Assembly (NCBI GenBank): GCA_963662625.1 | Contig: OY759726.1 | Span: forward strand, 224,001-288,000 | Reading direction: 5' to 3' | DNA length: 64,000 nucleotides | Source of the DNA: Nitrosopumilus sp. | GTDB taxonomy: Archaea; Thermoproteota; Nitrososphaeria; Nitrososphaerales; Nitrosopumilaceae | Shown: positions 1 to 64,000 of the stretch, one piece after another | Layout of the letters: each line of letters starts with the position of its first letter | How positions within the stretch are numbered: the stretch's first letter is position 1 | The notes under the pieces: model-generated | Database searches by the model: none | What the model was told of the DNA's origin: nothing | The model's input: the letters and a program-made list of their open reading frames with translations, nothing else | Position numbers and translations under genes: made by a program

Positions 1-220
1 GAAGGGTGACCACCCCTGGGTTGTCGCGGCAAAAGCCCTCCACTATCCCGGTGGTTCCGTCCGAGGAGCCGTCGTCGATGACCGACACCGACGACGGCGG
101 CGCGTCCTGCGCCAGGAGCGATTCGAGCACCCGGGAGATCGTGGACTCCTCGTCCCTCACCGGGATTATGGCGTAATATGTGAGGCCCCGCGCCGCGGCG
201 CCGCCACTCCCGCCAGCCAT
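1..220 (-). CDS. Glycosyltransferase family 2, N-terminal part (runs off left edge)
   Basis: Manual translation from ATG at 220: MAGGSGGAAARGLTYYAIIPVRDEESTISRVLESLLAQDAPPSSVSVIDDGSSDGT, with the GT2 signatures IIPxxNE and VIDDGSxD. Not in the ORF track. Confidence 0.85.
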   Translation of the reverse strand, partial: MAGGSGGAAARGLTYYAIIPVRDEESTISRVLESLLAQDAPPSSVSVIDDGSSDGTTGIVEGFCRDNPGVVTL

Positions 221-338
221 CAGGGTCGTGGCGCGGAATGGGCGCCTGGCACGTCGCTGATCCGTGACGTGCGTGTCACTGCGCCTGGAACGTGGGGGCA
301 GGCTGGGTTCACGCCTGTCTCTGATCGCCGTTTTGGTA

Positions 339-792
339 GGACATAGAAGTCGCTTTGGACATAGATGCCGCTTACTGTCTGACCATTGCAAAAAAACGGC
401 GACTCGCCGTATTTTTTTTCGCAGTTTTTCCGGGAGGGAGTGCTATGTCCAACCCGACTTCTATGACCGTGGGCATTTTTCCAACATTTTTTGAAGATTT
501 TACAACATTCCACGATTTTTATTCCAATAACCCGAAAATTTTTTTTTGACGATATTCGCACTGATCTGGGGGTGTGCGAGTCGCCGTATTGAAAATCACC
601 GAATTTGGCAAATCTATGTCTTCCGCGTCCTGATCGCTCCAAAAAAATGTCTCTTACGCGCTCTTTTTTCATTCCAACCTCACATTTCACCCAATAAAAC
701 GTGCCAAATTTTTTCAGAGCCGCGATCATGAAAATAACCCCGTTATAAAATTTCGGCAGATTTTCAGAAACCCATCTATGTCTTCTATGACC
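339..792. repeat. AT-rich nested inverted repeats with iterated CTATG(A/T)C motif; candidate replication origin of the element
   Basis: 26-bp imperfect IR at 339-364 / 443-468 centred on the hairpin ACGGCGA-C-TCGCCGT (396-410) with A/T tracts. Further motif copies at ~614 and 776-792. Lies just downstream of the helicase gene. Confidence 0.55.
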
Positions 793-995
793 TTTTGATC
801 CTGGCAATCCATCACAAACAAAGCATGACAGAACATCCCGCAAACATGGACGCACGTCCGGAATATCATGCCGAAACAGGACCCCAGCGATCAAAAAACA
901 CCCGGTTTCCGAAATGACTTTTGGGCAAAATGTCCGATTTGATCCACCACTCGCGATCAACCCTCCAATCCTACCCAAACCCTCGCCGTTTTCGA

Positions 996-3332
996 TCATC
1001 CAACGTCCTCGATTTCGTGCGTGGAGTGGAAATGCTCAATCGGCAGGCCCTTGGAAACTATGGCCCCGTGTTCCCACGGCCCGGCGTTGCAGGTCTTGCA
1101 GACGAATTTCGCACCCTTCCGGAAGTAGAGGCCGTCGCACTCGGTGATCTTTCCAGTCTCCAGCATCAGCTCGACGTACCTGTAACCCTCGTCCTCGGAG
1201 AACTGGCCGGAGCGCACGAGCTCCCTGATTATCGCGTCCCTCCTGGCCTCGGCGGCCTCGAGCCCGCCGAAGATTGCCATGAATATGTCCGCCTTCACCA
1301 TGTCCTCCTCCCTGAGGTCCGCCGGCCCCTGGATGCTCTTGGGGGGCTTTAGCTCCTCTGCCTTCCGGCCGCGTTCCGCCCCGGCCGGCCCCCCGGCCTC
1401 CGCCTCCATGCCGCCAGGGGAGGACACCTCGGCGGGCTTGACGTCACCCACGCTCCCAGCCAGCGCGAGATCCAGCCAAAAGTCCGCCTTCTCCCCCCCG
1501 ACCGCCTCGCTCTTCCACATGCATCCCATGGAGTTCATCCTCATGGTAAAGCCATCCTCGGTCGGGGCTTCCACCCCCTCCGCGGTGCAGTACTTGCGGT
1601 ATTCCCTGTACATCACGTCCTTCCTGGTGTTAGCCCCCTCCTCCTTCCTCACGTACCGCACCAGGAAGCCCTCCACCGGGTCCGTCCCGGGCTTGCCCTT
1701 CGGGCCGCCCCCGCCCCCGGCGCCTTGGCCGTCGCCTTCCTCCCCCTCGCGCCTCATGCGCACCCCCACCCAGACGTTGGTGGTCTTCCCGTCGACCTTC
1801 TTGTCCTCCCAGACGTACCCGAGCGACGTCATCGCCTCGGTGAGCCCGCGGGCCGGCTTCGGCCGCAGGTTGTTCCCCCGGCAAAACTCCACGTAGGCCC
1901 TGTACGCCTCCTTCTTGGGCACGTGCGCCTCCACGTCGGTCTTGAGCGAGTGCCGGCTGAACATCTGCACCGGGTCGGCCCTCTCCTTCCACGTCTGCCG
2001 CATCTCCTCCGTGCTGGCCTCGTAGGTGAGCTTCCCCTCCCTCCTGACCTCGATGGCGTGCCTCACCAGGAGGTTGAGTATCCCGCTGCGCTCCTCCTCG
2101 GTGGTGAGCTCTGAGAACAGCCGTATGTTGTTCGCCGCCCCCTTGAACTGGTGGTGGAAGTTGATGATCACGAACCTCCGGAATATGGCGTCAGAGTCCT
2201 CCTTCACCTCGGGCAGGCGGTTGCAGGAGAAGAACATCTTGGCGAAGCTCGCCATGGTGTACGGCGGCTTGTTCTTCTTCTCCACGGTTATCGGCTCGCC
2301 GGTCACCAGCGACTTTACCACCCCCATCCGGTCCAGCTCGTCGGAGCTTATGTCCGCGTAGACGTTCATCAGCTTGCCGTCCAGCACGGAACGGCTGAAC
2401 CGCTGCCAGATGAGGTCGTGTATGGATATGTGGGAGACGTTGTCCCGCCCGAAGACCTCGATCATCGTCCTGAGGAGGGTCGACTTGCCGTTGTGCCCCT
2501 CCCCCACGAACATCATGATCTTCTCGAGGTTGAGCGCCCCCCCAAGCAGCGCCACGCCGAAGAGTTCCAGTATCACGGTCCGCTCCTCCTCGTCGTGGAG
2601 GACCTGCTCGAGGAACTCCAGGAACCGGTTGGCGGTCCTTTTCGGCTCGTAGGCGGTGTTCACCTGCCTGCGCGAGGGGTACGCCGGGCTGTGCTCCCCG
2701 AGCTCCCCAGTCGACATGTCCAGCAGGCCGTTCTTGACGTTGACGACGTTCGGGTCCGGGTCGAAAATGTCCCGCTTGACGTACGTGTTCGCCCGGATCG
2801 TGTTTATGATCTCGCTGCGCATGTGGGAGCTGCACTCGGGGACCTTCCCCTCCGCCATCTCCTTTATCAGGACCTCCCCCCCGAGCCTGTACACCCCGTC
2901 CCGGTAGAATAGGACCTCCTCGGTGTCGTCCAGCGTGAGGAACCTGACCTCCCCCATTATCTCGGCGGCGTACTCGGTGTGGCTCCGTTCCTCCCCCCTC
3001 CCCCTCCCGGGCGCCGGCGCCTTCCTGGCCTGGGGCTCCCCCTTCCCGTAGTTCCTGTCCTTCCCCCCGAGGCGCTCCATGGTGTCGCGGTCGAGCTGTG
3101 AGAGGAAGCACTCGACGTCCGCGCACATCGCGCTGGACAGGCCGTACTTGCCACCGTCAAAGTCGAACCGCTTCCCCGGGGGGACGTCGTGCTTCTTCCT
3201 CCTGCAGGCGGACTGCCCCTCCCCGTTGACCGCGTAGAGCTCCAGCATGGCCTCCACCCGTCCCGGGGCGCACCGGAAGTGCCTGGCGAACGTCCCGATG
3301 ACGTCGTCGCTGTAGTTGGCCTCGTAGCTCAT
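996..3332 (-). CDS. SF3 (D5/P4-like) replicative helicase with tandem winged-helix domains and C-terminal Zn finger
   Basis: D5_N-like VVNVKNGLLD, Walker A GEGHNGKST, Walker B NVYAD, motif C FSCN, AIFRRF. True start MSYEANY overlaps the upstream stop (ATGA). Confidence 0.85.
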   Translation of the reverse strand: MSYEANYSDDVIGTFARHFRCAPGRVEAMLELYAVNGEGQSACRRKKHDVPPGKRFDFDGGKYGLSSAMCADVECFLSQLDRDTMERLGGKDRNYGKGEPQARKAPAPGRGRGEERSHTEYAAEIMGEVRFLTLDDTEEVLFYRDGVYRLGGEVLIKEMAEGKVPECSSHMRSEIINTIRANTYVKRDIFDPDPNVVNVKNGLLDMSTGELGEHSPAYPSRRQVNTAYEPKRTANRFLEFLEQVLHDEEERTVILELFGVALLGGALNLEKIMMFVGEGHNGKSTLLRTMIEVFGRDNVSHISIHDLIWQRFSRSVLDGKLMNVYADISSDELDRMGVVKSLVTGEPITVEKKNKPPYTMASFAKMFFSCNRLPEVKEDSDAIFRRFVIINFHHQFKGAANNIRLFSELTTEEERSGILNLLVRHAIEVRREGKLTYEASTEEMRQTWKERADPVQMFSRHSLKTDVEAHVPKKEAYRAYVEFCRGNNLRPKPARGLTEAMTSLGYVWEDKKVDGKTTNVWVGVRMRREGEEGDGQGAGGGGGPKGKPGTDPVEGFLVRYVRKEEGANTRKDVMYREYRKYCTAEGVEAPTEDGFTMRMNSMGCMWKSEAVGGEKADFWLDLALAGSVGDVKPAEVSSPGGMEAEAGGPAGAERGRKAEELKPPKSIQGPADLREEDMVKADIFMAIFGGLEAAEARRDAIIRELVRSGQFSEDEGYRYVELMLETGKITECDGLYFRKGAKFVCKTCNAGPWEHGAIVSKGLPIEHFHSTHEIEDVG

Positions 3333-4612
3333 CCCTTCCCCCCCGCCAGCGACACGTTCCTCCTGGCCACGGCAAACGCCGCGGAGTCGGTCTCGCACCC
3401 CAGGAACTTCCTCCCCAGCGAGACGGCGGCCGCGCCAAACGCGCCGCTGCCCATGAACGGGTCGGCGACCAGCTGCCCGGCCCTGCTGAGCCTCCCGATG
3501 TAGTACGCCGCCTCCACCCCGGACTGCGCCCACGGGTGCTCCTCCTTCTTCCCGGGCTCCGACCTCACCACGTCGGAAACCGTCACCTTCCCGCGGTACC
3601 TCCCCCTGGTGTACCACAGCATAGGCTTGTAGCCCACGCTCACGCCGTTGCGCCACATCCTGGCGCGGCCGCCGGTGTGGATCACGGCGAAGAGCCACTG
3701 GTACTCCAGCCCGGCGCCGGAGAGCATGCGGATCGCGTCTGGCAGCATGTAGTTGCCGGCGAGGCACACCAGCGACCCGCCGTCCTCCAGGTGTTCCATG
3801 GCGTACTCCCCGAGTTCCGCGTAGACCGCGACGTTCTTCCTGTCGTAGGGCGGGTCGGTGATTATCAGCCTTATCTTCCCGGGGGGTTCCACGTCCTGGA
3901 ACGGCCCGTGGTGCAGAGACGCCCCCTTGGCAGCCGGCACCCTGGCCCTCCTGGCCCTCCTGGCCTCCTCCTCGTAGGCCTCCTCCTTCTTCAGCCTGGA
4001 GTAGACGCTGCTGACGGTGTTCCGTGACCTGCCGTCGTCGATGCTGTCCAGCAGCCTCCCGTACTTCTCGTCGGTCTTGGCCTTTTTCCCGATCTCCACC
4101 AGCTTGTCCAGCGTCCCGTGGCTCACCCCGACGTAGTCCGATATCACGTCCCTGGTGCGCCCCTGGCCGCCCCCACGCCTTCCCGCGGGAGCTGCGGCCG
4201 AACCGGCCCCGCCGGCGCCGCGCCACCCCTTCCCGCCTCCAGGCCCCGCCGCCTTCCCCCCGCCGGCGCCCCCGCCCCTAGAGTTCTCCCTGCCGGCCCT
4301 GGCCACGGGGGGGCCCATCGCCTCGTGTATCGCCACTATCTCACGGGCCGTAAAGTCCTTGCGCTGGGTGTTCTCGTGCAGTTCCCCAGTGAGCGGGGAC
4401 TTGAGGTCCACGACCACCACCGGCACGCTGGATATCCCCAGCGACCTGCACGCCTCGAGCCTCCTGCGCCCGGCGACCAGCCTGTTCTCCCTGGTGACCA
4501 CTATCGGGTGCAGCAGGCCGATCTCCCCTATGCTGTCCCGCAGCCCGTCCAGGTCGCCAAGATCCACCCGGTGCCTCCTCCCGACGCGGATCTTCTCCAC
4601 CGCCAGCTTCAT
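3329..4612 (-). CDS. ParB/Srx domain fused to N6-adenine/N4-cytosine DNA methyltransferase
   Basis: N-term GLLHPIVV..LVAGRRRLEA..ELHENTQRKD (ParB). C-term ITDPPY followed by VADPFMGSG (beta-class motif order). Confidence 0.85.
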   Translation of the reverse strand: MKLAVEKIRVGRRHRVDLGDLDGLRDSIGEIGLLHPIVVTRENRLVAGRRRLEACRSLGISSVPVVVVDLKSPLTGELHENTQRKDFTAREIVAIHEAMGPPVARAGRENSRGGGAGGGKAAGPGGGKGWRGAGGAGSAAAPAGRRGGGQGRTRDVISDYVGVSHGTLDKLVEIGKKAKTDEKYGRLLDSIDDGRSRNTVSSVYSRLKKEEAYEEEARRARRARVPAAKGASLHHGPFQDVEPPGKIRLIITDPPYDRKNVAVYAELGEYAMEHLEDGGSLVCLAGNYMLPDAIRMLSGAGLEYQWLFAVIHTGGRARMWRNGVSVGYKPMLWYTRGRYRGKVTVSDVVRSEPGKKEEHPWAQSGVEAAYYIGRLSRAGQLVADPFMGSGAFGAAAVSLGRKFLGCETDSAAFAVARRNVSLAGGKG

Positions 4613-4789
4613 CCCGCGCCCCACACGGCGGGGCCCATCCCCATTGGCCGTCTAGGCCGCCTCCCATGACCCGGCCGGCCGGCCGCACAATTCGCACCTT
4701 CCGTCGTGATCCCCCGAATCGCAGTCACGCTCGATCCTGACGCCGAGGGCCTCGGCACATTCGGCGCACGCCCACGCGACGTCCATGCG

Positions 4790-5020
4790 TCACCCGGCGC
4801 CGCCAATGGCGCGCCGCTCCAGGGCGTCCCGGGCGTCCAGCCTGGCGCGGGCCCTCTCGATGTCATCTTCCAGGACTTTCCTGGTGGGGTACTTGATCTG
4901 CCCGCGGCGGAGGCGCGGATCCCATGTCCAGAACGCGCCGCCGCCGTCGCGGATGTAGCGCCTCCCCTCCCCGTCCTCGTAGATCCGGTGCGACTTCAGG
5001 CACCTGAGCCCCGAAGGCAT
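4790..5020 (-). CDS. Hypothetical element protein (76 aa)
   Basis: Coupled start/stop with neighbours in the element operon. Confidence 0.5.
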   Translation of the reverse strand: MPSGLRCLKSHRIYEDGEGRRYIRDGGGAFWTWDPRLRRGQIKYPTRKVLEDDIERARARLDARDALERRAIGGAG

Positions 5021-5343
5021 CAGGACCTCCCGCCTGGAGGATCCGCCGGCAGGCCAGCCGACCGCCCGGCCATGATCTTCGCCTCAGCGCGATCCGGGGA
5101 ACCCGTGATTATCCTGATGGCGCTGTGGACGTCCTCGACCGATCTCTCGTACTCCTTCCCGCGCAGCAGCGACCACGTCCTGGAGAATTCCCGGCCATCA
5201 CGGCGCGCCAGGGCGGGCTGGACGTGCCCGTCCGCGCAGTGCCTGACGTAATCCGCGACGTGCATCACCGGGTGGGGCACCCCCCCGGAACCGGGACGGG
5301 CGTGCCTGAGGTATTCGATGACGTGCCACCGCTGGTCCATCAT
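5020..5343 (-). CDS. Hypothetical element protein (107 aa)
   Basis: Coupled start/stop with neighbours; non-biased composition. Confidence 0.55.
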   Translation of the reverse strand: MMDQRWHVIEYLRHARPGSGGVPHPVMHVADYVRHCADGHVQPALARRDGREFSRTWSLLRGKEYERSVEDVHSAIRIITGSPDRAEAKIMAGRSAGLPADPPGGRS

Positions 5344-5540
5344 GACTCCCCCCGCGGGGCAGCCTTCCCGGCGCCGGTGATGCCGGACCCGGCCCGGCCC
5401 AGGTGGTACATGGACTGGGCCAGGGACTCGGTCTCCCCGCTCGTGATGCCGGGGGTCATCATGAGCCGGACCACGCTTTCCATGGCGTCGGAGACGTCCG
5501 ACTTGGCCTGCCGGTACCTCATGGCCTTCAGCTTCTCCAT
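5340..5540 (-). CDS. Hypothetical element protein (MEKLKAMRY...)
   Basis: Helical-looking C-terminal part of track ORF 5340..5711; start uncertain. Confidence 0.45.
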   Translation of the reverse strand: MEKLKAMRYRQAKSDVSDAMESVVRLMMTPGITSGETESLAQSMYHLGRAGSGITGAGKAAPRGES

Positions 5541-5718
5541 CACCCGCCCCCCCACGCGCGGCAGCTGTCGCACAGCCCGCGCCGCGCCGGACCCGGACGC
5601 TTCAGCTCCCCCCCCGCAGCTCATGCATGCCCGGCGTCCAACCCGCACCCCGTGCAGGCCCGCCGCCCCGGGGCGTATTCGTGGACAGACATCCTGAAGC
5701 ACCTCGGGCATCTCTCCT

Positions 5719-6213
5719 TCATCCGATCCACGGCCCGCCCACGGCGCGTTCCAGGCCGCCGCCCGCCGCGCGCGGGACGGCCAGCGGCTTCCATTCCTTC
5801 AGCGCCGGGATCCCCCTGCACGCCCAGACGAGGATCCTGGTGCAGTCGGCAGAGAGTTCCGCGGCCTCCCACCGGTCATAACTGGAGCTGAACCTCGCCG
5901 CGACCGTCGTGTCGCGGTCATACTCCCCGTACACGCAGCCGCACGGCTCCTCCCCGGAGCACGCAAAGTGCCCGGCATCCCAGTCATGCAGGTTGACCGC
6001 GTGCCCGCACGCGCAGAGGCGGGACTCCAGGGCTGGAGGGTCCATGTCAGGGTCCCCCAGGCCGGAGAGGTCGGCCGGCAGGCACCCGCGCGGGGCCGCC
6101 AGCCCGCCAGATCCGCCGTCCCCACGGCGGCCTGGCACGGCCGAGCCACGGCGCCCCCGGCAGGCCGGGCCGCCGCGAGGCGCCACCATCCCTGGACAGT
6201 TCCCGTCAGTCAT
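5719..6213 (-). CDS. Hypothetical Cys/His-rich (Zn-binding) element protein
   Basis: CACGHAVNLH...C...CGC motif; start uncertain. Confidence 0.45.
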   Translation of the reverse strand: MTDGNCPGMVAPRGGPACRGRRGSAVPGRRGDGGSGGLAAPRGCLPADLSGLGDPDMDPPALESRLCACGHAVNLHDWDAGHFACSGEEPCGCVYGEYDRDTTVAARFSSSYDRWEAAELSADCTRILVWACRGIPALKEWKPLAVPRAAGGGLERAVGGPWIG

Positions 6214-6219
6214 TGTCCA

Positions 6220-6603
6220 TCAGCTCCGCAAGGTGAGGTTCGCAGAACAGGTGGTCATCGCGCGAGTCATCGTACCCCCTACACCAGGGGCAGTTCGTCG
6301 GGTTATCTGCCTCCAGTACGGAGGAAGCACGCGGCACGACCCTTCCGCCATCCGCCCCAGGCTCGCGCCGGCGCGGTTTTTCCGGTGGGCGGCGCGAGCC
6401 GATTCCCTCTTCCTGACCACGTCCGGAGTGGACGCCCGGTGCCACGTCTTCGCGGCCAGTCCCATCCCGCGGGCGGCCATCCCCCTGCACTCCCGGGAGC
6501 AGTGCCGCTGCCGGGGGTACGCCGTGCGAAACCCCCCGCCGCACCACCTGCACGTCCTGCGGATCCACGCGTCCCGTCCCGGCGGTTTCCCGCGCGGCGA
6601 CAT
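6220..6603 (-). CDS. Hypothetical Zn-finger element protein
   Basis: CRWCGGGF..RQRHCSRECR motif, as in phage CxxC...CSxxC fingers. Confidence 0.5.
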   Translation of the reverse strand: MSPRGKPPGRDAWIRRTCRWCGGGFRTAYPRQRHCSRECRGMAARGMGLAAKTWHRASTPDVVRKRESARAAHRKNRAGASLGRMAEGSCRVLPPYWRQITRRTAPGVGGTMTRAMTTCSANLTLRS

Positions 6604-6938
6604 GGTCAGGGGGCCCCGTGGCCGTTCATCCCCCCGCCTGATGCCCGCGCCGCGCTTTTTGCGGACGCGGCACCCAAAAACTGTCATGTTAACTGAAACT
6701 TGGTGTGGGGTAAGGTGGGGGCGGGGACGGCGAAATCCCCGAAGTCTCAAAAAAGGCATCAACCCGCCCCTCCCGAAATGAAGTCGTTTTCGTCGAATTC
6801 GTCTCTGATCGGCTCTCGCCGCTTCCCACCGGCGCCGGTGTGAAAAAACCGGCAAGTATCGCAAAGTCCCCGGAGGGAATCGCGGGGGAGTGTCTCGTGG
6901 CACCCCCGCGCCCCGTCCCGGAAGCCAGGTCAGCGTAA

Positions 6939-7427
6939 TCAGGCATTGACCAGCAACCCCCCGGGGGCCACGCCCCCAGCGACGTTGGGGTCGTAAGCCC
7001 CTTTCGTGCCGCGCGTGAGCCTCCCGGTGCCGTCGACGCCAAGCACCCCGCTGACGGCCGCGCGCAGCACGACGGCCATCCAGTCAACATCCCCGCCCCA
7101 TTCCCCCACCGCGGCCACCACCTGTTCAAGCGCCAGGGCCTGGGCATGGTAGCTGACATAGTTCACGACCACCCTCTCAGGGGTGATCCCTTCCGCCTCC
7201 TCGAACGACTCGACGGAGCGGCGGAAGCCGCGGGCCTCCTGCACGGCGGCGGCGCCCCACTTGGACTTTAGGACCCTCTTGCACTCCTCGCAGTGGATCC
7301 CCGCCTCCACGTACTTTCCCGGGGCGGGGTGGAGCAGGCGGGAGCCGGCGCACACGCTGGACTCCCCCAGCAGGTAAAAGTGGGAGCACGCGTCGACGTC
7401 CTTGCCTATCCACCCGATCAACGTCAC
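6939..7427 (-). CDS. Hypothetical element protein with Zn-binding motif
   Basis: GTG start overlapping the upstream stop; H..C...CEEC motif. Confidence 0.55.
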   Translation of the reverse strand: MTLIGWIGKDVDACSHFYLLGESSVCAGSRLLHPAPGKYVEAGIHCEECKRVLKSKWGAAAVQEARGFRRSVESFEEAEGITPERVVVNYVSYHAQALALEQVVAAVGEWGGDVDWMAVVLRAAVSGVLGVDGTGRLTRGTKGAYDPNVAGGVAPGGLLVNA

Positions 7428-8122
7428 CCGTTCCTCCTGATTATTTCCTTGGCGTTGCGCACCGGCAGCTCGCACCCGACGCAGGTGTGCAGGCCCTTGT
7501 ACTCCCCCTCGTCCCTGACGAAGAACCTCACCTTCGGGGCAGCGCAGGAGCACCACTTCTCGACGTGCTTCCCGAGCTTCTCCTCGTCACGCCCGTCCCC
7601 GGCGCCCGCCGGCCCGGATCCGGCCTGCCCGCCATCCCTCCCCTGGTCGAGGTTGGCCACCTTCCCGGTGCTCTTGACCTCTTCCACGAACTGCGCGATC
7701 AGGTCGGGGGGTATGTGCTTGCGTATCCCGTTGCGCTCGGCCTTGCTGTGCGCCTTGGTCTCGGCGGTCGCGTCATAGTACGTGCCGCCGCCCTTCTTCA
7801 CCCCGTACTGGGGCTGGCGGCCGACCCCCTCGTAGATTATCCCGGTGCCGGCCTCCCTCACCCGCACCCTCGCGTGGTACACCGCGTCGGTCCCCTCCCC
7901 CTGGACGGAGATGTCCGACGCCACGGTCTGCACCACGATCCCGTGGCGCGCCAGCCAGGACGCAAAGGCGCGCACGCCGTCATAGCTCATGGCGTGCTGC
8001 CCCTGGACCTCGTACAGCCAGTCGCCTGAGGTGAGGTATTTTTCGCTGTTCACTATCTGGGCCTCGTCGGCCTCGTTGACCAGGTTGTAGACGGAGTCGT
8101 CCCGCCTGACGATCTCACTCAT
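7424..8122 (-). CDS. Putative Rad52/Sak-like single-strand annealing protein with C-terminal Zn ribbon
   Basis: YHARVRV...YEGVG...AETKAHSKAERNGIRK pattern resembling Rad52-fold SSAPs; C-terminal CSC...CVGC. Confidence 0.55.
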   Translation of the reverse strand: MSEIVRRDDSVYNLVNEADEAQIVNSEKYLTSGDWLYEVQGQHAMSYDGVRAFASWLARHGIVVQTVASDISVQGEGTDAVYHARVRVREAGTGIIYEGVGRQPQYGVKKGGGTYYDATAETKAHSKAERNGIRKHIPPDLIAQFVEEVKSTGKVANLDQGRDGGQAGSGPAGAGDGRDEEKLGKHVEKWCSCAAPKVRFFVRDEGEYKGLHTCVGCELPVRNAKEIIRRNG

Positions 8123-8297
8123 CGCCGCCGTCCTCCACGACTATCCTGCACACGGGCCTCGTCCCCCCGTGCATCGCCCCGATCACCCCGTGCATCTTCT
8201 TCCGCAGCGCGTCCCCATTCCTCGCGGATATGTCGACCAGCGTGACGATGTTCCGCAGCTCGTGGTACTCCAGCGTGACGGAGGCGGTGGAGCTCAT
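8115..8297 (-). CDS. Hypothetical element protein (60 aa)
   Basis: ATGA overlap with upstream ORF. Confidence 0.5.
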   Translation of the reverse strand: MSSTASVTLEYHELRNIVTLVDISARNGDALRKKMHGVIGAMHGGTRPVCRIVVEDGGDE

Positions 8298-8485
8298 CCG
8301 GCCGCGGCCTCCACCATGGCGTCGCGCATTATCCTCAGCCTGGACGCCTCCGGGACCTTCCCCGACACCCAAAACTCGTCCCTGCCGCACGCGTCGCAGA
8401 GGTCCACATCGTACGCGCTGTCCCCGAACCTGACGGTTATGGTGGACGTCTTGGGGTTGCCGTCCCTGCAGGCGTAGCGCGTCAT
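8294..8485 (-). CDS. Small Zn-finger protein (63 aa)
   Basis: C..DLCDAC motif; ATGA-coupled. Confidence 0.55.
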   Translation of the reverse strand: MTRYACRDGNPKTSTITVRFGDSAYDVDLCDACGRDEFWVSGKVPEASRLRIMRDAMVEAAAG

Positions 8486-8640
8486 GCAGCGGCCCCCTTG
8501 TCGATGTATTCCCGTATGGCCAGGTCGACGAACTGGCTCCTGTTGGTTATGGCGGAATCCACCTTATTGCTGACCAACTCGTCTATCTTCTCGCAGAGGC
8601 CGTTTCTGATCGCGACGGTGGACCATCCTTTATTCACCAT
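8482..8640 (-). CDS. Ribbon-helix-helix transcription regulator (52 aa, Cro-like position)
   Basis: Manual translation MVNKGWSTVAIRNGLCEKIDELVSNKVDSAITNRSQFVDLAIREYIDKGAAA; RHH pattern; not in ORF track. Confidence 0.8.
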   Translation of the reverse strand: MVNKGWSTVAIRNGLCEKIDELVSNKVDSAITNRSQFVDLAIREYIDKGAAA

Positions 8641-8791
8641 ATAGGAATATTAACTGAAGCCTTTCTATTAAACGTTTAAGTGAATATTCAGTAAAGCAAA
8701 AGCTGACCCAATTTCACACTCCGCCCGCGCCGGGCCGGGCGCCCGCCGGGAATTTAGAAGAACTTTTAACACCATAACTGAATATTATATC
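8641..8791. promoter_or_regulatory. Divergent promoter region with repeated operator-like motif TAACTGAA
   Basis: TATA-like tracts near 8667 (minus) and 8764 (plus). TAACTGAA at 8651 and 8775, inverted TTCAGTAA at 8687, palindrome TGAATATTCA at 8681-8690. Confidence 0.6.
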
Positions 8792-9187
8792 ATGGTAGAG
8801 AACACGAAGGAAAACTGGTCGACCACCAGCGTCAGGTCCACCCTGGTGGAGGAAATAAAGAAGATTCTGCAGACCAAGGCGGCAAAAAGGGAGGGCCTCA
8901 CGAACGTGAGCCAATTCGTGGACACGGCCGTCAGGGACCTGATCGACAGGATCGAGTCCGAGCGCATGACGCACCTGAACATGTACGACGACCACGTCAA
9001 GATACTCGACAACCACCTGGGAAACATAGGCAGGATCGTGTCGGTCTACTTCAAGAGGGGGCGCCGGTCATGGTGCGACTACTGCGAGGAGCCAGGCTGC
9101 GTCCACGTCCAGTACGCCTGGGAGATCCCCAAGGTGGGGAAGATCCTCAGGGGGATGGGGATGAAACCCCCGCCGTCGAGGGCGTGA
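8792..9187 (+). CDS. RHH regulator with C-terminal SWIM-like Zn finger (repressor-like)
   Basis: N-term WSTTSVRSTLVEEI..TNVSQFVDTAVRDLI; C-term WCDYCEEPGCVH. Confidence 0.75.
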   Translation: MVENTKENWSTTSVRSTLVEEIKKILQTKAAKREGLTNVSQFVDTAVRDLIDRIESERMTHLNMYDDHVKILDNHLGNIGRIVSVYFKRGRRSWCDYCEEPGCVHVQYAWEIPKVGKILRGMGMKPPPSRA

Positions 9188-10454
9188 TCCTGGCCCGGGT
9201 TTCAGCGCGCCCCGACGGCCGCCAGCCGCCCGTCACGCCACCCGGCCCGGCGGCGACGCCGGCCGGTTCCGGGGAGGTCCTCTCCAGCGCCTCTATCCTC
9301 CTGACCAGCGCGTCTATCATCCTTGACTTTTCCTCCAGCTCGGAGTTCTTGGATTCCAGCGCCGAGTTCCTCGCGGCCATCTCGTCCACCCTTTTCTGCT
9401 TCTCCTTGATCTCGAACGCGTGCCTCTCCGCGGGGTCCACGGTGAGTTTCGGGATGGCGGCGGTGAACTCGGAAAAGCTCTCCTCGATGGTGGGGCGGAG
9501 GTACACCCCGTCCAGCCCGCGCATGTGCCCCATGAGCTTCTCGGCGATGTTGTAGTTGACGTCGGCCAGCTTTATCACCGTGTTGAACCGCTTGCGGAAC
9601 ATGTAGATCGGGGCCTTGTCGTACCGCCTGCTGTTGCCGTCAAGCATCACCGCGGACTGCACCCCGGCGGCGGCGGAGAGGTTCCGCATCATGTTCCTGG
9701 CGCCGCCGCTCCCCAGATGTTCCCCCCCGCGGCCGTTCTCCGACGCGAACAGCGGCGACTCGCCTGTGATCTCCTCCCCGTTGCGCCTCCTGGCCCCAAG
9801 GTACCTGTCAAGCGCCCCCCTGGCCTCCGGGGTCAGGAACGCCCAGTATTCCTCCCTGCTCTTCTCGTATATCGTCACGCCGTAGCACCACCTCGGCCTC
9901 GTCTCCGGGGCTCCAGGATCCGGCATGTCGACCAGGTGCCTCACCCGGAGCACCGGATCCTCCAGGGCCCCGGGCCTTATCCCGGTGGACGCCAGGAAAT
10001 GCACCAGCGCCTTCGTCCTCAGCTTGTTGGTCCCGGCCAGCATGGCCAGTATCTCCCCGTTGGTGACCGGGCTGTTCCCCGAGCCAGCCCCGCCGTCCCT
10101 CCTGATCCCCATCCTGACGCTCTCCTTGTGCCACGACATCTCGTTCATCCTGATGAACTTCTCGATCCCGTTGATCTTGGCGGCGACGGTGACCTGCCGG
10201 TTCCCCTTCTCCTCGTTGTGCAGCACCCATTCCTTCACCGCGTCGGTCGCCATCCGGGTGTCAAAGGAGGCAAACTCGTCGTACGCGTCCGCCCCCGACA
10301 CCAGTTTCTTCCAGTGGAGGAATCCCATGAACAGCCTCATCGAGACGGAGTACGATCTCTTTGTGTGCCGGTTGTGGATCCCCCGCAGGAACTCGCGGTA
10401 GGACTTCTGCTCCCCGCCCATCCTATCCGCGTATTCCAGCCAGCTTTCCGCCAT
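9147..10454 (-). CDS. int: Tyrosine recombinase/integrase
   Basis: LASTGIR, YMFRKRF, LMGH..LDGVY catalytic motifs; coiled-coil tail as in thaumarchaeal integrases. Confidence 0.9.
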   Translation of the reverse strand: MAESWLEYADRMGGEQKSYREFLRGIHNRHTKRSYSVSMRLFMGFLHWKKLVSGADAYDEFASFDTRMATDAVKEWVLHNEEKGNRQVTVAAKINGIEKFIRMNEMSWHKESVRMGIRRDGGAGSGNSPVTNGEILAMLAGTNKLRTKALVHFLASTGIRPGALEDPVLRVRHLVDMPDPGAPETRPRWCYGVTIYEKSREEYWAFLTPEARGALDRYLGARRRNGEEITGESPLFASENGRGGEHLGSGGARNMMRNLSAAAGVQSAVMLDGNSRRYDKAPIYMFRKRFNTVIKLADVNYNIAEKLMGHMRGLDGVYLRPTIEESFSEFTAAIPKLTVDPAERHAFEIKEKQKRVDEMAARNSALESKNSELEEKSRMIDALVRRIEALERTSPEPAGVAAGPGGVTGGWRPSGRAETRARITPSTAGVSSPSP

Positions 10455-10502
10455 GGGGATGGTGCGGCCCGGATCTAAATAAACACCACAGAAGATGGCA
10501 TG

Positions 10503-10919
10503 TCATCCCTCGATCTCTTCCTTGATGGCCCGCAGCGCCTGCTCGGTGCCCCCCTCGACGTGCCTCTTCACCATCCCGGTGAACATCCCCATCATCCCGG
10601 TCAGCCGGATGTCCCACGCCACCTCCAGGGCGGTCTTTTCGCCCATGGGGGCCACGGTGACTACCTTGGTGCCGTCTATGATCCCCCTAGTAAAGACAGC
10701 CTCGATCCTCTCCTTCGGTGTCAGGGTGACGGTCTGCAGGCACTTTTGGTCCCTGAACGCTATGGTGATCTCCCTCTCGACTGTGTTGCCGTCCCTGAAG
10801 ATGTTCCTGACCCCCTTTGTCCCCTTCCAGAACCTCGGCTCGCTGTCTATGTCCGAGACCACCTCCCACACCCTGTCGACCGGGGCGTCGACCTCGATCC
10901 GCGACTCGATTCTTGCCAT
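10503..10919 (-). CDS. SRPBCC/polyketide cyclase-dehydrase family protein
   Basis: IEVDAPVDRVWEVVSD signature; start at MARIES, with a TATA-like tract upstream. Confidence 0.85.
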   Translation of the reverse strand: MARIESRIEVDAPVDRVWEVVSDIDSEPRFWKGTKGVRNIFRDGNTVEREITIAFRDQKCLQTVTLTPKERIEAVFTRGIIDGTKVVTVAPMGEKTALEVAWDIRLTGMMGMFTGMVKRHVEGGTEQALRAIKEEIEG

Positions 10920-10967
10920 GCCTGGGGTAGCCACCGAAGTAAATATATTAGATTCCTCCCGTGGCAA

Positions 10968-11301
10968 GGCGACTGTGATGGGCATGGCGCCTAAAATCCA
11001 GAACAGTAACTCCGGTTCTAACGGCACCTGCCACTCTTCCATCACAGTCACCCCAAAAATATGAGACGCGCGGGATGCCTTCCAAAGATCGGGACGCTTG
11101 ACGGCGCCGGGTTCTGGAAGCGCGCCTACGCGCGCCAGAGGTGAAAGCTGCTGAGAAATGCCGGCGTCCCCGACGGCCAGATCGCCGGCACGGTCGACAG
11201 GCAGTGCCGTGAGATCCCGGCGGCCCCGGGGTACGCGATAGAGACCTGCGGGGCGGACAGGAAAGGCCTGCTGTGACGGGGCGGCCAGATGGGATCCCGC
11301 G
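10968..11301. ncRNA. Candidate structured non-coding RNA(s), family unrecognised
   Basis: 14-bp closing stem 10968-10981/11039-11052, then a multi-branched domain closed by 11069-11079/11291-11301 with several nested stems and purine-rich loops. Confidence 0.45.
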
Positions 11302-11363
11302 GAACGCCGTGCGGGCGCCGAGCGTTTCGAAATTCATTTTAACCCGCCCGCGCAGTAAACCCC

Positions 11364-11690
11364 GTGGAAGGCATAACGTACGAGGACTTTGCGAGGCTGG
11401 ATCTCAGGGTGGGCAGGATAGTCTCCACAGAGCCGATACCCGGCAAGACGAGGATCGTCAAGGGCGTGGTCGACCTCGGCTCAGGGACCCGCGACGTGGT
11501 CATCGGCGGCGCCCAGCACTACGGGCCGGAGGATCTCGCCGGGCTGACAGTCGTGGTGGTCGCGAACCTGGAGCCGAAGAAGCTGGCCGGCGTGCAGTCA
11601 GACGCGATGCTCCTGGCGGCAGACGTGGACGGCAAGCCGTTCTGGCTGACGGTGGGCGGGGACGTGCCGCCCGGCAGCGCGGTGAGGTGA
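11364..11690 (+). CDS. tRNA-binding OB-fold protein (Trbp111/CsaA family)
   Basis: ITYEDFARLDLRVGRI..VVANLEPKKLAGVQSDAMLLA. Confidence 0.88.
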   Translation: MEGITYEDFARLDLRVGRIVSTEPIPGKTRIVKGVVDLGSGTRDVVIGGAQHYGPEDLAGLTVVVVANLEPKKLAGVQSDAMLLAADVDGKPFWLTVGGDVPPGSAVR

Positions 11691-11762
11691 ACCGGCTCGC
11701 GGCGGGCAGGCCAGCGGCCCCCTGCAAAAATGGTTAATTAGGGCGCGGTGCGACAATGTGGC

Positions 11763-12227
11763 ATGCTCTCCGAAGGCGAGGCCGTCCCCGAGTTCGAGGC
11801 CGACGGCGCGGACGGCAGGAGGGTGAAGTCTGCCGACTTCAGTGGCAGGCCGCACGCGATCTATTTTTACCCGAAAGACTTCACCCCCGGGTGCACCACC
11901 GAGGCGGACGAGTTTTCCAGGGACTATGAGAAGTTCCTGGAGGAGGGGGTGGAGGTCATCGGGATCAGCCCCGACGGCGTGGACTCGCACAGGAAGTTCT
12001 GCGAGAAGATGGGGATAAGGTACCCCCTGCTGGCCGACGCGGACAAGAAGATCTCAAAGGCGTTCGGCGTCTGGGGCAAGAAGAAGTTCATGGGCAGGGA
12101 GTACATGGGGGTCGTGAGGAGCACGTTTCTGGTGGGCGGGGACGGCAGGATCTTCAAGGTGTTCCCGAAGGTAAAGCCAGCCGGGCACGCGGGGGAGGTC
12201 CTGGCGGAGTTCAAAAAACAGGGTTAA
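11763..12227 (+). CDS. bcp: Peroxiredoxin Q/BCP
   Basis: YFYPKDFTPGCTTEA motif. Confidence 0.92.
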   Translation: MLSEGEAVPEFEADGADGRRVKSADFSGRPHAIYFYPKDFTPGCTTEADEFSRDYEKFLEEGVEVIGISPDGVDSHRKFCEKMGIRYPLLADADKKISKAFGVWGKKKFMGREYMGVVRSTFLVGGDGRIFKVFPKVKPAGHAGEVLAEFKKQG

Positions 12228-12245
12228 AGGAAAAAAATGGCGGGG

Positions 12246-13253
12246 CTAGAAGCCCTTTGGCAGCTTGCCCTTCGGGCGCCTCGCCGGTTCCGGCTCGGGT
12301 TTGGGATCGAATCCCTTTGGCAGCTTGCCCCGTTTCGATCCGGCGCTGGCCGCGGATCCCGCGCGCGCCTCCTCGGCCAGGGCTTGCTGGCGATCTTGCT
12401 CGCGCTGCGCCCTGTCCTGTTCCAGCCTCTGCAGGTACTCCCTTTCGTAGTTGTCGAGCTCGTCCCTCCGCGACCTTCCCTGATCTTGGGATGCCGGGGG
12501 AGGGGATTGCTGGGCCTGGGCTTCGGCTTTTGGCGGCTCTGCCTCGACCTGCGGGGCCGCCTGCTGCAGCGAGGCGCCCTCGACGGTCATCTGGTTGCCG
12601 CTAAACCCCCCGAACGTCTTTGTGGGCGGGCTGTATGCCAGCCGCGCCCGCGTTGCAAAGTACTGGTTGGAGGGCTGCGTATACCCCGGCACCTTGGATT
12701 TTTGCTCGTTCCAGTTTGAAGTCGGCACGTTTCCCACGGGGGCGGTCCTCCGGACAAAGTACCGGTTTGCCGCCGGGGTGTAGCCCGTGACCTTGGCCCG
12801 GTACTGGTGAAAGTCGGTCATGGGAGCGTTCATGTACGCGTTCTCCAAGGCGTCCTGGAAAGTGACCTGCTTTGGCTCCGGCGGCTGGGCCGCCTGCTGT
12901 TCTGCGGGCTTGCTCTCGGCCGGCTTTGCCTTGGGCGCAGGCTTTGTCTCCTTCGGCACCGCCTTGGGCTTGGGCGCGGGCTTTGGCGCCTCCTTCGGCA
13001 CCGCCTTGGGCTTGGGCGCGGGCTTTGGCGCCTCCTTCGGCACCGCCTTGGGCTTGGGCGCGGGCTTTGGCGCCTCCTTCGGCACCGCCTTGGGCTTGGG
13101 CGCGGGCTTGGCCTCTGCCTGCTCCGCCTTTGGTTCCGGTTGCTCGTCTGGCTGCGCCTCAAACTGCGCGGATAATTTGGATAGCTTCGCCTCTAGCTCT
13201 GCAATCTTCACCTCGAGTTCTTTCTTGGTGCTCGCTTTGCGTTTTGTTGCCAT
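12246..13253 (-). CDS. Conserved thaumarchaeal low-complexity protein with Pro/Lys/Ala repeats
   Basis: Coiled-coil N-term, PKPAPKPKAVPKEA repeats, repeated KGKLPKGF tail. Confidence 0.75.
   Translation of the reverse strand: MATKRKASTKKELEVKIAELEAKLSKLSAQFEAQPDEQPEPKAEQAEAKPAPKPKAVPKEAPKPAPKPKAVPKEAPKPAPKPKAVPKEAPKPAPKPKAVPKETKPAPKAKPAESKPAEQQAAQPPEPKQVTFQDALENAYMNAPMTDFHQYRAKVTGYTPAANRYFVRRTAPVGNVPTSNWNEQKSKVPGYTQPSNQYFATRARLAYSPPTKTFGGFSGNQMTVEGASLQQAAPQVEAEPPKAEAQAQQSPPPASQDQGRSRRDELDNYEREYLQRLEQDRAQREQDRQQALAEEARAGSAASAGSKRGKLPKGFDPKPEPEPARRPKGKLPKGF
12948..13110. repeat. In-frame 42-bp tandem repeat, ~4 copies
   Basis: Unit CTCCTTCGGCACCGCCTTGGGCTTGGGCGCGGGCTTTGGCGC repeated. Confidence 0.9.
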
Positions 13254-13477
13254 TCCTCTAGGTAAATTTGCATAGTTTATTTATATTGTGGTCGACCCCG
13301 AAAGGGGCGCGATCAGGCGCGCCGGGCGGCATCCGGCGGCGTTCGGCGCGCCGTGGGGGCGGCACGGGGGGGAAGCGCGTCCTGCACCCCGGGCCACACG
13401 CGCCGAGTCCCGGTTGCGGCGCACGGATCCGTCGGATCGGATCGCGCTCCTGGCGCGCCGGGCGATCCGGGCTACGG

Positions 13478-13669
13478 TCAGTCTGGCTCCCAAAACTGCA
13501 TCAGGAACATGCAGTTGTTGCAGCGCCACAGCCTGACGTGGATCCCGTTGTAGGTGTCGGAGGCGTACCTGCCGTCATCGAGCCTGCGGATCCGGGGCAG
13601 GTAGCTCAGTTCGGGGTTTTCCAGCCACTCGTTCTGCCCGCAGTTCGGGCATTTGACCCTGGGAGGCAT
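13478..13669 (-). CDS. Small Zn-ribbon protein (63 aa)
   Basis: CPNCG...CNNC. Confidence 0.7.
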   Translation of the reverse strand: MPPRVKCPNCGQNEWLENPELSYLPRIRRLDDGRYASDTYNGIHVRLWRCNNCMFLMQFWEPD

Positions 13670-13766
13670 GAGTCCAGTACAGGCCATCCGAGAAATAACT
13701 TTACTGCCACGGCCCCGCGCGGGGCCGTGGTTCGAATCTTTTATATGGAAAACGGCGTGGCTTAGC

Positions 13767-14474
13767 ATGATGGCCAACCCGCGCGCGTACCTTGCCGAGG
13801 CGATAGCCACGTACGGCCTGGTCTTCTTCGGCCCCCTGTCCGTAATCCTGGCAATCGCCTCGTTCGGCGAGGATCTGACCACCCAGTCGGTGCTCTTCAT
13901 AGCCCTCGGCCACGGCGGCGCCATCGCGCTCATGGTCTACGCCTTCGGCCACGTCTCCGGCGCCCACATCAACCCCGCGGTCACCATTCCCATGGTGATC
14001 ACGAGGAGGCTCGGCGTGGCGGACGGCGTGGGCTACATCGCGTCCCAGCTGGTCGGCGCCGTGGCGGCGGCCGCCACCCTGAAGGCGATCCTGCCCGAAC
14101 TGGGGGCCAAGGTGAACTTCGGCACGCAGGGCGGGCCGAGCGATCTGCTCAACAACAGCGCGGGTTCCGGGTTCGCGGTGGAGGCCATCCTGACGTTCTT
14201 CCTCGTCCTGGTAATCTTCATGACGGCCGTGCACAAGAAGGCGTCGCCCGGGTGGCACGGCTTTACCATCGGCGGGATGGTGTTCCTGATCCACCTGGTG
14301 GCGGTGCCGCTCACCGGCGCGTCGGTCAACCCCGCGCGGACGTTCGGCCCCGCCCTGATCTCCGGGTTTTGGGAGTTCCACTGGCTCTACTGGGCGGCCC
14401 CGATCCTGGGCGGGATAATCGCCGGGCTGATAATGAACTACGTCTACGTCAACAGGGCAGAGAAGGAAGCGTAG
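13767..14474 (+). CDS. MIP family aquaporin
   Basis: Two NPA motifs (HINPAVT, SVNPART); six TM segments. Confidence 0.95.
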   Translation: MMANPRAYLAEAIATYGLVFFGPLSVILAIASFGEDLTTQSVLFIALGHGGAIALMVYAFGHVSGAHINPAVTIPMVITRRLGVADGVGYIASQLVGAVAAAATLKAILPELGAKVNFGTQGGPSDLLNNSAGSGFAVEAILTFFLVLVIFMTAVHKKASPGWHGFTIGGMVFLIHLVAVPLTGASVNPARTFGPALISGFWEFHWLYWAAPILGGIIAGLIMNYVYVNRAEKEA

Positions 14475-14512
14475 ACCCCAACGTTTTTAAAAATTCGCGG
14501 CGCCCTTGCACC

Positions 14513-14950
14513 ATGTGCCCCCCGGACGGCGTCGCCGAACTGTTCATGATCGAGTCCGGGAGACTGGCCGGCGCGGTGGAGGCCGCCGCGTCCCGGGAGC
14601 TGTCAGTCGCGGAGATAGCCGAGACGTACCACCTGGTCATGAACGTCTCGGCCATGATCACCGCGCTCGGGGGGCGGGACGCCGCCGCGGGCCCCGGGCC
14701 CCTGCAGGAGAGGATCGCGGAGGCCGGGAAGGCGATCGACGGGTTCAACGCGGCGGCGCATCCCAGGATCCTGGCGGGCCTCGCCGCGTCGGTCGAGGAG
14801 GCCGCGGAGGCCCTCCGGGCCGGCTCGGATCCCGGGACGCCGCCCGGCGGGGATGGCGGCACGGCCGACGCGTACGAGGAGCTCAGGCAGATGATGAGCG
14901 CCAGGGAGTTCGTGGAGCAGTATGACAGTGGGCTGGCCGGCGATCCGTGA
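14513..14950 (+). CDS. Conserved hypothetical protein
   Basis: TATA-like TTTTAAAA upstream; helical protein. Confidence 0.65.
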   Translation: MCPPDGVAELFMIESGRLAGAVEAAASRELSVAEIAETYHLVMNVSAMITALGGRDAAAGPGPLQERIAEAGKAIDGFNAAAHPRILAGLAASVEEAAEALRAGSDPGTPPGGDGGTADAYEELRQMMSAREFVEQYDSGLAGDP

Positions 14951-15773
14951 GATGGCCGCCTGCCTGGCGGTCCTGAAGAGCGAGTTCCAGGCGTCGTACG
15001 CCGGGAAGAGCCACGTGCGGGAGGTGATCCCGGAGGCGCCGTCCGGATCGTTCCCCGCGGGGCGGCGCCACTTGGAACTGCTGCACGAGTTTGCCCGGAG
15101 GAACCCGATATACAGAGCCTCCCGCCGCGTGACGGTCGGCGGCGTGCCGTGCGTGGCCTACGAGGGCGACGCCAACAGGTACTGGCTCGGCAGCATCGGC
15201 CACGCGGCCAGCCGCGCGCCGTTTTCCCCCACGTGGGTGGCGTCGGCGTACGTGCTGTCGCTGCTTGCCCGGGAACACGGGTTCGGCCAGGTGGTGGACG
15301 TCGGCTCGGGCGACGGGCGGATCGCGTTCTGCGCCGGGATCCTCGGCATGGGGTCCTTCAGCATCGAGATCGACGGCGCCTTGGCCGGGCTCCAGGAGCG
15401 GCTGTCCGGGGTCGCGGGCTTTGAGACGCACTGCGCCGACGCGGCGGCGTTTGACTACTCGTCGCTGCCCCTGGAGAGCCCCGCCTTCGCCATAGGCGGC
15501 ATCGCCCAGATGGGCGGGGCATCCCTGGCAAGGGGGGTCATGGGGCGGGTGTCCTCCGGCCGCGGGCTCGGCAGGCACGGGTGGGTGCTTACCGGGACGA
15601 ACCTGCAGAAATACCCCCCGGATCCCAGGGGGGCCGCCGGGTGGGGCACCATGATCGAGGAGTGCGGCATGAGGGTCCTGCGGACGGTGTCGCTGCCCAC
15701 CGCCTGGACGCTCGGCGAGCCCGACGGGACGCCGTACGTCCTCGCCGAGTCCGCGAATAGCAATCCAAATTAA
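14922..15773 (+). CDS. SAM-dependent methyltransferase-like protein
   Basis: VVDVGSGDGRIA motif I; start uncertain. Confidence 0.7.
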   Translation: MTVGWPAIREMAACLAVLKSEFQASYAGKSHVREVIPEAPSGSFPAGRRHLELLHEFARRNPIYRASRRVTVGGVPCVAYEGDANRYWLGSIGHAASRAPFSPTWVASAYVLSLLAREHGFGQVVDVGSGDGRIAFCAGILGMGSFSIEIDGALAGLQERLSGVAGFETHCADAAAFDYSSLPLESPAFAIGGIAQMGGASLARGVMGRVSSGRGLGRHGWVLTGTNLQKYPPDPRGAAGWGTMIEECGMRVLRTVSLPTAWTLGEPDGTPYVLAESANSNPN

Positions 15774-15795
15774 GCCAAGGCGCCCAACCGTCCTT

Positions 15796-15870
15796 GGACT
15801 CGTTGCATAGCTTGGATAGTGCGAACGCTTGCGGAGCGTTAGGTCGCCGGTTCGAATCCGGTCGGGTCCG
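15796..15870 (+). tRNA. tRNA-Arg(GCG)
   Basis: Acceptor GGACTCG/CGGGTCC, anticodon arm AACGC-TTGCGGA-GCGTT, T-loop GTTCGAATC; no intron, no encoded CCA. Confidence 0.95.
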
Positions 15871-16424
15871 TTTCCCCCGCCGGCGCGGGCCGCCACCCGG
15901 CCGCCGGGGAGCGCGGCCGCCTTGCCGGCGTCCAACTTCCAGAGAACCCCCGGGCCCATGGTGACGATCATTGAAAATTTCCCCAGATGGAACGGTACGG
16001 GATCTTGCAGGCATCCACCCCGATCGGGCACGTCCTGAAACACTCCGAGACAGCGCTTCAAACCATCCGGCATCCCGCAGTGCCCGGGCGTGGCCTGCCA
16101 GTGCCTTGCCTCCCTCCACACGGCCCCCGCCGCGCCGGGCTTCGGCGTGGCGGTGGGAAGGCACGGCGCCCCGGTCTCTCGGTGATCCCGCAGGCATTCC
16201 CCCGCGCCCGCCGTCCCGTGCTGCCCCGCGTTGCCCGTTGTCACCAGCGCGCGCCCCCACTTGCGCCGGATCTCCCGGGGGTACGCCAGGAAGGTGTCCC
16301 CGCCGGACCTGCCGCACGGCCGCATCAGCCTCGTCCCGTCGGCCGCGAGGGCGCGCGGCCGCCTTGCCGGCGTCCAGATTCCCGGGCGCCCCCTGCCCCG
16401 GCAGCCAGCGTGCCGCGCCCCCCA

Positions 16425-16559
16425 TCACGTTTGGCATGCCCTGCTTCTGCCCAAGTGAGTGCCCCCGCACCTGCACATGGTGCAGATGGCGTAGCTCGTG
16501 TACTTGTCTTCCTCGGTCGGGCCGCCGCAGATTCTGCACGACTGTAGGACCACGATCAC
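16425..16559 (-). CDS. Cys-rich microprotein (44 aa)
   Basis: MIVVLQSCRICGG...CTMCRC; GTGA-coupled to upstream ORF. Confidence 0.45.
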   Translation of the reverse strand: MIVVLQSCRICGGPTEEDKYTSYAICTMCRCGGTHLGRSRACQT

Positions 16560-16738
16560 ACGCCCTGCCACGTCTTCTGCTTGTGTTCTATAACCCACTG
16601 TTTTGCCATTGGGAGCAGCTTGTCGACATCCACGTTTTTTGACTTGAGCGTTATCGCAAAATTGTTGTTGTGTGTTGAAGACGAGTCGTTTATTTCAAGC
16701 CTGATCTCATTTACGCTCGCGTCGCCGCTCTCTTTCAT
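16556..16738 (-). CDS. Hypothetical protein (60 aa), lower GC
   Basis: MKESGDASVNEIRLEIND...; GGAGG upstream. Confidence 0.55.
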   Translation of the reverse strand: MKESGDASVNEIRLEINDSSSTHNNNFAITLKSKNVDVDKLLPMAKQWVIEHKQKTWQGV

Positions 16739-18251
16739 TCCCCCTCCAAGGGTGCCTTTGTTGGTATTCAAGGGCCCCCTCCGGAATCGTGGCCCCTCCC
16801 CGTCCTGCCGGCACGCGCCGCGTCTTGCTCTTCCCCTTCCGGCGCCGGGGCCCCCGCGGTGCCCGACCCGCCGCGTACGAAGACGGCCGCGTCCTTCGGC
16901 GAACCTGCCCTTGGGAGCCCCGGCCCCCGGCCGCGGGCCCCGGTTCCGGGCGGAAGGCACTGCCCCGCCGCTGCAGAGTCCCCGGCCGCGTCGCTTGCAA
17001 GTTCACGGTACGGGTAAAAAGAGGCCAGCGTCATCGCCCCTCCCCCATCCCGCAGGGCGGCGTTGCTTTCGTACGGCATTCCAGTGAACGCGGGTTGCGC
17101 GACCGTGTCCGCGGCGGCGATTCCGCCTCCCGTCGCCGCAACCGGTGGTTTGTTATTCATATATGCTTCCTTTCCTAATAATAATTAGGAATAAGAATAA
17201 TATAAACTAATAGTATTTATTATAGATTTAATTATTATTAATAACCAGCACGTCTGAGGCGCCAAGACTGCCAAAATCCAACGGCCTTGGGCCGCGCGCG
17301 GCGCCATGCCACCTATTGGTGGCGGCAAGCACCAGATACAAAAGGATCAGTCCCTGCCGTAGGCTGGCGATCTCCCACCGCCAAGAGATGATCCCTTGCT
17401 GGCTGGCGGCCTTGCAGATCAGCCGGTGCGGGCGTCCAGGCCAATATGCAAGGCACCGCTTGAACCTGCCCCGCTTCGGGACGCCCGCGTCTGAGGGGTT
17501 TTCAGGTTTTGGAAGGCACGGGATGTCCTCACCTACGCGATTCTGCGGACGGAATGAAAGTTTTTCGTAGCTGCTGACAAAAAGGCGGGTCCTCCCCACG
17601 CGCCACAAAGTCATTCAGGCCTGCGGAGATCATCTGTTAGCGCTTCCGGGGTTCCAAACGGTTTTGGTCTGTCCTTTCCAGACTCGCGCTGTTCTGTCGC
17701 ATGCTCCTAGTTTGGCCACGGGCCGCATCCCGCGCGCTGCCCTGTTTCTTGCATGCGTTGCAATGCCCCCAATGGTTTTGAAATTGTTGGGCAGGATCCC
17801 CGCCCAATGGCGGGCGACGGGTTCAAAACATTGCAGGGTGCGCGCTCTCTGGCTGGGATGTCTGGCAGTGGCAGGCGCGTTCCGAAGCACGGGACGGTTT
17901 GCCGCACAGGATGCCTCAAATCCGGCCGGGTCCGCCCACGCCGTCGGCGCCAGCCGGCGTCCCGGCAGCCATTCCGGCGACCGGCGGCGCGGTTGCGAGT
18001 CCGTCCGCGCGGGTGGCGTGCCGGCGCGCGGCCGCCCCGTTTCCCGGCCCCCGTGCGGGCAGCGCATCCCGCGCGCCGGGCGGGACGGGCTCGATCAGGC
18101 CGAAACACGGCACGCCCCGCTCGTGGCACGGGGCTGCGACGGCAGAGATCGTGGGCCCCGGGGCCCTCCTCGCGCGCTATGAAAACCCCATTCCCGCCGC
18201 CTGCAGCTCGCGCAGCTATGCTTTTTAGTTCGCGCCCCCGCCACAACTTAC

Positions 18252-19136
18252 TTGGATTACGAGTCGCTTCTCGAGTTCATCCGGAAGAGGATGAGGATGA
18301 CGCACGTCTACCAGCCGCTGATGCTCAAGACGCTGCTCGAGTCCCCCGACGGGAGGGCCACCGTGGAGCAGATTGCTCGCAGTTTCCTGAACGTGGACGG
18401 CCCCCAGATGCAGTACTACAAGAGAATCGTCAAGAGGTGGCCCCACATTACCCTCAGGAAGCACGGCGTCGTCAGCTACGACGGGGGCACGTACACCCTC
18501 CTGCTCGACGGAGCGGTCACCAAGGAGCAGAGGCGATCCCTCATAGGTTGGTGCGAACTGAGGTTGCACGAGTTCATGGACAGGGATCCGCGGATAACGA
18601 GGTTCCGCGAGCTTGACCGGAGGTCCGTGTCCGGGAGCATGAGGTACGACGCGCTGTCAAGATCAAGGGGGGTCTGCGTCGCGTGCGGCGCAAGGTCCAC
18701 CGAGGCGTTCCTCCACGTCGATCACATAGTCCCTCGGTCGATGGGCGGGAAGACCGAGCCGGACAACCTGCAGGCCCTGTGCGACAAGTGCAACCTCCAG
18801 AAGAGGGACCGCGACGACACGGATTTCCTGCTGTGGCACAAGAGGCTCGAGTTCAGGAACCCAAGGTGCGGGTTCTGCAAGAAGCCGGCGGGAGCTGTCT
18901 CAAACGGGATGGCGTACGCGGTCCTGGAACGCCGGGCCGCGGGCGCGCTTGTCGTGCCGAACCGCCACGTGGAGTCATTCATGGACTTGGCGCCGCCGGA
19001 AAAGCAGCTCTGCCTTGCCCTGGTCGACAGGGTCATCGGCGGGATGAGGGGGGACTCCAATCGCGGGCGGTTTCGCGTCGGCGGGCTTGACGGCAGCCAT
19101 GGCGGCCACTGCCGCATAAGCATAACGCCGGAGTAG
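18252..19136 (+). CDS. HNH endonuclease with N-terminal winged-helix-like domain and degenerate C-terminal HIT domain
   Basis: CVACG..LHVDHIVP..GG...NLQALCDKCN (HNH). CGFC...LVVPNRHV (HIT-like) but HxHxH replaced by HCRISI. Confidence 0.8.
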   Translation: MDYESLLEFIRKRMRMTHVYQPLMLKTLLESPDGRATVEQIARSFLNVDGPQMQYYKRIVKRWPHITLRKHGVVSYDGGTYTLLLDGAVTKEQRRSLIGWCELRLHEFMDRDPRITRFRELDRRSVSGSMRYDALSRSRGVCVACGARSTEAFLHVDHIVPRSMGGKTEPDNLQALCDKCNLQKRDRDDTDFLLWHKRLEFRNPRCGFCKKPAGAVSNGMAYAVLERRAAGALVVPNRHVESFMDLAPPEKQLCLALVDRVIGGMRGDSNRGRFRVGGLDGSHGGHCRISITPE

Positions 19137-19328
19137 ATCCTGGCGGTGCCACTGCCCCGGCGCTCCACGCCGCGCGATTCCCTGACGCCGCCGCAGGCGG
19201 GGGGGGCGGACGCCGCGGGGGTTGCCGGGGCCAAATGCGGGGGACCTGCTCCCGCGCGCGGCAGCCGGCAGGACCGCATCCCCGGACCCCCGCAATCAAT
19301 ATTTTATGCCGGTGCCGGAAAACCATGC

Positions 19329-19883
19329 ATGGCGGCCAGGTGCGAGTGGGCAAGGGAAGAGCCCATGATATCCTACCACGACAGCGAGTGGGGCGTCCCG
19401 GAGCACGACGACCGGAGGCTGCTAGAGTTCCTGATCCTCGAGGGCGCCCAGGCCGGCCTGTCCTGGATGACCATCCTCAAACGCAGGGAGGGCTACAGGA
19501 GGGCGTTTTCCAACTTCGACCCCTCGAAGGTGTCCCGGTACGGCCAAAGAGAGGCGGAAAGGCTGGCAGGCGACCCCTCCATAATACGAAACAGGCTGAA
19601 GATAGCGTCTGCCATCAACAACGCCAGGCGGTTTTTGAGGGTGCAGGAGGAGTTCGGATCCTTTGACAGGTACGTCTGGGGCTTTGTGAACCACAGGCCG
19701 CTGAAGAACCGGTTCAGGAGGGCGTCGGACCTGCCCGCGAGCACCCCGCTGTCGGGACGGTTGAGCGCCGACCTCAGGGGGAGGGGGTTCACGTTTGTGG
19801 GCCCCACCATCTGCTATGCGTTCATGCAGGCCACGGGCATGGTGAACGACCACACGACAGACTGTTTTTTGCATCGCATGTGA
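19329..19883 (+). CDS. tag: DNA-3-methyladenine glycosylase I
   Basis: RCEW, YHDSEWG, LEGAQAGLSW, IIRNRLKI, NDHTTDC. Confidence 0.95.
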   Translation: MAARCEWAREEPMISYHDSEWGVPEHDDRRLLEFLILEGAQAGLSWMTILKRREGYRRAFSNFDPSKVSRYGQREAERLAGDPSIIRNRLKIASAINNARRFLRVQEEFGSFDRYVWGFVNHRPLKNRFRRASDLPASTPLSGRLSADLRGRGFTFVGPTICYAFMQATGMVNDHTTDCFLHRM

Positions 19884-20149
19884 CCTCCGGGCGGTCATCG
19901 CGTGCTCATGCGCGGAAATGGCGCCAAAAGCGCGGCACCTGCTTGGTTTTCCTGCGTTGTGCCGGGCGTCCCGGGTTCAAGCCGCCTGGGCGGGCCATTC
20001 GGGCTGTTCGAGAGCCGGCCTCGTTGCGCCGGGGGCTTTGGGGCCCGATGTGGGGGATCCAGGATCCGGGCACCGGCGTCTGGCACGCCGTTCCCCGCGC
20101 GCGCCGGCGCCCGCGTCACTGGGCAGGCGCCAGGCCGACATCCATGGTG

Positions 20150-21170
20150 ACGGAGGATCCGGGCAGGGGCCGAACGCGGTGAGCGCGCCCGCGGTGCCCG
20201 ATGACGGGCCTGCCGGCGACGTCGCCGCGGCGTACCCCTCCGGCACCGCCACCTGCGCCAGGAAGCCGGCCGGGGTTATGCCGGCCTTGCTTGCCGTGCC
20301 GTCCTGGCCGTCGGTCACGGAGTCCAGCTCGCCGGCGGAGTACGCGTACACGGTTACCGTCGCGCCCGGTATGGCCGGCTCGCCCCCGCCAATCCTGCCG
20401 TTGGCGTTGGGGTCGGCGTGCGCGGTGACGTCGGGCGTCACGGCCTCCGACGGTTGTACGGGGCGGCACCTTCGAACATGCCGGACATGTCAGTGGCAGA
20501 CTAGACGTCCCAGGCGTCCAGGGGCTGGTTGAAGGAGGCGGCATTCGAGAACGCGCAGGACGTGCCGGTCACGGAGGAAGCGTCCCAGGAGCCGAGGGGC
20601 TGGTCGAAGGAGGCGGCGCCCTCGAACATGCCGGACATGTCCGTCGCGCCCGACACGCCCCAGGAGGAGATGCCGCCGTCGGAGTCGTGGAACATGCATC
20701 CAAGGCAGGTCACGCCTGACAGGTCCGGGGCGCCAGTTGCCCTGTACTCCATTCCGGACGCGCCGCTGAACGCGTGCTCCACCGTGGTCCACCATGCGGC
20801 GCCCCACCGGTCTATCGAGCGCAGATTGGCGGCGTTCACTGGATCCCCGCCCATGCAGATCCGGGCAAGGCCGCCCGTTACCTTCACGGTGTAAATCCCG
20901 GGGGGCCGCACTCGTGCGCGGCGTCGCCCGAATGCGTGGCGCTGCTGCCGTCGCCCCAGTCCACCGCGTAGGCGCCCCCGACTGGGGTTGTCATCGACTC
21001 GGCGGCGGCGGAGGTCTCCCAGGCGGTCACGAACGGGCCCGGCGCGGCGGACTAGCCGTGTGCAGGGTCGGCGCTGCCTGCGACCGCCGCGCACGCGGCA
21101 GCGGCCACGACGCACAGGGCGGCGCGCGGCACTCCTGGGCGGGTTCCCACCGAGTCTTGCTACGGCCGTG
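20150..21170 (-). pseudogene. Decayed BspA/DUF285 surface protein with SdrD-B-like domain
   Basis: FDQPLGSWDASSV / FNQPLDAWDV repeats, APDLSGVT, DPNANGRIGGGEPAIPG; split over frames with stops. Confidence 0.7.
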
Positions 21171-21279
21171 TTGCATTGATTGGTGCGCGCGCACGCGGGC
21201 CGGCGGCGGGATCATGGGGCACCCCGCTTGGCCGAAAGCATCGAAACCGTTTTAATGGACGCGGGGCATCCAGAATCAA

Positions 21280-21789
21280 ATGAGGCTGTCCGCCAAGGTG
21301 AAGAGATCCCTCGACAAGCAGATCGAGCTGGAGGCCGCCGCGTCGCAGTCGTACCTCGCAATGGCGTCGTGGTGCGAGGTAACCGGCTACGAGGGAGCGG
21401 CGGGCTACTTTTACGCCCAGTCCGACGAGGAGCGCGCCCACATGCTCAAGATAGTCCGCTACCTCAACGGCATGGGCCATCCCGCGACGGTCCCGCCCCT
21501 GAAATCGCCGCCCTCCTCCTACAAGTCGCTCGAGGAGGTTGTCTCCAGGGCGCTGAAAGGCGAGCAGGCCGTCACCAAGGCCATCCACGCCATGGCGGAT
21601 CTCGCGCAGAAGGAGAGGGACTATTCCACGTACGCGTTCCTGGAGTGGTTCGTCAACGAGCAGGTGCAGGAGGAGACAAAGTTCGAGGCGATCCTGCAAA
21701 AGTTCGACACCATAGGCAGGGACAGCCTGGCGGTAAACGAGATCGACAAGTACTTGGGCTCCCAGCCGGCCGAACCGGCCCAGGAGTGA
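21280..21789 (+). CDS. ftnA: Ferritin
   Basis: YLAMASW, EERAH, FLEWFVNEQVQEE ferroxidase motifs. Confidence 0.92.
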   Translation: MRLSAKVKRSLDKQIELEAAASQSYLAMASWCEVTGYEGAAGYFYAQSDEERAHMLKIVRYLNGMGHPATVPPLKSPPSSYKSLEEVVSRALKGEQAVTKAIHAMADLAQKERDYSTYAFLEWFVNEQVQEETKFEAILQKFDTIGRDSLAVNEIDKYLGSQPAEPAQE

Positions 21790-21848
21790 CCCGGCCCGCG
21801 TTCCCGCGACCGCCCCGCGGGACAATTATAATTACGCGCCGATCCCAT

Positions 21849-22007
21849 ATGGTACCGTTGGCAGGCATAAGGGACGTCGCGAGGTTCTTCTCGTTCGTGG
21901 CAGGCGGCATAGTAGCGATCATCGTGGGATCCTTCATGATCCGCGGCACCATGCACATGTGGGACAACCCCGACGCCGACGATCCCGACGCCGAAAACAA
22001 TGACTAA
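21849..22007 (+). CDS. Small membrane protein
   Basis: One TM helix, acidic tail; TATA (TTATAAT) upstream. Confidence 0.55.
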   Translation: MVPLAGIRDVARFFSFVAGGIVAIIVGSFMIRGTMHMWDNPDADDPDAENND

Positions 22008-22033
22008 AAAGCGGGGGGCTGGCATGCCCAGCC

Positions 22034-22336
22034 ATGTCGCGCGAGGCCGCCCTGCGCAGGTCCCTGGAGGGATACGTAAGGAACCGCATCAGGGAGATCC
22101 CCGCCGAGGTATCCCAGGCGTTCCCCGGCGCGGCCAGGGTCTGGAAGTGCTCGGACGAGGCCGACTTCCTCTACGGGTACTACGTGGGAAAGATCGAGGA
22201 GGGCGCCCTGCGCTACCTGCTGAAGGCCACCAGGGCGTCCGCGGGCGGGTTTGTAGACTCTTTTGAGATCCGCGGGATCATCGAGTCCCAGAGGGGGGCC
22301 CTGGTGGACGCGGTCAGGAAGGCCCTGTCTCAGTGA
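22034..22336 (+). CDS. Conserved hypothetical protein
   Basis: DFLYGYYVGKIEEG; host-like codon usage. Confidence 0.7.
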   Translation: MSREAALRRSLEGYVRNRIREIPAEVSQAFPGAARVWKCSDEADFLYGYYVGKIEEGALRYLLKATRASAGGFVDSFEIRGIIESQRGALVDAVRKALSQ

Positions 22337-22367
22337 AGTAAAAATACCGGCGCGCCGCACCCGTAGC

Positions 22368-22541
22368 ATGGTAGGACCGAAGGACGGAGGGTTCGGGTTT
22401 GACCAGTCGAGGAAGTACACCAGCATAGACAACATAGACGAGATCTGCGTCCAGTGCCAGGCGGGCCAGCACAAGAAGTGCCTCAAGAAGGCGGGGCGGC
22501 AGGCCGGGTGCGAGTGCGAGCACTGCCTCGTTTACGGCTGA
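22368..22541 (+). CDS. Small Cys/His metal-binding protein
   Basis: CVQC..H..C...CECEHC. Confidence 0.6.
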   Translation: MVGPKDGGFGFDQSRKYTSIDNIDEICVQCQAGQHKKCLKKAGRQAGCECEHCLVYG

Positions 22542-23023
22542 CCCCGCGCGTGCGGCGGCCCCAAGATCCCGAACCCGCAGCATTCCAAGCACGTCCCGCT
22601 CCTGAAGGCGGCAGGCGGCGTGTGCTCCCACCTGCAGGCGTACCGCCACCCGGACAATGCCGCGCTCCTGCCTGGAGAGGTCCCCCCCTGACGGAGGACA
22701 ACGCCGGCCCGGAACTGCTCTTCTCCCAGAACTACATAACCGCAAGCTTTGCCCCACGGCAGGGCGAGCCGCTGAACCTCTACAGCGGCGACACGAAGAC
22801 GGCGTACACCCTGACCGACGTCAGCGACGGCCTGGGAAAGGCCTTGATGATGGAAATGGCACAGACGGCGTGTGCCCTGACGGCACGCTCGGCATAATCA
22901 CGCCGTTAGAAACGCCGTTCCTGACAGAGTCCAACCACCGCTACATGCGGGGGAACCTCACCGAGGAGCGCGCGGTCAGGATGGCAAACGCCGTGATGCC
23001 GGTCGGGGAAGCAGGACAGGCGC

Positions 23024-23520
23024 ATGGCGCTGATCCGCGGGAAGGCCGCCGCGGCGGGGGATCCCCTGCCGCGCGCGGGCTCGCCCCCGCCCAGCCTCCC
23101 CGCGAGCGGCGTGGCGCCGCCCGCGCCGCCGTGCGGCCCGCCGCCCGGCTCCCGCGGGGCGCGCCTGATCGCGGACGGGGCGTGCGCGTCGCGGGACAAC
23201 GTGCTGAGGTGCCGCGGCATGGGCGTGGGGCCGACCGTCCCGGCCAGGGTAGCGCCCGCCGCCGGGGGCAGGGGCGCCGGCGGCGCGCGGCGCGGGGCGG
23301 CCCGGAGGCGCGCGCCGGCAGGATGGGCAGGGGGGAGAGGGGGGAGAACGCCCGGTACCGGGAGGCCAGGAAGGGGCGCGGCGGGAGGCGGCTGACCGGG
23401 ATAACCATGTCGGCGTTCAAGGGGACGTCCGGGGACCACGCGCGCTCGCGCAGGTGGGAGAACATCGTGCAGGAGGCAAGGCCCACGGCGGCCCAGCACG
23501 ACCGGTGGGCGGTGGTGTAG
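23024..23520 (+). mobile_element. Degenerate IS5-like DDE transposase fragment
   Basis: LIADGACASRDN (cf. ADGAYDSR) and SAFKGTSGDHARSRRWENIVQE (cf. SAFKRxFGExVxSRxWENMVxE), in different frames. Confidence 0.6.
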
Positions 23521-23626
23521 GGACCCCAAGCGGCACGGCCCGGCCACGGCCCGGGGATCGTGCCTAGTTGTTCAACAGACTACCCCCGCCGGCAACGTTT
23601 TAATGCAGACGCCCCCCTACGTGCCC

Positions 23627-23740
23627 GTGGCAGACAGGTTCGACTTTCGCTGCAGGTACTGCGGGAAGGGCTTCGGCGGCGACGTGGTCGGGCTCGCAAG
23701 GCACATCGGAAGGCGGCACGATCCCGTCAGGTCCGGGTAG
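23627..23740 (+). CDS. C2H2 zinc-finger microprotein (37 aa)
   Basis: FRCRYCGKGF...LARHIGRRH; TATA-like tract ~25 bp upstream. Confidence 0.6.
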   Translation: MADRFDFRCRYCGKGFGGDVVGLARHIGRRHDPVRSG

Positions 23741-23765
23741 ATTCAATAATGCCCCGCCCCGCCGT

Positions 23766-23870
23766 ATGGCGATGACCAGACTACAAAAGGTTGCCGCCTG
23801 GGTCGCCATAATAGGCGGCGGGGTGGGGTTCTTCTTCTTCTCGCAGTTTGCGGCAGAAGCCATGCGGTGA
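23766..23870 (+). CDS. Single-TM microprotein (34 aa)
   Basis: MAMTRLQKVAAWVAIIGGGVGFFFFSQFAAEAMR. Confidence 0.5.
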   Translation: MAMTRLQKVAAWVAIIGGGVGFFFFSQFAAEAMR

Positions 23871-23908
23871 CGAAAACAGATTTTACCGGACGGCCCCGCC
23901 AGGCACGT

Positions 23909-24349
23909 ATGATAGGCGAGCGTGTCGCGCGGTTCTTGGAGAGGCAGAAGCTCGGGTACGTGGCAACCGTGTCGGCCGACGGCACGCCGAACCTTTCCCC
24001 GAAGGGCACGATCATCGCGCTGGACTCCAAGACCCTCGCGTTTGCTGACATCCGCTCGCCGAACACCGTCAGGAACCTGGAGGCCAACCCGAGCCTGGAG
24101 ATCAACGTGGTCGACCCGCTGCTCCGCAAGGGGTTCCGCTTCGCCGGAAGGGCCAGGATCGTCAGGGACGGCCGGGCCTTCGGCGAGATACTCGGGCGCT
24201 ACAGGAGGGACGGCGTCAGGAGCCGCGTCAAGGCCATAGTGATAGTCGACGTCCTGGGCGTGTCTGAGGTCACGTCCCCCCTGTACGACCTGGGCCTCAC
24301 CGAGGACGAGGTGAGGGCGCGGTGGAGGGCCCGCATGCTAGGCGCGTGA
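23909..24349 (+). CDS. Pyridoxamine 5'-phosphate oxidase family FMN-binding protein
   Basis: VATVSADGTPNLSPKG..TVRNLEANP. Confidence 0.88.
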   Translation: MIGERVARFLERQKLGYVATVSADGTPNLSPKGTIIALDSKTLAFADIRSPNTVRNLEANPSLEINVVDPLLRKGFRFAGRARIVRDGRAFGEILGRYRRDGVRSRVKAIVIVDVLGVSEVTSPLYDLGLTEDEVRARWRARMLGA

Positions 24350-24829
24350 CCCCTTCCTGAGCCGCTCCAGCTCCCCCCGGGTCTCGCCGTGGCCCCGCCT
24401 CTCCTCCTCCAGGAGCCGGCGCGCATCTTCGAGCTCCCTCTCGGCCGCTGCCAGCCGCGACTTTAGCGAGCCCACCACCGCGCTTGCCGCCTCGATGACC
24501 CCCCGGGGCCCGGGGCCGTCGGCCAGCGTGGGGCGCCCTCCCGGCCCCGCGGCCCCGCCCCGGGATCCGGCCACGCGCGCCTTCCTCAGCCCCTCAAGCT
24601 CGGCCTTCTTCTGGTTCGTCTCTTTTTTTACCATCATCAGGTTCGCGACGGCCGTGTCGTACTCCTCCCTGACTGCCCTGAGCCTCCCCGTCACCTCGTC
24701 GAGCTGGGCGCTCGCCTCCCGGAACTTGCCCTGCAGGGCCTCCACCTCGCCTTCCAGATCCCCCTTCAGCGCGTGCTCGGCGCCGCCGTCCTCCTGGCGC
24801 TCCGGGCGCCTCCTACCGAACAGGCCCAT
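24338..24829 (-). CDS. Coiled-coil hypothetical protein
   Basis: MGLFG start; heptad pattern. Confidence 0.65.
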   Translation of the reverse strand: MGLFGRRRPERQEDGGAEHALKGDLEGEVEALQGKFREASAQLDEVTGRLRAVREEYDTAVANLMMVKKETNQKKAELEGLRKARVAGSRGGAAGPGGRPTLADGPGPRGVIEAASAVVGSLKSRLAAAERELEDARRLLEEERRGHGETRGELERLRKGSRA

Positions 24830-24865
24830 GCACCACCACCGCCCCCCGGGCAAATGAACCTTCCC

Positions 24866-25066
24866 TCACTTGTTCCTCACCCTGGTGCGGACGAACTTCA
24901 GGTAAAACCCGAGCCCGCCGATCGCCAGCCCCCCGGCCAGCGCCGCGGCGCCAAGCCCGGGGCTGGACGGGTGGATGTTGGGCGCCAGGAACAGCAGCAG
25001 CGCGCCCAGGATGATCAGGGCAAATCCCCCGCTTTTCCTCGACCGGTTGTGCTCGCTGTGGGCCAT
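24866..25066 (-). CDS. Small membrane protein
   Basis: Two hydrophobic segments; directly follows lysS. Confidence 0.6.
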   Translation of the reverse strand: MAHSEHNRSRKSGGFALIILGALLLFLAPNIHPSSPGLGAAALAGGLAIGGLGFYLKFVRTRVRNK

Positions 25067-25068
25067 GT

Positions 25069-26655
25069 TCACGCGTACTCTGAGATCGTTTTGGCGACCC
25101 GCCCCGCCCCCATGTCGCTGATGAGCGGCCCGATCTTGGGCCCCCGGGTCGTGCCCAGTATTATCTGGTACAGCGTCCTGAAGAACTCCCCGGTCGGGAT
25201 CCCGCTGCCCTTGGCGATCCGGTAGATCGAGTCCTGGATCTCCTCGGGGGCCCCTCCGGCCTCCAGCGCCTCGGCCAGCATCCTCAGGGCCCCCCGCACC
25301 CCCGGTTCCAGGTCCAGGTCTGCCCTCTCCCTCACGCCGAACTCGTCCGCAAAGTTTCCAGCCAGCCCGACCAGGCCGTCGAGCTCCCCCGTCCTCTCCC
25401 TTATCACGCCGTACTCCACCAGCTTCTTTGCCACCAGCTCGGCCCTGCCTTCCCTGAATATCTTGCACAGCTCCACCAGCAGCCGGTAGCTTACGTGGGG
25501 GCCGGGCCGCCCCGGCGGGTCCAGCAGGTTGGCGTACTCGTAGAGCCCCCTCATCTTCGCCAGCTTCGCGGCGTTGCCCACGCCCGTCTTGCCGAAATAG
25601 ACGTCCTCTAGCTCGTTGTACTCGTCCATGAGGCCGGGTATGTCCGCGAGCCCCAGCTCCCGCGCCCCCGTGATCCTCTTGTACAGCAGCAGCAGGATCG
25701 ACTCTGGGCTGCCAAACTCCAGCCACCTCTGGGCGGTGAGCACGTTTCCCAGCGACTTGGAGATCTTCTTGCCGCCCTTGTCCAGGAACATCTCGTACTT
25801 GACGTGGTGCGGGTGCGGGAAGCCCAGCACCTCGTCTGCCACCCAGTCGTTGACCCTGACCGAGTCCATTATGTCCTTCCCGTACGCCTCGAAGCGGACG
25901 TCAAACGCCGCCCACCTTGCCGCGAACTCCACCTTCCACGCGAGCTTCCCCAGGTCCCTCGCGACGTCCGCCTCGCCCCGGTGGCCGCACCCCTTCACCA
26001 CCCTGCCCCCTATCTGCGCGTCGCGGCACGCGTAGGCGACCGCCCTCTTGTCGGCAAGGTACCCGGTGGACTCCGCGGTGTACAGCCTGTCGCACCCGGA
26101 GCACACGGGAAAGTACGGCAGGTACCTCCGGTATTTTTCCTGCCCGACCATCTCGGATATCCTCTGCCCTATCGCGGCGGCGTTCTGCAGGATGGCGTGG
26201 ATCTGGTCCGCCAGCAGCCCGTCCCTGTACGTGTCGACTGCCCTCCTGAACTCGTATTTCACCCCCACCCTGTCCAGCCCGTCAAGCAGGATGCTGCTCA
26301 TGTGCATCCCGTACGAATCGTGGCACCCGAACGGGTCGGGGATCAGCGACACCGGCTTGGCGATGTGCTCCTCCAGCGAGTCAGGGAAGCCGTCGGGGAT
26401 CTTCCTCAGCCCGTCCAGGTCGTCCGAGTAGGCGATCAGCACCGACCTGTACCCCATGTCCTCGAGGGCCAGCTTCACGCCGTACGCCCGCACGGCGTCG
26501 CCCAGGCTGCCTATGTGCGGGATGCCCGACGCCCCGAGGCCGCTCTCGACGCGTATCTCCCCCAGGTCGCGGCCCAGCGACTCCTCGCGCCGCAGCAGCT
26601 CGTGGGCCAGCTTGTCTATCCACGTCCCCCTTCCGATCTTCTCCTGCCCGGGCAT
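25069..26655 (-). CDS. lysS: Lysine--tRNA ligase, class I
   Basis: SGIPHIGS, GKLAWKVEF, KISKS. Confidence 0.95.
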   Translation of the reverse strand: MPGQEKIGRGTWIDKLAHELLRREESLGRDLGEIRVESGLGASGIPHIGSLGDAVRAYGVKLALEDMGYRSVLIAYSDDLDGLRKIPDGFPDSLEEHIAKPVSLIPDPFGCHDSYGMHMSSILLDGLDRVGVKYEFRRAVDTYRDGLLADQIHAILQNAAAIGQRISEMVGQEKYRRYLPYFPVCSGCDRLYTAESTGYLADKRAVAYACRDAQIGGRVVKGCGHRGEADVARDLGKLAWKVEFAARWAAFDVRFEAYGKDIMDSVRVNDWVADEVLGFPHPHHVKYEMFLDKGGKKISKSLGNVLTAQRWLEFGSPESILLLLYKRITGARELGLADIPGLMDEYNELEDVYFGKTGVGNAAKLAKMRGLYEYANLLDPPGRPGPHVSYRLLVELCKIFREGRAELVAKKLVEYGVIRERTGELDGLVGLAGNFADEFGVRERADLDLEPGVRGALRMLAEALEAGGAPEEIQDSIYRIAKGSGIPTGEFFRTLYQIILGTTRGPKIGPLISDMGAGRVAKTISEYA

Positions 26656-26659
26656 CTCC

Positions 26660-28237
26660 CTAATCCAGTGTCTTAGACATGTACGGGCCATATAACGAAT
26701 ACCCCATCCCCCGGTAGTACTCCCTGGTGCCGACCGCGCTGATCACCAGCAGCCTGCCGGCGTCAAACTCCTCCCGCGAGATCCTTTCGGCCTCCAGCAT
26801 CAGCCTCTTGCCGAGCCCCGCGTGCTGTACCGCGCCGCCCTTCTGGCCTATCCCCAGCGACCTGCCCAGCACGTGCAGCTCCCTGACGATGCACGCCCCG
26901 CCGCGGACCTCCCGCCTGTGCGCCATGGCGCTAGGCCTCCTCAGCCGCAGGTACCCGTAGATCGAGTCGGCCGAGTCCTCGAACGACAGGAACACCTCGT
27001 CTCCCCCGGAGGACTCGTAGTCGGTCCGGCGGAGCCTCGGCTCTGCGGCGCCCCTGCCCGACAGGCCGATCTCCCTGCACCTGATGCACCTGCACGCCAG
27101 GCCCTGCCTCTCCAGGTTCCGGCGCACCAGCTGCCTCAGGTTCCCCGCCCTCGGCCCCGCGATGATCTCGCCCGGCGAGATCTCCCTCTGGATCCTCATT
27201 ATGCGGACCCACCTGGGCACCTTCTTCTTCACGCTCGTGAGGACCTCGATCATCTCGTCGTCGGAATATGCCGAGTACCTCCCCTCCGCGTGGTCCCTCG
27301 CCAGCCTGGTGCCCCCCAGCACGAGCGCCGGGTAGATCTTCAGCATGTCCGGCTTGAGGTCGGCGTCAGCAAAGAGCCTCTCAAAGTCGGCGACGTCCTC
27401 CCCCGGGGTCATGGTGGGAAGGCCCGGCATCATGTGCGCCGCGACCTTGTATCCCGCGTCCTTGGACACCTGGAACGCCTCCACCACGTCGCCGTAGCCG
27501 TGCCCCCTGTTCACGATCCTGTAGACCCTCTCCCGCAGCGACTGCACGCCCACCTCCACCCGGGTGACCCCGTAGCCCAGCATCGTGTCCACGTGCTCCT
27601 TCTTGCAAAAGTCCGGCTTGGTCTCGACCGTGAGCCCCACGTTCCTGATCCTGGCCCGCTCGTTGAGCCCCTTGGCCTCCCGCAGGTCCCTCGAGACGGT
27701 GCCGTTCAGCGCGTCATAGCACGACTTTATGAAGCCCTCCCGGTAGTCTGCCGGCATGAACAGGAACGTGCCGCCGACGATCACCAGCTCCATCTTCCCG
27801 GGGTCGTGCCCCAGCGCCACCAGCCTCTCGATCTTTTCGGCGATCTGCAGCCCGGGGTCGTACCCGTGCCCCATTGCGCTTACCGTCGACGGCTCGTTCC
27901 CGGTGTAGCTGTTGGGCGAGTTGGACTCGGCCCCGCCCGGGCAGTACGTGCACCTCCCGTGCGGGCACGCGTACGGCTTTGGCATCAGAGCCACCACCGC
28001 CACGCCCGACGCCGTCTTTACCGGCCTCGTCACCAGGACCCGCCTCAGCCTCGCGAACTCCGGCCCGCTCGCCGCCGAGAGGATCTCTCGGTTCCCCGGG
28101 ATCCTGTCCAGGGAGTACTTTGCGCACGCCCTCTTGATCTCCTCCCTGACCCGCCTCCCCGTCGGCCTGCCGGCTGCGAGCAGCCCCCTCACTATCTCGC
28201 CGCACGCCATGGAGAATGCCGCGTCCCGCCCGCCCAT
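26660..28237 (-). CDS. elp3: Elp3 tRNA U34 acetyltransferase (radical SAM + GNAT)
   Basis: CPHGRCTYCPGG, VRELHVLG, QHAGLGKRL, VISAVGTREYY. Confidence 0.95.
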   Translation of the reverse strand: MGGRDAAFSMACGEIVRGLLAAGRPTGRRVREEIKRACAKYSLDRIPGNREILSAASGPEFARLRRVLVTRPVKTASGVAVVALMPKPYACPHGRCTYCPGGAESNSPNSYTGNEPSTVSAMGHGYDPGLQIAEKIERLVALGHDPGKMELVIVGGTFLFMPADYREGFIKSCYDALNGTVSRDLREAKGLNERARIRNVGLTVETKPDFCKKEHVDTMLGYGVTRVEVGVQSLRERVYRIVNRGHGYGDVVEAFQVSKDAGYKVAAHMMPGLPTMTPGEDVADFERLFADADLKPDMLKIYPALVLGGTRLARDHAEGRYSAYSDDEMIEVLTSVKKKVPRWVRIMRIQREISPGEIIAGPRAGNLRQLVRRNLERQGLACRCIRCREIGLSGRGAAEPRLRRTDYESSGGDEVFLSFEDSADSIYGYLRLRRPSAMAHRREVRGGACIVRELHVLGRSLGIGQKGGAVQHAGLGKRLMLEAERISREEFDAGRLLVISAVGTREYYRGMGYSLYGPYMSKTLD

Positions 28238-28308
28238 GCGCAACCATGCCGGGCTGGACATAAATTCGTTAGACCCGGCCGCGCGCGCCGGCGCCGGCCC
28301 CCCGCGGC

Positions 28309-29559
28309 CTATTTTTGGCCCGGCTCGACCGCCTCGGCGGAGCCCTCGCCGCGGGCCTGCTCCTTCCTGTACTCCATCTTCAGCCAGATCGGAGTGATTA
28401 TCGTGGTCACCGCCACCATGATCACGATCGTGGAATACACGCTGGACGTCAGGACGCCGGCGGTCACCCCCACCCCGGCCACTATCAGCCCGACCTCGCC
28501 GCGGGATATCATCCCTATGCCCACGCGCATGCCCTGGGCCCTGTTCTTCAGGAACAGTATCGACGGCAGGCCGCACCCGAACAGCTTCGTGACTATGGCT
28601 ATGACTATTATGATCCCGCTCATCATCAGTATCTCCAGGTTGACCGCCCTCAGGTCCACCTGCGCCCCGATTATCGCGAAGAACAGCGGCGCGAATATCA
28701 GGCCGATCTTCTCGATGAAGTTCTCCACCTTCTCGAACACCTTGGTGGTGGACAGCGCCATGCCCACGGCGAACGCGCCCACGATCGGCGACAGGCCTAG
28801 CAGGCCGGCCAGCGCGGCGGCCCCGAAGAACGACGCCGTGGCTATCCCCTCCACGCTGCCCTTGGCCTTCCACAGCCGGGGCGTGATGATGCGCGGCATC
28901 ACCACCACCGCGACCAGCAGCATCACGGCAAAGAATCCCAGGACCTCGAGGATCGTGATGGTGACGTCCGTGATGTTTATGCTTTCCAGGCCGCCGCCGT
29001 CGCCCCCGGCGATGGACGTCACCACCGACAGCACCGCGATGGCCAGGATGTCGTCGACCACCGCCGCGCCTATTATGAGGCGCGCCTCCGGGGTCTTGAG
29101 CTTCCCGAACTCGTTGAGCACCTGGATCGAGATGGCTATGCTCGTCGCGGTGAGCGCCGTGGCGATCATCATCGACTGCAGCGCGTCGAACCCGAACGCC
29201 TGGAAGACCAGCAGGCCCACGAAGAACGGCACCACCACGCCCAGCGTCCCCACCGTGAACGACGCCTTGCCCCCGCGGATGAACTCCCTCGGGGTCATCT
29301 CCAGGCCCGCCATGAACAGTATCACGATCGCGCCGATCTCGCCGAGCACCCTTATCTGCTCGCCGATCTGTATGATCTGCTTGCCGTCCACCACGAGGAA
29401 CGAGCCCAGCGCGAACGGGCCGACGATCATGCCGGCCAGGAGCTCCCCGAGGACTATCGGGAGCTTCAGCCTCAGGAACAGCTCCGCCATCAGCTTCGCC
29501 GCAAAGAGAAGGATTCCCACCTCTATGATCGTCTCTATGAAATGCGCCTCGGAAGCCAA
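28309..29559 (-). CDS. Cation:proton antiporter (CPA2/NapA-like)
   Basis: TATSIAI, GAAVVDDI, GMISRGEV; many TM helices. Confidence 0.92.
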   Translation of the reverse strand: MASEAHFIETIIEVGILLFAAKLMAELFLRLKLPIVLGELLAGMIVGPFALGSFLVVDGKQIIQIGEQIRVLGEIGAIVILFMAGLEMTPREFIRGGKASFTVGTLGVVVPFFVGLLVFQAFGFDALQSMMIATALTATSIAISIQVLNEFGKLKTPEARLIIGAAVVDDILAIAVLSVVTSIAGGDGGGLESINITDVTITILEVLGFFAVMLLVAVVVMPRIITPRLWKAKGSVEGIATASFFGAAALAGLLGLSPIVGAFAVGMALSTTKVFEKVENFIEKIGLIFAPLFFAIIGAQVDLRAVNLEILMMSGIIIVIAIVTKLFGCGLPSILFLKNRAQGMRVGIGMISRGEVGLIVAGVGVTAGVLTSSVYSTIVIMVAVTTIITPIWLKMEYRKEQARGEGSAEAVEPGQK

Positions 29560-29689
29560 CTTTTCTGTTCTTGGGGGAGGCCTGCCACATATAAGGTATG
29601 CCTGCGCCCGCGGCGCGGGGCGCCCGGCCCGGGCGGCTGTCCGCCCCGCGCCATCAAGTTTTATATGCGCAGGGGGAGTAGACAACAGC

Positions 29690-30064
29690 ATGGACGACTT
29701 TGAGAAGGAGTACCCCGGCTTTGACTGGAAGAACACGCCGGCGTACAAGCACCCCGGCGGCAAGGACTGCCCGTGCCCGAAGCACGAGTACATCAGGGAG
29801 CAGATCAACTTTACAAAGCAGGTCAACCAGAAGGGGGGCGATCCGGCGAAGGTCACCCTGAGGTTCTGCCCCGACCACTACCGGGTGTACATGGACGAGG
29901 TGATTCCCGCGATGCCGCTAAAGTACAAACTCCTGACCAAGATCGCGCTGAAGATCGGGGCGATCCACGTCGAGCAGCTGAAGTACATGGAGTCCGAGAG
30001 GTGCTTCTACTGCAGGTTCGGCTCCGGCGGCCACGACAGGAAGACCGAGCTTCCCCCCGTGTAG
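29690..30064 (+). CDS. Conserved hypothetical Cys-rich protein
   Basis: TATA upstream; CPCPKH, FCPDH, CFYC. Confidence 0.7.
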   Translation: MDDFEKEYPGFDWKNTPAYKHPGGKDCPCPKHEYIREQINFTKQVNQKGGDPAKVTLRFCPDHYRVYMDEVIPAMPLKYKLLTKIALKIGAIHVEQLKYMESERCFYCRFGSGGHDRKTELPPV

Positions 30065-30092
30065 GGGCGCCGCCGGAAGGCCCGGGCGCCGG

Positions 30093-30323
30093 TCACAGTG
30101 GGCCCAGCAGTATCTTCGGCTTGTTGGGGGTGTCGTGGTGGCACATCTTCCCGCACACCGGGCACCGCCTCCTGTCAAGGAGGACGCACTGGCAGATGTG
30201 CGAGTCCAGGTAGGATTTGGCGGGCTTGTTGGGCTCGCCCGTGCCGTTGCAGAACGGGCACTGCGAGCCGAGCAGCTTGATCACCCCGTCGCCATCGCAG
30301 ACCGCGCACCCGTCACCTGCCAA
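30093..30323 (-). CDS. Small Zn-finger (DnaJ-CXXCXGXG-like) protein
   Basis: CAVCDGDG, CPFCNGTG, CPVC. Confidence 0.7.
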   Translation of the reverse strand: MAGDGCAVCDGDGVIKLLGSQCPFCNGTGEPNKPAKSYLDSHICQCVLLDRRRCPVCGKMCHHDTPNKPKILLGPL

Positions 30324-30446
30324 CGCCGCTTCTGCCAGGCGGCGGCATTAAAATGCATTGGGCCCCGGCCCGCGCCGGATCCGCCCGGGGGGACGCGGCC
30401 GGGCCCCATTGAGAACAAATTTAAGAAATTCCGCCCCACCGCAGAC

Positions 30447-31007
30447 ATGGAGCGCTACATGGTCCACCTGGGGAACGAGGGGCACGGCCCGGAGGACTCG
30501 CGCCGCCTGGTCCGCAGGGCGAGGGAGCTCTGCTCGGGCATGCAGGCATCCGTGAGGGTCGCCCGCGTGGCAAGCGGCTTCGTGGAGCTCGACGTGGGCG
30601 TGGATGCCGGGGACCTCGACGCGCTGATAGAGAGGCTGGCCCCCATCGGGGGCCTGCTCAACGCCAGGCACGTCGTCGAGGAGGACGTCAGCAAGGAGGA
30701 CGGCATCAGGGACGGCGTGTTCTATTTCAACAACGAGCGGTTCTGGGAGTGCCACGAGGCGTTCGAGGGCGTGTGGAACAAGTGCATCGGGAGGGAGAAG
30801 GACCTCGTCCAGGGGATCATCCTGGTAGCCGTGGCCTTTGCGCACGGCCAGAAGAACGATCCCCAGATAGGCATCGGGATGCTGTCCCGCGCGCTGGAGA
30901 AGCTCGGCGACTCCCCCTCGGTGTACAACGGGATAGATGTCGACATGATCCGCAGCAAGAGCGAGGAGATGCGGAGGGCCAACGAGCTCTCCAGGTTCAG
31001 GATCTGA
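30447..31007 (+). CDS. DUF309 domain protein
   Basis: FNNERFWECHEAFEGVW. Confidence 0.85.
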   Translation: MERYMVHLGNEGHGPEDSRRLVRRARELCSGMQASVRVARVASGFVELDVGVDAGDLDALIERLAPIGGLLNARHVVEEDVSKEDGIRDGVFYFNNERFWECHEAFEGVWNKCIGREKDLVQGIILVAVAFAHGQKNDPQIGIGMLSRALEKLGDSPSVYNGIDVDMIRSKSEEMRRANELSRFRI

Positions 31008-32274
31008 TCAGGTCCAGCGCCGCCGGCACCACGTCGGCCCCCATGAGCGTCCCCATCCGGCCCCTCGCGGCCTGGGCCTCGGTCATCCTGGTGGTCCCGT
31101 CGTTCCCCACGCGGTCGCCCGAGACCAGCACCGGCACGGGGTCGTCGCTGTGCCCCTTGCTGATGCACGGCGTCGAGTGGTCCGCCGACACCACCACTGC
31201 CACCCTCGCCGGATCGGTGTTGTCCATGAGCGTCCCGAAGAACCGGCGGTCGATCTCCTCGATGTTCCTGGTCTTTCCCTCCGCGTCCCCGTCGTGGCCG
31301 AACTCGTCCGGCCCCTTCAGGTGCACGTAGATCGCGTTCTGCGTCTCCATGGACGCCGCGGCCACCCTCGCCTTCTCCTCGTAGTCGGCCAGGCCGCCCG
31401 CCTCAAACGCCCTCATCTTCAGGACCTTGGAGATGCCCACCTCCACCGGCATGTCCACGATGCACGAAAAGTCCATGGAGTACTTCTCGTTGATCGGCTG
31501 CACCACGGGGTACCGGTTTCCCGCGTCCCTCAGCAGGATGCAGCTGAGCGGCTTCCTGCCCTCCTCCTCCCGCCGGCGGTTGATCGGGCTCTCCGCCATT
31601 ATCCCGATCGACTGCCTGTTGAACTCGTTTACCATCTCCGAGGCCAGCGCGGCGGCCCGGCCCTCCTCCAGCGGCAGGCACCGCTCGATCCTGAGGCAGT
31701 CCCCCACGGCCTTGGCCACCCCCATCCCGCCGATGTTGGTGTACGCGGGGTCCGTGTTGGTGATCCTCGACGAGAGCCCCGACTCCGAGCGTATCCTCAC
31801 TGTGACCCTGTGCCCTATCGTGGGCGTGACTGCGACGGATGACCCGGGCCACGGGAGGCGCACTTTCTCCTCCAGCTCCCTGGCCATCCCCAGCGCGTCG
31901 TCCCTCCCTATGCGCCTGCCGGCCCTCCTGTCCACGATCACGCCGTCCCCGTCCAGGGTGGCGTAGTTGCCGCGCAGCGCCAGGTCGCCGTCCCTGAAGT
32001 CGATCCCCACGCCCACGGCCTCGATCACCCCCCTGCCCGCGTAGTCGGCGTGGTTGAACCTGTAGCCCAGCATGTTGAACACCGCGATGTCGGACTCGGG
32101 GGCGATGCCCTTCCCCACCGAGATCACCTGGCCGGAGGCCCCGTTCCTCGCGAGCCCGTCCAGGGACGGCGTGGATGCGGCCTCGAGCGGGGTCCTCCCG
32201 CCCAGGTCCGGGTGCGGCAGGTCCCCGACCCCGTCCAGCAGCACGTAGACCATGCGAACGTCAGAGTTATCCAA
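30997..32274 (-). CDS. apgM: 2,3-bisphosphoglycerate-independent phosphoglycerate mutase (archaeal type)
   Basis: LLDGVGD, TPLEAA, PESD, HLKGPDEFGHDG, ADHSTP, HSDDPVP. Confidence 0.92.
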   Translation of the reverse strand: MDNSDVRMVYVLLDGVGDLPHPDLGGRTPLEAASTPSLDGLARNGASGQVISVGKGIAPESDIAVFNMLGYRFNHADYAGRGVIEAVGVGIDFRDGDLALRGNYATLDGDGVIVDRRAGRRIGRDDALGMARELEEKVRLPWPGSSVAVTPTIGHRVTVRIRSESGLSSRITNTDPAYTNIGGMGVAKAVGDCLRIERCLPLEEGRAAALASEMVNEFNRQSIGIMAESPINRRREEEGRKPLSCILLRDAGNRYPVVQPINEKYSMDFSCIVDMPVEVGISKVLKMRAFEAGGLADYEEKARVAAASMETQNAIYVHLKGPDEFGHDGDAEGKTRNIEEIDRRFFGTLMDNTDPARVAVVVSADHSTPCISKGHSDDPVPVLVSGDRVGNDGTTRMTEAQAARGRMGTLMGADVVPAALDLIRS

Positions 32275-32396
32275 TCCCTTGCAGCTCCTGCCTTCCAAGG
32301 CTCCGCGGCTCTCCTTTAAAGCTTGCAAAACGCGGCGCGCCGCGCCGCGCGGCGGCGAGAAAACGTTTTTACGCGCAGCGGTGGCCCTGACTAGTT

Positions 32397-33419
32397 ATGG
32401 GCGGCATGCGCAAGGACTACGTTTCCGAGCGGTTCATGATCGTGTCCAAGAGTAACGGCATGGCGGCCGATCCCAAAAAGTCCCCGTACGCCCCCGGGAA
32501 CGAGGCGCTGACCAACCCCTCCGTCCTGTCGCTCGTCGCCAAGGACGGCATGCTGCAGAGGCTGCAGGACAGCGACGACGACTACGTGAAGGGGTGGATG
32601 ATCCGGGTGTTCGAAAGCAAGGACCCCATAGTCTCGGTCAACGCCGAGAACACCTACAGCGACGGGCCCCACTACAGCGAGCCGGCGTACGGGTACCACT
32701 ACGTCGTCGTGGCGTCCCCCAACGAGAAGGACACGTTTGCCACCATCGACGCCGAGCAGTGGTCGAACGTCCTGGTGGTGATCCAGGAGAGGCTGCGGTG
32801 GCTCTACACCCAGAAGGGCGTCACCTACGTGGCCATCTACGCCGACCACGGCGAGCTGGCCGGCGGCGGGAACCCCCACCCGCACCTCAACATAGTCACG
32901 TTCTCCACCATCCCGCCGATCATCGAGGAGGAGGCGGAGTCCTCGCACAGGATCCTAAACGAGCTCGGGGTGTGCGCCATGTGCCAGACGGTGCAGAAGG
33001 AGATCAACGAGCCGGCCGACAGGCAGATACTCAAGACCGAGGGGTTCGTCGCGTTCTGCCCGTGGTCCCCGTCGCACCCGTACGAGTTCTGGATCGCCCC
33101 GAAGAAGCACACCACCAGCTTCTCCAAGATCACCCAGAAGGAGATCAACGACCTGGCCCTGATCATGAGGGCCACCCTGGGCGGGCTTGCCAAGGCCGTC
33201 AAGGGGGTGTCCTACAGCCTGGCATTCCACCTGTCACCCGAGAAGAAGAACCGCAGGCAGATCCACTGGCACATCGAGGTGTACCCCATAACAAAGCCGC
33301 AGTCGGGCATGGAGCGCGGCTACGGCATATTCCTCAACGACGTCTACCCCGAGCAGGTGGCCGAGGAGCTCGGCGCCGCCTGCAGGAGGGAGCTGGCCAA
33401 CCTGGTCGGGATAGAATAG
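32397..33419 (+). CDS. galT: Galactose-1-phosphate uridylyltransferase family
   Basis: PGNE, HPH motif, HWHIEVYP. Confidence 0.85.
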   Translation: MGGMRKDYVSERFMIVSKSNGMAADPKKSPYAPGNEALTNPSVLSLVAKDGMLQRLQDSDDDYVKGWMIRVFESKDPIVSVNAENTYSDGPHYSEPAYGYHYVVVASPNEKDTFATIDAEQWSNVLVVIQERLRWLYTQKGVTYVAIYADHGELAGGGNPHPHLNIVTFSTIPPIIEEEAESSHRILNELGVCAMCQTVQKEINEPADRQILKTEGFVAFCPWSPSHPYEFWIAPKKHTTSFSKITQKEINDLALIMRATLGGLAKAVKGVSYSLAFHLSPEKKNRRQIHWHIEVYPITKPQSGMERGYGIFLNDVYPEQVAEELGAACRRELANLVGIE

Positions 33420-33460
33420 GGCCTGAATGGTTTATTTATCAACCGGGCCGCGTATCTGTC

Positions 33461-33901
33461 ATGGCGCTTGAAAAGTGGGCCGCGGTGGCCAGCCTGGGGC
33501 TGTTTGCCATGTTCGCCGGGGAGATGGCGTCCATATACAACTTCATGGCCGACCCCCCCGAGGACTTTGAGTTCGGCATCGTGTTTGAGGCAGACCCGAA
33601 GATCCTCCAGTTCATCTCCATCGGGGTGGCGCCAGGGGCGATCCTGGCCGCGCTGTCGTACATACTGTCCAGGCGCTTTGGCTCGAGGCAGAACGGCATG
33701 CTGCTGGTCGCCGGCGGCGCCGTCATGCTTGCCGGGATGGCGTACTGCCACGCGCTGCTGGACGGCATAGGGGAGCAGTTCGTCACCGGCGCGGTCACGG
33801 CTGCCCCCCCGGTGTTCATGGCCGTGTCCGCCGCCGTGATCGGCGTGGGGCTGAAGCTGACCAGGACGAGGAAGAGACGCCCCAGGAAGGAGTACTTTTA
33901 G
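33461..33901 (+). CDS. Membrane protein
   Basis: Four TM segments; basic tail. Confidence 0.75.
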   Translation: MALEKWAAVASLGLFAMFAGEMASIYNFMADPPEDFEFGIVFEADPKILQFISIGVAPGAILAALSYILSRRFGSRQNGMLLVAGGAVMLAGMAYCHALLDGIGEQFVTGAVTAAPPVFMAVSAAVIGVGLKLTRTRKRRPRKEYF

Positions 33902-34335
33902 CGGTGATCGAACCTCATCGCGTTTGCGGCGCGCCGGAACCCCAGCAGCTCGTAGAACGGCATCACCTCGTCGGAGCAGTCCAGCACCGTCTTGTAGCAG
34001 CCCGCGGACTCGGCGTACTCTAGCGCGCCCCTCACGAGCTTCTCCCCTATCCCCAGCCTCTGGTGCCTGGCGTTCACCGCGACGTCCTCGATGTGCGCGG
34101 CCTTCCCGCCGCCGTGGATGAACTTCTGCTCCACCAGGACGGTGGCGCACGCGACCACCCTCCCGTCAAGCTCCGCCACCAGGACGGCGTGGCCGGCGCC
34201 GGAGCTGATCTTCCCGAATATCTCCGCGGCCGCCTCGTCTCCCAGGCCGCTTGCGTCCCGCAGCGAATCAAGCGACGACAGGAACCCGTTCCGGAGGTCG
34301 TCCCGCCGGAGCTCCCTGATCTTTATGCCCGCCAT
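33898..34335 (-). CDS. GNAT acetyltransferase, glucosamine-6-phosphate N-acetyltransferase (GNA1)-like
   Basis: EQKFIH, HIEDVAV, YKTVLDC. Confidence 0.88.
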   Translation of the reverse strand: MAGIKIRELRRDDLRNGFLSSLDSLRDASGLGDEAAAEIFGKISSGAGHAVLVAELDGRVVACATVLVEQKFIHGGGKAAHIEDVAVNARHQRLGIGEKLVRGALEYAESAGCYKTVLDCSDEVMPFYELLGFRRAANAMRFDHR

Positions 34336-34338
34336 GCC

Positions 34339-35040
34339 TCAGACGCCGCCCAGCCTCCTGATGCGGTCCCGGCTGGCCCTCCTGTAGGATTCCTTGTCCC
34401 CGATGTCCGTGAACCCCCTCCTCGAGACGAACCCGGTGACCAGCATCTTGCGCGCGATGGCCGCCCTTATGACCCTGTCCATCCCGTACGGCCTGCCCCC
34501 GGGTATGAGGTCCAGCACCTCCGGCTCCATCACGTAGCAGCCCATGTTGACGTTCGCCCGCACCTCCGGCTTTTCGTTCCATCCCGTCACCCTGCCCGAC
34601 CTGGCAGTCTCGATGACCCCGTACGGCATGCTGGCCTTGTGCTCGTAAATCCCCATCGTCACCGCGGCCCCCTTCTTCTTGTGCAGGGCCACCATCCTCC
34701 GCAGGCTGAAGTTGTAGAGGGAGTCCCCGTACATGCAGACGAAGCTGCCGTCGATGAACTCCTGCGCGGTCTTGAGCTGGCCGGCGGTCGCCAGCGGCCT
34801 GTCTGACACGGCGTACTCGATCTCCACCCCGAACCTCCTCCCGTCCTCGAAGTAGTCCTCGATGGCCCTCCTCAGGTAGCTGACGCAGAGGACCAGCGAC
34901 CTTATCCCGCTCCTCCGCGTCCAGTCCACCAGGTGCTCCAGGACGGGCTTCTCCCCCAGCGGCAGCATGGGCTTTGGCAGGAACATGGTGTACGGCAGGA
35001 GCCTTGTGCCCAGGCCCCCCGCGAGGACCACCGCTTTCAC
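34339..35040 (-). CDS. Sugar-phosphate nucleotidyltransferase
   Basis: LAGGLGTRL..PKPM. Confidence 0.9.
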   Translation of the reverse strand: MKAVVLAGGLGTRLLPYTMFLPKPMLPLGEKPVLEHLVDWTRRSGIRSLVLCVSYLRRAIEDYFEDGRRFGVEIEYAVSDRPLATAGQLKTAQEFIDGSFVCMYGDSLYNFSLRRMVALHKKKGAAVTMGIYEHKASMPYGVIETARSGRVTGWNEKPEVRANVNMGCYVMEPEVLDLIPGGRPYGMDRVIRAAIARKMLVTGFVSRRGFTDIGDKESYRRASRDRIRRLGGV

Positions 35041-35070
35041 GTGGGTTGTTTGCGGCGTGGGTATTTATGT

Positions 35071-36417
35071 TCACGCGGGCGCCGTCCCCCCGCGCGGGGC
35101 GCCCGCCGGCCGGGCCAGCGCCCGCCTCAGCTTCCCGGCGACGTCCGCGGGGTTCCTGCCAAAGACTATCATCATGGGCTCCTTTCCAAAGTCCCCCCTG
35201 TGGAATACCGCGTCGGGCGCCCTCCTCGATCCCCTCACCGCGTGCCCGACCCCCCACCGCACGGACCCGCCCTCGGACCCCTTCACCGCCGCGGGCTCGG
35301 CGGCCCGGTCGTAGGACAGGACGACCATCCCGGACTCCCTCATCCGCGAGACGGTGCCCTCCCGGAGCCTTATGTTGACCGCCGAGCGCAGCGACGGGAA
35401 CCTCCCGCTTGCCGCCAGCACCGCAGACGCCACGTGCCTCGAGCCGCCGTACTTGAGGTCCCCCGCCACCACCGCGCGCCTCCCGGACCGCACGATCCTC
35501 CCCTCCACACCCATCACGTCGCCTGCCGACGCCGGGGAGGGCCTGGAGAACACGAAGTTCGTCTGGCATTCCGGGATCTCCCTGTACACCCCCCTGATCC
35601 CCACGAACTCGCGTATCCCGCCGCGCAGCTCGTCGCGTATGCGGTCTCCGCCGGCGGGCATCGTCACGCGCTCCCCCCGGCCCGCCTTCTCCGAGCCCCT
35701 GATCGACTCGTACGCGAACCGCTGCGAGAACCGCGCGGCTGCCTCCACGGGCATCCCGCACGCCAGGGAGTGGCAGAGCGCCACGGAGTAGTTGCACCCT
35801 CCCCCGTGGCCGGTCCTGCGGATCTTCCTGCGGGAGAGGCAGAGCCCCCTGCCTCCCGTCAGGACGTAGTCGGTCACCCTGCCCTCCGCGACCTCCAGCC
35901 CCGTGATCACGGCGCTTTCTGCCCCCATGCCGCAGAGCGCCTCGGCGGCCTCCCTCGCGGATCCCACCGAGTCGATCTCGGAGCCCGTCAGGAACTCCGC
36001 CTCGAACCTGTTGGGGGTGACCACCGTGGACAGCGGCAGCAGGAGCCTCTTCAGGTCGGCGGCGGCCCGCCTCCTGATCAGCATGCCCCCGGTGGTGGAC
36101 CTTACCACGGGATCCAGGACGGTCGGCAGGCCCCTGCCCTCCAGCTCCCCGCTGACGGCCCGGATGACGTCCCGGCTGTACACCATCCCCACCTTTACCG
36201 CGTCCACGTCAAAGTCAGAGAAGACCATCCCGAGCTGCCTCGCCATGGTCCTGGCCGACACCGGTTCCACGCCGCCGAACCTGGACGTGTTCTGGCTGGT
36301 TACCCCCGTGACCGCCGTGAGGCAGTGCGCGCCAAGCGACACGCACGACCTCACGTCTCCCTGTATCCCCGCGCCCGATGACGGATCGGATCCCCCGATG
36401 GACAGTATGTTGAGCAT
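35071..36417 (-). CDS. thiD: Bifunctional HMP/HMP-P kinase + thiamine-phosphate synthase ThiN
   Basis: GSDPSSGAGIQ, VVTPN, HGGGC; C-term IPECQTN..GGSRHVA..FGKEPM. Confidence 0.92.
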   Translation of the reverse strand: MLNILSIGGSDPSSGAGIQGDVRSCVSLGAHCLTAVTGVTSQNTSRFGGVEPVSARTMARQLGMVFSDFDVDAVKVGMVYSRDVIRAVSGELEGRGLPTVLDPVVRSTTGGMLIRRRAAADLKRLLLPLSTVVTPNRFEAEFLTGSEIDSVGSAREAAEALCGMGAESAVITGLEVAEGRVTDYVLTGGRGLCLSRRKIRRTGHGGGCNYSVALCHSLACGMPVEAAARFSQRFAYESIRGSEKAGRGERVTMPAGGDRIRDELRGGIREFVGIRGVYREIPECQTNFVFSRPSPASAGDVMGVEGRIVRSGRRAVVAGDLKYGGSRHVASAVLAASGRFPSLRSAVNIRLREGTVSRMRESGMVVLSYDRAAEPAAVKGSEGGSVRWGVGHAVRGSRRAPDAVFHRGDFGKEPMMIVFGRNPADVAGKLRRALARPAGAPRGGTAPA

Positions 36418-36476
36418 CCCGTGACTAGGGCCACGGGCGCGGTTTTCTTAAATTTTTCACCTGCGGATCTCCTGGC

Positions 36477-36572
36477 TCACGACGACTCCCTGGCGCAGGA
36501 AAACGAGCAAAAGTTGTCATCCATGCTCTGGAACTCCCTCCCGCAGTGCAGGCAATTCCTCAGGGTCCTCAT
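36477..36572 (-). CDS. Zn-finger microprotein (31 aa)
   Basis: CLHCGREF...FCSFSC; TATA upstream. Confidence 0.5.
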   Translation of the reverse strand: MRTLRNCLHCGREFQSMDDNFCSFSCARESS

Positions 36573-36727
36573 CACGGAATTAGGCCCCCGCTGCCATATA
36601 AGGCGAACGCGTCCCGCGGCGCTGGTGCCGGGGCCCCCGGGCGCGCGGGCCCCGCCGGCCGCCGGGGGCCCGGCGGCGGCCGCGCGTTCCCGCAATTGTT
36701 TAAATCAGGCCGCGCCCCAACCACGCC

Positions 36728-38056
36728 ATGGGAACGCAGATGGCCTCCGCCCGCAGGGGCGTCGCGACGGAGCAGATGAGGCAGGTGGCCAGGGACGAGG
36801 ACGTCACGCTGGACTGGCTCCTGCCCAAGATCGCCGCCGGCTCGGTCATCATACCCAGCAACAACGTCCGGCCCCAGGAGATCCACAACGTCGGGATCGG
36901 CAGGGGGCTGAAGACCAAGGTAAACGTCAACATAGGGACGTCCACGCTGAACGTGGACCTGGACGGGGAGATCGAGAAGGCCAGGGTCGCCGTAAAGTAC
37001 CACGCCGACACCATTATGGACCTCAGCGACGGCGGCGACGTCAGGAAGATCAGGCGGGCGCTGCTCGAGGAGGCCCCGATAACCTTCGGGACCGTGCCGA
37101 TTTACGAGGCGTACAGCCGCGGCGTGGAGGTCCACAAGAACCCGCTGAACCTGGAGGAGGACGACTTTGTCAAGGCCTTCGAGAACAACGCCGCCGACGG
37201 CGTCGACTATACCACCATCCACTGCGGCATCACCAGGGAGATCGCCGGGAGGATCCTCAAGGTCCGGCGCCACGGCGGGGTCGTGAGCAAGGGCGGCACC
37301 ATCACGGCGGCCTGGATGCTCAAGCACGACAGGGAGAACCCGTACGTGACCCACTACGACTACCTCATGGAGATCGCCCGGAAGCACGACGTCACTTTCA
37401 GCCTGGGCGACGCGCTGCGTCCCGGCTCCATCCTGGACTCCCACGACGAGCTCCAGGTGCAGGAGATGATCAACGTCGCCAGGCTGACCAGGAGGGCCCA
37501 CGAGAAGGACGTCCAGGTCATGGTGGAGGGTCCCGGGCACGTCCCGCTGAACGAGGTCGCCGCGAACGTCCGGCTCGCAAAGTCCCTGATCGGCGAGGTC
37601 CCGTACTACGTCCTGGGGCCGCTCGTGACAGACGTGGCGTCGGGGCACGACCACATCGCCAGCGCCATAGGCGCGGCGGTCTCCGCCAGCGAGGGCGTCG
37701 ACCTGCTGTGCTACCTGACCCCGTCCGAGCACCTCGCGCTGCCAGACGCCGGCGAGGTCAAGGCCGGCCTGATCGCCTACAGGATCGCCGCCCACGCGGG
37801 GGACCTGGTGAAGATCCGCGACAAGGCCATAAAGTGGGACATGGCGATGACCGAGGCGCGCAGGACGCTGGACTGGGAGAGGCAGCTGGCGCTGTCGATA
37901 GACCCCGAGGAGGCGGCCAGGATCCACGGCAGGACGGGCCAGCACCCCGGCAACAACGTCCCGTGCACGATGTGCGGCGGGGCGTGCGTGTACATGATGC
38001 TCCCCCAGCAAAAGTCGTACGGCGCGGAAGCCGAGGGGCTACAGCAGGCGGAGTAG
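36728..38056 (+). CDS. thiC: Phosphomethylpyrimidine synthase
   Basis: KVNVNIGTS, SLGDALRPG, EGPGH, CTMCGGAC. Confidence 0.96.
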   Translation: MGTQMASARRGVATEQMRQVARDEDVTLDWLLPKIAAGSVIIPSNNVRPQEIHNVGIGRGLKTKVNVNIGTSTLNVDLDGEIEKARVAVKYHADTIMDLSDGGDVRKIRRALLEEAPITFGTVPIYEAYSRGVEVHKNPLNLEEDDFVKAFENNAADGVDYTTIHCGITREIAGRILKVRRHGGVVSKGGTITAAWMLKHDRENPYVTHYDYLMEIARKHDVTFSLGDALRPGSILDSHDELQVQEMINVARLTRRAHEKDVQVMVEGPGHVPLNEVAANVRLAKSLIGEVPYYVLGPLVTDVASGHDHIASAIGAAVSASEGVDLLCYLTPSEHLALPDAGEVKAGLIAYRIAAHAGDLVKIRDKAIKWDMAMTEARRTLDWERQLALSIDPEEAARIHGRTGQHPGNNVPCTMCGGACVYMMLPQQKSYGAEAEGLQQAE

Positions 38057-38443
38057 CACCCTCTCGAGGCTCGGGACGGTCCTGTAGTCGCCCAGCTCCT
38101 CCCTGGCGATCCACCTGTAGTCGGAGTTCTCCCAGTTCAGCCTGACCCTCCGGTCCCGCGCCTCGAACAGGAACGGGAACACCACCCACTCGTGGTTCGC
38201 GTACTGCGGGGATCCTATCCTCATCCTCTTGGCGGCCCGGACCAGCGATACCGCGTCCCCGGCCATGCCGGTCTCCTCGAGGATCTCGGTCCTTGCCCGG
38301 TACAGCGGGCTCTCGTCGCCCTCGATGATGCCGCTGACCCCAGACCACATCCCCTTCATGGTCCTCACCCGCCTGCTCCTCCTGAGGAGCAGCAGCCTCT
38401 GGTCGTTCCTGACGAATGCGGTGACTATCCTCGTGGAGCGCAT
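38039..38443 (-). CDS. NUDIX hydrolase
   Basis: SGIIEGDESPLYRARTEILEETG. Confidence 0.85.
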   Translation of the reverse strand: MRSTRIVTAFVRNDQRLLLLRRSRRVRTMKGMWSGVSGIIEGDESPLYRARTEILEETGMAGDAVSLVRAAKRMRIGSPQYANHEWVVFPFLFEARDRRVRLNWENSDYRWIAREELGDYRTVPSLERVLLRLL

Positions 38444-38448
38444 GCTGG

Positions 38449-39300
38449 CTATTTCTCTACGGCCTTGACCATCCTGGTCAGCCTCTTGTACGAGTCGTCG
38501 AGGTCGACGTTCTCCGACAGCCGGTCCTGGCACGCCTTGATGTAGTTGACGACCTCCTCCGTCTTGGACTCCTGCACCGCCGTGAGCAGCCGCCCTATGT
38601 CCTTCCAGAGCTCCTCTGCCACCTTCCGGATCTCCGGGTTCGCGATGATCGTCTCTATGAGTTCGGGGGACTCTGTCATGATGCTTTCCGCGAGCGTCCT
38701 CTGGACCCTGAACGTCGTGCCGGACATCTTCTCCGTCAGGGCGATCTTCTCGTCCTTCGAGACGATGTTGGCGAAGACGAGGTTCATGAGGTGCGTGAGC
38801 CCCAGTATGACCGCGATCTTCTTGTCGTGCTCCGCGGCGTCGATCGTGACGAAGTTGGCCCCCTCGAAGAGCGACTTTGCGACGGCCAGCTCCTTCTTCG
38901 CGTCCTTGACGGGGACCGATATTATGTTCTGGCCCCTTATCGTCCTCACGCCGGGCCCGAACATCGGGTGGATGCATATCGGGTTGATCTTGGCGGGCAT
39001 CTTCGAGAGGGACGACACCACCTTGGACTTTTCCGAGGAGATCTCGATCATGTACGTCCCGCGCTTCATCTCCTTGGCGATCAGCCTGATTATCTCCGGC
39101 GTCCTCCGGGTGGGGATGCACAGGACGACGTAGTCGGCCTTGAGGATCCCGCCCACCAGCGACTCGGCCTTTATGACGCTCTTTCCGGGGATCCCGGTCT
39201 CCGTGTCGTACCCGGTCACCTCGAAGCCCTTGTCCAGGAAGTACTTTGAGAACCACTGCCCCATCTGGCCCCCCGCCCCGATCACGGTAAGCTTCTTCAT
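38449..39300 (-). CDS. tyrA: Prephenate dehydrogenase
   Basis: IGAGGQMG, IHPMFGP, EHD. Confidence 0.92.
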   Translation of the reverse strand: MKKLTVIGAGGQMGQWFSKYFLDKGFEVTGYDTETGIPGKSVIKAESLVGGILKADYVVLCIPTRRTPEIIRLIAKEMKRGTYMIEISSEKSKVVSSLSKMPAKINPICIHPMFGPGVRTIRGQNIISVPVKDAKKELAVAKSLFEGANFVTIDAAEHDKKIAVILGLTHLMNLVFANIVSKDEKIALTEKMSGTTFRVQRTLAESIMTESPELIETIIANPEIRKVAEELWKDIGRLLTAVQESKTEEVVNYIKACQDRLSENVDLDDSYKRLTRMVKAVEK

Positions 39301-40658
39301 CCCGCATCACCCAGCATGCCGTTTAGTATATCCATACCTTGCATTAGTACATTTTCATCCTGGCACGCCGAAATCCTGATGAAGTTCCGGTAGTTCCCGA
39401 ACCCCTCCCCGGGCGCCACCGCCAGCCCCCTGTCCAGCAGGCCGTCGGCGAGCCTGGCCCCGTCCCGGCCGACCCCCGCGAACAGGTACATGGCCCCTTC
39501 CGGGCGCGCGAACTCCAGCCCCATCTCCCCGGCCCTGGCCTCCAGCGCGTCCAGCCTTCGCCTGACCGTGGCCGTGTTGCCCGAGGTGTCCGCCTCCAGC
39601 GCCCTCAGGGCGGCGTACTGGATCGGCTCGGCGACGCTGGTCAGGCACAGCGCGGCCAGCCCCTCCATCCTGCCGACTATGTCCTCGCTGGCGATCGCGC
39701 AGCCGATCCTGAACCCGGTCATCGCGTGCGACTTTGAGAACGACTGCGCCACGATGCTCCTGTCGTAGCCGTATGCAAGGACGCTCTTCCAGTCAGCGTA
39801 CGCATAGTCCGAGTAGATCTCGTCGCTCAGCACGTACAGGCCGTTCTCCCGGGCGATGCCGACGATCTCGTCCTGGAGGGCGCCCGGGAGTATCTTTCCC
39901 GTCGGGTTGTTCGGGTAGTTGAGCACGATCATCCTGGTGTTGGGGTTTACCATCCCCCTGATCCGGTCGGCGGAGGGCTCCCACCCCCCCTCCAGCGTCG
40001 TGGCCACCGTCCTGACCTTGGCGCCGGCGTACATGGCGCAGTCCCTGTACGCCGGCCACGCCGGCTCGATGACTATCACCTCGTCGCCCGGCCCGAGCAG
40101 CGTCATGACGGCGGAGAACACGGAGAACCTGGCCCCGGGGGCCACCAGGACGTTCTCCCGCGACACCTCCGCGCCGGACGCCCTCGAGGCGCGGGCTGCT
40201 AGTGCGTCCCTGAGGGCGGGCATCCCCCCAGCCTGCCCGTACCTCACGAGCCCCTTCCCGGAGGCCCGGCACAGCGCGTCGCCGGCCTCCCCCGGGGGCG
40301 CAAAGTCCGGTTCCCCCACCTCCATGTGGATCATCTTCCTCCCCTCCCCCTCGAGGGACTTGGCCCTGCGGAACACGGAGAGGTGGGTCTGCCTTCCGTC
40401 ACGCTGGACCCTCAGCGACTCGTTCAGCAGGAAGTTCAGGAACCTCGAGGACGCCAACGCGTCGAGGCCGATCCGGCCCGACACGGAGGCCACCTTCACG
40501 CGGAGGTCGTCCTCCCTGGCCTCGTCTACGACCCCCATCCCGGAGGCCCTCTTGGCCTCGCTTATCTCCCTTGCGAGGTCCGCCCTCTCCTTTAGCATCC
40601 TCACCATCTCGACTGTGATCTCGTCCATCCTGTCGCGGAGAGGGTTGAGGTCGGCCAT
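39297..40658 (-). CDS. Chorismate mutase-aminotransferase class I/II fusion
   Basis: N-term LRDRMDEI..RE (CM type II); NYPNNPTG, SDEIY, SFSKSHAMTGFRIG. Confidence 0.9.
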   Translation of the reverse strand: MADLNPLRDRMDEITVEMVRMLKERADLAREISEAKRASGMGVVDEAREDDLRVKVASVSGRIGLDALASSRFLNFLLNESLRVQRDGRQTHLSVFRRAKSLEGEGRKMIHMEVGEPDFAPPGEAGDALCRASGKGLVRYGQAGGMPALRDALAARASRASGAEVSRENVLVAPGARFSVFSAVMTLLGPGDEVIVIEPAWPAYRDCAMYAGAKVRTVATTLEGGWEPSADRIRGMVNPNTRMIVLNYPNNPTGKILPGALQDEIVGIARENGLYVLSDEIYSDYAYADWKSVLAYGYDRSIVAQSFSKSHAMTGFRIGCAIASEDIVGRMEGLAALCLTSVAEPIQYAALRALEADTSGNTATVRRRLDALEARAGEMGLEFARPEGAMYLFAGVGRDGARLADGLLDRGLAVAPGEGFGNYRNFIRISACQDENVLMQGMDILNGMLGDAG

Positions 40659-40661
40659 GGC

Positions 40662-41756
40662 TCACAGCACCGGCTTTATGGCCCCCGAGATGATCGCGTG
40701 GTCTGCCAGCGTCAGCGACACCAGCGAGTCGACGACCGGCGGGGCCCTCGGCACGACGCACGGGTCGTGCCTGCCCCCCACCCGCAGCGGCGTCTCCTCC
40801 ATCGTCCCGGCGTCCACAGTCTTCTGCTCCCGGGAGATCGACGAGGCCGGCTTGAAGGCCACCCTCATCGTGATCGGCATGCCGTTTGACAACCCCCCCA
40901 GGATCCCGCCCGAGTTGTTGGTCTCGGTGACGATCCTGCCGCCCTCCACGGCGTACAGGTCGTTGTTCTCCGAGCCGCGGATCTCCGATCCCGCGAACCC
41001 CGACCCGAACTCCACCCCCTTCACCGAGGGGATGGAGAACATCGCCCTTGCCAGGTCGGACTCGAGCGAGTCAAATATGGGATCACCCAGCCCCACCGGG
41101 ACGCCCGTCGTGACCGACTCGATCACGCCGCCCAGCGAGTCGCCGCTCCTCTTGGCCTCCAGTATGGCGTCCCTCATCCTCCCCGCGGACCGCGCGTCGG
41201 GGCACCTCACGTCGTTCCCGTAGATCGAGCCGGCCATCCCCCGCTCAAAGCCCCCCTCCATGCGGATCCCGCCGATCCGCGCGACGAACGAGTCCGTCCT
41301 CACCCCCAGGGCGTCCTCCAGCAGCTTCCTGGCTATCGCGCCCCCCATCACGTGGGTGGCGGTCAGCCTCCCGGAGAACCTGCCGCCCCCGCGGTGGTCG
41401 TTGAGGCGGCCGTACTTTACCATGGCGGGAAAGTCGGAATGGCCCGGCCTGAGCTTGGTCTCGAGGGCGTCATAGTCCCCCGACCTCTGGTCGGCGTTCC
41501 TGACCACCATGGCGATCGGGGCCCCCGTGGTGTGCCCCCTGAACACCCCCGACACGATCTCCACCCTGTCGGCCTCCTTCCTCTGGGTCGCGATCTCCGA
41601 CTGCCCGGGCCTCCGCAGGTCCAGCATCCGCTGGACGTCCCCCTCCTCGAGGTCCAGCCCCGCGGGGCACCCCTCCAGGACAGCCCCGATCGCGCTCCCG
41701 TGGCTCTCCCCGAAGCTCGTCAGCACGAGCCGGTGGCCGATTGAACTTCCTGGCAA
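40662..41756 (-). CDS. aroC: Chorismate synthase
   Basis: FGESHG, RPGHSD, GGGRFSGR, GRHDPC. Confidence 0.96.
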   Translation of the reverse strand: MPGSSIGHRLVLTSFGESHGSAIGAVLEGCPAGLDLEEGDVQRMLDLRRPGQSEIATQRKEADRVEIVSGVFRGHTTGAPIAMVVRNADQRSGDYDALETKLRPGHSDFPAMVKYGRLNDHRGGGRFSGRLTATHVMGGAIARKLLEDALGVRTDSFVARIGGIRMEGGFERGMAGSIYGNDVRCPDARSAGRMRDAILEAKRSGDSLGGVIESVTTGVPVGLGDPIFDSLESDLARAMFSIPSVKGVEFGSGFAGSEIRGSENNDLYAVEGGRIVTETNNSGGILGGLSNGMPITMRVAFKPASSISREQKTVDAGTMEETPLRVGGRHDPCVVPRAPPVVDSLVSLTLADHAIISGAIKPVL

Positions 41757-41818
41757 CGCATTGACAGCGCGCGCGGTACTTATAATTCCTCACGGCAGGC
41801 CGCCGGCTCCCCCGCGGG

Positions 41819-43087
41819 CTACCCGACAGAGATCTCCGCCCCGGCCCCGCGCATCCCGGCGATGAACCCGGGGTACGAGACCGCCGCGGATTCCGGATCC
41901 CCAACCGTGCATCCCCCCACGAACATCCCGGCTATGCAGAATGCCATGAACAGCCTGTGGTCGTTCTCAGGATCCAGGTCAGCCCCGCGCGGCCTTTCGG
42001 CCGGTTCCAGCACCATCCCGCCGCGGCTCTCCTTGGCCGCCACCCCCACCTTCGCCAGCTCCCTGCACAGGACCGCGATCCTGTCGGTCTCCTTGGCCCT
42101 CGCGTGCCCGACGTTGACGATCTCGATTGGCTCGGACGCCTTCAGCGCGAGTATGGCCAGCGCCGGCAGCAGGTCCGGCGAGTCGCCCAGGTCGAACCTC
42201 CCGCCCCCCAGCCTCCCCTGGGCCCCCACCGAGATCTTCGGGCCGCCGGCCCGGACGGCGACCCCCATGCGCCCCAGCATTCCTATGAACGCCTCGTCCC
42301 CCTGCGGCAGGCCCCCCGCGCCCCCGTTTATCGTGACCCCCCTCCCGTTGAGCACCGCCGCCGAAAGGAGCAGCGCGATGCTGGAAAAGTCTGCCGGGAC
42401 CCCGAACGCGGCCGGCCGGTAGGCCTGCGGGTCCACGCGGTACCTCCTGTACGGGGCCATCGTCCGGACGCCGACCCCGAACGCCGCCATGGAAGACACG
42501 GTCGCGTCGATGTACGGCCTCGACACGGGGTCCCCGTCGACTGACAGGCTGATCCCGTCCTCTGTCAGCGGGGCGCAGATCAGGAGCGAGGATATGAACT
42601 GGCTGGATACTCCCCCCGGCACGGACACGTCCCCGCCCCTGATCCTGCCGGTGATCCTGACCGGCGGCGTCCCGCCGTCCGAGGAGCACTCTGCCCCCAT
42701 GGACTCCAGCGCGTCAAGCAGGGGCCGCATCGGCCTCCCCCGCAGGCTCCGGTCCCCCGTGAGCGTGATCTCCTGCCGGAACAGCCCCGCGATGCCCGCC
42801 GCGATCCTGATCGTGGTGCCGGAATTGGCCGCGTCGATCTCGGGCACCGGGGCGCCCACCCTGATCGGGCCCCTGACGGCGATCGACGCCCCCTCCACGG
42901 CCAGGTCCGCCCCGAGGCACCTGCACGCCCGGATCGTGGCCTCGGTGTCAGCCGAGATCAGCGCGTTGTCCACCCTGCTGCCGCCCCCCGCCAGCGACGC
43001 GATGAACGCCGCCCTGTGCGTGTAGCTCTTGCTCGGCGGGCAGTCGATCTCCCCGGAGATGGACGACTTTTGCACCCTACACCTCAT
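41819..43087 (-). CDS. aroA: EPSP synthase
   Basis: PPSKSYTHR, NSGTTIR, SSQF, KETDR, DHR. Confidence 0.95.
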   Translation of the reverse strand: MRCRVQKSSISGEIDCPPSKSYTHRAAFIASLAGGGSRVDNALISADTEATIRACRCLGADLAVEGASIAVRGPIRVGAPVPEIDAANSGTTIRIAAGIAGLFRQEITLTGDRSLRGRPMRPLLDALESMGAECSSDGGTPPVRITGRIRGGDVSVPGGVSSQFISSLLICAPLTEDGISLSVDGDPVSRPYIDATVSSMAAFGVGVRTMAPYRRYRVDPQAYRPAAFGVPADFSSIALLLSAAVLNGRGVTINGGAGGLPQGDEAFIGMLGRMGVAVRAGGPKISVGAQGRLGGGRFDLGDSPDLLPALAILALKASEPIEIVNVGHARAKETDRIAVLCRELAKVGVAAKESRGGMVLEPAERPRGADLDPENDHRLFMAFCIAGMFVGGCTVGDPESAAVSYPGFIAGMRGAGAEISVG

Positions 43088-43931
43088 GGACCTCGGCCTT
43101 CCTGTTGCTGATCCCCGAGGATATGGTGCGGCCCTCCAGCCCGCCAAACACCCTCCTGATCCGCCGCTCGCCGCCCTTCTTCACGACCGCGGCGATTGCC
43201 GGGCCGTTGCCCGAGACCGACGCGCCGTACGCGCCGTTCTCCAGCAGCCGCGGGATCAACCCCGGGTCCGATCCCAGCGCGGCCGAGGTGGCGAGCCCGT
43301 TCACCACCATGGCGTCCCAGTACCTCGACCTCCTGGCGAGGTCCCACGCGTTCCCGAAGGCCGCCGACAGCGCCTTGAGGTTCTTCGTGTTCCCGCGCTT
43401 CCTGTTCCGTGGCACGAAGATCACGGCGGCCAGGTTCGCGGGCCCCCTCTCGGCGCGGACCCTCTTCCTGCCCGCGTTGTCCGTCACGTTGAACCCGCCG
43501 TAGTAGCAGGCGCACGCGTCGTCGTACGCGCCGGTGACGCTCACGCGGGACGCGATCGACGCGTTGACGCCGGCCAGCAGGACCTGCCGGTCCGAGAGCC
43601 CGGGCCTGAAGATCCCGGCGCACGCCAGGGCCACCGCCGAGGAGATCGCGCTCGAGCTCTTCAGCCCGTACCCGGCGGGGATCTCGGAGTCCAGGGACAG
43701 CGATATCCTGCGCGACTCGAGATCCCTCCGGGGGACTACCGCCTCGACCGTCCTCTTCACGAGCCGCGAGCTGAGGTTCCTGTCGCCGGATTCCATCACT
43801 ATCCCGCTCCCCGGCCCGGACTCGGCGGTGACGGCGACCCGCAGGCCTATGCCGAGTGTCGCCCCCTTCCTGGTGGCCATCGCGTTTACCAGCGATATCG
43901 CCCCGTGGACCGTTGCGCGCACCCTGGCCAC
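43077..43931 (-). CDS. aroK: Shikimate kinase, archaeal GHMP type
   Basis: GYGLKSSSA, TGAYDDA, SGNGP. Confidence 0.92.
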   Translation of the reverse strand: MARVRATVHGAISLVNAMATRKGATLGIGLRVAVTAESGPGSGIVMESGDRNLSSRLVKRTVEAVVPRRDLESRRISLSLDSEIPAGYGLKSSSAISSAVALACAGIFRPGLSDRQVLLAGVNASIASRVSVTGAYDDACACYYGGFNVTDNAGRKRVRAERGPANLAAVIFVPRNRKRGNTKNLKALSAAFGNAWDLARRSRYWDAMVVNGLATSAALGSDPGLIPRLLENGAYGASVSGNGPAIAAVVKKGGERRIRRVFGGLEGRTISSGISNRKAEVHEV

Positions 43932-44750
43932 CTACGCACCCCCCAGCAGCGCCCTCTTCATGGCGCCGTACGGCGCCCTGACCCCGTGCCATATCTCAAA
44001 GGCCCTCGCCGCCTGCCCCAGCAGCATCTCGTACCCGTAGATCACGGTGGCGCCCGCGGCCTTCGCCCTCCTGAGGAGGTCGGTCTGCACGGGCCGGTAC
44101 ACGATGTCGCAGACCGTCGTGCCCCCGCCGATCCCGTCGAGGGGGACTGGGATCGGCTCGTTTTCCATCCCCAGCGACGTCGCGTTGACGATGATGTCGT
44201 AGCCGCCAGCGCCGCCCACCCGGTCCAGGCCCGCAGGCTCGGCGTCCAGGCCGAGCCTCGCCGAGAACTCGGACAGCTCCTCGGCGCCTGCCGGCGTCCT
44301 GTTGGCTACCGTGATCCGGCCCGCGCGCTCTTTTGCGAACGCCGCCACGATGGCACGCGCCGCGCCGCCCGCGCCCAGCAGCAGGACGCTCGAGCCCCTG
44401 ACGGGCAGGCCCCTCTTCTTGAACGGGTCCAGGAACCCGTCCACGTCGGTGTTGTACCCCTTCAGCATGCCGCCGGCGCTGGACACGGTGTTGGCGGCGC
44501 CGACGGCGCTGCACGACTCGTCGGTCCTGTCCAGGTGCCCCATCACCGCCACCTTGTGCGGGACCGTGACGTTGAACCCGGCGACGCCGATCTTCTTCAG
44601 CGCGGCGATCCCCCCCTCCAGCTCGCCCCGTGGGATCCTGTACGCGATGTACGAGCAGTCGAGCCCCAGCTCCCTGAAGGCCGCGCCGTGTATGTCCGGC
44701 GAGAGGGAGTGGCCTATCGGGTCCCCTATCACCGCGAAGGTCTTCGGCAT
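43932..44750 (-). CDS. aroE: Shikimate dehydrogenase
   Basis: HSLSP, NVTVPHK, NTD, GAGGAARA, NATSLG. Confidence 0.95.
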   Translation of the reverse strand: MPKTFAVIGDPIGHSLSPDIHGAAFRELGLDCSYIAYRIPRGELEGGIAALKKIGVAGFNVTVPHKVAVMGHLDRTDESCSAVGAANTVSSAGGMLKGYNTDVDGFLDPFKKRGLPVRGSSVLLLGAGGAARAIVAAFAKERAGRITVANRTPAGAEELSEFSARLGLDAEPAGLDRVGGAGGYDIIVNATSLGMENEPIPVPLDGIGGGTTVCDIVYRPVQTDLLRRAKAAGATVIYGYEMLLGQAARAFEIWHGVRAPYGAMKRALLGGA

Positions 44751-45397
44751 TACTCTGCTTCCGGCCCGGGCTATTTATTCTGACGCGGGCGCCCAGTCAA
44801 GCGAAAAGTACGCCAAATGGCCAACCGCCGCAATTCCAGACAGATCAGCTTGGGCGGGCCCCGGCAAGGTTTGAATTGTCTCGAAGCAAGACCCGCCAGG
44901 GCCGCGACATGGTGAACGGCCCCCGCCCATATCGGGGCGTCGTCTCCGGCACCTATGTTAACCGCCCAGGCGCAGTTGCCGCAATGCATCCCGCGGCTTT
45001 TCCGATCCGTGCCTGGGTTGCATGGCATGGGATTCACGGATGGCGCCGGCAAGGCGGTCCGGGATGCGGGCGGCGCCGGGGGCCGCCCCCGGCGCCGCCT
45101 TCCGGGCCTTCCTCCCCGCCCGCCTGGCTTCCTTCCATCCCGGCGACTTGGCCGACGGCGGGGAGCGGGCGTTCCCGCAGTGCGCGGGGCGGGCCCGGGG
45201 CCTCCTGGTTTCTGCCACCGCCTCCCCGTATTTTGACTTGATCGAGCCGGCGACGCCGGGCGCGAGTGCCAGCAGGCCCCCCGGCTGCCTGGTCGTTCTG
45301 CGCCTTGCCACGCACGCACTGGCACCCCCTGCAGCAAGGATCGGCAGGATCGCGCCTTGCTGGTTAAAGGGTCAGCACGCGTGACCTCATACCAGCT

Positions 45398-45506
45398 GTC
45401 GTAAAAATCGCTTAAGTGTGGTGGTGTTGTTATCCTGACTTCCGGGTGGCCCTCCAGCCAGTCCCCGTAGTCGTAAAAATCGCTTAAGTGCGGTGGTGTT
45501 GTTATC
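45398..45506. CRISPR. Orphan CRISPR-like mini-array: two 37-bp repeats, one 35-bp spacer (alternative: duplicated promoter)
   Basis: GTCGTAAAAATCGCTTAAGTG(T/C)GGTGGTGTTGTTATC at 45398-45434 and 45470-45506 (1 mismatch); unrelated spacer at 45435-45469; no cas genes in window. Confidence 0.4.
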
Positions 45507-45512
45507 AGTGCA

Positions 45513-47500
45513 ATGGACAAAGCCATGCTTATCGGGCTATCGCTTTTTCTGGGTGTCGGTATGGCCGCCGCGTCATCGTCGGCGGGCATCCTGTCACCAC
45601 TGGCGCAGTACGACTCGGGGGTGCCGATGCATGGCATACAGTGCAGGGATTCAAGGGTGCTCATGGAGACCCTGCGGGGGACGCCGGCGTGCGTATACGG
45701 GGATTCTGCGGTGGTGATGCAGCATAGGGGCTGGACGCCCGTGGAACCGGGACTGGCCGGGGCCGCGCAGCAGGGTGCAGAACCGGGGGAGCCTGCCCGC
45801 GCCACGCATGGCGCGGGAGGGCAGGGCCCGGATGCGCGGTACGTGACAGTGCCGGAACCCGCGCATGCCGGCACGTCATGCGGCTTTTGCCCGGGGATAC
45901 TCCTCCTGCCGGAGCTGCCCCTGCTGGGAGAGGACGCGACGATCACGGTGACGATCAACGAGGGCAACGGCGGGTACCTCCCGGTGAGGGACGGCCTGTT
46001 CCTGGAGTTCTTCTCGTACCCGCCGGGAGCCGCAGTGTTCCCGGAGCTTGACGTGGTGCCGATGCCAGGCTGGTCCGTCCAGGACGGAGGCGCCCCCGGG
46101 AACCCCGACGTGCCCAGCATCAACGACGCGTACGTCATGCCCGTGACAGGCCTGCCGCCCCTACCCGAGTACCCGGACGCCAGCTTCACGACCAGCCTCA
46201 GGGTGGTGGAGCCCGGCGCGGTCGCGATAGGCGCCAGGGTGTTCAGCTACGGCGGCGAGTGGCCGGTCGACGCGACCCTGACCGACACCCACGAGATTGT
46301 ACGGCTGCAGGACAAGCGCCAGACCTACGGCGAGCACTCGCTGGACATGATCGTCGGCCCCGACGAGACGAACTACTACGATCCGCGCCTCACGGTGAGG
46401 GCTCCGCTTGCGACCGACCGTGAGGTGCTGGAGTTCCGCGAGTTCGTAGAGAGGAGGGGCGGCATAGGCCCCGAGGTGACCGCGCTTTGGGAGGCCAACG
46501 CCAAGAAGGACATGATGCGCCTAGAGGGGATCTACACCGAGGAGGAGGCAGAGAGATACCTGAACTTTGTAACCCGTATCCACAGGGGCTACGGTGAAGA
46601 AAGCATCCCGTGGAGGGAGGTGGAACAAGACAGGCTTTCTGACGACGGCTACATCGCCCAGCACCTAAGCGCAGAAAGAAGCGTGGAGGAGAACCCGATG
46701 CAGAGTTGGGCCAGCTTCTACCGTTACTTCGACGGCCAGGACGGGTGGAACGACGGCTTTGGCAGCACGCTTGGGCAGATCAGGGAATACCTGGCCAAGG
46801 ACGGGTACATGACCGCGCCCGAGATAGACCGGTACGTCGGGGAGTACCTGGCCGACGACTTTTCCGGCGCCCAAAACTTTTCCCCCGGGCTTGATTTTCT
46901 GCCCAGGGCATACGCGGCTCCCTTCATACACCTTGAGGGGCGCACCCATGTGTAAAAGTCACCCGCCGACAACACGGATGCCAACGACTCAGGCCCGGTA
47001 CACGGCATCGAGGTCTGCGCCCAAAAGAAAACACCCACAGGCTACCAAACGCTGACAGATAGAAGCGGCAACAGTGCGTGTGATGTTGCAGACGAAACAG
47101 GCAGGTTTGTGATTTGGAATGCACGCATCGGAACCAGCCCAACCACGTTATCATGCCTGATCCATACTGGTACAAGCAAGCAAAAAAACGACGGCAACCC
47201 ACACGTCAAAGTTCTTTACAAGACCAACGACGGTGGATTTGCCCACAACACCCCGGATCGTGCAAATACCAGCTCCGGCCACGACTTGGGGACGTACACG
47301 ATACCTGCCAACTCGAATTTGCATCACGCGTCGTATGTCATAGACGCAATCGAGGACGCGTGGAAGTTCTTCGATGACGGTACCCCGGATTTTAGGCCAA
47401 CATGGGACAAAGGAGATAGGGTGACGGTGTACATAGCGCCATCTGAGAAGAACTCCGCGCATTACACAGTAGGCACCAAACAGATTCACATTCTAGGCGG
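45513..47500 (+). pseudogene. Large secreted protein, frameshifted at ~46950 and truncated by an IS fragment
   Basis: Signal peptide, thaumarchaeal SPLxQ..C..PACV..RGW domain. ORF 45513-46955 continues in another frame to ~47500 (DAIEDAWKFF..AHY..IHI, metallopeptidase-like). Confidence 0.6.
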
Positions 47501-47790
47501 AGGCTCGGCAAGGCGCCCGTGTCCGCAGGCAACGCGTCGTGGCACAAGTCCAAGGCGGTGCTGCGCCACGTGGGGGAGTGCGGGGACGCCCGGCTGGAGC
47601 ACTTTCCCCCGCACGCCCCGGAGCTTGACGGCACCGGGGTGCAGCGGGGGGCGACGGGGAACTCCATGGGCAACCTCCTGTACGCGGGCGCCGGGGAGGC
47701 CGTGGGGCCCATACGCGCCATGATCCGCAAGAAGGAGATCGTTCCGGTCAAAATGAACGGTTACTTGATGTGTTGACTATGGAGGTAGTG
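47500..47790 (+). mobile_element. Degenerate IS630-family transposase C-terminal fragment
   Basis: GNASWHKSK..LEHFPPHAPELDGTG (cf. DNASWH..FLPPYSPELNPIE). Confidence 0.7.
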
Positions 47791-48289
47791 CAGCGGTGGT
47801 GCCCATACCCATTACATGGGATAGGATACACTATGCTTTTGCCTTTGCGTATTTTCTATAAACCCACCAAGCAGGAATAAAAAACAGGATCGACGGATAC
47901 GCGCTGCTGATTACAACCCTGTCAAGGTTATGAGCGGGATCTCATTCGGTTCTGTGTTTTCCAGGCTTGTGACCATAACAGAGATGACAGACCCGACTCC
48001 TGCGCATGCCGGCAAAAGTGCGGTTATTCGAAGAACGTTCGGATTCACGCCTGTTAAAAAAAATAGGCGTCAGCCTCAGTTTAAAGGGATATCGCCTATT
48101 CCCGTCTCTGCCTTTGCGCTACTGCCAACTGGATTCGCAGCTTTTGCCATGTTTTTCCCCACACGCAAAGCCAAGGCCCCGCGTTGCGCCCGCCGGCCAC
48201 CCCGGCGCGGCCGGATGTGGCGCCCCCGCGGCCCCGGAGACGTCCCGGCGTGCCCGGCGGGCCGCGTCCCAGTTGTCCCAACCGGCGGT

Positions 48290-49021
48290 TCACGAGGGCC
48301 TCCCCGGGCTGCCCGGCCGGCCTGTCGCGGCCTGGGCCGCTTTCTGCCACCGGGAAGACCGGCGCCCCATCCCCTCCAGCTGGGCGATGCTGAACTGCCC
48401 CGGCGCGACCGGCCTCCCGAGCGACACGTACGTGTAGGGGCTGCCCAGGTACAGGCAGAGGATCCTCGACATCCTGCCCTTGTCGCCCATGCAGAACGCC
48501 ACCAGGCTGGCGTTCCCGCGCGCGCGGTACAGCCCCAGGACCCTCGCAGAGTCCTCCAGCGACAGGGCGGTCGTCACCATCTTCACGTTGCTGGAGAGCC
48601 CGGCCATCGTGGCGAGCTTCCTTTCCAGCACCCGCGACGGCGGGGTCCCCTCGAAGTCGTGCCAGGACACCAGGACGTCGGCCTTGGCGTCGCTCAGGTA
48701 GCCCGCCAGGCGCCCGTCCCTCCGCAGCGTGTCGAACTCCACGTCCAGCAGGAAGGGGCCGTACTCGGCCACCAGCTTCAGGATCGCGGCGCGCTCCGGC
48801 TCGCCCCCGGGGAACATGCCCCCCTCCGACCGCGGCCTCAGCGTGCAGACGCACCGCGGCAGGAGCCCCCGCGCCAGGCGCAGCGCCTCGGGCACGTCGC
48901 GCGGCTCCAGGAAGTCGAGCCTGAGCTCCGCGAGCTCCGACCTTTTCAGCGCCATCCCCGCGGCCCGCGCCAGCCCTTTCGGGGTGCGCTCGGCCACGGT
49001 GACGCACGTCCTGTAGTTCAT
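48290..49021 (-). CDS. aroD: 3-dehydroquinate dehydratase type I
   Basis: ELRLD, TLR..EGG, SWHDF, FCMG, APGQ. Confidence 0.92.
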   Translation of the reverse strand: MNYRTCVTVAERTPKGLARAAGMALKRSELAELRLDFLEPRDVPEALRLARGLLPRCVCTLRPRSEGGMFPGGEPERAAILKLVAEYGPFLLDVEFDTLRRDGRLAGYLSDAKADVLVSWHDFEGTPPSRVLERKLATMAGLSSNVKMVTTALSLEDSARVLGLYRARGNASLVAFCMGDKGRMSRILCLYLGSPYTYVSLGRPVAPGQFSIAQLEGMGRRSSRWQKAAQAATGRPGSPGRPS

Positions 49022-50076
49022 TTTTCCAAGATGTACTCGTCTGAGACCTCCATCCCGAAGTGCCTCCCGGTGGCCGCGTGCGCCAGCGCCATCACGTAGT
49101 CGCCCTTCCTGAGGTGCGTCACGGACACCAGCTTCCCGTCCGGCCGGACGAAGCGTATCGTCTCGGCGTCTTGGGCGATTATCCCGCCCACCTCGCCTCC
49201 CGCGGACGCCTTGATCATCAGCATGGGCCTCCGCTCTATCTTCGACCTCCCCACCGTGGCGCGCCTGGCGCCCCCCTCGGGATCCACTATCAGCACCTCG
49301 GATCCCGTCTCCACCTCGGAGAGGTACATCGTGGTCCCGTCTGGGGCGAGCGTGTAGCAGTGCACCGCCCCCGCGTTTACCCTGAACGGCCGCGGCGACG
49401 TGAACGACGAGCCCACCGACTCGTTGTGGACGAGGAACAGGAAGTTCGAGCGGCTGCCCACCAGCATCCCGTCGCCCCTGTGCAGCATCGACGCCGTGTC
49501 GACGCACACCCGCTCCCCGTCCCCGACCTCCTTTACCTCGATGACCTCGGCCCGCTGCAGCGGGAAGTTCCGGGTCCCCATGTACACCATGGCCTCCCTG
49601 ACCTCGCCGATCGACCGCGCCGGGAAGATCACCCCGTCCACGCCCACCTCTAGGATCGAGAACATCTTCCTGACCTCCTCCGGCGTGCGCGCGGCCGCGA
49701 AGATCCTCGTCCGGGCCTTGTGCAGCTTGGCGATGGCGTTCTCAAGCGGGATGATCTTCCAGTCCTTCACCTCCACTATCGCAAAGTCCAGCCCCTTCCC
49801 CGAGGCGGCCAGGATGGCGTCTATGTCCTTGTTTGAGGCCACCCTGAACCTCCGGCCGGCCTTCTTGCCCCTGGGCCTCGCGGCGCCGTCGCCCTCCAGC
49901 ACCACATAGTCCGCGGCGGCCGACGCGGACACCGTCCGCAGCCCCGACTTTGCGCCGACCTTCCCCGGGTCGAGGTACACGGTCCTGATCCCCTCGGATT
50001 CCAGCTGCTGGAGGAACTTGCCGAGCTGCGCCCGCGGCGCCCTTGGCACTATTATCAGCTCGCGGTCCCTACCCAA
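49018..50076 (-). CDS. 3-dehydroquinate synthase II (archaeal AroB')
   Basis: WKIIPLEN, RVCVDT, RPFRVNAG, RHFG. Confidence 0.93.
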   Translation of the reverse strand: MGRDRELIIVPRAPRAQLGKFLQQLESEGIRTVYLDPGKVGAKSGLRTVSASAAADYVVLEGDGAARPRGKKAGRRFRVASNKDIDAILAASGKGLDFAIVEVKDWKIIPLENAIAKLHKARTRIFAAARTPEEVRKMFSILEVGVDGVIFPARSIGEVREAMVYMGTRNFPLQRAEVIEVKEVGDGERVCVDTASMLHRGDGMLVGSRSNFLFLVHNESVGSSFTSPRPFRVNAGAVHCYTLAPDGTTMYLSEVETGSEVLIVDPEGGARRATVGRSKIERRPMLMIKASAGGEVGGIIAQDAETIRFVRPDGKLVSVTHLRKGDYVMALAHAATGRHFGMEVSDEYILEK

Positions 50077-50851
50077 GCTTTTTCACCGCTTCCCCCGCGG
50101 CCTCTTTCTTGAAGATTATCGCGGCCAGCGCCTCGACCATCCTTGCCGGCTCCCTGTGCGCAAAGACGTTCCTCCCGTAGGTCACCCCCCTAGCGCCCGC
50201 CGCCATGGCGTCCTCCGTCATCCGGAGCAGGTCGAGGTCCGTCTTCGCCTTTGGCCCCCCCGCGATCACGATCGGGACGGGCGTGCTTTTCACGATCCTT
50301 GAGAAAGAGTCGACGTCCCCCGTGTACACGGTCTTTACGATGTCCGCGCCGCATTCGGCCCCTATCCGGGCCACGTGCCCCACGATCTCCGGGTCGTGCG
50401 GGTCCTTGACGTTCTCGCCCCTCGGGTACATCATCGCGAGCAGCGGCATGTTCCACCTGTGGCACTGGTCGGCAGTCATCCCCAGCTGCTCGAGCATCTC
50501 CGGTTCCTCCCTCCCCCCGACGTTTATGTGGAGCGACACGCCGTCGGCGCCGAGCGCGACCGCCTCCCTTACCGTGCCGGTCAGCATCTTCCTGTTGGGC
50601 GACATGGAGAGCGAGGTGCTGCCCGAGAAATGGACCAGCACGCCCACCCTTGGGGGCCTCGGCATCGCCTTGAGGATGCCCTTGTTGACTATCACGCTGG
50701 TGAGCCCGCGCGTCTCGCAGCCGTATATCGTGGCCGCGGGGTCCTCCAGGCCCTCGATCGGGCCGTTTGAGACGCCGTGGTCCATCGGGATGCAGAGCAT
50801 CCTCCCCTTCCGCATGATGCGGCCGAGCCTGATCTGGTGGCCAGATACCAT
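50069..50851 (-). CDS. 2-amino-3,7-dideoxy-D-threo-hept-6-ulosonate synthase (AroA', class I aldolase)
   Basis: PMDHG, AMMYPRG, GADIVKT, AGG, GRNVF; first gene of the aro operon. Confidence 0.9.
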   Translation of the reverse strand: MVSGHQIRLGRIMRKGRMLCIPMDHGVSNGPIEGLEDPAATIYGCETRGLTSVIVNKGILKAMPRPPRVGVLVHFSGSTSLSMSPNRKMLTGTVREAVALGADGVSLHINVGGREEPEMLEQLGMTADQCHRWNMPLLAMMYPRGENVKDPHDPEIVGHVARIGAECGADIVKTVYTGDVDSFSRIVKSTPVPIVIAGGPKAKTDLDLLRMTEDAMAAGARGVTYGRNVFAHREPARMVEALAAIIFKKEAAGEAVKKLG

Positions 50852-51021
50852 GAGGGTGTATGGTTCCCGCGCCCTACTTAAAAATAACGTACCCCCGGCG
50901 GGCACGCGGGGGCGCCCCCGGATCCCGGACGCGGAAAACGTGCAGCCCGCGCGACGCGTTCCCGCAGGGCGCGGCCGGCGCGGTTGGATCACTTTAATTG
51001 GTTTGGGGCGCGCAGTGTTCC

Positions 51022-51930
51022 ATGGAGTGAAGGGCGATCCTGGGACTGCTGGCCGCATTGTCGGCAAGCGTGGCGGCCGCTCCCGCGTTGGCGGAGGTTC
51101 CCCCACCGCTGGTTCAGTACAGGGGCGGCATCCCTGCAGGCCTGGTACGGTGCAGCCTAGACAAGACCCTGCTGGCGCACTCGCATAATGGCAAGCCGGC
51201 GTGCGCCTTCCCGGGATCCGTCGAAAAGCTCCTGCAACGCGGGTTCCTGGCCGTGGCCCCTGCAGGAGGGCAGGCCGGGCAGGATGTTGAAATCCATGGG
51301 ACAGTGAGTCCGCTCAGACACCCCCTCCAATTCCTCTGCTTGACGTGTACGGCGGCGAGGGCAAGGTTTGGATTGATCTGTAGAATGCAGGCCTCCTTGA
51401 TGCTGAAAGATCCCGCGTTGGGGCATCGGCAGGCCCAGGAACACCCGGCGCGTTTGATGATTCCAAGATTGAATCTTGGGTACCAGGCCGCATCCCAGAC
51501 GGTTACAGGATCGGCTACGCCGGGTTATTTCCAGCCGAACGCAACGACCAGACAAAGTATAGGGTACGCATGCACTTCGTGCCGCCCTCCTTTACGTACA
51601 CGCCGACCACGACAGAAGGGGATGTCGCAGGTGCCGACGGCATCCTTTATTATTCTGGTATAACTAAAAACACGGAATGGCATGCCAGGGCGGACAACCT
51701 CCAGCATAAGGTTGCAATGGGCTGGGCGGTATTTGACCAAACCAACGAGTTGTTTGGGCCGATGTACCCGGGCAATGACATTGGCGGGTTTGCGGTACGG
51801 GCCGTATTTCCAGACTGCGGGTTGTCCGTCACGGGTCATGCGTTGGACAACGCAGAAGGCATCAAGATGATAAACTCCATACGGGGCGCGATGTTCCCCG
51901 AATGGTTGTTTTGTCGTTTTGTTGATGGCC
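51022..51930 (+). pseudogene. Decayed secreted protein with thaumarchaeal PPLxQ..PAC..RG domain
   Basis: ATG GAG TGA premature stop in frame with a signal peptide and PPLVQ..C..GKPAC..KLLQRGF; downstream frameshifts; lower GC. Confidence 0.6.
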
Positions 51931-52066
51931 GTTTTGGCGGGCGGCGCGGGCTCCTGCACGCTCCTGGCGGGCGGCCCGGCCCCCGGCCCGGCCGCCCCCA
52001 CGGAATAGGCCGGGAGGGTCCGGCCTGCGCGCCGGGGCCCCGCGCGGGCACGGGCAGGGCTCGGGC

Positions 52067-53530
52067 CTACGGCCAGGGCCCCGCCTTGTCGGTCCTGATT
52101 TCAACGTGGCGTCCCTCGTTTGCCACCCGGTAGCCCTGAAAGGGGAACGACTCGGTGTCCGGGAAGCTGTCCAGCTCGAACGACCTTACGGGCCTAGTGC
52201 CCTCCAGGGCCAGCACGATCTCCTCCCCCCTGCCCTGGTCCAGCAGGAGGTGGGGGTCGACTACCATGTACAGGTACCTCGTCTCGGGTTTGCCGTACAG
52301 GATGTCGGCATAGTCCAGAAATACGTTATCGTTCCCGTGCACGCCGGACAGGACCCAGCTGTACACGGGGCTTGAGAGCAGCGTGGAGTCTGCGCCGTCG
52401 AACGTGTCGATGGCATACTGCATCGCTGAGAACTGGGCGGACGTCAGATCGCCGGAGATTATGACGCCGGACGTCACCCCGCCGTAGGCTCCGAGCCCCA
52501 GGATGATCGCGGCGCACGCGGCGTTCCGCGCCCCCGCCGTCCGGATCCGGCTGACGGCGCCCTCCAGCATGAAGCCGGCAGCGACGCACATCGCCGGCAC
52601 GATCAGGATGTAGTGGAAGTACTGGAAGAACCCCACCGCGTTTACGAACAGCAGGAACGGGGCGAACCAGAGCACCAGCATCAGGTTGCGCCGGAGTGCG
52701 GAAAAGGCGAACCCCGCGAATCCCAGCGATGTCATTACGGGATCGATGGAAAACACGGTCCCGGTGATCGGCCAGAACTGCGAGGTGCCCCTCCCGGCAT
52801 GCCAGAGCACGTCCCGGATCCAGTACTCGAGGTGCCCGAGGTGCAGCGCGACCCCCGGCCACGCCATGGGTATCGCAAGCACGGGCGGGAGCCATCCCGC
52901 CAGGGCGCGCGGCCCGCGGCCGGACGCCACCACGTAGGCCACGACCGGGATCAGCGTCACCGCGGTGACTTTCGTGAACACCGCGAGCCCCAGCAGGCAG
53001 GACGAGGCGGCCACCAGCGCGCCCGGGTGCCGGGAATCCTTCGAGTGGAGCGCCAGCAGCAGCGAGGACAGCATGAGGGGCACCAGCAGCCCGTCAAGCA
53101 GTATCCTCCGAAACATCCACGTCATGGGCATCGAGGCAAACAGCACGCCGGAGATCATGGCGGCTTTTCTGCCGAACCTTTTTTCGGTTATCTTGTAGAT
53201 CAGGAACGTGTCGAGCACCGCGAGGAGCCCCATGAGGACGCGCGGCACAAGGTAGGAGGCCTCGAGCGCCCGCTCCACGGTCGCCGGGAACCCGGCCAGC
53301 TTGATCGCGCCGGCAAGGATCACCTGCCCGAGGTACGGGTGGTCGTAGAAATACCCCTCCTGGGGGTTCCCGGTCTCGAGCGTGGTCATGGCCCTCCGCA
53401 TGTAGATCCCCTCGTCAAAGAAGACGTCCGGGAACCCCGCGGGGTTCCACAGGTGGGTGTAGGACGACAGGGCCAGCATCGCAAGCAGTGCCGCATAGTG
53501 CGTCCTTCTGCCCGGGCGCAGGACCTGCAA
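52067..53530 (-). CDS. GT-C glycosyltransferase (PMT/ArnT, family 39-like)
   Basis: FFDEGIY, YDHPYLG, many TM helices. Confidence 0.85.
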   Translation of the reverse strand: MQVLRPGRRTHYAALLAMLALSSYTHLWNPAGFPDVFFDEGIYMRRAMTTLETGNPQEGYFYDHPYLGQVILAGAIKLAGFPATVERALEASYLVPRVLMGLLAVLDTFLIYKITEKRFGRKAAMISGVLFASMPMTWMFRRILLDGLLVPLMLSSLLLALHSKDSRHPGALVAASSCLLGLAVFTKVTAVTLIPVVAYVVASGRGPRALAGWLPPVLAIPMAWPGVALHLGHLEYWIRDVLWHAGRGTSQFWPITGTVFSIDPVMTSLGFAGFAFSALRRNLMLVLWFAPFLLFVNAVGFFQYFHYILIVPAMCVAAGFMLEGAVSRIRTAGARNAACAAIILGLGAYGGVTSGVIISGDLTSAQFSAMQYAIDTFDGADSTLLSSPVYSWVLSGVHGNDNVFLDYADILYGKPETRYLYMVVDPHLLLDQGRGEEIVLALEGTRPVRSFELDSFPDTESFPFQGYRVANEGRHVEIRTDKAGPWP

Positions 53531-54170
53531 CGGCCTACGCCCGGGCCGGGGCCGCCGCGGGCCCCGCGGGGATCGGGGACTGGGAGCCCCCTGGGCGGGT
53601 GCCGTGCGCGCGGTGGCAGGTCATCGCGTTTGTATGTGTCCGGCGCCGTATTTATGCATCGGGCGTCCCGCGCGGGGGGCGCGCCCGGGGAACCGGGGCT
53701 TGCAGGGCAGCCCGCGCAAGCGTGAATGCCTACCGCGGGCAACAGCGCGGGGTTGAAGCCAGATTTCCCGGCTCCGGTCCTGCTGGCCGCGCCGCGGCCC
53801 GGCACGCGGGCGCGGGGCCGGGCTAGATCCCGCCGCGGGTCAGAAGCATCGCGGGGTGGCGGGCCAGGTGGACGGCGCCGCGCTCGCGCGCGGGATCCAG
53901 CTCCCGGTCAGCTGGGGGATCACCGTGCTTCCGGCCGGCTCCCCGCGGGCTAGCCGGCTGGCCCGGCCGGGCACGTGACATTCCGGCAGGCAGGCCAGCC
54001 CCGCGCGCAAACGGCCCGGGGCCGTCCCCGGCTGATCGCGGGCGGGCGGCGGCGCCCGTGCTCCTGCGTGGCGCCATGGGGCCAGCCCCGCGCCCCCGCC
54101 AGGCGGCGGCGTGGCACCCGGCGGCCAGACCTATAAGGAATAAATAGATTCAAGGACGAAGCGGAGTGAA

Positions 54171-55289
54171 TTGAGCCAGGCGACAGAGCAGATCCACGAG
54201 AGCGACATAGGCGACGTCCTGGAGAACTCCCTCCGGGGCAAGCGCCCCACGCGGGAGGACTGCCTGCGCGTCCTGGAGTCCGACGACGTCCACCTCCTGG
54301 GCATGGTGGCAGGCCACCTGGCAAGGAGGCGGTTCGGGAACAAGGCCTCGTTCGTGAACAACATCATCCTCAACTACACCAACGTCTGCATCACGGACTG
54401 CAAGTTCTGCGCGTTCTACCGGCAGCCGGGGGCGGAGGACGCGTACACCCTGACGCTGGACCAGATCGAGTCCCGCGTGAGGGCATCCTGGGAGATGTTC
54501 GGGATAAGGCAGGTCCTGATCCAGGGCGGGCACAACCCGAACCTGCGCATAGAGTACTACGAGGACGCGTTCAGGATGATCCGGGAAAGGTTCCCGAGGG
54601 TCGGGGTCCACGGGCTCTCGGCCTCGGAGATCGACACCATAGCCAGGGTGGAGAGATCGTCCACCGGGGAGGTCCTCTCCAGGCTGAAGGAGGCCGGGCT
54701 GCAGTCGGTGCCCGGCGCCGGCGCCGAGATACTCGTGGACTCTGTCAAGGACGTCATCAGCCCCAAGAAGATCTCCAGCGGCGAGTGGATAAGGATAATG
54801 AGGGAGGCCCACGAGATGGGCCTGCCGGCGTCGGCGACCATGATGTACGGCCACGTGGAGAGCGACCGGGACGTCGTGGATCACTTCTTCAAGGTAGCCG
54901 GGCTGCAGGAGGAGACCGGGGGCTTTATGGCGTTCATCCCGTGGAATTTCGAGCCAAACAACACCCCGATGCAGGCAGAGGGGCGGGCGGGTTACGGCGC
55001 CGGCGGGATCCAGCTGCTGAAGATGATAGCGGTGTCGCGGCTGGTCTTCGACGGCCTGATCCCGCACATCCAGTCGTCATGGCTCACCAACGGCGTGGGC
55101 ATGGCCCAGCTGGCGCTGGGTTACGGCGCGGACGACTTTGGCGGGACCCTGATCGGGGAGGAGGTGGTCTCCTGCACTGGCGCGCGCTCGACGGAGCTGA
55201 CGGGCAAGGTCATCGTGGAGGCCATACGCCAGATCGGCTACGAGGCCGAGGAGCGGGACAACTTTTACAACCCCGCGGGCAAATCATAG
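54171..55289 (+). CDS. mqnC: Radical SAM, cyclic dehypoxanthinyl futalosine synthase (MqnC/CofH family)
   Basis: NYTNVCITDCKFCAF, PGAGAEIL, ATMMYGH; adjacent to a UbiD gene. Confidence 0.8.
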   Translation: MSQATEQIHESDIGDVLENSLRGKRPTREDCLRVLESDDVHLLGMVAGHLARRRFGNKASFVNNIILNYTNVCITDCKFCAFYRQPGAEDAYTLTLDQIESRVRASWEMFGIRQVLIQGGHNPNLRIEYYEDAFRMIRERFPRVGVHGLSASEIDTIARVERSSTGEVLSRLKEAGLQSVPGAGAEILVDSVKDVISPKKISSGEWIRIMREAHEMGLPASATMMYGHVESDRDVVDHFFKVAGLQEETGGFMAFIPWNFEPNNTPMQAEGRAGYGAGGIQLLKMIAVSRLVFDGLIPHIQSSWLTNGVGMAQLALGYGADDFGGTLIGEEVVSCTGARSTELTGKVIVEAIRQIGYEAEERDNFYNPAGKS

Positions 55290-56726
55290 GCCGTATTCGG
55301 CCCACCTCGAGTCCACCAGCCCCCTCGTGCCGTCGTCCACCGCGACCCGCCGCTGGACCTCCCTGCAGTAGCCCTCCTCAGGGGTCTTCTGCGTCGCGTC
55401 GATTCCGAGCTTGGAGCCCAGGTTGACGAGCGGGGAGGCAGGATCCAGCGTGTCGGTCGGGGCGCCGTCGACGATCACCGTGTCCCTCGCCGCGTCGGCC
55501 CTCGTCGTGACCGCCCATATGACGTCGTTTGCGTCGTGCACGTCGACGTCATCGTCCACCACGACGAGCATCTTGGTCAGGGACAGCTGCCCCATCCCCC
55601 ACAGCCCCATCATGACCTTCTTCGCCTGGCCGGGGTACCTCTTCCTGATCGAGACCACCGCCAGCCCCTGGAACCAGCCCGCCGCCGGCATGCCAAAGTC
55701 CGCCACCTCGGGATGGAACATCCTGATCAGCGGCAAGAACGACCTCTCTATCACCTTGCCCACGTACGCGTCCTCCAGCACGGGCTTGCCCACCACCGTG
55801 GTGACGTATATCGGATCCCTCCTCATCATCATCCCGGTCATGGTAAACGTGGGGTACTGCTCGACCGGCGTGTAGTAGCCCGTGTGGTCCCCAAACGGCC
55901 CCTCGTCACGGACGTCCTGCGGATCGACGTGCCCCTCCAGGACGATCTCGGCGCTTGCCGGGACCTCGAGGTCTACCGTCCGGCACTTGACCGTCCTGAT
56001 CCCCTTCCTCCTCGCGATCCCCGAAAACAGGTACTTGTCGAGCCCCTCCGGGACGGGCGCTATGGAGGAAAAGACGGTGGACGGCTCGCCCCCTATGATC
56101 ACCGCCGCGGGTATCCTCTCCCCCGCTTCCCTTGAGATCTCCCCGTGCTGGGCGCCCCTCTTGTGCTTCTGCCAGTGCATCAGCGCGTGCGTGTCGTCGA
56201 CCACCTGCATCCTGTAGACGCCCAGGTTCCTCACCCCCGTCTCGGGGTGCTTTGTGGCCACCAGCCCCAGCGTGATGAACCTGCCCGCGTCCCCGGGCCA
56301 CGATTTGAGGACCGGCAGCCTCCCAAAAGAGGGCGGCGCCGAGACCTCGGTGACGGGGCCCCCTCCCTCGGGCCTCGGAAAGGCATCGGCCATCTTGGAG
56401 AGCTCAGGAAGCTTCCTTATCTTGCCGAGTAGCCCCGGCGGGACGTCCATCCTGGACATGTCGACGATCCTCTGCCCGATCTCCGTAAAGTCGGACGTCC
56501 CCAGCGCGATCTCCAGCCGCCTGATCGAGCCAAACGCGTTTCCCAGCACCGGGATGTCGAATCCCTTGACGTCCTCGAAGAGCACCGCCGGGCCGTTTGC
56601 GTACATCACCCTTCTCAGCACCTCGGCGGCCTCCAGGTCAGGGTCCACCTGCGCCCTGACCCTTTTCAGCTCCCCGTTCTTTTCCAGCTCCGCCACGAAC
56701 TCGTGCATGTCCTCTATCGGCATCAC
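55284..56726 (-). CDS. Menaquinone-biosynthesis UbiD family decarboxylase
   Basis: NLGVYRMQ, EGPFGDHTGYY, TLDPAS, SKLGIDAT. Confidence 0.92.
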   Translation of the reverse strand: MMPIEDMHEFVAELEKNGELKRVRAQVDPDLEAAEVLRRVMYANGPAVLFEDVKGFDIPVLGNAFGSIRRLEIALGTSDFTEIGQRIVDMSRMDVPPGLLGKIRKLPELSKMADAFPRPEGGGPVTEVSAPPSFGRLPVLKSWPGDAGRFITLGLVATKHPETGVRNLGVYRMQVVDDTHALMHWQKHKRGAQHGEISREAGERIPAAVIIGGEPSTVFSSIAPVPEGLDKYLFSGIARRKGIRTVKCRTVDLEVPASAEIVLEGHVDPQDVRDEGPFGDHTGYYTPVEQYPTFTMTGMMMRRDPIYVTTVVGKPVLEDAYVGKVIERSFLPLIRMFHPEVADFGMPAAGWFQGLAVVSIRKRYPGQAKKVMMGLWGMGQLSLTKMLVVVDDDVDVHDANDVIWAVTTRADAARDTVIVDGAPTDTLDPASPLVNLGSKLGIDATQKTPEEGYCREVQRRVAVDDGTRGLVDSRWAEYGL

Positions 56727-56930
56727 CGTCAGTTTGGCGGGTCAAAGTATAAGTCTAGCTAGCATTGGCACTCCCGATCGTCGGCGTCGTGCCGGCACAC
56801 CCGCAGGGCCTGAACCTGCCGGGAACGGGCGCCGCGCGGTCCAGTGGCCCGGCCCGTTCTGCCGGCGGCGCGGCACGCACCCGGGGGCGCAATCAAGGTT
56901 TATATGAAATGCCCGGAGGATTTTGGGTAC

Positions 56931-57281
56931 ATGTCCGTCATAGAGACCGTAAGCGACGTGGACAACACGTTCCTGTCAAGGAGGGAGATTACCTGCAGCT
57001 TTGCGGGGGTCGGGGGCAGGCTGAAGAAGCTGGAAGCCGCAGGCATGGTCGCCAAGAAGTTCAAGATCAATGGCAAGGTGGTGATCCCGGTGAGGCTGCA
57101 GCCGCTGGTGGGCAAGCCGCAGGTCACCGGGACGTTCTACGTGTATGACGACGAGGCCCTGGCGAAAAGGCACGTCAACCCCACCATATTTGCGAGGATG
57201 GAAAGGGCAAGGGCCGCCGAGGACGCGGGGCAAGAAGGGGCGGCCGCCGAGGGGCAGGCCCCTGGGGAGAAGCCCGGGTGA
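56931..57281 (+). CDS. rps24e: 30S ribosomal protein S24e
   Basis: [14 protein letters not shown]; upstream of S27ae. Confidence 0.85.
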
Positions 57282-57454
57282 TGGCCGGGAGGAAGGGCTC
57301 CAGCCCCAAGGTCTACGGCTACTACAAGGTGGATGGCGAGAAGGTGTCCAGGATGAAGAAGATCTGCTCCAGGTGCGGGAAGGGCGTCTTCATGTCCGAG
57401 CACAAGGACAGGCACGCGTGCGGCAAGTGCAACCTGACCGAATTCAAGCAGTGA
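57281..57454 (+). CDS. rps27ae: 30S ribosomal protein S27ae
   Basis: Manual translation [37 protein letters not shown]. Confidence 0.93.
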
Positions 57455-57466
57455 CCCCCGCGGGGC

Positions 57467-58177
57467 TCAGTACAGCCGCCTCTTGCGCAGCCTGCCGCTC
57501 TTCTCCTCGAGCTCGGCCAGCCGCTTCATGAACCCTGGGCCGATCCTGATCTTCGAGAGGGACTCGGCGGACAGCCTCACCGTGTTGGAGTCGAGCGCGA
57601 CGTTCGTCTTGGGCAGGCCCCTGTCGATCCAGAGCCTCACTGCCTTGTCCTCGAGCCTGCGGTCGCGGAACCCCGCGGGGAACCTCTTGGTGATGTGGCG
57701 CAGCAGCGTCCGGTCGTCGAACACTGCCCGGGGGTCGAGCAGCCGGGTCCCGTCGGCGTAGGCGCTCTCGAACAGGCTCCCCGTGACCTCGTCGGAGAGC
57801 ACGTCCATCCTAGATATCTTGCGCGCCAGGTCCAGGAAGTGCAGGAACTCGTGGGCCAGGATCGCGTGGATGGTGCCCTTGAGCCCGTACGCCACCAGGG
57901 GCGCAGACACCTGGATCACCACCTGGAACCCGCCGTCGAACGTCACCGGGATCGTCCTCGCGAACAGTATGCCGAACTGGTACGACCGCGGATCCGCCGC
58001 GGTTATCACCGCGGAGGGCTCCACGTAGGCCATCGGGTACTGTATCCCGGACGCCCTCTCGATCCTGTTGATCCCCTCGACGGCCAGCGGGAAGCGCCGC
58101 GCCACGAGCTCGTAGACCCTGCCTGGGATGACCCCCCTGGCGCGGGCGTCCTTGAGCCTTGCGAGCGGATCCAACAT
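57467..58177 (-). CDS. Conserved thaumarchaeal protein with HExxH motif
   Basis: ILAHEFLH. Confidence 0.75.
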   Translation of the reverse strand: MLDPLARLKDARARGVIPGRVYELVARRFPLAVEGINRIERASGIQYPMAYVEPSAVITAADPRSYQFGILFARTIPVTFDGGFQVVIQVSAPLVAYGLKGTIHAILAHEFLHFLDLARKISRMDVLSDEVTGSLFESAYADGTRLLDPRAVFDDRTLLRHITKRFPAGFRDRRLEDKAVRLWIDRGLPKTNVALDSNTVRLSAESLSKIRIGPGFMKRLAELEEKSGRLRKRRLY

Positions 58178-58213
58178 ATCACCTCGGGCGCACTCGGCGT
58201 AAAAAGCTTGGTT

Positions 58214-58315
58214 CTACCCGGACCTTGGCTTTCCGGCCTTGGACTGCTTCGTCCTGCGCCTCTCGGCCCGCTGATCGGCGCGCCTCCCGTGCTTGCCCTT
58301 CTTCCTGAGCGGCAT
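58214..58315 (-). CDS. Small basic protein (33 aa)
   Basis: MPLRKKGKHGRRADQRAERRRTKQSKAGKPRSG; fills an intergenic gap. Confidence 0.4.
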   Translation of the reverse strand: MPLRKKGKHGRRADQRAERRRTKQSKAGKPRSG

Positions 58316-58339
58316 GGGGGCGGTTGGGGGCGGCGCTAG

Positions 58340-59497
58340 TTAATTGTTGCCATTGGCGCGCACCCCCAGGAAGTCAAACCCCTCGCAGGCGCACGCGCCC
58401 CCCAGGATCCCGCTTATCCCAGGGCTGACGCCGTCCCCCTCGACGAACCGCCTTACCGGCAGGCCGCCCTCGGCCTCGACCACCATGCAGAACCCCCGCT
58501 CGGACGTCCTCCTGTACCTGGTGCAGGAGACGGACTTTTCGGAGCGCTTCCCTGACGGCTCGTAGACCACGACCGGCGAGAGGAGGGAGGGCTTCAGCCG
58601 CCGGAGGGCCCGCGCCGAGACGGGGCCCTCCGTCGAGACCCTGATCTTGATCGTCGAGGAGAACCTCACCGGCATCCTGGGCAGGCCGGCGAGGATCCTG
58701 CAGCCGCGCAGTTCCACGGGGCCGAGCCGGATCCGGCGCGGGAGCCCCGGGCTCCGCCTGTCGGGATCGTGGATCCTCGCGAAGAACGGCCTCCCGTCGC
58801 CCAGCACCAGGCTGTCCCTGTCCTCGCCGCCGACCCAGGTGAACCTCACCGTGGAGCAGCCGAACCGCGAGAAGAGATCCCCGGAGATCCGCCCCTCGAC
58901 GCTGTCAAACGAGTCGATCCCGTGGAAGCCGCACGCCGCGCACCCCCCGCCCGAGCAGCCCGCGCAGGGCGCCTGCCTCTGCGGGAACCCGCGCCGGGTC
59001 TTGGCGTAGGCGCCGTAGAGCACCACCGGCTTTGCCCGCGCCGCGCACGACATGTCCCGGGTGTCGACCGTGAGCGTGAGGTCGGGGTCGAGCGCGTCGG
59101 GCGCCCCGCCGGCCTTCCGGGAGAACCGCCTCGAGAGGTCCCGCGTGAGGCCGGTCTTGAAGCTGTCCGCCCCCCGGAGCCTGAACTTGGATCGGACCAG
59201 GTCGTCCCGGTCCATCACGGACGGCCTGACCCGGGCCCCCACCGCGAATGTCGCGAACTCGCGCCCCGACGACGCCTCGAGCATCAGATCCAGCATCCGC
59301 CCCAGGGAGGACGAGAGGTCCCGGCAGACGTAGCACCTGCCGGGCGCCGCGGCGCCCCCCCTGAGCCGCCTGCCGAGGAGCCTGCTCGGCGGCGCCCCCG
59401 GCCGCCTTGCAAGCAGCCTGCCGAGGCAGCTGTCGCACAGGCTGTACTCCCTCAGGATCCTGCCTGCTGCGGGGAGGAGCTCCCGGATTCCGGCCAT
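58340..59497 (-). CDS. pus10: tRNA pseudouridine(54/55) synthase Pus10
   Basis: LCDSCLGR, GGEDRD..LGDGRPF, EGGL; next to SRP54. Confidence 0.85.
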   Translation of the reverse strand: MAGIRELLPAAGRILREYSLCDSCLGRLLARRPGAPPSRLLGRRLRGGAAAPGRCYVCRDLSSSLGRMLDLMLEASSGREFATFAVGARVRPSVMDRDDLVRSKFRLRGADSFKTGLTRDLSRRFSRKAGGAPDALDPDLTLTVDTRDMSCAARAKPVVLYGAYAKTRRGFPQRQAPCAGCSGGGCAACGFHGIDSFDSVEGRISGDLFSRFGCSTVRFTWVGGEDRDSLVLGDGRPFFARIHDPDRRSPGLPRRIRLGPVELRGCRILAGLPRMPVRFSSTIKIRVSTEGPVSARALRRLKPSLLSPVVVYEPSGKRSEKSVSCTRYRRTSERGFCMVVEAEGGLPVRRFVEGDGVSPGISGILGGACACEGFDFLGVRANGNN

Positions 59498-59509
59498 GGC
59501 GCGGCCCGG

Positions 59510-60838
59510 CTAGCCCAGCCCCATGCGCTTCAGGGCGCCCCGCATCTGCCTCCCCCTCGACGCCTTCATTATGCTCTTGGAGTTCTTGTAGTTCTTGAGC
59601 AGATCCTTGACGTCGTGTTCGGGCCAGCCGGAGCCCCTCGCGATCCGCTTTACCCTGTTGGCGTTCTTCAGCAGGTCGGGGTCGGACTTTTCGGCCGCCG
59701 TCATGCTCTGTATTATGTACCTCCACCGGGACACCTTCTCCTCCATCTGCCCCAGCTGGTCGTCCTTGATCATGCCGGAAAGGCCCGGCATGCTGTCCAG
59801 CAGCCCCCTGAGGGATCCCACCTTCGTCACCTCCTCGAGCTGGTAGAAAAAGTCCTCCATGTTCATCTTCCCGCTGGTGATCCGCCTCATCCTGACGTCG
59901 TCGCCCTCGCTCTCCAGCCGCTTGGCCAGGTCCAGTACCGCCTGGACGTCGCCCATCCCCAGCAGCCTTCCCACGAACCTCGTGGGGGAGAACTTCTCGA
60001 GATCGTCTATGCGCTCCCCCGTGCCTATGTACATGATCCTGGCCCCGGTGGCCGCCGACGCTGCTATCGCGCCGCCGCCCTTCGCGGAGCTGTCCAGCTT
60101 CGTTATTATGATCCCCCCCACCGGCACCGTCTTGTGGAACGCCTCGGCCTGCCCGAAGCACTGCTGGCCGATCGTCCCGTCGATCACGAGCAGCGCGAGC
60201 TCGGGGTCGGCCGCCCTGTTGATGGCGTCCATCTCCTCCAGCAGGTCGCGCTCCTCCTTGTGCCGGCCCGCCGTGTCGATCAGTATGACGTCGAGGGGCT
60301 GGCCCCCAAAGTGGCCCAGGCCGTTCCTGACCGTCGCTGCCGGGTCCTTGCTGCCCTCCTCCCCGTACACCTCGGCGCCCGACTTTTCGCACATGGTCCT
60401 CAGCTGGACCAGCGCCCCGGGCCTGTACGTGTCGGCCCCTATCACCCCCACGGAGTACCCCTGCCTCGTCAGGAACCTGGCAAGCTTCGACGCCACCGTG
60501 GTCTTGCCGCTGCCCTGGATCCCCAGCAGGATGATCCTGTTCTGCCTGCCGGGCTTGAACGAGAACTCGGCCTCGTCCCCGAGCAGCCTTGCCAGCTCGT
60601 CGTAGAGGATCTTCACTATGTGGTCCTTCCTAGAGAGGCCCGGCGGCGGGGCCTCGTTGAGGGAGCGCTCCCTCAGGCGCCCCGTGATCTCCGACACCAG
60701 GCGGACGTTCACGTCGGAGGTCAGCAGCGCCCTCTGGACGTCCCTGCACAGCTCGTCTATCAGGTCCTCGTCCACGCCGGATGACTTTACGACCCTCTTG
60801 ATCGCGGCCCGCAGGTTGTCTTTCAATCCGTCAAGCAT
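59510..60838 (-). CDS. srp54: Signal recognition particle protein Srp54
   Basis: GIQGSGKTT, DTAGRH, TKLD, RIARGSG (M domain). Confidence 0.95.
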   Translation of the reverse strand: MLDGLKDNLRAAIKRVVKSSGVDEDLIDELCRDVQRALLTSDVNVRLVSEITGRLRERSLNEAPPPGLSRKDHIVKILYDELARLLGDEAEFSFKPGRQNRIILLGIQGSGKTTVASKLARFLTRQGYSVGVIGADTYRPGALVQLRTMCEKSGAEVYGEEGSKDPAATVRNGLGHFGGQPLDVILIDTAGRHKEERDLLEEMDAINRAADPELALLVIDGTIGQQCFGQAEAFHKTVPVGGIIITKLDSSAKGGGAIAASAATGARIMYIGTGERIDDLEKFSPTRFVGRLLGMGDVQAVLDLAKRLESEGDDVRMRRITSGKMNMEDFFYQLEEVTKVGSLRGLLDSMPGLSGMIKDDQLGQMEEKVSRWRYIIQSMTAAEKSDPDLLKNANRVKRIARGSGWPEHDVKDLLKNYKNSKSIMKASRGRQMRGALKRMGLG

Positions 60839-61520
60839 TGCTGGTTAGCCTCGCGTCCGTTATTTCAAACATTCCTCTGTACCCGTCCCACGAGCTCCTC
60901 CCGTCGACTATCTCGATCGGGCTGGAGAACAGGGGGCACCCGGTGACGAAGGTCTCCGCCTCCCCGCCCTCGAAGGCCATGTTGAAGCCGTACTCCTCCG
61001 AGAGGCGGGCCAGCGTCCCGACGTCGCCCCTGCCCACCCGCCTTCCCAGCCAGGAGCCGTCCAGGCCGCCCGACGAGACGCTGGTGACGACGTACTCAAA
61101 GCCGTCGTCCAGGAGTGCGTCCATGTACCTGCGGGGGTCGGCCCCCCACAGGGGGGACAGCACCTCGAGGTCGCACCTGCCGCACAGGTCCTCGAACCTC
61201 GACCTCTGGAACTCGCTGAGGATCCCGCCGTGGACGAGGCCGTCGACGCCGTAGTCGTTCTTGGCCTGGAGCAGCACCTGCTTGAGCGCGTCGTCCTCGT
61301 CCTCGGCGCTGTCAAAGTCCGCGCGGGCCGCCACGTGGGGCAGGCGCATGGACCTGGCCTGGAGGCCCGTCCAGGCTATGTTGGGGTAGTGCAGCAGGTG
61401 GCTCTCCCCCGACTTTGGGAAGACCGTCAGCAGGCACCTGACGGCGTGCCCCTGCCTCCGCGCGAGGAACACGGAATACGCGCTGTCCTTCCCCCCGGAG
61501 AACAGCGACGCGAGTTTCAT
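60831..61520 (-). CDS. dph6: Diphthine--ammonia ligase
   Basis: LFSGGKDS, PLW, FEGGEAET. Confidence 0.9.
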   Translation of the reverse strand: MKLASLFSGGKDSAYSVFLARRQGHAVRCLLTVFPKSGESHLLHYPNIAWTGLQARSMRLPHVAARADFDSAEDEDDALKQVLLQAKNDYGVDGLVHGGILSEFQRSRFEDLCGRCDLEVLSPLWGADPRRYMDALLDDGFEYVVTSVSSGGLDGSWLGRRVGRGDVGTLARLSEEYGFNMAFEGGEAETFVTGCPLFSSPIEIVDGRSSWDGYRGMFEITDARLTSNA

Positions 61521-61616
61521 TGTGGGGGTTCGGGGCGGGAGGTTATTTTTGTTTAGGTGCCGGCGGCGTCCCGCTGGCGGGCGCCCGCGCGATCGCCGGG
61601 GGCGCTGGGGTGCTGA

Positions 61617-61683
61617 CGGATGCCTCATTACTCATAATCCTCATCAATGCTCAGTTGGCTTTTCCGCTCATCATCGGCATCCG
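61617..61683 (-). ncRNA. Box C/D guide sRNA (sR-tMet-like)
   Basis: Minus strand: CGGATGCC-G-ATGATGA(C)-GCGGAAAAGCCAA-CTGA(D')-GCAT-TGATGA(C')-GGATTATGAGTA-ATGA(D)-GGCATCCG; 8-bp terminal stem. Confidence 0.8.
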
Positions 61684-61745
61684 AATGGTGCCACGCCGCC
61701 GCCGTATTTTAAAGCAGCCCGCGGGCGCGGGGCGCGCCGGGGGGC

Positions 61746-62645
61746 TCACCCCAGGTCGAGCGGTATGCTGGCGCTGCCCCACGGCTCCAATATCCTGAAG
61801 AAGTAGTCCTTGCCCGCGTCGTACTCGAACGTGGTCCCCCCGTACCCGATGTTGGGGCCGAACAGCATAGAGAACTCCCTGTAGACTCCCGGATCCAGCA
61901 CTATGGCCCCGTTCACAAAGTCCGTCCCGGAGTACTTGAAGGCCTTGTCGCCGTTCCAGACGTCATAGTTGCAGATCGAGGGGCCGGTGCACATGAGGGT
62001 GACGGTGTCGGGGCCGTTGTTCTCGGCAAGCATGCTGATCTCCAGTAGCGCCTGGCCGCTGGGGGTGATCTCAAAGTCGTTTCCCTTGTAGTAGAACGTC
62101 ACCGGGCCCGCCCGGATCTCCTCCCCGTTGGCCCTGTAGTCGTGCGCGGTTATCGCGCCCTCGGCGTCCCGCTCGCAGTTCAGCCTGTCGTACGCCTTGC
62201 GGATCTCAGAGCACGCCTCCAGATCCGCCCGGAGCCGCTCGAGTTCCAGGTCGCCCCCGCCGGGCCCCCCCGGGGCTCCGGCCTGCTGCCCCGCGCCGCC
62301 CTCCGCGGGCGCGATGGCTATGATCCCGACCGACGCCAGGTACTGGATCCCGCTGACAAAGTCGGCGTCGGATATCAGGCCCTGCGACCACCACGCGGCC
62401 GTGTTCTTTACCCAGTCTGGGATCCCGCCTGACTGCTGGTCGGAGGCTTCGGTCGGCGGGAGCACCAGGATCCCCTCGCGGACCAGGTACTGCATGGCCG
62501 AGACGAACTCCGACTCCGATATGGTCCCGTCTGCCCACCAGCCGGCGTTGTTCTTCACCCACTCCGGCACGCCCTCGGCACCCGCGCCCTGCGCCAGCGC
62601 GGCCAGCACCAAGACTGCCGCGATCGCCGAAATTTGTGGCCTCAT
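61746..62645 (-). CDS. Secreted thaumarchaeal protein with duplicated PxWVKNxAxWW motif
   Basis: Signal peptide; VPEWVKNNAGWWADG and IPDWVKNTAAWW repeats. Confidence 0.85.
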   Translation of the reverse strand: MRPQISAIAAVLVLAALAQGAGAEGVPEWVKNNAGWWADGTISESEFVSAMQYLVREGILVLPPTEASDQQSGGIPDWVKNTAAWWSQGLISDADFVSGIQYLASVGIIAIAPAEGGAGQQAGAPGGPGGGDLELERLRADLEACSEIRKAYDRLNCERDAEGAITAHDYRANGEEIRAGPVTFYYKGNDFEITPSGQALLEISMLAENNGPDTVTLMCTGPSICNYDVWNGDKAFKYSGTDFVNGAIVLDPGVYREFSMLFGPNIGYGGTTFEYDAGKDYFFRILEPWGSASIPLDLG

Positions 62646-62806
62646 GGTGTCATGTGCGCGCCATGATATTTAAACTAGTGGTAAAATATTTTCTAGTGCC
62701 AAAAACCGCGGCCCGGCCTACAGGCTGGACGGGTGCGGGAACGGCCTGCGCCGCCCACGCGGGGGCCGGCCGCCGGCTCTGAAGCGGCCACTGGATTTGC
62801 TGGAGG

Positions 62807-63217
62807 CTAGCTCTTGATGCGCATGAGCTTCGTCCGGTCCATCACCTTCCAGTACTCGACGTTCTGGCCGTTCTCCAGCCTGCCCTGGATCTCGTCGTCG
62901 ACCAGCGTCACGTCGATCGTCTCAAAGGTTTCAGAGTCCATGATCTGGATTGTCTCGCCGATTATCGAGATTATCTGGCCGGTCCTTTTGTCTATCAGCG
63001 GGACGTGGATCTGCATGCTGACGGGGCCCACGTGCGGCCTCTTTTGGCCGTCAAAGACGCCCACCCCCACGATCCGCGCCTTGGCCGCGCCGTGCTTGCC
63101 GGGCTTTGACGTGTCGTACTCGACTATCCTGCACGGCTCGCCGGTCGCCTGGTCGCCCACCGGGAGCAGGATGTACGACCCGATCTTCAGCGAACCCAGG
63201 TCTGCCGGCTTGCTCAT
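62807..63217 (-). CDS. eif5a: Translation factor aIF5A
   Basis: SKPGKHGAAK hypusine loop. Confidence 0.96.
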   Translation of the reverse strand: MSKPADLGSLKIGSYILLPVGDQATGEPCRIVEYDTSKPGKHGAAKARIVGVGVFDGQKRPHVGPVSMQIHVPLIDKRTGQIISIIGETIQIMDSETFETIDVTLVDDEIQGRLENGQNVEYWKVMDRTKLMRIKS

Positions 63218-63362
63218 GACAGTGCAGGTTTGCGACGAATATTTAACCTTTCTAATTTTTTCCTGATCCGGAAGGGACCCTGCCCGGCGCCCCGCCGACC
63301 CCCGGGGGCGTTCTTCCTACGGGGTGCCTCCCCGCATCCCGGGCCCAGTACTTGAAAATGTA

Positions 63363-64000
63363 CTAGCCGGCAGACGCCTGGTTGGGCCAGGTCCGGCCGC
63401 CATACGCCGCGCACGCGGCCAGCCTCGCCACGTACTCCAGCATGATCGCCAGCCGGACCGGGGCGGTGTCGCGCCTCCCGTACCACCCGGCGGACCATTC
63501 CACCGAGATCATCCACGGGTCGTGCATGACCAGCGCCATGAAGAACATGAACGTCCTGACTGGGGGGTTCGTGCTGGTGGTCCTGGGCCTGGCCTTCTCG
63601 GCGTCCCCGTGCCCCGTCCCCGTGCCCCGCCCCTTCCCGTGCCCGTCGGGGACGTCGGCGGCTCGGACCGCCCTGCCGGCGCCGGCGTTGGTGGCGTACG
63701 CCAGGTACCTCTCCTGCGCGTCCCCCGGGCCCCACCCGTCCCCGCCCTCCTTCTTCGGGACCATCGCCAGGGTGAACGGCTCCCTCTTGCTCCCGTCCTG
63801 GGGCGCCGGGCGTGCGGGTACGCCGCATCCCTCTCCCCGCGCGCGTGCTCCCCCACGGCCCTCTTTATCCCGGCCGTCCGCGACGCGGGCATGACGAGCC
63901 CGTGGCCCGACCCGGACAGCTCCCCCACTACCCCTGCCGGGAAGAAGCCCCGGCCCGGCAGGACCGTCCCCGGGCGGACGCCCGCGCCAGCGCAGTCACG
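63363..64000 (-). mobile_element. Degenerate ISH3/IS4-like transposase fragment (continues past right edge)
   Basis: YLAYATN...GHGKGRGTGTGHGD..RPRTTSTNPPVRTFMF (cf. YxxRWGIETGYR..RPRTTSxNxxVRxFxF). Confidence 0.65.

Follow-up and report, generated by a model that had tools for sequence, protein, structure and literature searches.

Integration of spacer-sized DNA outside a CRISPR array has been described for Escherichia coli over-producing the type I-E Cas1-Cas2 proteins, where off-target integration gave rise to neo-CRISPR loci (Nivala, Shipman & Church 2018, Nat Microbiol 3:310; as related in passages of 10.1101/148544, PMC7054753 and PMC9456107). For two other species, the corresponding passage of 10.1101/148544 speaks of 'circumstantial evidence' only. 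The off-target events in E. coli are guided by IHF-like sites, according to an excerpt of PMC9456107. As regards type I-U (now I-G) systems, the sections of Almendros et al. 2019 (PMC6547450) dealing with Cas4/Cas1 report a predominant spacer length of 36 bp and the PAM TTN. The term 'ectopic' acquisition is applied in the relevant part of PMC8047081 to integration at interior repeats of an array; therefore, we use the term 'off-array' for the events described here. Finally, casposons are integrated by a Cas1-like casposase, that is, by a Cas1-family integrase that generates a target-site duplication (excerpt of PMC5137440). Natural off-array integration at the scale described below, or in Thaumarchaeota, was not encountered in the open-access literature text that we searched.

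Here, we describe a repeat-spacer-repeat unit in the genome of a Nitrosopumilus species, which we interpret, at a probability of about 0.88, as an off-array ('off-target') spacer integration by the type I-G module of the host that duplicated a promoter. The observations that carry this reading are the geometry of the unit, the presence of the integrase gene, about 30 sister units across the genome, the copied inserts of many of these and the empty sites of six.

The unit is located within a window of 64,000 nucleotides. The genome consists of one contig of 1,858,698 bp, in which the unit is found at C1:269398 (C1 coordinates correspond to the window coordinate plus 224,000). It comprises two 37-nt direct repeats, termed R1 and R2, which differ by a single mismatch (T/C at repeat position 22) and flank a 35-nt insert, resulting in a period of 72 (Table 1). 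This geometry, including the uniqueness of the spacer, had been proposed in the original prediction and was confirmed by the repeat search, which yielded two matches in the window at up to three mismatches, and by shuffling, as none of 100 shuffles gave any match. Likewise, the predicted GC counts (15/37 for the repeat and 24/35 for the spacer) agree with the computed fractions of 0.41 and 0.69, the reverse strand of the insert indeed reads YGDWLEGHPEV, and the distance between the second repeat and the start codon proved to be right. The bases flanking the two copies differ on both sides (t versus a on the left, C versus A on the right); therefore, 37 nt represents the full length of the repeat. 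Moreover, the repeat starts with G and ends with C, so that G is the first base on either strand. Genome-wide, the repeat is represented by R1 and R2 only, and the insert is present a single time.

Table 1. Position of the unit and of its neighbouring features in the window
Feature	Coordinates	Strand	Remarks
Dispersed MITE-like element C	45066..45392	.	end ...CTCATAC, 5 nt before R1
R1, upstream copy of the 37-nt target-site duplication	45398..45434	+	TAAAAAT at 45402-45408, CTTAAG at 45411-45416; putative core-promoter copy
35-nt insert ('spacer')	45435..45469	.	69% GC; canonical spacers measure 34-40 nt
R2, downstream copy of the duplication	45470..45506	+	TAAAAAT at 45474-45480 (-39 to -33 from the ATG), CTTAAG at 45483-45488 (-30 to -25)
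Downstream gene, 480 aa	45513..46955	+	hydrophobic N-terminus; member of the high-GC3 ORF set; starts 6 nt after R2

Assembled contigs from the runs X1 and X2 of one study cover the unit without any difference; therefore, the unit is real and not a slip of the assembly, albeit with support that is not independent, since these runs may include the genome's own sample. A version of the locus with a single repeat was found neither in relatives nor in contigs derived from reads: the region 45398-46400 has no DNA match in 40 relatives, an exact search for the repeat pattern in genome contigs and one for the junction between R2 and the ATG in metagenome contigs were both negative, and none of the contigs of three runs from one study joins across the unit, contigs being a material that drops rare variants. 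The three runs contain the stretch as contigs in every case, and none of the runs listed for it is an RNA run.

The earlier statement that cas genes are absent is correct for the window; the genome, however, encodes a complete type I-G system at C1:1.67-1.70 Mb, 1.4 Mb away from the unit. The sole Cas1-family gene is a Cas4g/Cas1g fusion on the minus strand (C1:1694210-1695874), which is full-length, contains no stops and matches the Cas4g/Cas1g profile NF049935 with 727.6 bits (cut-off 560, E=8e-219). The fusion is adjoined by Cas2 (31.6 bits, cut-off 24.5), and two type I-G effector sets (cas7, cas5/6, cas3) are present at C1:1.669-1.684 Mb. These cassettes lie side by side at C1:1668958-1683794. 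Between the effector sets and the adaptation genes, a single array (C1:1683977-1693743) comprises 135 repeats of 36 nt and 134 canonical spacers with a length of 34-40 nt; its periods span 70-76, with 22 spacers at period 71, 41 at 72, 44 at 73, 17 at 74 and 8 at 75. The 37th base is a C in 67 of the 134 repeat-spacer units. The plus-strand text of the canonical repeat starts with G, and so does the other strand whenever this 37th base is C. At the low-coordinate end of the array we observed an AT-rich stretch with a degenerate repeat remnant. In addition, the genome encodes an archaeal AmoA (E=2e-117), and the host is therefore an ammonia-oxidising archaeon.

The dimensions of the unit match those of this array. 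The duplication of 37 nt corresponds to the host repeat of 36 nt plus the half-conserved 37th base, the insert falls within the length range of the canonical spacers, and the period of 72 compares to array modes of 72-73. As the sizes are those of the host type I-G array, the non-CRISPR guide-array system that had been put forward as one option for the locus is not needed.

Repeat-spacer-repeat geometry with the right sizes would likewise be displayed by a working mini-CRISPR array or a regulatory crRNA-like unit, the spacer of which guides an effector, for example in gene regulation. A promoter within R1 could transcribe the spacer, and the plus strand of the repeat has a weak fold (-4.7 kcal/mol, z=-2.0). 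However, the repeat lacks the 7-bp stem of the canonical repeat, which forms a hairpin of -9.7 kcal/mol on the minus strand, and it is identical to the canonical repeat at 13 of 36 positions, as compared to a control mean of 13.7. In Rfam, the repeat of the unit matched none of the CRISPR-DR families at E<=1; for the canonical repeat, by contrast, a weak match to CRISPR-DR16 was obtained (21.4 bits as compared to a gathering score of 35, E=0.017). The distance of the unit from the cas locus and its flanks, which bear no likeness to the array leader, argue in the same direction, as does the search for a target of the spacer, which was negative for the genome, for 60 family genomes and for viral, metagenome and genome contigs. 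Furthermore, the roughly 30 sister units described below all have different repeats, which no single Cas6-type nuclease would recognise. This part of the original prediction is thus not supported, and we consider a guide-producing unit extremely improbable. Returning to off-array integration, no crRNA would be made from the unit, because the duplicated stretch has neither the sequence nor the hairpin of the canonical repeat. Judged by these sequence features, the unit probably represents a fossil of imprecise integrase activity rather than a gene for a guide RNA.

Direct repeats with two copies no more than 200 nt apart were sought across the genome, and pairs with a repeat of at least 24 nt and a gap of at least 10 were retained as isolated pairs. 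Outside the array, 64 isolated pairs were obtained, 28 of them with periods of 69-74, as compared to 0-3 for any other single period. For isolated repeats with a length of 33-42 nt, 23 pairs have periods of 69-74, and all remaining periods between 43 and 200 together account for 5. Hits that are not isolated add six units, among them the locus C1:463591-463770, where three repeats enclose two spacers. The total amounts to 30 inserts at 29 loci, counting u631904, which has an apparent repeat of 31 nt and for which a protospacer and an empty site are present. Hits with periods of 75 or 150 in genes of the leucine-rich-repeat type, other tandem coding repeats and three weak pairs (u208439, u506436 and u749136) were left out.

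The duplications of the sister units have a median length of 37 nt, and their 'repeats' are related neither to each other nor to the CRISPR repeat. Accordingly, the mean best identity of the target sites to the canonical repeat is 13.5/36, as compared to 13.7/36 at 5000 control sites in non-coding DNA. At 27 of 46 pooled sister-unit junctions the first duplicated base is G, which is the only signal that marks the off-array targets here. The flanks of the unit set resemble the leader marginally (8.5 versus 7.8), a difference confounded by composition. With respect to a crude set of high-GC3 ORFs covering 67% of the genome, 26 of the 29 units show no overlap with an ORF, two overlap partially and one lies inside. 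The window unit fits this class in its duplication of 37 nt, its insert of 35 nt, its period of 72, the G at both first positions and its non-coding location; its target, in contrast, has a lower GC content (41%) than that of any other unit (50-97%). In 16 of the 29 units the repeat copies contain no mismatch, and the single mismatch between R1 and R2 suggests that the window unit is not among the youngest of the set. In the locus at C1:463591-463770, three repeats of about 36 nt are spaced at periods of 72 and 71, and the repeat shares an 11/12 stretch with the canonical repeat. This locus may represent a site that was used twice, and hence a nascent array.

The presence of only two copies, both in non-coding DNA, would be in keeping with a local tandem duplication, with slippage during replication of the promoter region or with chance. 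Slippage, however, cannot yield the excess of periods 69-74 (23 versus 5), and a tandem duplication would repeat the 35-nt segment as well, whereas the sequence 3' of R2 is unrelated to the insert; the spacer is therefore not local flanking sequence that was copied by a simple duplication. The result of the 100 shuffles argues against chance. Among the alternatives considered, we regard this one as the least credible, and spacer integration remains the preferred reading for the unit and its sisters alike.

The inserts provide a further line of evidence. Ten of the 30 have a second copy in the genome that is 97-100% identical and covers no less than 85% of the insert, and two more match partly. 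The inserts of the sister units are all different and contain no terminal inverted repeats. A TTN motif is found beside 5 of 11 off-array self-protospacers and beside neither of the two canonical ones. Six units are located in multi-copy elements, the paralogues of which carry the repeat once and without an insert, and thus represent the empty site. The gaps in the respective alignments (74, 70, 73, 72, 72 and 72) equal the period within a few bases. These empty sites show that a piece of about 35 nt was inserted together with a target duplication of about 36-37 bp.

Among the canonical spacers, only 2 of 134 have a self match. Both of them, C1:1692138 and C1:1693522, are located near the leader end and match the host chromosome exactly, with no TTN at the protospacer; they may be tolerated. 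The self-protospacers cluster at the sole orc1/cdc6 gene (Cdc6_C match at C1:840385-840648): three of them (C1:839509, C1:843614 and, matched by a canonical spacer, C1:838035) are found no more than 4 kb from the gene, and 7 of 14 lie within 110 kb (region C1:816000-926000). The cluster may reflect an origin-proximal hot spot of spacer capture; from the GC skew of the genome, neither an origin nor a terminus is clearly apparent.

Insertions with duplications of about 36-37 bp could also be generated by another mobile-DNA enzyme, be it a casposase, a transposase or an unknown integrase, or arise as filler during break repair. The genome is rich in dispersed repeats, with multi-copy DNA within 250 bp of 13 of 27 units, and 5 nt separate the window unit from a MITE-like element upstream of it, which speaks for this reading. 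Yet the only Cas1-family gene is the cas4/cas1 fusion, and therefore no casposase is present. Casposons, moreover, extend over kilobases, are bounded by terminal inverted repeats and generate duplications that are much shorter. The inserts, all different and devoid of terminal inverted repeats, are copied from scattered genome sites, their sizes and those of the duplications track the spacers and repeats of the array, and TTN is enriched beside the self-protospacers. The insert in the window, being unique in the genome, is not a recurring element as would be expected of a transposon or casposon, and a fixed duplication of about 36 bp is not expected of break-repair filler. Taken together, the activity of another enzyme appears unlikely, and clearly so, and we attribute the insertions to the type I-G module instead.

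A protospacer had been sought in vain by eye in the window, and the genome-wide BLAST of the insert yielded no second copy either, the best other match being 20/22 nt. A source was likewise not detected beyond the host. The exact 35-mer was absent from the viral contigs, a codon-wobble pattern was not found in viral, metagenome and genome contigs, phage and plasmid collections gave chance-level matches only (22-24 nt, E 0.3-0.4), and 60 family genomes contained no copy at up to three mismatches.

A Cas4g/Cas1g protein above the cut-off is encoded in 10 of 81 family genomes, counting the host genome, G000. A 400-kb sample of G080, a relative from another genus with a type I-G system and a 36-nt repeat, contained two clean units (37/35 and 36/36), whereas a 400-kb sample of G003, in which the same search gave no Cas1 match, contained none; with one genome and 400 kb per class, this comparison is a pointer rather than a test. 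A third hit with a period of 72 in G080 lies within gene-internal repeats. In the same-genus genomes G001 and G002, identity drops to about 65-80% in coding DNA, and intergenic stretches can hardly be aligned. At the sister unit u103299 the alignment with G002 fits a single copy, but is too diverged to be counted. The gene downstream of the window unit has only distant relatives at the protein level, and therefore there is no comparable promoter.

The duplicated stretch precedes a gene for a protein of 480 aa that matches no Pfam family and, in a protein atlas, only low-score hypothetical clusters from Nitrososphaerota. The proposal of a BRE/TATA-like box at the expected distance from the start codon appears reasonable in view of the genome-wide pattern. 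Upstream of 794 ATG starts without an alternative in-frame start, the A/T content reaches 0.54-0.60 at positions within -33 to -24, and TTTAAA, TTAAAT, TAAATA and TAAAAA occur there 26, 26, 27 and 23 times, as compared to 3, 1, 4 and 6 times further upstream. Such an A/T peak is the pattern expected of archaeal TATA boxes in front of leaderless or short-leader mRNAs. The repeat carries CTTAAG in this interval and TAAAAAT just upstream of it (Table 1), which argues that the duplicated stretch is a core promoter. Judging from these motifs, R2 probably serves as the functional core promoter of this gene, and we infer that R2, and possibly R1, drives its expression. A possible transcriptional side effect of the integration is that it made two copies of the core promoter 72 nt apart. 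Two other off-array units are located at gene starts, one of them 11 nt upstream of a gene and the other with an overlap of 14 nt (C1:1481869 and C1:1020047), and therefore hits in promoter or start regions are not unique to the window unit.

Further upstream, the intergenic DNA (44786-45392) is made up of dispersed MITE-like elements that abut or overlap, three in all (44786-44951, 44949-45103 and 45066-45392) and each present in about 6-15 genomic copies, and contains a perfect 15-nt palindrome at 45069-45099. The flanks of the other copies of element C are unrelated to R1. A search of the unit region against Rfam gave a chance miRNA match inside element C only.

Off-target integration of the Cas1 type with duplication of a promoter had been among the options of the original prediction, and is strongly supported by the genome-wide evidence. 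According to the mechanism that we propose, the Cas4/Cas1 fusion and Cas2 would carry a prespacer of about 35 nt. Instead of the leader-repeat junction of the array, the integrase would attack the two chromosome strands about 36-37 bp apart within the core promoter of the downstream gene. Gap repair would then copy the 37 bp between the cuts, resulting in the order promoter, insert, promoter. By analogy to the sister units, the window unit would have arisen in the same way.

We lean, if only slightly, towards a more general proposal, in which the putatively active CRISPR integrase acts as a recurrent natural mutagen in the host and, less strongly, in one or more type I-G relatives; about 30 off-array insertions would have been fixed in this genome. 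Because off-array units would not be expressed as guides, they would preserve naive adaptation in unfiltered form, with about a third of the record self-derived and a hot spot at orc1/cdc6, and such insertions could duplicate promoters and seed arrays. So far, off-target integration has been shown mainly in E. coli over-producing Cas1-Cas2; the present genome contains about 30 natural events, several of them with empty sites and sources. These events make testable the fidelity of Cas4/Cas1 in vivo, the marks of off-array targets, the sampling of self DNA without autoimmune removal and the birth of arrays. For the gene at 45513, a tandem promoter resulting from integration would represent a simple route by which a defence system rewires expression.

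The closest described counterparts, as far as the cited passages portray them, are the neo-CRISPR loci of E. coli, with which the units share spacer-sized DNA outside the array, the duplication of a target of repeat length and a 'repeat' that is not a CRISPR repeat. They differ from these loci in that they arose naturally, in an ammonia-oxidising archaeon and with a type I-G Cas4/Cas1 fusion, that they amount to about 30 in 1.86 Mb, and that many inserts are self-derived and empty-site paralogues are available. The IHF-like guidance outlined for E. coli has no visible counterpart at the window unit, which has no leader-like flank. Canonical type I-G adaptation, in the portion of the work that we cite, resembles the present case in the fused Cas4/Cas1 together with Cas2, in sizes (spacers of 34-40 nt in the host array, an insert of 35 nt) and in the TTN found at 5 of 11 protospacers, but it uses the leader-proximal repeat, whereas the target of the window unit is a promoter 1.4 Mb off that is not repeat-like. 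In ectopic acquisition, as defined in the passage referred to above, the integrase likewise leaves the leader-adjacent site; there, true array repeats are used, and here ordinary chromosomal DNA. In contrast to casposon integration, a second Cas1 gene is missing from the genome and the insert is only 35 nt long. The mechanism is thus of a kind known from the E. coli experiments, and what is notable is its natural occurrence in an archaeon, with about 30 instances in one genome.
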